From a virus (lineage: Duplodnaviria > Heunggongvirae > Uroviricota > Caudoviricetes), in IMG/VR virus record IMGVR_UViG_3300009979_000063, positions 64,001 to 80,361 of that record: a DNA stretch of 16,361 bases. The stretch is one strand, 5' to 3'. The notes under the pieces are model-generated. The model saw only the letters and a list, made by a program, of their open reading frames with translations. It ran no database searches and was not told the DNA's origin. How positions within the stretch are numbered: the first letter of the stretch is position 1; each line of letters begins with the position of its first letter. This document shows positions 1 to 16,361 of this stretch, piece after piece. The translations under genes were made by a program, and so were the position numbers.

Positions 1-138
1 CTGCTCCCCCGCCAACTCAAGTCTTACACAATTGCGCGTGTATGCAACGAGATTTGTGCAGAGAACCCCAGTCAGGAAGTACCGGCCGTAAACGTCGTCC
101 AAATGCTTGATCGGATCAATTTGGAGGGCCGAAAGTGA
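1..138 (+). CDS. Hypothetical protein, 5'-truncated by the window edge
   Basis: Frame 1 is open from base 1 (LLPRQLKSYTIARVCNEICAENPSQEVPAVNVVQMLDRINLEGRK). Its TGA at 136-138 overlaps the GTG of the next gene (GTGA). Confidence 0.6.
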   Translation: MLPRQLKSYTIARVCNEICAENPSQEVPAVNVVQMLDRINLEGRK

Positions 139-593
139 AATACTGGTACGACACGGAATTCATTGAAGATGGCCGGGTGATTGACCTCATTTCTATAGGC
201 ATAGTTGCCGAAGATGGTCGTGAATACTACGCTGAATCCGCCGAGTTCGATGCAACAAGAGCTAATCTTTTTGTACAACAGTCGGTTTTTCCGCATCTCT
301 ATCATCCATCACTCCGACTACCGCGCAAAAAGATCGCAGAGCAAGTCTTTGATTTTCTAGATTTTCGCCACGGTGTAGAGCTATGGGGCTGGTACTGCGC
401 TTACGATCACGTAGCTTTAGCGCAGCTTTGGGGACCAATGATTAAGATGCCGCAGCATATTCCTTGGTTTACGCATGAAATCGAGCAATTGCGTAACGGC
501 AGACCAGAGCCGGACAGAATCGCCCCGCGTGAGCATAATGCATTGCAAGATGCTCACTGGCATAAGCAGCTTTATGAACACTACGTAGAGTGA
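135..593 (+). CDS. 3'-5' exoribonuclease, DEDDh superfamily (Rv2179c/RNase AS-like)
   Basis: N-terminal YDTEFIEDG...DLISIGIVAEDGREYYA, then WGWYCAYDHV..QLWGPMI and HNALQDA: the DEDDh acidic motifs typical of this family. RBS GGAGG at 123-127. Confidence 0.9.
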   Translation: MKYWYDTEFIEDGRVIDLISIGIVAEDGREYYAESAEFDATRANLFVQQSVFPHLYHPSLRLPRKKIAEQVFDFLDFRHGVELWGWYCAYDHVALAQLWGPMIKMPQHIPWFTHEIEQLRNGRPEPDRIAPREHNALQDAHWHKQLYEHYVE

Positions 594-596
594 CAA

Positions 597-1571
597 GTGG
601 GCAGACACGCGCGTAAACGAAAGTTGCCGAAACATATCATTGTTAGTGCGTTAGTAGCTTCTATCGCCTTAACTACGGTCAGCGGTCTGTACGCAGAACC
701 AGCACTCGAATATGTAGCAGTAGACCAAAGTCAGATAGTCAACGCCGCGCAAATGCGCAAGCTTATTGAAACTAGTGCTCAAACCGTTGTGACGCTGACA
801 GATGTTTATAGCGCAGCGCGCGATCTGTCAAAACAATTAGAAGTACCGGAAACAGTTTTAATCAATGACTACCTGGCGCAATATCCAGTTCCGTCTACCG
901 CCAAGCTCAAGTGCGACCAAGGATTCATTGCTGTAGATAGCGTTGTAACTCTACCAGATGGAAGCTTTATCAGCGAACCCACCTGCTACAGGGCAAAACA
1001 GCAAGTTGAAGAAAGCGTCACGGGATTTAACGCCGACATTGATCTATCAAATTATTCGTCCAATGCGAAAGATAGAGGTTGGGGAAACGGCTGGCCCGCA
1101 GCCCGATCCGATATTGTTCCTGTTAGTTACAACGGTAGCAATGTAGCTGTTCTCGTTAACAAGAGTATTGCTGAACTTACACAAATACTCATTAATGAAA
1201 CAACCCGGCGCTATGAGATCAAAAGCTTGGGAGGATATAGTAACCGCCCTATTGCAGGGACAAGGGTAGCTAGTAATCATAGTTGGGGATTGGCGTTGGA
1301 TTTCAACCCGGCGGAAAATCCACAGCAGCGTACTCTTGTTACTGATATTCCAGACGACGTTATTAGTCTTTGGAAACGTTATGGATTCGCATGGGGAGGC
1401 AACTATAAGCAAGGAACGTTGCTTGATCCGATGCACTTTGAATTCATGGGTACTCCGGCAGACGCTAAGACATTGACAGATACAGCTAGAGCTGAATTTG
1501 TTGACCCGCCCAAAATTGTCGACATTCCTGCTATACTTGAACCTGTAACTGACTTAATAGGAGTGAACTAA
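597..1571 (+). CDS. M15-family (M15C-like) Zn peptidoglycan peptidase with an N-terminal signal/anchor segment; lysin-like
   Basis: GGYSNR...SNHSWGLALDFN...WGGNY...DPMHFEF gives the H, D and E-x-x-H-type (here DPMH) Zn ligands. The N-terminus is basic then hydrophobic (MGRHARKRK-HIIVSALVASIALTTVSGLYA). Confidence 0.85.
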   Translation: MGRHARKRKLPKHIIVSALVASIALTTVSGLYAEPALEYVAVDQSQIVNAAQMRKLIETSAQTVVTLTDVYSAARDLSKQLEVPETVLINDYLAQYPVPSTAKLKCDQGFIAVDSVVTLPDGSFISEPTCYRAKQQVEESVTGFNADIDLSNYSSNAKDRGWGNGWPAARSDIVPVSYNGSNVAVLVNKSIAELTQILINETTRRYEIKSLGGYSNRPIAGTRVASNHSWGLALDFNPAENPQQRTLVTDIPDDVISLWKRYGFAWGGNYKQGTLLDPMHFEFMGTPADAKTLTDTARAEFVDPPKIVDIPAILEPVTDLIGVN

Positions 1572-1981
1572 TGACCAACCCACTTAGTTGGACAACCAAC
1601 GACAGACTTGATCCTCGTTCTGTGCCCGGCCGCTTTGCCGGAGAAATACAGACTACGCCAGTCCAATCTTCATTACGCGAAAACATCGTATTGGAGATTC
1701 AGCGTAGCGCTAATGCGAGCGGCGTAAAACTTTTACGTTTAGCTATGGACGTTGATACAATGTTATTGTCTTTCGATATAACTATCGATGGGCAGCCTTA
1801 TACGTATCAGGATACGTATCAAGGCGACTTAGACGGACCGGCATTTATTGACGTCGTTCGTCGCAAAATTCAAGCATTCCAGAAACACCACGCACAGCTA
1901 GATGCTCGTCGTCAGGACCTGGAATACTTTAAGCAAGACCTATATCCAACAGGAGGTAATATATTTAATGGCAGCGTTTGA
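1571..1981 (+). CDS. Hypothetical protein (136 aa)
   Basis: TAATG overlap with the upstream stop; RBS AGGAG at 1559-1563. Confidence 0.75.
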   Translation: MTNPLSWTTNDRLDPRSVPGRFAGEIQTTPVQSSLRENIVLEIQRSANASGVKLLRLAMDVDTMLLSFDITIDGQPYTYQDTYQGDLDGPAFIDVVRRKIQAFQKHHAQLDARRQDLEYFKQDLYPTGGNIFNGSV

Positions 1982-2231
1982 TTGGGACCTAGACAGCGTG
2001 GCTAAGTTCTTAGCACGTAAACTAGACGAAATTGAAGAAGTAGCTGGTGAGCTATACGAATTCGGTAAGCACGCCGTAGACGTTAACACTGATCTTTTCC
2101 GTGAAGGACTAGACGAAGTACGTGACGCCTGGGCAAAGCTAAGCGATGAGGCTCACGATGCCGGTGGCAATCCAGAAAACGTAGATGGCGACCCAGAAGC
2201 CGCAGTACGCGACAATCTAGACAACCACTAA
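1968..2231 (+). CDS. Acidic hypothetical protein (87 aa, MAAFDWDLDS...)
   Basis: Start moved from 1902 to ATG 1968, which follows a strong AGGAGG RBS; the gene is followed by a terminator. Confidence 0.8.
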   Translation: MAAFDWDLDSVAKFLARKLDEIEEVAGELYEFGKHAVDVNTDLFREGLDEVRDAWAKLSDEAHDAGGNPENVDGDPEAAVRDNLDNH

Positions 2232-2241
2232 GGACTATTTG

Positions 2242-2273
2242 AGATAGACCGTCTTCGGGCGGTCTATCTTTTT
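2242..2273 (+). terminator. Intrinsic terminator
   Basis: AGATAGACCGTC-TTCG-GGCGGTCTATCT stem with a UUCG tetraloop, followed by TTTT. Confidence 0.9.
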
Positions 2274-2279
2274 ATTAAG

Positions 2280-2375
2280 ATGACTGTAGAAATCGGTGCC
2301 GCATTAGTGTTTCTCGTACTACTGGTAGCGGCTATAATATTAGAAGTATTGGATGCCTATCGTGCACGAAAGTGA
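2280..2375 (+). CDS. Possible 31-aa single-TM microprotein (MTVEIGAALVFLVLLVAAIILEVLDAYRARK)
   Basis: Clean hydrophobic helix and basic tail, but no RBS and it overlaps the next ORF. Confidence 0.35.
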   Translation: MTVEIGAALVFLVLLVAAIILEVLDAYRARK

Positions 2376-2622
2376 TTTTGACGAATATGTAGAGCCTTAT
2401 GAAGAACCGTATTGCGTTTGCGGGCACAAAGAGTCTGACCATGCAGCTGATTGTAAATGGACTAGGACCCCATTCGCTGACGTAGAAGGCAATGAGGTAG
2501 GCTACTGCTCGTGCGCCGGGTACAGAGAAGGAAAGCGTAGTCGTGGAACCTTAAAGGAAAGGCTACTTAGGAAACTAACGGGTTACCTTGAAAGAAATAG
2601 AATACAAAAAGACGCTGATTGA
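2353..2622 (+). CDS. Small Cys/His putative Zn-binding protein
   Basis: CVCGHKESDH...C...CSC motif. Confidence 0.7.
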   Translation: MPIVHESDFDEYVEPYEEPYCVCGHKESDHAADCKWTRTPFADVEGNEVGYCSCAGYREGKRSRGTLKERLLRKLTGYLERNRIQKDAD

Positions 2623-2926
2623 TTTAGAGTATCAACTGCGCCGGGCGAAATCTGATTGGCGTCATAGCTTGTTCATAAATATTCTGTGGACATTGCCAGG
2701 CTTGATTTGCTTTTGCCTGATCGGTCTTAGCATCTGGTTCGTGATACTTTTTAATACTGCGTGGCTATTCGGTATTCTAGGTGGTCTCTTTGGTTTAGCT
2801 ATTTGGGCGGCCGCCATGGCTGACATTGGCGGATATAAGAGGTTAAATAGCTGGTCTATACACGATATCGAAAGGCAGATAGAGCAGCACAAGCTTTACG
2901 AAAACAGTATAGATTATGAGTTATGA
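2588..2926 (+). CDS. Membrane protein (two TM segments)
   Basis: Long hydrophobic stretch from SLFINILW to AIWAAAMA, flanked by charged coiled segments. Confidence 0.75.
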   Translation: MKEIEYKKTLIDLEYQLRRAKSDWRHSLFINILWTLPGLICFCLIGLSIWFVILFNTAWLFGILGGLFGLAIWAAAMADIGGYKRLNSWSIHDIERQIEQHKLYENSIDYEL

Positions 2927-3015
2927 CTAGCGTGACTAGCGTGTTCTTCTGGGCTTTCATTTGCTTAGCCGCATTAGTATTTCTGATTGCTATCAAAGAT
3001 GACACCCGAAGGTGA
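2923..3015 (+). CDS. 30-aa single-TM microprotein (MTSVTSVFFWAFICLAALVFLIAIKDDTRR)
   Basis: Not in the ORF track. ATGA overlap with the upstream stop, a hydrophobic helix, and it fills the gap before 3019. Confidence 0.6.
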   Translation: MTSVTSVFFWAFICLAALVFLIAIKDDTRR

Positions 3016-3018
3016 CCA

Positions 3019-3234
3019 GTGACAGTTTACGTTGAATACATCATGAAAGACGGATCTAACCGTTGGGCAGTAGAGCCGGTGACAATCGATTCCATCGACA
3101 GCTCATTGCTAGATATTCGAATGGCACTATTCAAGGCTGTTCAATCTAGCTACCCGGCTTTTAACGACCCTTACGAACTAGACATAATTGATATTAAGGA
3201 AAAACTTGAAGATTTCTTCGTTCCTAACAACTAA
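3019..3234 (+). CDS. Hypothetical protein (71 aa)
   Basis: GTG start after GAAGGTG; lies within the operon. Confidence 0.75.
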   Translation: MTVYVEYIMKDGSNRWAVEPVTIDSIDSSLLDIRMALFKAVQSSYPAFNDPYELDIIDIKEKLEDFFVPNN

Positions 3235-3424
3235 CGACTTCATAGCTGGACTTCTGTTGGCCGGTTGGATAAGCCGCGACGAATTCAAGGCGGCGTGGGA
3301 GAAATACCCTAAAGAAGTAAAGAACGATATTATAGACGAAATGTTGGAGATTTTAGATGCAGCCTACCCAATGGGAACCAGGCGACCCGGTTTACCCGGA
3401 TCAGAACCCGCGCAATCAGACTGA
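3206..3424 (+). CDS. Hypothetical protein (~72 aa; start uncertain)
   Basis: TTG at 3206 follows AAGGA and is in frame with the track ORF 3188..3424. Confidence 0.65.
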   Translation: MKISSFLTTNDFIAGLLLAGWISRDEFKAAWEKYPKEVKNDIIDEMLEILDAAYPMGTRRPGLPGSEPAQSD

Positions 3425-3527
3425 AATTATTACTACCTGCGGAAAATGCAGATTTTCCTTCATCGAAACCGAGGGATTAAATCTGCCCTGCCCTCAATGC
3501 AATCATAGGTTAGGCGATGCCAGCTAG
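3357..3527 (+). CDS. 56-aa Zn-ribbon protein (MQPTQWEPGDPVYPDQNPRNQTEIITTCGKCRFSFIETEGLNLPCPQCNHRLGDAS)
   Basis: Not in the ORF track. GGAG RBS 7 nt upstream of the ATG, a CxxC-x13-CxxC motif, and it fills the 3425-3516 gap. Confidence 0.7.
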   Translation: MQPTQWEPGDPVYPDQNPRNQTEIITTCGKCRFSFIETEGLNLPCPQCNHRLGDAS

Positions 3528-3786
3528 AGATTATTTCGGCCGTAATACGAAGATAGGCGACATAGTAGTTTACGGGGTATCAACTCAAGGAATCAGTACA
3601 AGAGTCGGTATAGTAGATAAAATCAATGCAGACTATACTGTCAGAGTCAAACTGATTAGCAAAGAGTACATACCGAAGTATCTTCCTGATTCCACCGGCA
3701 AGATGAAATACAGTGGTCGAGAGTGGACAGGAAAGTGGCTAGCCGAAGGGCTACGGAAGACCCGCAATATACGTCATTGTGTCTGA
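3517..3786 (+). CDS. Hypothetical protein with a predicted SH3-like beta-barrel
   Basis: RDYFGRNTKIGDIVVY...GIVDKIN pattern typical of small phage beta-barrel proteins. Confidence 0.7.
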   Translation: MPARDYFGRNTKIGDIVVYGVSTQGISTRVGIVDKINADYTVRVKLISKEYIPKYLPDSTGKMKYSGREWTGKWLAEGLRKTRNIRHCV

Positions 3787-3809
3787 TACTGAGCAGGTGC
3801 CGAGAGAAA

Positions 3810-3974
3810 ATGACATCCTTAGATAGTTGTGACGGACCTTTGGTTTGGTTCGATGTCGACATGCTAGACGGTAGCAAACAAGCAATATTGGAGTGTGGCA
3901 ACTGTCCTTACATAGTTGTTACCGGCAATTGGAATGACCACAGGCACAATGAAACACCTGTCTTGAAACCATAA
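3810..3974 (+). CDS. 54-aa putative Zn-binding protein (MTSLDSCDGP...CGNC...HRH)
   Basis: Start moved to ATG 3810 after GAGAG; Cys/His ligands; ends at the terminator. Confidence 0.7.
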   Translation: MTSLDSCDGPLVWFDVDMLDGSKQAILECGNCPYIVVTGNWNDHRHNETPVLKP

Positions 3975-4004
3975 AGGCCGGACCCATTGCGGGTCCGGCC
4001 TTTA
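3972..4004. terminator. Bidirectional hairpin terminator between convergent genes
   Basis: TAAAGGCCGGACCC-ATTGC-GGGTCCGGCCTTTA: a 14-bp perfect stem with short A/T runs at both ends. Confidence 0.85.
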
Positions 4005-4008
4005 GCTC

Positions 4009-4926
4009 TTAGCTGATGTTCTTGTAGAGATTCAGCTTTCGGTAAGCGTGATGCGCTCTTTCGCTACCGGCACTTGCCGCATAAATCTCTAGCATTTTTC
4101 GTGATTCCCACCCCATGATTCGCATTAGATCAGTTTCTCCACCGCCCGACATCAGCCAGTTATGCGCGAAAGTATGCCTGAACTTGTGTGGATGCATGTG
4201 CACTCCGCTTTCAGCCTGCACTTTGCGAAACAGAATTGAAATGCCGCTGGCAGTCAAAGAGCCACGTTCACCTAGCCAGAGTTTGTCGCCTTCGTGCCAA
4301 TAACTAGAACGTTCACGCATGTAGTGCCTAAGCGCTAGACCGCATTTAGGACCGAACGGAATCGTTCTATCTTTGCGTCCCTTACCGTGAACGTGCACGG
4401 TGTAATGAACAAAGTCAACGTCGTCCGGCTTAAGCTTTGCTACTTCACCGAGTCTAGCGCCAGTCTCTAGAAATACTCGCAGAATTGCAGTATTCCGCCG
4501 GGCCTGGAACTTAGTGAACTTGTATCTAGCTGCTCTAAGCATACGTTCTATTTCAGCATCAGTAAATACTTCTACAGGCTGAACAGGAACCTTCGGCTTT
4601 TCAAGTTTGGACATCGGAGACTTGGGAAGTTCTTCAACTTCGGTCATGTACTTCCAGAACTGCTGCAAAGCGCGCCAACGTCCGGCAATGGTTTCGCTAG
4701 ACATCTTGGTGTCAGCTTTTTGTCCCGGCTGATCGCGCAGCCAAGCGAAATACGCATTTACGGCCGGTAGACGAACACGTGTCGGGTCATCTGGTAAGTC
4801 ATTCGCTTTAAGCCAGGCAGCAAAATAACCTAGATTACGAATATACCAGTCGACAGTAGTCTTTGACTTATTTTCAGCGAGCAAATGCATACGCCAATAC
4901 TTAGCGTATTCGTCAAAGTCTGCCAC
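4009..4926 (-). CDS. int: Tyrosine recombinase/integrase, XerC/D-like (core-binding plus catalytic domains only)
   Basis: Catalytic set: R (ETGARLGEV), K (HGKGRKDR), HxxR (HKFR), W in place of the second His (MGW, as in Cre/Flp) and Y (MLEIY). 305 aa. AGGAG RBS before the GTG. Confidence 0.95.
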   Translation of the reverse strand: MADFDEYAKYWRMHLLAENKSKTTVDWYIRNLGYFAAWLKANDLPDDPTRVRLPAVNAYFAWLRDQPGQKADTKMSSETIAGRWRALQQFWKYMTEVEELPKSPMSKLEKPKVPVQPVEVFTDAEIERMLRAARYKFTKFQARRNTAILRVFLETGARLGEVAKLKPDDVDFVHYTVHVHGKGRKDRTIPFGPKCGLALRHYMRERSSYWHEGDKLWLGERGSLTASGISILFRKVQAESGVHMHPHKFRHTFAHNWLMSGGGETDLMRIMGWESRKMLEIYAASAGSERAHHAYRKLNLYKNIS

Positions 4927-5048
4927 TACTGCTCCTAAAGGGTCGCCTTGCAGCGCTTGGGCATCGAACGCAGAACAAGAGACTACAAGATCAACTCAGC
5001 GTGTGCTAGCACGCAAACGTGCAGCTCAGCCTACTAGAGCAAGTATCG

Positions 5049-5070
5049 GCTTAGCCCGAATGGGCTAAGC
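5049..5070. repeat. Perfect 9-bp inverted repeat immediately 5' of the tRNA fragment
   Basis: GCTTAGCCC-GAAT-GGGCTAAGC. Confidence 0.9.
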
Positions 5071-5071
5071 A

Positions 5072-5105
5072 ACTTCTAATCTCTGGGTCGCAGGTTCGAG
5101 TCCTG
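5072..5105 (+). other. tRNA-Arg(UCU) 3'-half fragment; candidate attP common core
   Basis: CTTCTAA anticodon loop (TCT at 5075-5077), TCTCT 3' stem, GGGTC variable loop and GCAGG-TTCGAGT-CCTG T-arm, ~150 bp from the recombinase start. The acceptor stem and the 5' anticodon stem are absent. Confidence 0.75.
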
Positions 5106-5379
5106 GCTTGATCTTCGCTAACGCTCTGACCTGCGCAAACTCGCTTCGCTCGCGGGGGCACTTTAACTTATGTTCGAACGTTTCAGGCTGATAGAGCAAG
5201 AGATTTCCGCAGCTCCAAAGATCAAGTAACGATCGCATAACAGCTCCGGGAAGGTCGTCCAAACGGACTAACGACAGGGCCGGAGGGTTAGGGCTACAAT
5301 GGCCCATGCAGACACTTCCTCTCGTAGTGCTCTGCCGGGTGCTTGACCGGACCCGCACGTAGCCCCCACCACAGGGCTA

Positions 5380-5419
5380 GAACGGGGTCCCTCGCTACAG
5401 GGACCCCGTTCTTCGTTTT
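5380..5419 (+). terminator. Strong hairpin with a T-rich tail on the + strand
   Basis: GAACGGGGTCCCT-CGCTAC-AGGGACCCCGTTC (13 bp), then TTCGTTTT. Confidence 0.7.
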
Positions 5420-5494
5420 CCGGAACTGCTCGGGTCCGGCCTTGCATGCATGCGCCGTAACAGCGTCTCAGAACGCCGCTAACAAGATCAACAG

Positions 5495-5731
5495 TCAGTG
5501 TGCGGTCCGGGTGTCCCGTAGCCCTAGCCGCTCGATCAGAGCCTTCTCGCTGCGCGCACTGAACTGCAAGGAACCGTGTGTCTGATGCCACCCCGGGTTA
5601 ACGTCTGACCAGAAAAACAAGCCTTCGCCGTCCGTATTGGTTCGCCAACGACTAACGACGTCGGTCTCCGAGTCCCGCACCTCCCATGTCCACCCGTTCC
5701 CGTGCTTTTCGATGCTGACCAGTTCGTTCAC
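5495..5731 (-). CDS. Hypothetical protein (78 aa, MNELVSIEKHGNGWTWEV...)
   Basis: GTG 5731 follows a GAAGGAG RBS; Trp-rich beta-strand pattern. Confidence 0.8.
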   Translation of the reverse strand: MNELVSIEKHGNGWTWEVRDSETDVVSRWRTNTDGEGLFFWSDVNPGWHQTHGSLQFSARSEKALIERLGLRDTRTAH

Positions 5732-5746
5732 GACTTTCTCCTTCAC

Positions 5747-5821
5747 TCACATATAGCAGGGCACCGCGCAATTATTGCCGAGATTGACGCACGGATTGCA
5801 GTTGCACCGACACTTTAGCAT
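5747..5821 (-). CDS. 24-aa Cys-rich peptide (MLKCRCNCNPCVNLGNNCAVPCYM)
   Basis: Not in the ORF track. AGGGA 8 nt upstream, 6 Cys in 24 aa, and it fills the intergenic gap within the operon. Confidence 0.45.
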   Translation of the reverse strand: MLKCRCNCNPCVNLGNNCAVPCYM

Positions 5822-5868
5822 ATCTACAGTCCCTGTCTTTGCACTGGCGCTAAAAATACCTTCTTGGG

Positions 5869-6150
5869 TCAGCGGCTTATCTTGCCAATGAAAAGCGCCT
5901 GTACTACCAGCCAATCAACCGCTTCATTTACAGTAGAACAATGAGTTGACGGATAAGGAGTATTGTCTCCGCGCTCGTCGGCTGGGTACCATTCTGTATT
6001 AGTCTGAACCCATAATCCTTCTTTGTCATGGACTTGGGTGGGTTGAAACCTTCCTATATCTTTGTTCTTCCAGAAGACTATTACCCAACCTTGCTCGTCA
6101 TCCCATTCCAGCCGAAAACTCACATTTTGCTTCTGTTCCGCAGTAAGCAT
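5869..6150 (-). CDS. Hypothetical protein (93 aa)
   Basis: GGAG upstream; protein-like composition; co-oriented within the operon. Confidence 0.75.
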   Translation of the reverse strand: MLTAEQKQNVSFRLEWDDEQGWVIVFWKNKDIGRFQPTQVHDKEGLWVQTNTEWYPADERGDNTPYPSTHCSTVNEAVDWLVVQALFIGKISR

Positions 6151-6184
6151 CAGAAACTATCTCCATATTCACGTGCCGAAGGAA

Positions 6185-6422
6185 TTAGACAGGCTTACAT
6201 TTTCTATGCGCTAGTCTCGGACTAAAGACTTCTTCGCACCAATAGCAGCCGATTTGCAAAGTCGCCAAGTTTTCTCTGTCCATGACAAGTTCCTCGCCTT
6301 TTAGCAGGACTTCTTGACTTAATACATGTGCAGTTGCTGCAATCCATACATGATTCACCCGGCCGTTTTGGCTCGAACATTTCGGGCCGGTCTGTCTTAT
6401 TGGACTCAACACGATACCTCAC
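6185..6422 (-). pseudogene. Putative Zn-binding protein apparently split by a +1 frameshift near 6353 (or two overlapping ORFs)
   Basis: GTG 6422 overlaps the upstream stop (GTGA) and reads MRYRVESNKTDRPEMFEPKRPGE. Skipping one base (GGT GAA t CAT) joins it to HVWIAATAH...LQIGCYWCEE...KCKPV. Confidence 0.5.
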
Positions 6423-6595
6423 GAAATAAACTCCAAGTCTTCGGGATTAGTGGCCTTTGCTTGCTGATCCCCGGCATAATGCACAAAGACAACTAGGTCA
6501 TTGACACCACTGATTACTCCGTATTCACGCATTTCAAAGCGAGGAACGTAGACTACCCGTCTGCCGATATTATCTCTAGCCTGATCTAAAGTCAC
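6419..6595 (-). CDS. 58-aa hypothetical protein, SH3-like (MTLDQARDNIGRRVVYVPRFEMREYGVISGVNDLVVFVHYAGDQQAKATNPEDLEFIS)
   Basis: Not in the ORF track. GTG lies 2 nt after the upstream stop; IGRRVVY...GVI..VN...VFV.Y pattern; its stop overlaps the next start. Confidence 0.8.
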   Translation of the reverse strand: MTLDQARDNIGRRVVYVPRFEMREYGVISGVNDLVVFVHYAGDQQAKATNPEDLEFIS

Positions 6596-6596
6596 C

Positions 6597-6908
6597 TTAG
6601 TCCACCTTCGGCAAAATCTCGTTTTCTTGGTAAACCGCGATCAAATCATTGGCAGCTTTGTCAGCTAATTGTCTGCTGAATGCGAATTTCTCTAGCATAA
6701 AGTCTGACGTCAAAGTCTGCACTTTTTGCACATATTCCGCCGGCGAATCCCAAGACGGGTCTATCCAAGACCATTCATTGTTATAGTTGTCAGTCATTTT
6801 GCTACTTTCGGAATGTTCGCAACAAGTCTTGTGACACCACTCATTCGGATGCGCTTGCAGACAAGTGTCTTCGATCTTAAGTTTCTTTTTGCACCGCGCG
6901 CAATTCAC
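6597..6908 (-). CDS. Hypothetical protein with a possible N-terminal Zn finger (start uncertain: GTG 6908 or the MTDNY ATG)
   Basis: CARCKKKL...WCHKTCC follows GGAAGGA; the C-terminal part is amphipathic helix. Confidence 0.6.
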   Translation of the reverse strand: MNCARCKKKLKIEDTCLQAHPNEWCHKTCCEHSESSKMTDNYNNEWSWIDPSWDSPAEYVQKVQTLTSDFMLEKFAFSRQLADKAANDLIAVYQENEILPKVD

Positions 6909-7209
6909 CTGGACCCAATTCCTTCCAAGTATTGTGCAGAATAGACATGTTGTTCGAGTAGAAAGCGTCAAATCCTAGTTCTAATGCTTGGCCGTAAGAC
7001 AGGCGACCATCCTCGCTAACCTCAACGAAATAATCTCCGTATAACTGGCCGATTACGCAACAATGAGTATTCCACAGACTGAATTCCGACCAGTCCATTT
7101 TGTCTCGCCAGTCTGGATAGTTTTCGTCTAGCCAGGCTATTCCCTTCTGTACTTTCTCAATGGCCTCGTCCTTATGCATTGGAAATTCGGCTATCGCATC
7201 ATCGGGCAT
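6877..7209 (-). CDS. Hypothetical phage protein (MPDDAIAEF...KGIAWLDENYPDWRDK...CCVIGQLYGDY)
   Basis: ATG 7209 lies 7 nt after GGAG; the motif resembles a recurring actinophage protein family (from recollection, not searched). Confidence 0.8.
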   Translation of the reverse strand: MPDDAIAEFPMHKDEAIEKVQKGIAWLDENYPDWRDKMDWSEFSLWNTHCCVIGQLYGDYFVEVSEDGRLSYGQALELGFDAFYSNNMSILHNTWKELGPGELRAVQKET

Positions 7210-7426
7210 TTCTTCGCTCCACAATCCATCCGATTATAACGCCGGGCCAAAGTATTACAGCGAAAGCATGCAGAACTACAGTCGCGATCAGCATATTAAT
7301 CTTAAGCCAGTTTTCAGTCTGCGCAACTGACCATGCTGCCTTTAAGTCTTTTTCTCCATGATGATAGTCAATAGCTACTACTAATAGCCCGATGACTATC
7401 CACCCGGCAGAAATCCACCATGCCAT
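7199..7426 (-). CDS. Two-TM membrane protein (75 aa)
   Basis: Two hydrophobic helices; AGAGG RBS. Confidence 0.8.
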   Translation of the reverse strand: MAWWISAGWIVIGLLVVAIDYHHGEKDLKAAWSVAQTENWLKINMLIATVVLHAFAVILWPGVIIGWIVERRNAR

Positions 7427-7438
7427 TTCATCGCCTCT

Positions 7439-7582
7439 TTATTTGCGCCACCTATCTTTAATGTCTATCTTAGCAGACGGCTTGTTTCTGTTGACGTACA
7501 TATGTCTAGCTAGGATCACCGTCGCAAACAATGTGATTACGCTGATTGCAATATCGGTGACGAAGTCCAATTCGCCCGGCAT
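7439..7582 (-). CDS. 47-aa single-TM protein (MPGELDFVTDIAISVITLFATVILARHMYVNRNKPSAKIDIKDRWRK)
   Basis: Not in the ORF track. TAATG overlap with the upstream stop; hydrophobic helix plus basic tail. Confidence 0.7.
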   Translation of the reverse strand: MPGELDFVTDIAISVITLFATVILARHMYVNRNKPSAKIDIKDRWRK

Positions 7583-7848
7583 TATAAGTACCTGTCAGCG
7601 ATTCGGCCCGGTGTATCTAGATTGTTGAGTGGATACTGACGCAATCCGTTATTTCGTATATCCCATTGTCCCTTTTCTGTAAACCATGCACATTGACAGG
7701 TATTCCAAGTGCAATTCGCTATCTGTCTAAAATTTTTTACGACATACTTTTTCCCCTGGCGAAAAAGCTCCGTTCTATCGTGCTCGTGTTCCTTGGTCGA
7801 ATGCCCGCAATTACAAATCAATGACGTAGTACGCTGCGTTTCTGACAC
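7582..7848 (-). CDS. Small Cys/His putative Zn-binding protein (start uncertain)
   Basis: CNCGHSTKEH...C...CQC motif. Confidence 0.7.
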   Translation of the reverse strand: MSETQRTTSLICNCGHSTKEHEHDRTELFRQGKKYVVKNFRQIANCTWNTCQCAWFTEKGQWDIRNNGLRQYPLNNLDTPGRIADRYL

Positions 7849-8086
7849 TGACGATCCCCTCTTCTTTCAGCTCGTCCAGCATTCGACGTACATAACTGTA
7901 GCTGTAATCGCACCGCCGGGCGATTTCTGCCGCAGTAGTCACACCTTCACTAATGTGCTTAACGATGTCTCGCTTTCGGCTCTGCTGGCCGGGCTTGGGA
8001 TGATTGAGCTGTGCAGCGCGGCGCTTGTCAGTCAACATTTTCCTTACGCTTTCGGTAGGCGACATAAATCGATCGGACGATTGCAT
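7811..8086 (-). CDS. Winged-helix DNA-binding protein (start uncertain)
   Basis: DIVKHISEG-VTTAAEIARRCDYSYSYVRRMLDELKEEGIV-SVR: an HTH followed by a wing. Confidence 0.8.
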   Translation of the reverse strand: MQSSDRFMSPTESVRKMLTDKRRAAQLNHPKPGQQSRKRDIVKHISEGVTTAAEIARRCDYSYSYVRRMLDELKEEGIVSVRNAAYYVIDL

Positions 8087-8213
8087 ACACGATAACCAAT
8101 GCGCTAATTATCATGCCTGCGTTTTTGGCAGCTTCCGCCGGAAATACCGCCATCATAAGCAAACCAACTACGCCAAAGCATAGCTGCGCTACGGCTGTAT
8201 CTTCTTTGTTCAT
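8028..8213 (-). CDS. Two-TM membrane protein (61 aa, MNKEDTAVAQLCF...)
   Basis: Start moved to ATG 8213; two hydrophobic segments and a basic tail. Confidence 0.65.
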   Translation of the reverse strand: MNKEDTAVAQLCFGVVGLLMMAVFPAEAAKNAGMIISALVIVYAIVRSIYVAYRKRKENVD

Positions 8214-8232
8214 TTTGGTCCCCCGGCATCTA

Positions 8233-8361
8233 CTAGTTCGCGCATTGCTCCTTGCCCTTTCGTCGGTCTCGCCTTCTAGTTCGGCGCTTAGCTTTCTTTC
8301 CTGCGCGAATAACTGCAACCGAATCGGAGTGTTTGCTTAATTGCTTGGCTAACTGCTGCAT
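8233..8361 (-). CDS. 42-aa highly basic protein (MQQLAKQLSKHSDSVAVIRAGKKAKRRTRRRDRRKGKEQCAN)
   Basis: ATG 5 nt after the upstream stop; fills the gap; Arg/Lys-rich; weak RBS. Confidence 0.55.
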   Translation of the reverse strand: MQQLAKQLSKHSDSVAVIRAGKKAKRRTRRRDRRKGKEQCAN

Positions 8362-8365
8362 CCAG

Positions 8366-8821
8366 TTAGACCGTGACACGATATGCTTCTCCAAATTTGT
8401 TTGCCCAGAACTTTCCGAATAGCACGCGGTATTCTTCGCGCGGCGCTGCAACTTCTAGCTTGGCTCGCTTGACATCAATGCAACGATCAATAAGCTCAGC
8501 CACGCGGTCATCTTCAACAAGCTTCTTGCAATCGTCGCAGGCTGCCCAGTCGCCTGAACTACCGTAATCGTCACCGTTCATCGTTCCCACGCTAAAGTCC
8601 TTGCACGGGAATCCCCACCATGCATAGTCCATACCGCAGAAATCGCAACGGCTATTTACTTCCTCAGAAAGCGGGACAGGAACTGGATCATGCTTCGCAT
8701 ACTTTTTGTCCCACGCGGTATGCTGATACCCAACAAAAACTCCGAACGGATTGACTCGCCTGTCTAGAACTCTCTTGCATATCGCACACATACGGATATT
8801 CTCAGCGTCATTCACATGCAT
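8366..8821 (-). CDS. Multi-Zn-finger hypothetical protein (151 aa)
   Basis: CAIC...H...H, CDFC and WAACDDC motifs; strong GGGGGAG RBS. Confidence 0.85.
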   Translation of the reverse strand: MHVNDAENIRMCAICKRVLDRRVNPFGVFVGYQHTAWDKKYAKHDPVPVPLSEEVNSRCDFCGMDYAWWGFPCKDFSVGTMNGDDYGSSGDWAACDDCKKLVEDDRVAELIDRCIDVKRAKLEVAAPREEYRVLFGKFWANKFGEAYRVTV

Positions 8822-8847
8822 GGCTCCCCCTTTTTGGAAAGGCTGGA

Positions 8848-9060
8848 TTAAATCAAGACGATTTCGCGGAGATGCTCGCCCTCGCGTAATAGCACCTCGG
8901 CATTATCCTGTTTTACTGCTCGATAGACGAAGTCTCCGTAGCCGATGAGACGACGAACCGCTTCGGCCAGTCCGATTTGCTCGTTCTCCATAATAAGTTC
9001 GAGAGCTTTGACGACCTCCGCGGTGACCGGAACGTTGATCCGCTTTGGCCTCAGTGTCAT
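8848..9060 (-). CDS. Ribbon-helix-helix (CopG/Arc-like) DNA-binding protein
   Basis: KRINVPV beta-ribbon, TAEVVKALELIMENE helix and IGLAEAVRRLI helix. Confidence 0.75.
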   Translation of the reverse strand: MTLRPKRINVPVTAEVVKALELIMENEQIGLAEAVRRLIGYGDFVYRAVKQDNAEVLLREGEHLREIVLI

Positions 9061-9073
9061 TCTCCATACGCAG

Positions 9074-9102
9074 ATCCTAGCACATGGCTAGCCAGCTGTC
9101 TA
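9074..9102 (-). promoter_or_regulatory. Sigma70/HrdB-type promoter with a palindrome in the spacer
   Basis: TAGACA-N17-TAGGAT on the minus strand; TGGCTAGCCA palindrome at 9085-9094. Confidence 0.65.
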
Positions 9103-9477
9103 GTCATTTTTGCGCGAAAGTCCTCCGACTAAAAAGGCTTTATGTCCGGCACTACCAAATCTGACGCCTCCCAACCAGGCTAAAGCGGCAATAATCATTG
9201 TCATCAAGAACTGCTCCAAAGTATTGAAGAAGACACCGGTAAAGTCTTGTACAAAACTACCGATTAGAATTCCGACCGGGCACATGAAAGCAATGATGAA
9301 TCCAAAACGGCGGTCGCTATTACGAACCCATCTAGTACGCTGGTCAAGTTCTCGTTGAGCTAAACGAATCTTTTCCGCGTTGGTCATTTCCGGACTCGTC
9401 TCGACGTCTACCAGATATTCCACAACCTTGGTTATCTGCATCATTTCGCGCGGCATATTTATGCTCCAAGTTTTCAA
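9100..9477 (-). CDS. Two-TM membrane protein (start uncertain)
   Basis: Hydrophobic FGFIIAFMCPVGILIGSFV and FLMTMIIAALAWLGG segments. Confidence 0.7.
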   Translation of the reverse strand: MKTWSINMPREMMQITKVVEYLVDVETSPEMTNAEKIRLAQRELDQRTRWVRNSDRRFGFIIAFMCPVGILIGSFVQDFTGVFFNTLEQFLMTMIIAALAWLGGVRFGSAGHKAFLVGGLSRKND

Positions 9478-9536
9478 GCGCTCTGGCGATACGTTCTTCC
9501 AATATTGTCATGTCAGCAACAAGTAAACGCACTGAG

Positions 9537-9878
9537 CTAATACTGCTCCTGCACAGACTGCCACAATGAGCCTCGCACGGCTACTACCCGCAATCTGCGC
9601 AATGGTTCTTCGTCTGGATTGAATACGACTACAATTTGTCTCTTGCTTAAGAGTTGAATAGTTGCTTTGATTTCCTGTGTTTCTACCGCTCGCAATCCTA
9701 CCGGCCCGATTGGCGATACTACGAAGACTAAAACGTAGCCACAATTGATACATACCGTCAGGTCTCCTTCTTCTGGCTTTAGCTTCTTGCCGCTTGTGCT
9801 CGTTGAGGCATTCAATGAAACTCTGCACAATGGACAATTTATCTCGTCGTGCAAATAGGTATGATCGTAAATCGACAT
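9537..9878 (-). CDS. Zn-ribbon protein (113 aa)
   Basis: CPLC...PEEGDLTVCINCG; TAATG-type coupling with the upstream gene. Confidence 0.85.
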   Translation of the reverse strand: MSIYDHTYLHDEINCPLCRVSLNASTSTSGKKLKPEEGDLTVCINCGYVLVFVVSPIGPVGLRAVETQEIKATIQLLSKRQIVVVFNPDEEPLRRLRVVAVRGSLWQSVQEQY

Positions 9879-10081
9879 TAGACGGCTCCGATTGAACGCA
9901 AGTCTTCGGCGATTTCTTCTTCGTCTTCTCCCCCGAGGATAATTACACTGAGCTTAAGCCCTAGCTCCGCTGCGTCAAAGCTGATAGGCTTGTTATCTAG
10001 CAGTCGTTCACAATTTTCCCGGCTTAGACCGATAACCATCAACGGACGCCCATCGCCTGTAGTTCCTCTAGCCTTAATCAT
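9878..10081 (-). CDS. Hypothetical phage protein (67 aa)
   Basis: MIKARG...GRPLMVIGLSRENCERL; overlaps the upstream stop; AGGATG context. Confidence 0.85.
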   Translation of the reverse strand: MIKARGTTGDGRPLMVIGLSRENCERLLDNKPISFDAAELGLKLSVIILGGEDEEEIAEDLRSIGAV

Positions 10082-10487
10082 TCTGCATCATCCTAAACAG
10101 TCGCTCAATCTTGACTCTTGGCATACTAGTGATTCGCTCGGCTATAACTTGTACTTCGCCGCGCCAAAGCAAAAACCGCCGGTATGCGTAGTCAAAAGCT
10201 TCTTCTTGCAGCAAATACATCTTTTCATGCGGATCACGCTTGCACACGCTGACTTTACTACGGAATATCTCGTAGTGACCTAATTCAGATACTTTGACAG
10301 TATAGATAGGGTCAGCCATCGTAAAAGTGTAATACTGCTTAGCGCGCAATATGTCACCTGCGATCTTCCCATCCGCAAGATTCCGGACCTTCGGCACAGC
10401 AATAGTCACACTTTGTTCCCTGGCAACCTTGCTTGTCATCGCACACGCATGAAAAAATATCCATTCCGCTGCGCTTCCAGACACCAC
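10074..10487 (-). CDS. Hypothetical protein (true start probably downstream of 10487)
   Basis: The C-terminal ~90 aa look protein-like; the N-terminal part overlaps ORF 10354..10620. Confidence 0.6.
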   Translation of the reverse strand: MVSGSAAEWIFFHACAMTSKVAREQSVTIAVPKVRNLADGKIAGDILRAKQYYTFTMADPIYTVKVSELGHYEIFRSKVSVCKRDPHEKMYLLQEEAFDYAYRRFLLWRGEVQVIAERITSMPRVKIERLFRMMQND

Positions 10488-10620
10488 CGAATGATGGCGG
10501 ATGTGTCTTGTTCAATTCCGCCAGAGTTTCGTCAAGTCTTTGCTCAACTAGCTTGGGATCTACTTCGTCTAGATCGATTTTCGCGATAAGCTGCTCGGTT
10601 CGCCTAATAAGCTCGCTCAT
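10354..10620 (-). CDS. Hypothetical protein with a Cys-rich C-terminus
   Basis: Start overlaps the upstream stop by 4 nt (AAA TGA / ATG); helical N-terminus; CVC...GC..TKCDYCC...C. Confidence 0.65.
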   Translation of the reverse strand: MSELIRRTEQLIAKIDLDEVDPKLVEQRLDETLAELNKTHPPSFGGVWKRSGMDIFSCVCDDKQGCQGTKCDYCCAEGPESCGWEDRR

Positions 10621-11108
10621 TTTAGCTCCATGAACTTGTGCGGTGTCCAGTCATAGCCTTCTAGCTGTCGCCATTCAGTTTTAGCTGCCAGAAATTCGCG
10701 CGGTGCGCTAAGCCAAATGAAGACTACAGCAGCCAAAGCAATCAAACCGATTATAAACAGAACGATGCCGAGTGGAAATAGTGTGTCAGGTAATTGTTTC
10801 CAAGCTAGTTGATACCACCATCTTCCATTAGATAAGGTGCGGTCGCTTAAGTTTCTGCCGTCATCTAGCCAGCCTGACCATATAAGAAACGCTGGCCCCG
10901 TAATGATAAAGCTAAAAGCTACGGCTAACCAGCGTTTGTACTGTGTGACATCAATATTTAGTTTTTCTAGTTGTATCTCTAGCTCGTCCCGGCGCTTGTC
11001 TCTGGCCTGTTGCTGCAATAAAGCCTCCGCTTTCACTCTTTCGCTGGCTTGCTCGTCTTTAGCGTCACCGTCGGTCACTCGCATAGCATACCATAAGCGA
11101 CTGTACAA
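10617..11108 (-). CDS. Membrane protein with an N-terminal coiled coil (start uncertain)
   Basis: Coiled coil QQQARDKRRDELEIQLEKL followed by two hydrophobic segments. Confidence 0.8.
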   Translation of the reverse strand: MYSRLWYAMRVTDGDAKDEQASERVKAEALLQQQARDKRRDELEIQLEKLNIDVTQYKRWLAVAFSFIITGPAFLIWSGWLDDGRNLSDRTLSNGRWWYQLAWKQLPDTLFPLGIVLFIIGLIALAAVVFIWLSAPREFLAAKTEWRQLEGYDWTPHKFMELK

Positions 11109-11130
11109 GTCACGTGCGGGGGGCTATACT
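11102..11130 (+). promoter_or_regulatory. Sigma70-type promoter for the rightward block
   Basis: TGTACA-N17-TATACT, 38 nt upstream of ATG 11168. Confidence 0.65.
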
Positions 11131-11167
11131 GAGACTTGTTTATAGCAGTAGTGAAAGGAACCTAATA

Positions 11168-11533
11168 ATGCAGAACTCAACGTACGTATGCTTAAATGGC
11201 TGCCGCTTAAGCTTCAAGGCAATGTCTACTTGTCCTAAATGCAGGCAACAAATGTTTTGCACCGGGACTAGATGGCGCGCACCGCGTAAAAGTAACGTTA
11301 AGGCTTGGCGCCGCATTGAAACAGCAAAGTATGCCGTATGGAATCCTGCTAAGCAAGTAGACTGGCGCAAAGCAATGCGCATAATTAACTGGGAAACAAG
11401 CCTAAAGACTCATGACAGATTTTGCCAGTGTATGAAATGTCAGCCGGTTAGACATAGAATGGAGAAACCAAGTGCAAAACTACCAAGATGGTACAAGGTC
11501 AACGGATGGATCTTTAGATCAAATGATAGATAA
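11168..11533 (+). CDS. Zn-ribbon protein (121 aa, MQNSTYVCLNGCRLSFK...CPKC...WRAPRK)
   Basis: Start moved to ATG 11168 after GAAAGGA; CxxxC/CxxC pair, plus H..FCQCMKC. Confidence 0.8.
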   Translation: MQNSTYVCLNGCRLSFKAMSTCPKCRQQMFCTGTRWRAPRKSNVKAWRRIETAKYAVWNPAKQVDWRKAMRIINWETSLKTHDRFCQCMKCQPVRHRMEKPSAKLPRWYKVNGWIFRSNDR

Positions 11534-11756
11534 TGAAGCTTCAAGGCAAGCAAGAGAAATAGCTATCGCCGAACACATACAAGGTTCGCTGGCTAACTTC
11601 AAAGTAGAACTAGAACGAATCTTAAATATTAACAACATAGACACTTACACGAATACGCCGGATTTCATATTGGCCGAAATGCTTTATCACAACGTCATGG
11701 CTACTATCAAGATGCAAGCCAAACGCGACGAATGGTATGGCAAAAATGCTAGATGA
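11523..11756 (+). CDS. Hypothetical phage protein (77 aa, ...NTPDFILAEML...RDEWY)
   Basis: ATG 11523 overlaps the end of the upstream gene; the NTPDFILA motif is one I recall from phage hypotheticals. Confidence 0.75.
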   Translation: MIDNEASRQAREIAIAEHIQGSLANFKVELERILNINNIDTYTNTPDFILAEMLYHNVMATIKMQAKRDEWYGKNAR

Positions 11757-12015
11757 CACCGGCCAATATACGCCCGGCGCAGAAGCTATGCGCGCAAAGA
11801 TACGCAATGCTTGTTATCACGCTAGAGCTAAGTTTCCTGAACCTATAGCAGCGGTATTAATAGACTATTTGGATAGTTGGACCAGTCTAGGTCATCTTTT
11901 CGGCGGGGGTAATAAAGTTAACGAAGTAGTTAAAGCTTTAGAAGAATATGAAACAAATGCTGAGCCGCTCAAAGAAGTACAGTGGCAAAGCGATACTAAA
12001 GGCGTTGCAGAATAA
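11737..12015 (+). CDS. Hypothetical protein (92 aa)
   Basis: Overlaps the upstream stop; helical composition. Confidence 0.75.
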   Translation: MAKMLDDTGQYTPGAEAMRAKIRNACYHARAKFPEPIAAVLIDYLDSWTSLGHLFGGGNKVNEVVKALEEYETNAEPLKEVQWQSDTKGVAE

Positions 12016-12045
12016 CACAATTTCGGCCGGGTTTAAGGAGCAATA

Positions 12046-12297
12046 ATGATAGGAAATACAACAAGCTATAGCTGTGGATGTATAGCAAGACAAATAGAAG
12101 CAGGCCGGTTTGTATATGACAAAATTTGCCGGGAGCATCAAAATTCGGCCGGTGCAGAAGTAGAGCAAGATATAGAAGTAGAAGAAGACGAAATGTATTA
12201 TCTAAAAGTAATCGCAAATGAACTACAAAGCATAAGAAAGATATTAGCTAGGCAGCAGCAAGCAGCGGAGCTGCAAGCAAGGCGCTTTGAAAAATAG
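12046..12297 (+). CDS. Hypothetical protein (83 aa; CGC...CREH, then a coiled coil)
   Basis: AAGGAG RBS; followed by a terminator. Confidence 0.8.
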   Translation: MIGNTTSYSCGCIARQIEAGRFVYDKICREHQNSAGAEVEQDIEVEEDEMYYLKVIANELQSIRKILARQQQAAELQARRFEK

Positions 12298-12308
12298 CTA
12301 GAAACAAC

Positions 12309-12341
12309 AAAGGCGGAACCTTTAGCGGGTTCCGCCTTTTT
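12309..12341 (+). terminator. Intrinsic terminator
   Basis: AAAGGCGGAACC-TTTAGCG-GGTTCCGCCTTT followed by TT; A-run on the other side, so possibly bidirectional. Confidence 0.85.
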
Positions 12342-12403
12342 CTATGCTTGCAAGGCAGCGATTTTCAATCGCCAAAATGCTGCTAAAATTGCATTTGCAA
12401 TTT

Positions 12404-12483
12404 TGTGAAATTTTTTGTGATGTAGACGTCTAGTCGTCTTAATTTTCAAAACTCGAAATGTGAAATTTTTTGTGATGTAGACG
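12404..12483. repeat. Perfect 25-bp direct repeat, two copies (12404-12428 and 12459-12483)
   Basis: TGTGAAATTTTTTGTGATGTAGACG twice, period 55 bp, in an AT-rich region. Confidence 0.95.
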
Positions 12484-12529
12484 ATGTACGTAGGGGCCGG
12501 CGCCCGCTAGCATATAGCGGGCACCTTTG

Positions 12530-12616
12530 TCAAGCCCTGTGCTTGGCTCGCTTGGTGTGACGTCCCTCACTCTGTCCGGTGATGTAGCTCCGAATGATCT
12601 TTGCAATGATTCCCAT
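12530..12616 (-). CDS. 28-aa basic peptide (MGIIAKIIRSYITGQSEGRHTKRAKHRA)
   Basis: Not in the ORF track. Strong GAGGAG RBS overlapping the upstream stop; hairpin 12502-12522 follows. Confidence 0.6.
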   Translation of the reverse strand: MGIIAKIIRSYITGQSEGRHTKRAKHRA

Positions 12617-12626
12617 TGTTTTCTCC

Positions 12627-12860
12627 TCAGATTCCGCGGCGGACAGGAAAGACATTCTCTACCCGGTCGTCATCTACCAGCGTGCGGAAGAACGACCATG
12701 CCTCAGTCTCATTCGGAGCCCACATGTAAACCTGCACGGTCTCATCAGTGAAGCGGACGTACACGCCATAGTCATGAGGCCCAAAGACCTCGACGTTCTC
12801 GGCGGTCAGGATGACAGAGGGAATGACGCGGATGCTGTTCGGCAACGGCTGATTCATCAT
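12627..12860 (-). CDS. Hypothetical protein (77 aa)
   Basis: ATGA overlap with the upstream gene; host-like high-GC codon usage. Confidence 0.8.
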   Translation of the reverse strand: MMNQPLPNSIRVIPSVILTAENVEVFGPHDYGVYVRFTDETVQVYMWAPNETEAWSFFRTLVDDDRVENVFPVRRGI

Positions 12861-13063
12861 GACTCTATTCTAGCAGGATTAGCCGGCAATAGGTCACGGC
12901 GAGATAACAACTTCCGTGACAGAACATGCGTTCGAACAAACAAGTGCACTCGAACAATGGTTCGAATGAGCCCGTTGTAAACGAAGCTCGGCCCGTAGTC
13001 AATCGTCAGAATGCAAACGATTGTCACCACGATAAGCGCGACGAATGCGAACAGATAAAGCAT
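12857..13063 (-). CDS. Membrane protein (68 aa)
   Basis: N-terminal hydrophobic helix; AAGGGG RBS; promoter upstream. Confidence 0.75.
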   Translation of the reverse strand: MLYLFAFVALIVVTIVCILTIDYGPSFVYNGLIRTIVRVHLFVRTHVLSRKLLSRRDLLPANPARIES

Positions 13064-13108
13064 GACATTCCCCTTTTGGGCTCGGCTGAGGCTTTCGTTG
13101 ACAACTTC

Positions 13109-13138
13109 AATCTACCCTAGCTAAAGGGAGCTCGTCAA
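13109..13138 (-). promoter_or_regulatory. Sigma70/HrdB-type promoter
   Basis: TTGACG-N18-TAGATT on the minus strand. Confidence 0.75.
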
Positions 13139-13257
13139 GGTGATCTGGCTCACACCCAACATTTCCAATACACGAACTCCGTTGCGTATGTGCAAATGTA
13201 CGCATTCACATGCGCTTTAAGTGCACGCCTTTATTTGCACCAACTATTTCTTTTGAA

Positions 13258-13452
13258 TCAGAATTCCGGAACAACAAAAACACGCCGGGTCTCTTTGTCT
13301 TCAATACTAATCTCCCTGACAATCCCCATATGGAAACTATCCATAAACTTGTCACCAATTGAGAAATGATTGGGCGAACGCCATTCCCTTTCAATTTCCT
13401 GGCCGGTGAATTCGTCGACAACAATAAACAGAATTTCAGTCAGAACAGACAT
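13258..13452 (-). CDS. Hypothetical protein (64 aa, beta-rich)
   Basis: TAAGGA RBS. Confidence 0.8.
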   Translation of the reverse strand: MSVLTEILFIVVDEFTGQEIEREWRSPNHFSIGDKFMDSFHMGIVREISIEDKETRRVFVVPEF

Positions 13453-13514
13453 TGTACTTTTTCCTTAATTGGAAGATGAATGTGCGTTAGCATGCGCACC
13501 CCGCCTATTTCCGA

Positions 13515-13739
13515 CTAGTAGATGTTGGTGACAGAAAGGGTCATTGGCACCCCCGGATTCCTCCGAATGTCGTTTGCCAACTTAGTCAATGCCAATTGTG
13601 CCCCGGTAGCATCGAATACATATCGCGTCTCCGTTTCGTCATCCTCGAATCGGTAGACCACCAGGTAATTATCCTTTGTGGCGTAGGGAGAGGACCACGG
13701 GTCTTCGGCGATCGCGTCAATGTCGCTGTTGTTCGTCAT
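13515..13739 (-). CDS. Hypothetical protein (74 aa), probably leaderless
   Basis: No RBS; a TAGACT -10 element ends 6 nt before the ATG. Confidence 0.8.
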   Translation of the reverse strand: MTNNSDIDAIAEDPWSSPYATKDNYLVVYRFEDDETETRYVFDATGAQLALTKLANDIRRNPGVPMTLSVTNIY

Positions 13740-13745
13740 GCCCTT

Positions 13746-13751
13746 AGTCTA
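13746..13751 (-). promoter_or_regulatory. -10 element of a probable leaderless promoter
   Basis: TAGACT-N6-ATG; the -35 is weak (GTGACC at an over-long spacing). Confidence 0.55.
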
Positions 13752-13900
13752 CACCCTAAACAGCCGAGCTAGGTCACGGCAAGGTAACAAGTTCCTGGTT
13801 CGAACGTCTGTTTGCCGAGTGTCTTTCTGCCGAGCCTATATGCGCGCGTATGCGTATTCACCAGCGCTTTAAATCGGGCGCACATTCGTACCAATAAAAC

Positions 13901-13933
13901 AAAACAAAAAAGGCCCGTCTGCCAACGGGCCTT
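13901..13933 (-). terminator. Intrinsic terminator (minus strand)
   Basis: AAGGCCCGT-CTGCCA-ACGGGCCTT stem with a long A-run on its left (U-tract on the minus strand). Confidence 0.85.
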
Positions 13934-13979
13934 AATTGCACTTCTCCTTTGTCTCGGCTTTCCGGATTCTGCCTTTTGA

Positions 13980-14156
13980 CTAGAGATACTCCCCCGACCA
14001 ATTGTAGGAACGTGAATCGTCGTCATGCCATCTAGTGATTAGACCTGATTCGACTTTGTACCCCATTCCCGCGTAGTCGTGAGCGATATCCTCCGAATAA
14101 ACGAGAGAGACCGGAATGCCATCCTTTGTCGCACGCCAAACGGTAACAACGTCCAT
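13980..14156 (-). CDS. 58-aa hypothetical protein (MDVVTVWRATKDGIPVSLVYSEDIAHDYAGMGYKVESGLITRWHDDDSRSYNWSGEYL)
   Basis: Not in the ORF track. GAAAGGA RBS; terminator downstream. Confidence 0.75.
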   Translation of the reverse strand: MDVVTVWRATKDGIPVSLVYSEDIAHDYAGMGYKVESGLITRWHDDDSRSYNWSGEYL

Positions 14157-14239
14157 TTGCGTTTTCCTTTCGGTCTGCGGCTGTCGCTTATCGGCTAGCG
14201 ATTTCCTTTAGTTTCTCCGTTCCTAGCAGAATTGCGCGG

Positions 14240-14437
14240 TCAAAGTCCCCTGGCGTGCGAATTGAATGCGAACGGCCGGTATCGGTTTTCGAATACAACC
14301 CGATAGGCGAATTGCCCTGGCACGATTCCATGACCGGCATATCCGTAGGGAGAAACCTCTAGGGTGTAATCCCCAATTGTGTGCGTGGTGATTGGATCAT
14401 TCCAAGAATAATCCCACCTTTCCAACCAGTCGGACAT
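14240..14437 (-). CDS. Hypothetical protein (65 aa)
   Basis: GAAAGG RBS; aromatic-rich, protein-like sequence. Confidence 0.75.
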   Translation of the reverse strand: MSDWLERWDYSWNDPITTHTIGDYTLEVSPYGYAGHGIVPGQFAYRVVFENRYRPFAFNSHARGL

Positions 14438-14668
14438 ACTTTGCCTTTCTGCTCACGTTAGAGCAAAGATGATGAAAACAATAATGCTTAGGAAAAATAG
14501 AACAATTCCTATTAGCACTATTGCCGCACAACCTAGTTGAAATTCCGGCATGGCCGAAATCCCTAATGCGACCGGAAAGGCTAGGGCACAATTGCTGCCG
14601 TTTAATATTACCGATCCCTACTGGCCTATGCGGTCAGGATACGGATAATACCCTAGTCAATTCCGGAA

Positions 14669-15220
14669 TTACTCGCCCGACTCGGCGGTGTCCGTCTTTG
14701 GCTTGTTCTTGCTACCGCGCGGACGCCCGAGCCTCTTTACCGGCTCCCCCTTCTCTGCGGCATCCTGCTCTGCACCCTTATTCTCCTGCAGGATGACATA
14801 CTCCTCATCCTCCATACCGAAGTGAAGCCAGATGGCCTTTCGCACGGTGTCGCGGGAAAGTCGGACCGACTCTTCGCCGGTCTTCTCCTGAACCAACCGC
14901 TTGACATCCGCGACGGATGCCTTGTACTCACCGAGTCCGCCAGGGTGCGATCCCGAAGCGGGAGCCTTGAAAGTCCAGTAGACCTCTCCGACGGCACCCG
15001 TGCCGGTCTGCGAAACACGCCACTTTCCGATCTCGAAAGTGATTCCCTTGTCTGCGGCCGTAGACATGATCGGTCCGTAGGGAAGTGCCCCGCGCTCCGG
15101 CATGTCCAAACCGACAGCGGTACCAAGCGAACGCCAGTCGCTGGCCTCATCGATCACCCAGTGAGTCTGCGGGTCCGTCTTCTGCTCTGCCATTTTCTCT
15201 GTCCGTTTCTGCTGTGTCAT
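14669..15220 (-). CDS. Putative nucleoid-associated DNA-binding protein: degenerate Lsr2-like motif plus a C-terminal AT-hook-like motif
   Basis: WRSLGTAVGLDMPERGALP aligns by eye to the Lsr2 DNA-binding motif; C-terminal KRLGRPRGSKNKPK; AGAGG RBS; GC-rich codons. Confidence 0.65.
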   Translation of the reverse strand: MTQQKRTEKMAEQKTDPQTHWVIDEASDWRSLGTAVGLDMPERGALPYGPIMSTAADKGITFEIGKWRVSQTGTGAVGEVYWTFKAPASGSHPGGLGEYKASVADVKRLVQEKTGEESVRLSRDTVRKAIWLHFGMEDEEYVILQENKGAEQDAAEKGEPVKRLGRPRGSKNKPKTDTAESGE

Positions 15221-15266
15221 GCGAGCCTCTTTGACTCGCTTGGTTGTGTCGTACTGTTGTGCCGCT

Positions 15267-15297
15267 AGCTTACCACACTCGCTTTAGCTCTTGTCAA
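15267..15297 (-). promoter_or_regulatory. Leftward promoter P1
   Basis: TTGACA-N19-TAAGCT (spacer is long). Confidence 0.55.
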
Positions 15298-15374
15298 CCG
15301 GCTACGCGCCTTCCCCATCATAGGGTGTGCTCCCGAGCAAAGCTTGTGTAGTTGTGCTGTTTGGCTTGCTAGCG

Positions 15375-15403
15375 ACTCTAGCCGAGTCGCTAGCGAATGT
15401 CAA
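15375..15403 (-). promoter_or_regulatory. Leftward promoter P2, overlapped by an 11-bp inverted repeat
   Basis: TTGACA-N17-TAGAGT; inverted repeat GCTAGCGACTC-TAGCC-GAGTCGCTAGC at 15368-15394. Confidence 0.8.
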
Positions 15404-15466
15404 CCGAAATCTTGAGCGATTGACCCTTGCTCTCGCGCTTGTGCCTTGACCGAAGCGCATGCCTAA

Positions 15467-15495
15467 AGACTAGCAGACAGCCAGCCGGCTAGCCA
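15467..15495 (-). promoter_or_regulatory. Possible leftward promoter P3
   Basis: TGGCTA-N17-TAGTCT. Confidence 0.4.
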
Positions 15496-15608
15496 GCCGT
15501 GTGACCGTTCTGTGACCATCGAACATTTGATCGATAGTTAGCGAGCTCCAACTAACTTCGCTAACGCCGCGCGCTAATGCGCGCTAGACTAGTTGTGTTT
15601 GGCAAGCC

Positions 15609-15715
15609 CTTTACGATGGCGCCAGAATTCGTACCTATTTGCAATAGCTTTACGATCGCGCTATAATTTGTACTATAGTTAATGCTTTACGAACTTTAGC
15701 AAATAGCTTTACGAT
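15609..15715 (+). repeat. Four copies of CTTTACGA (15609, 15648, 15685, 15707)
   Basis: Read directly; copies 2 and 4 extend to AATAGCTTTACGAT. Confidence 0.9.
15639..15667 (+). promoter_or_regulatory. Near-consensus rightward promoter
   Basis: TTGCAA-N17-TATAAT. Confidence 0.75.
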
Positions 15716-15876
15716 AAAATAGTCTAGCGCTTAATCTAAACGGGCATATCGGACATGTCGGACATACAGACAGTTATCGGGCCTACTGTATCGATCAAGT
15801 TGTCATAATGATTATTATCGGTGTGGATCTTGACATGTTGATCTTGCTAGCAGAATAATGCGGAATTGGCTCTTAC

Positions 15877-15905
15877 TTGCAGCCCGTCGCATTGTGTGTT
15901 ATACT
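15877..15905 (+). promoter_or_regulatory. Rightward promoter with an extended -10
   Basis: TTGCAG-N17-TATACT with TG at 15897-15898 (TGnTATACT). Confidence 0.75.
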
Positions 15906-16099
15906 ATCAGTGTCAGCAAGCAAAGTCAACAGACAGGAGTTGCAAAAGTTTGTAGCTAATGCTACTATAAATAGGGCAAAAGCCTTCATAAATGCATTAA
16001 ATTGCATCAAATTGTTTAGTTTCGCGGCCAAATCAGCGGCTGCGCGACCGTATTTAGGGGCGAAGCCCCTAAATAATTAGGGGTTATTGGCTATGTTTC

Positions 16100-16127
16100 A
16101 GAGGCTGTCTTCGGATAGCCTCTTTTT
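16100..16127 (+). terminator. Intrinsic terminator
   Basis: AGAGGCTGTC-TTCG-GATAGCCTCT with a UUCG loop, followed by TTTT. Confidence 0.85.
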
Positions 16128-16361
16128 GCATCTAATGACTAAGCGTTTACTATAGTTAATGCTTTTTAATATAGTAAAGCAGTCGCAGTCACAGCGTCAC
16201 TTAGTCACTCAGCTTGCTTGCTTGCTTATATATAGCTGCTATCTTTATTATATTATATACTTAACTAATGAATAATTCTTCTAAACCCGGCCGAAAAGTT
16301 GCGAGCAAAGCTAGCAACCAAAGCACCGGGCGAAAAACTGCTATAGCTCAAAAGCACACTA

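Follow-up and report, generated by a model that had tools for sequence, protein, structure and literature searches.

The window analysed here is a stretch of 16,361 nucleotides, the rightmost part of a viral contig of 80,361 bp that is rated 62% complete and is without end repeats. Its major capsid protein is 61–64% identical to those of the Streptomyces phages Coruscant, Beuffert and Blueeyedbeauty, which make up the BE/BK clusters, and Coruscant is classified under Stanwilliamsviridae. The window is part of a partial Streptomyces BE/BK-like phage genome. Phages of the BE/BK clusters are lytic and rich in tRNAs; both complete relatives of the phage that were examined encode a tRNA-Arg(UCU), and no integrase was found in one complete metagenomic relative, the only relative scanned for one. 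The tRNAs of the contig itself amount to one tRNA-Ile and one weak tRNA-like match, both near its left end, and no cognate tRNA-Arg(UCU) gene is present in its 80,361 bp (62% of the genome). These two left-end elements, of which the tRNA-Ile has the anticodon UAU and the other is degenerate, lie on the minus strand (L248; G000:C1:4567-4644 and 3165-3231) and are possibly the edge of a tRNA cluster lying in the missing part of the genome.

Within the window, a leftward tyrosine integrase gene is bordered upstream by a series of short direct and inverted repeats and tRNA-derived segments (Table 1). The protein carries all catalytic residues and no N-terminal arm-binding domain; across 48 homologs R158, K182, H247, R250 and Y282 are invariant and W273 nearly so. 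Its best homologs, from Actinomycetota and Chloroflexota, are 41–45% identical over their full length, and none exceeds 45% protein identity over the full length, so that there are no alignable copies of the site. Direct searches with the window integrase returned no close viral relative, the sole other member of its cluster being the same genome. The best matches among isolated phages are a cluster E mycobacteriophage and Streptomyces phage Kromp, at 28–34% identity over the full length. The similarity to PDB 5VFZ Gp33, which we take to be the Brujita Int, is weaker than that to XerA/XerD. The top PDB sequence match is 9I5V chain 14, which has 401 aa and bears the name RaiA; the similarity spans residues 23–275, and the chain probably represents a recombinase to which RaiA is joined by fusion or read-through. 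The candidate promoter that may drive minus-strand transcription of the integrase gene is one of 23 genome-wide matches to the pattern and shares its −10 hexamer with a unit at 15697–15725; it overlaps the repeat at 4987–4994 and a small hairpin at 4999–5014, both discussed below.

The surroundings of the integrase gene have some features of their own. The G+C content is 57–60% at 5000–5750, against 46% genome-wide, and the hairpins on either side of the integrase module (3972–4004 and 5340–5446) have a 13-nt exact repeat in common (3990–4002 and 5431–5443); the flanking hairpins and the rise in G+C are possible borders of an acquired module. At 5271–5412 lies a possible small-RNA unit that converges with the leftward operon: a plus-strand promoter-like site and, behind it, a terminator hairpin of 14 bp whose tail is T-rich. 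Farther to the right, a 91-aa winged-helix protein (7811–8086) and a 70-aa ORF that looks ribbon-helix-helix-like by eye (8848–9060) are candidates for a repressor or a directionality factor.

Table 1. The integrase gene and the elements of its attachment region. Positions are those of the window; 'loop' is the tRNA anticodon loop, and 'hairpin' the palindrome at 5049–5070.
Feature	Position	Strand	Remarks
Tyrosine integrase, intact, 305 aa, arm-less (core-binding and catalytic domains only)	4009–4926	−	Pfam Phage_integrase, E 1.6e-27
Distal half-site copy (tRNA 5' core half-site, facing core)	4972–4982	+	9–10/11 match; 90 bp from loop, 68 without hairpin
Candidate integrase promoter	4980–5008	−	Promoter-like pattern match: −35 at 5008–5003, 17-nt spacer, −10 at 4985–4980
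AAGATCAA copy; 5' strand of proposed closing stem	4987–4994	+	One of four local copies
Left accessory motif, GCAGGTCA type; 5' strand of 'D-arm'	5015–5030	+	44 bp from loop, 22 without hairpin
Second half-site copy; 3' strand of 'D-arm'	5036–5046	+	8/11; 26 bp from loop, 4 without hairpin
Perfect 9-bp palindrome, 4-nt loop, 22 bp	5049–5070		Probable insertion into short att arm
Predicted 7-bp crossover region (tRNA-Arg(UCU) anticodon loop)	5073–5079	+	Identity start in relatives
tRNA-Arg(UCU) 3' segment: anticodon 3' strand, variable loop, T-arm; stops before acceptor strand	5080–5105	+	
Inverted AGAnCAA-type repeat in acceptor-strand position; 3' strand of proposed closing stem	5104–5115	−	
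Right accessory motif	5125–5140	−	47 bp from loop (family 45–47 bp); 22.1 bits
Third half-site copy (5193–5203) with D-arm-like 5' extension	5181–5203	+	10–11/11; 113 bp from loop
Third accessory motif (score 9.0), then another AAGATCAA copy	5203–5226	+	

The original prediction had drawn the region upstream of the integrase as an expanded, tRNA-like cloverleaf with two inserted hairpins. All of its pieces are present and every listed pair passes a pairing check, including the segment 5073–5105, which had been named as the anticodon loop to T-arm of a tRNA-Arg and is 31–32/33 identical to known tRNA-Arg(UCU) genes; the pieces are real, and the cloverleaf is not. As drawn, the structure reaches −40.2 kcal/mol, 9.2 above the optimum of −49.4 kcal/mol, and contains no anticodon stem. 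The 4-bp D-like stem (5024–5040) can be written out, but its pair probability is 0.01; likewise, the 8-bp inverted repeat proposed as a closing stem (4987–4994/5108–5115) is genuine, yet its pairing falls to 0.0 with about 30 nt of flank and it forms only with the ends trimmed exactly. The 5-bp stem of the first hairpin (4999–5014) is present with a pair probability of just 0.35, and the T-stem reaches 0.45. The perfect 9-bp hairpin at 5049–5070 has a pair probability of 1.0 in every context. The stretch does fold better than its shuffles (z −3.6 to −4.0), an excess that comes from this hairpin, since z is −1.3 without it, and one of 36 ordinary attachment sites of the integrase family folds as well as the window.

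Nor do tRNA models find a tRNA here. ARAGORN and Rfam call none in the region, ARAGORN at a relaxed score and with introns allowed returns noise only, and RF00005 matches just 15 nt of the T-arm (E 3.5). The anticodon stem, the invariant D-loop GG and the acceptor strand are missing, and the T-stem has 4 bp, not 5. The D-arm-like match at 5024 (16/23) is above chance, equal scores occurring at just 5 of 160,000 genome positions; a better copy (17/23) lies downstream at 5181–5203, outside the tRNA order. The out-of-register D-arm and the closing stem occur together in none of 31 related 3'-half attachment sites.

A comparison across the integrase family accounts for the pieces at the level of DNA. 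From 246 loci fetched, 193 distinct upstream regions were obtained, and in 168 of these a tRNA or tRNA half, in either orientation, lies within about 330 bp upstream of the integrase gene (125 full tRNAs, 34 3' halves, 7 5' halves and 2 doubtful matches). In two chromosomes the integrated element, 15.2 kb long in one and 9.4 kb in the other, has a tRNA beside the integrase gene at one end and a displaced 3' fragment at the other. Because the identity between tRNA and fragment begins at the anticodon loop in both of these chromosomes, we conclude that the family integrates at anticodon loops; most free family sites likewise begin there. Restoration of the tRNA's 5' half is seen in about a quarter of the family (38 'full, away' loci together with L022, L030, L064, L075, L226 and L244), and close homologs differ from one another in the half restored, 5' or 3', and in the tRNA, with many tRNAs represented; in the Islander catalogue, 5'-half restoration is found in only 159 of 3919 islands (PMC4383910).

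Around the loop, family sites share a set of landmarks. Regions upstream of the integrase gene are enriched in an accessory motif of GCAGGTCA type (33 of 179 regions, vs 0 and 3 in controls); the end of this motif lies 45–47 bp from the loop in 47 long arms, on the side of the tRNA half, and 22–24 bp from it in 22 of 40 short arms. The position weight matrix (PWM) for this motif was built from 69 family sites, whose 10th percentile score is 11.1. Short arms also carry a copy of the target's own 11-bp core half-site at 66–68 bp from the loop (17 of 40; permutation mean 0.65, maximum 4), and long arms carry copies at 78, 100–101 and 111–113 bp, the last peak being weaker (8 vs 1.4 expected). The copies at 66–68 bp follow the target sequence across six targets, namely tRNA-Met, Lys, Phe, Ala and two Arg isoacceptors (for example at L002, L007, L011, L040, L041, L127, L276 and L277). 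Twelve related tRNA-Arg(UCU) phages supply most of the 66–68-bp matches, and the family counts overstate independence because many loci are close relatives. The ends of the two integrated elements were left out when the pattern was derived, and in both elements the motif falls at 23 bp and the half-site copy at 67 bp. Literature searches identified no protein that binds the accessory motif, and a search of largely open-access texts yielded no description of an att layout with target-tracking half-site copies. A second family motif, of GCACAGCG type, occurs at 14 bp and at 65, 76, 87 and 98 bp from the loop with an 11-bp periodicity, independently of the target; the window holds just a weak version of it, near 4999–5006.

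The same landmarks can be placed in the window. Its right motif has the top score among all 160,000 genome positions and is 15/15 identical to the motif of the closest homolog (L001/L002). The left motif, with a PWM score of 10.3, lies in the top 0.01% of the genome, slightly below the family's 10th percentile, and is the same variant as is found at 23 bp in that homolog. The third half-site copy with its extension is the genome's best match to the tRNA 5' segment. Four local copies of AAGATCAA compare with 0.04 expected, and seven AGAnCAA-type repeats in 574 bp with 0.44 expected. The supposed D-arm is the end of the left accessory motif plus the second half-site copy, and the supposed closing stem is two of the seven local AGAnCAA repeats. 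The tRNA-derived segment matches Pseudonocardia-type/actinobacterial and some phage tRNA-Arg(UCU) genes at the identity given above, with only 2–4/8 in the acceptor, and is just 23–24/33 identical to the tRNA-Arg(UCU) of the two complete related phages. The core is intergenic and no repressor-like ORF runs across it. As it now stands the site is almost symmetric, with half-site-like repeats at 26 and 24 bp and motifs at 44 and 47 bp.

We therefore favour, with a probability of roughly 0.8, the reading that the region is a remodelled double-stranded attP of the adjacent arm-less tyrosine integrase, targeting an actinobacterial tRNA-Arg(UCU); the target type, the crossover position in relatives and the layout of motifs and distal copies are each shown by the family comparison. 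The original prediction had offered a recombination site as one option and was right in kind. Its remark that the region was more than a standard att 3' half holds for the inserted palindrome, the extra half-site copies and the absent acceptor strand, and for nothing beyond those.

Some candidate signals around the site were set aside. The helical phasing of the local repeats gave R values of 0.94 or 0.20, depending on the register chosen. A fused attR–attL arrangement, with a 3' half followed by a 5' half, was rejected, its spacer having a phage-type motif at 47 bp and its second 'core' being without short-arm landmarks. The region upstream of the integrase gene matches mycobacteriophage Inca over 14 nt, which a shared motif accounts for.

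The palindrome is one of the points at which the window departs from its relatives. As the site carries a 3' half, its left arm would be expected to be short. Without these 22 nt the left motif would lie at 22 bp and the distal copy at 68 bp from the loop, compared with 23 and 68 bp in the closest homolog, and because its removal restores two family spacings we read the hairpin as a probable insertion of 22 bp, or two helical turns, into the short arm. When deletions of different lengths were scanned against the closest homolog, identity was highest, if weakly so, at 22 nt (34/100 identical; 20–32 for other lengths), and a stem of at least 8 bp is seen in only one of 32 related arms. The second half-site copy keeps true D-loop spacing, and here an insertion of 26 nt fits better than one of 22 nt. 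The 22-nt hairpin recurs exactly in another viral contig (L271), where neither similarity in the flanks nor, within the 14 kb examined, an integrase goes with it; the match is taken as chance because the palindrome has only 13 free bases. Partial matches at genome positions 41812 and 15038 fall inside coding regions.

The 26-nt spacing bears on the one part of the prediction's tRNA relic that survives as a minor alternative, and for the D-arm piece alone. The D-arm would be real tRNA sequence, and the attP would once have shared the D-arm-to-T-arm block or the whole tRNA gene before a net 26-nt, hairpin-bearing insertion broke it. Both the 16/23 match with correct D-loop spacing and family site L121, which retains tRNA positions 10–75, speak for such a history. 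However, removing 26 nt would bring the motif to 18 bp and the distal copy to 64 bp from the loop, whereas the family peaks lie at 22–24 and 66–68 bp; the D-loop is without GG, and the better 'D-arm' downstream at 5181 stands in no tRNA order. We consider this origin, which would be another history of the same att site or of a tRNA gene in decay, quite unlikely. The palindrome itself could instead act by extruding as a cruciform under supercoiling, which would restore the 22-bp arm spacing and switch integration, loosely like folded attC or the CTXphi attP. It is perfect, very stable and 2 nt from the crossover, and its length equals the excess spacing exactly; against this, it is absent from relatives, an insertion of 22 bp preserves helical phase without any extrusion, some 17 perfect stems of at least 9 bp occur in this genome, and 9-bp GC-rich stems extrude poorly, which together make a switch of this kind very unlikely.

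A transcribed RNA, either a tRNA-mimic or decoy (for example against anticodon nucleases) or a guide for the recombinase, we hold to be extremely improbable. It would draw on the z of −3.6 for the exact 129-nt window, on the authentic anticodon loop and T-loop and on a closing stem that pairs if the ends are cut exactly. The folding results above disfavour the cloverleaf on which a mimic or decoy was predicated: the D-stem has a pair probability of 0.01, an anticodon stem is lacking, the closing stem is lost with flanks and the z-score is due to one hairpin. No plus-strand promoter match was found upstream of the region, the rightward operon upstream ends at the 14-bp hairpin at 3972–4004, the architecture is absent from the 31 related sites, and the parts have a DNA-level explanation at family-conserved spacing. 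As for a guide, bridge RNAs have paired left and right guides, whereas the tRNA-matching pieces here are all in the same sense, and a literature search found no RNA-guided tyrosine recombinase.

Cognate 5' halves and family 3' halves rebuild a tRNA in 31 of 34 sites (one flagged doubtful), two of the failures having one partner only, which was phage-derived. In contrast, the window 3' segment rebuilds a tRNA with none of 15 cognate 5' halves. An inverted repeat occupies the position of the acceptor strand, so that integration would destroy the host tRNA-Arg(UCU) and leave no working copy. The really unusual features of the site are thus the inserted palindrome and the missing acceptor strand. 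We put nearly even odds on the phage having become lytic and the site being a relic in decay. Somewhat short of even are the chances that a phage tRNA encoded in the unassembled 38% of the genome complements the loss, which would amount to tRNA-dependent lysogeny, and use of a non-tRNA secondary site seems improbable.

A working scheme for the site can be drawn from the shared landmarks. Crossover would take place within the anticodon loop of the tRNA-Arg(UCU) gene of an actinobacterium, with the integrase bound to the 11-bp anticodon-stem flanks and presumably also to their distal copies, while a putative host DNA-bending protein at the GCAGGTCA-type motifs may fold the arms; by analogy, the distal half-site copies could stand in for the arm-type sites of lambda Int. 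The two-turn palindrome would then be an addition to the short arm, and the apparent cloverleaf a by-product of repeated binding sites, some inverted and some tRNA-derived, that resemble tRNA arms. In its fullest form the proposal would be that a widespread family of arm-less integrases of Actinomycetota and Chloroflexota controls integration through distal half-site copies, looped in by means of a host factor and replacing arm-type sites, and that this phage is temperate through a working site re-tuned by the palindrome as spacer or switch, supplying its own tRNA-Arg(UCU) in place of repair; taken as a whole, this is rather doubtful. If true, a member of a large, tRNA-rich phage clade would have been made temperate. 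The family layout would offer a test of how integrases without an arm domain assemble an ordered complex, and a rule for retargeting. In a tRNA-rich BE/BK-like phage, an attP without the means to repair an essential tRNA is a candidate either for tRNA-dependent lysogeny outside the mycobacteriophages or for a decaying integration module. Worth following are the unrepaired tRNA and the half-site copies, which track the target across the family.

Lysogeny of the tRNA-dependent kind, in which a phage tRNA complements the lost host tRNA, has been described for the mycobacteriophages Fionnbharth (K4), cluster L and Gaia (PMC10865867). As in these phages, the window attP overlaps a tRNA without rebuilding it, and the phage clade is rich in tRNAs, the cognate one included. 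Unlike them, the window shares 33 bp, compared with their cores of 8–17 bp, its integrase is arm-less whereas Fionnbharth-type integrases have arm domains, and the complementing tRNA is not seen in the 80,361-bp contig (62% complete). In the isolated phages with the nearest integrases, the cluster E mycobacteriophage and Kromp, no tRNA fragment was found upstream of the integrase gene, and the cluster E attP is reported to lie within the repressor gene (PMC9753646). Brujita-type 'simple' arm-less integrases are described in two papers (PMC8138268, PMC7194413). The window integrase resembles them in its size of about 300 aa, in having no N-terminal arm-binding domain and in coming from an actinobacterial phage, and has just distant similarity to the Gp33 of PDB 5VFZ (E 1e-8). 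Its attP, however, is intergenic, where that of Brujita is inside the repressor gene, and in contrast to 'simple' sites it extends over about 250 bp, with conserved accessory motifs and distal copies of the half-site.

A further parallel is the class A, anticodon-loop type of tRNA-targeting attP catalogued by Islander (PMC4383910). The window differs from this class in that its tRNA fragment ends at the T-stem and cannot restore the tRNA, and in that a palindrome abuts the core. As in class A, an intact integrase gene adjoins a block of tRNA identity that starts at the anticodon loop, with flanking accessory sites at conserved positions, those on the left side holding only if the 22-bp insertion is allowed; and the relatives of the window integrase are like class A in that one half of the tRNA, 3' or 5', is restored.

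What the first reader, a model, noticed from the sequence alone, without database searches (positions are those of the whole stretch)
14669..15220. Lsr2-like motif with a broken RGR hook fused to a eukaryote-style AT-hook tail
Seen: an N-terminal WRSLGTAVG-LDMPERGALP aligns by eye to the Lsr2 DNA-binding motif (IREWARRNG-HNVSTRGRIP) but with RGA for RGR and L for the conserved W. The C-terminus has GRPRGSKNKPK, similar to HMGA-type AT-hooks, after an acidic linker. It is the first gene behind tandem strong promoters. Known: Lsr2 silences AT-rich foreign DNA in Actinobacteria through its RGR minor-groove hook. Inference: a counter-silencer or phage nucleoid protein that shields the AT-rich phage DNA, with an unusual domain order.
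Basis: partly seen in the sequence, partly recalled or inferred. Interest (0 to 1): 0.7.

Follow-up and report, generated by a model that had tools for sequence, protein, structure and literature searches.

The report
Orphan early phage protein with AT-hook
This is a real but orphan early gene of an AT-rich phage of high-GC actinobacteria. Its protein ends in a textbook AT-hook DNA-binding motif and begins with a weak look-alike of the Lsr2 DNA-binding motif, so it is a reasonable but unproven candidate for a phage DNA-coating or anti-silencing protein.

Summary
The sequence features are all present. The ORF at 14669-15220 (-) encodes 183 aa; the start shared with relatives is M10, giving 174 aa. 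It sits behind two promoter-like sites that are conserved in a relative.

The protein matches no Pfam, PHROG, NCBIfam or PDB family. Only four relatives turned up in about 6 billion proteins.

The C-terminal GRPRGSKNKPK is a type-I/HMGA-hook-2-style AT-hook. It is unchanged in the 73%-identical relative while the linker next to it varies. The three distant relatives lack it and carry long acidic tails instead.

The N-terminal Lsr2-like motif scores above chance: hhalign P 0.0013, and 0 of 150 shuffles reach it. It is far weaker than a true diverged Lsr2 domain run as a control (P 1.3e-6). The Pfam Lsr2 models do not match. No member has the second hook arginine.

The phage is 46% GC, its capsid resembles that of Streptomyces phages, its attP tRNA fragment matches only Actinomycetota, and the three candidate host genomes checked all carry Lsr2. 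The gene has the highest GC3 of the contig's plausible genes.

Best reading (0.4): an abundant early architectural protein that binds AT-rich DNA. An Lsr2 counter-silencer remains possible (about 0.12). The scan had not noted this on other DNA.

The parts
14669..15220 (-). Longest ORF, 183 aa (P0001). The start shared with relatives is M10 at 15193-15191, giving 174 aa.
   Evidence: The relatives all begin at the equivalent of M10, and the upstream extensions are not conserved. Against P0002 there are 45 synonymous and 46 replacement codon differences. Four relatives at 30-73% identity show it is a real gene.
15047..15151 (-). N-terminal helix / long loop / helix segment (residues 24-58): a weak Lsr2-DBD/HeH-like motif with RGA in place of the RGR hook.
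14783..15046 (-). Central alpha/beta core (residues 59-146) with the invariant FKAP-x4-H-x-G-x2-G hairpin. No known fold was matched.
14741..14782 (-). Variable acidic linker (residues 147-160).
   Evidence: 6 replacements in 14 codons against P0002. Modelled as disordered, pLDDT below 50.
14696..14740 (-). AT-hook segment VKRLGRPRGSKNKPK (residues 161-175).
   Evidence: L164-K175 shows 0 replacements and 3 synonymous changes against P0002. It is the only GRP with five or more K/R nearby that lies in a listed gene of the 80-kb contig; the one other such site is in a stretch with no listed ORF. It matches the AT-hook repeats of P0004, HMGA hook 2 (PMC11947522) and the type-I GSKNK rule (PMC12430185).
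15267..15297 (-). Proximal promoter-like site: TTGACA, 19-nt spacer, TGgTAAGCT.
   Evidence: Read. Both the -35 and -10 are identical in L003 while the spacer differs. The consensus scan did not call it because of the 19-nt spacer.
15375..15403 (-). Distal promoter-like site: TTGACA-N17-TAGAGT.
   Evidence: 10 of 12 matches. L003 has TTGCAA...TAAGCT at the aligned place.
14453..14551 (-). Next gene downstream: a 32-aa hydrophobic (single-helix) peptide, conserved in L003.
   Evidence: 72% identity over 32 aa.

Best explanation
The gene encodes a small, abundantly made early accessory protein of an AT-rich phage that infects high-GC actinobacteria. It most likely acts as an architectural (nucleoid-type) DNA-binding protein. 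[quoted passage not shown] The folded part (an N-terminal helix-loop-helix plus a novel alpha/beta core) would supply a second DNA or protein contact.

Shown: it is a real, conserved gene; it belongs to an orphan family; it lies behind conserved promoters; it has host-like codon GC; its AT-hook is preserved in the close relative; the phage is AT-rich and the candidate hosts encode Lsr2.

Inferred: early and high expression, DNA binding, preference for AT-rich DNA, and the architectural role.
For: The AT-hook is canonical in form and is kept unchanged while its linker varies (PMC11947522, PMC12430185).

Residues about 20-62 resemble DNA-binding HeH/Lsr2 modules by profile and by two shape searches.

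It is the first gene after a 1.1-kb region free of ORFs of 70 aa or more. That region and the gene together hold 10 promoter-like sites against 2.5 expected, and the gene's two upstream promoters are conserved in L003.

GC3 is 0.717 against a contig mean of 0.44 (sd 0.06). All four relatives show GC3 0.71-0.77 within flanks of 47-56% GC, despite about 30% protein identity. This fits selection for host-preferred codons in a highly expressed gene.

The phage is 46% GC. The capsid is 61-64% identical to Streptomyces Stanwilliamsviridae phages. The attP tRNA fragment matches exactly only in Actinomycetota.
Against: The AT-hook is present in only 2 of 5 family members. The other three have strongly acidic tails (net -11 to -18 over the last 40 residues), so DNA binding through the tail cannot be the function of the whole family.

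The whole protein is mildly acidic (pI 6.0). A single AT-hook binds DNA weakly by itself (general knowledge).

The Lsr2-like loop lacks the second arginine. No known DNA-binding family matches by HMM. Structure models have low confidence outside residues 80-145.

There is no expression data.
Confidence: 0.4

Rival explanations
1. Counter-silencer of host Lsr2. The protein occupies AT-rich phage DNA, or binds Lsr2 itself through an Lsr2-DBD-derived module that has lost its hook arginine. Either way Lsr2 filaments or bridges cannot form on the incoming AT-rich genome.
For: The three candidate host genomes checked all carry Lsr2 DNA-binding domains. The phage is about 46% GC. The gene is first behind conserved promoters and is itself GC-rich, so it would not be a preferred Lsr2 target. 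Its N-terminal motif is similar to the Lsr2 DBD above chance. Phage early proteins that neutralise other silencers are known, for example an anti-repressor of H-NS-family proteins (PMC8501957).
Against: No Lsr2 oligomerisation domain is present; that would be the obvious dominant-negative route. Pfam Lsr2_DNA-bd does not match. The AT-hook is missing from 3 of 5 relatives. In mycobacteria Lsr2 is needed for productive phage infection rather than blocking it (PMC10066036). Related Streptomyces phages carry their own Lsr2-like genes instead of antagonists (PMC8612146).
Confidence: 0.12
2. Anti-defence or host-takeover effector that acts on a host protein rather than on DNA. The conserved folded core binds the target. 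The tails (acidic in most relatives, an AT-hook here) are accessory, for example as DNA mimics or localisation tags.
For: Its position as first gene behind tandem promoters parallels T7 gene 0.3/Ocr (general knowledge). The part conserved across all five members is the N-terminal motif plus the core with the invariant FKAP..H.GG.G hairpin, not the tail. Three relatives end in long D/E-rich tails. It belongs to an orphan, fast-evolving family, which is typical of such effectors.
Against: No match to any defence-related or other family. The AT-hook is under constraint in this lineage, which points to DNA contact here.
Confidence: 0.15
3. Phage transcription regulator. The protein binds specific AT-rich operators in the promoter-dense 1.1-kb region upstream of its own gene, or at the 12.3-12.5 kb junction, to time early gene expression.
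For: The stretch 14300-16361 is rich in promoter-like sites on both strands (10 against 2.5 expected), most of them upstream of the gene. The upstream region is conserved at the DNA level in L003. The gene directly adjoins it. Helix-loop-helix plus AT-hook is a workable DNA-reading combination.
Against: No HTH or other regulator family matches. AT-hooks read groove shape rather than specific sequence (general knowledge). The distant relatives lack the hook.
Confidence: 0.15
4. A passenger gene recently picked up from a high-GC host or phage, with no special role in infection.
For: Its GC (60%) and GC3 (0.72) are outliers in a 46% GC contig.
Against: The same GC3 excess is kept in all four relatives at about 30% identity, each in a lower-GC setting. 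No relative was found in one genome per 185,579 species or in 401 sampled genomes of the candidate hosts' class. The promoters and the downstream peptide gene are conserved with it.
Confidence: 0.08

Closest known systems
Lsr2 DNA-binding domain (Pfam PF23359; M. tuberculosis Lsr2 C-terminal domain), including phage-encoded Lsr2-like proteins
   Same: It has a helix, a long loop carrying basic-Gly-x-(I/L)-Pro, then a second helix. Atlas shape search returns two Lsr2 clusters (TM 0.46-0.47 over 36 residues). It belongs to an actinobacterial phage setting where Lsr2-like genes are common (PMC8612146).
   Different: The Pfam HMM does not match. The second hook arginine is absent in all five members. 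The motif is N-terminal rather than C-terminal. There is no Lsr2 oligomerisation domain. A genuinely diverged Lsr2 motif scores 30.1 (P 1.3e-6) under the same test, against 18.1 here.
AT-hook proteins: HMGA hook 2 and plant AHL type-I hooks (RGRP followed by GSKNK)
   Same: GRP-x-GSKNK is identical in 8 of 9 positions to HMGA hook 2 (PMC11947522). It obeys the type-I GSKNK rule (PMC12430185). It lies in a disordered basic tail next to acidic residues.
   Different: There is a single hook, where HMGA has three. The first Arg of RGRP is Leu. It is attached to a folded domain of unknown type in a phage protein. It is not conserved across the family.
Lsr2-like DNA bridging proteins of Streptomyces Stanwilliamsviridae phages (e.g. 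Coruscant HUN41_00008)
   Same: Similar size (about 175-195 aa). The phages are related by capsid. These genes lie among small leftward genes near a genome end. The first motif of these proteins aligns weakly with the family's N-terminus (P 0.009).
   Different: Those proteins carry two clear tandem Lsr2 DBD motifs with intact RGR, plus a Cys-rich C-terminal domain. The full-length profile comparison is not significant (P 0.096). BLAST finds no similarity.
Phage early proteins that neutralise xenogeneic silencers, e.g. the early protein that blocks H-NS-family proteins (PMC8501957); T7 gp5.5 and T4 Arn from general knowledge
   Same: A small early phage protein in a phage whose DNA is a natural silencer target.
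   Different: There is no sequence or fold relationship and no evidence of binding to a silencer. No antagonist of Lsr2 turned up in the literature searches made here.

Membership tests
Lsr2 (xenogeneic silencer, PF11774 + PF23359) | Match to the Lsr2 DNA-binding-domain model (PF23359) above its cut-off | tested here: not met
   No match at E<=10 in the whole contig. hmmscan of the isolated N-terminal segments of four of the five members lists no Lsr2 family. The same model scores 57-74 bits in three candidate host genomes.
Lsr2 (xenogeneic silencer, PF11774 + PF23359) | N-terminal dimerisation/oligomerisation domain (PF11774) | tested here: not met
   No match at E<=10 in the contig or in any family member.
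Lsr2 (xenogeneic silencer, PF11774 + PF23359) | R-G-R minor-groove hook in the loop between the two helices | tested here: not met
   The aligned positions read RGA, RGA, KGA, RGG and RGG in the five members. Some annotated phage Lsr2-like proteins also deviate (RGN, KGI).
Lsr2 (xenogeneic silencer, PF11774 + PF23359) | Two-helix (helix / extended loop / helix) fold of the DNA-binding domain | tested here: inconclusive
AT-hook motif (GRP core, Pfam PF02178) | Gly-Arg-Pro core flanked by Lys/Arg in a disordered segment | tested here: met
   KRLGRPRGSKNKPK with 7 K/R within 17 residues. The tail has pLDDT below 50. phmmer pulls out a protein with three KKRGRPAGSKNKPK repeats.
AT-hook motif (GRP core, Pfam PF02178) | Full R-G-R-P core and the type-I GSKNK extension | tested here: inconclusive
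   GSKNK is present and identical to HMGA hook 2 and the AHL type-I rule (PMC11947522, PMC12430185). The first Arg is Leu (LGRP). The Pfam scan of the tail lists nothing at E<=10, which says little for so short a model.
AT-hook motif (GRP core, Pfam PF02178) | [quoted passage not shown] | not testable with these tools
   Needs EMSA or footprinting with the purified protein.
HeH / SAP / Rho_N-type helix-extension-helix modules | Sequence or structural match to a member family | tested here: inconclusive

The most novel reading that the evidence does not exclude
The family is a phage-borne derivative of the Lsr2 DNA-binding module. It has lost the groove-inserting arginine and been grafted onto a new core, and it acts as the first described phage antagonist of Lsr2. 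It would be made ahead of all other genes from a deliberately GC-rich, silencing-proof gene, so that the AT-rich genome is not coated by the host silencer. The AT-hook lineage would work by competing for AT-rich DNA, and the acidic-tail lineage by mimicking DNA to trap Lsr2.
Probability: 0.1. Interest if true: 0.8.

Novelty: new variant of a known kind. Interest (0 to 1): 0.45.

Why it matters
AT-rich phages that infect high-GC actinobacteria must deal with Lsr2, which coats AT-rich DNA. In mycobacteria Lsr2 is needed for phage replication zones (PMC10066036), and many actinophages carry their own Lsr2 copies (PMC8612146). How lytic AT-rich phages manage the silencer is still open, and my literature searches found no phage anti-Lsr2 factor.

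This gene is a concrete, cheap-to-test candidate. It is small, first in its block of small genes, and codon-adapted to the host. It carries a textbook AT-hook plus a degenerate Lsr2-like motif.

Even under the modest reading it adds a new domain combination (a bacterial/phage AT-hook on an unknown fold) to the set of phage DNA-architectural proteins. It also shows a clear case of a tail switching between basic and acidic within one small family.

Tried and rejected
Family and sequence searches that found no known family:
- Pfam, PHROGs, NCBIfam and PDB sequence searches, with the protein, with each family member and with sub-segments.
- megablast and tblastn against 50,697 phage records: no match.
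- Back-translated scans of viral, metagenome and genome contig collections with the family profile: no relatives.
- 401 sampled genomes of the candidate hosts' class: nothing.

Structure:
- The single-sequence AF2 model was poor (pLDDT 47). The 5-sequence model reached 57.6.
- A weak Atlas resemblance to DUF669 (TM 0.34/0.39) prompted an SSB-like idea. I dropped it because no OB fold appears in the model and the gene is far from the replication genes.

Other tests:
- Homodimer prediction for residues 15-150: no verdict (median score 0.01 with one run at 0.41).
- Sequencing-run look-up: the DNA is held in two plant-metagenome runs, which may be the source of the contig. Two soil runs hold small shares that I did not lay. 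No RNA holder is listed.
- Full-length profile comparison with the Stanwilliamsviridae Lsr2-like proteins: not significant (P 0.096). BLAST and tblastx of the window end against the Coruscant terminal repeat: nothing.
- 'Chance ORF': rejected because of the conserved relatives and the excess of synonymous change in the N-terminal motif.

Full report
WHAT IS THERE

The window is the last 16.4 kb of an 80,361-bp viral contig that CheckV rates about 62% complete. The ORF at 14669-15220 on the minus strand translates without stops to 183 aa.
- WRSLGTAVGLDMPERGALP at residues 29-47
- an acidic stretch at residues 136-160
- GRPRGSKNKPK at residues 165-175

All four relatives begin at the position of the second methionine, and the upstream extensions are not conserved. 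The likely product is therefore 174 aa, starting at 15193.

Two sigma-70-type promoter-like sites lie upstream of the gene. The distal one is TTGACA-N17-TAGAGT at 15403-15375. The proximal one is TTGACA-N19-TGgTAAGCT at 15297-15267. Both hexamer pairs are retained in the closest relative's locus while the spacers diverge. The 1.1 kb upstream contains no ORF of 70 aa or more. The stretch from 14300 to the window end has 10 promoter-like sites against 2.5 expected.

IS IT A REAL GENE, AND HOW BIG IS THE FAMILY?

A phmmer scan of 1.84 billion representative proteins and three word-indexed searches of 5.8 billion found only four relatives:
- P0002: 73% identical
- P0003, P0006 and P0007: 30-33% identical

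All come from short metagenomic contigs. Nothing was found in the phage records, the viral, metagenome or genome contig collections, or 401 sampled genomes of the candidate hosts' class. No Pfam, PHROG, NCBIfam or PDB sequence family matches any member.

Against P0002 the N-terminal motif shows 14 synonymous and 6 replacement codon changes. Together with the distant relatives, this shows a real protein under constraint.

THE AT-HOOK

The tail reads KRLGRPRGSKNKPK. From GRP onward it is identical in 8 of 9 positions to HMGA hook 2, as printed in the peptide table of PMC11947522. It also fits the plant type-I rule of RGRP followed by GSKNK (PMC12430185). The first Arg of the RGRP core is Leu here.

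Between the window and P0002 the twelve codons L164-K175 carry three synonymous changes and no replacements. Fourteen codons just before them (150-163) carry eight replacements. It is the only GRP with five or more K/R nearby that lies in a listed gene of the 80-kb contig. The same extended hook occurs three times in the 376-aa protein P0004. That library carries no names or source, so the motif cannot be assumed to be eukaryote-only.

The three distant relatives lack GRP. They keep only a short basic patch and then run into long D/E-rich tails, with net charge -11 to -18 over the last 40 residues. The hook is therefore a lineage-specific tail and does not define the family.

THE LSR2-LIKE MOTIF

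I built an Lsr2 DNA-binding-domain profile from ten annotated phage Lsr2-like proteins and eight Lsr2 domains from candidate host genomes.

Results:

| Comparison | Score | P | Probability | Shuffles reaching it |
|---|---|---|---|---|
| Five-member family vs Lsr2 DBD profile | 18.1 | 0.0013 | 18% | 0 of 150 |
| Positive control: first motif of the Streptomyces-phage Lsr2-like proteins | 30.1 | 1.3e-6 | 90% | not run |

The two Pfam Lsr2 models (PF23359 and PF11774) find nothing in the contig at E<=10. Scans of the isolated N-terminal segments find no Lsr2 family either.

Taken together, I rate a helix-extension-helix module of the Lsr2/Rho_N type at roughly 60%, and descent from Lsr2 itself at perhaps a third. 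All five members have A or G in place of the second hook arginine. Some annotated phage Lsr2-like proteins also deviate there.

THE CORE

Residues 59-146 are the best-modelled part, with pLDDT about 80 for residues 80-145. They form a beta-hairpin bearing the invariant FKAP-x4-H-x-G-x2-G motif, followed by two helices. No library gave a match worth naming.

SETTING

- The contig is 46% GC.
- It carries a DnaE-type polymerase, a DnaB helicase, ribonucleotide reductase and ThyX.
- Its major capsid protein is 61-64% identical to those of 120-135-kb Streptomyces phages of the Stanwilliamsviridae.
Following that lead, a 33-base piece of the fragment has exact matches in 16 genomes, all of them Actinomycetota: Aeromicrobium and other Nocardioidaceae, Streptoalloteichus, Gandjariella.
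- The three of those genomes that I checked all encode Lsr2 domains.
- The DNA is held in two plant-metagenome runs, which may be the source of the contig.

Related Streptomyces phages carry their own Lsr2-like genes within long, GC-richer terminal repeats (PMC8612146). This contig shows no such gene, but it is incomplete.

A COMPOSITIONAL CLUE

The gene is 60% GC, with GC3 of 0.717 against a contig mean of 0.44 (sd 0.06). That is the highest GC3 among the ORFs listed. All four relatives show the same pattern, with GC3 0.71-0.77 inside flanks of 47-56% GC, despite about 30% protein identity. A bias that persists this long argues against recent capture. It fits selection for host-preferred codons in a strongly expressed gene. 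It would also keep the gene from being a preferred target of an AT-seeking silencer. Several neighbouring small genes in the 12.6-15.2 kb block also have raised GC3.

INTERPRETATION

The best-supported reading (0.4) is an abundant early architectural protein. Its AT-hook would anchor it in AT-rich minor grooves, which in this host means mainly the phage genome. The folded part would supply a second contact.

The main weakness is that the hook is missing in most of the family. The ancestral job of the conserved core may therefore be protein binding, which keeps an anti-defence or takeover role (0.15) and a regulator role (0.15) open.

The Lsr2 counter-silencer idea (0.12) fits the setting. It is attractive because my literature searches found no phage antagonist of Lsr2, whereas phage proteins against H-NS-family silencers are known (PMC8501957). 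No test here touches it directly. In mycobacteria Lsr2 helps phages rather than hindering them (PMC10066036).

A homodimer prediction gave no verdict, and no RNA data were available.

VERDICT

The protein does not qualify as an Lsr2 family member. It is best described as a new variant among phage DNA-architectural or accessory proteins, combining a possible HeH module, an unknown core and a lineage-specific AT-hook.

Noticed in passing
window 14453-14551 (-); L003 1710-1811 (+): Directly downstream lies a conserved 32-33-aa gene for a very hydrophobic single-helix peptide (MPEFQ...). It is about 72% identical between the window and the relative's contig, so it probably forms a unit with the AT-hook gene.
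   Followed up: partly
window 12600-15220 (-), and loci L002-L006: The AT-hook gene has the highest GC3 (0.717) of all ORFs of 80 aa or more in a 46% GC contig. Its relatives show the same excess (GC3 0.71-0.77) in lower-GC flanks. Neighbouring small genes (12627-12860, 13515-13739) also have GC3 of about 0.7. This may be codon adaptation of the earliest genes to a high-GC host, or a GC-richer terminal block like the one described for related Streptomyces phages.
   Followed up: partly
window 15221-16361; L003 1-1114: A 1.1-kb stretch at the contig end with no ORF of 70 aa or more is conserved at the DNA level with the relative's contig. Together with the gene it holds 10 promoter-like sites on both strands against 2.5 expected. 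Earlier notes of this scan list repeat boxes and a possible small RNA here.
   Followed up: no
L021 4204-4731 (-) and L022-L030: The 'Lsr2-like DNA bridging proteins' of Streptomyces Stanwilliamsviridae phages contain two tandem Lsr2 DNA-binding motifs (both with RGR) followed by a Cys-rich C-terminal domain. The usual Lsr2 oligomerisation domain is not apparent in the alignment.
   Followed up: partly
window 5073-5105; loci L031-L046: The tRNA-Arg-like piece next to the integrase has exact 33-base matches only in Actinomycetota genomes (Aeromicrobium and other Nocardioidaceae, Streptoalloteichus, Gandjariella). These groups are the likely hosts.
   Followed up: partly
contig G000:C1 4567-4644 (outside the window): The 80-kb contig holds a single tRNA gene, tRNA-Ile with anticodon TAT (as written on the DNA). 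This is far fewer than the large tRNA sets of related 130-kb Streptomyces phages, but the contig is incomplete.
   Followed up: no
protein P0004 (376 aa, from the representative library): A lysine/alanine-rich protein of unstated source carries three copies of KKRGRPAGSKNKPK. The HMGA/AHL-type extended AT-hook therefore occurs in tandem in at least one other protein of the metagenome-derived library.
   Followed up: no
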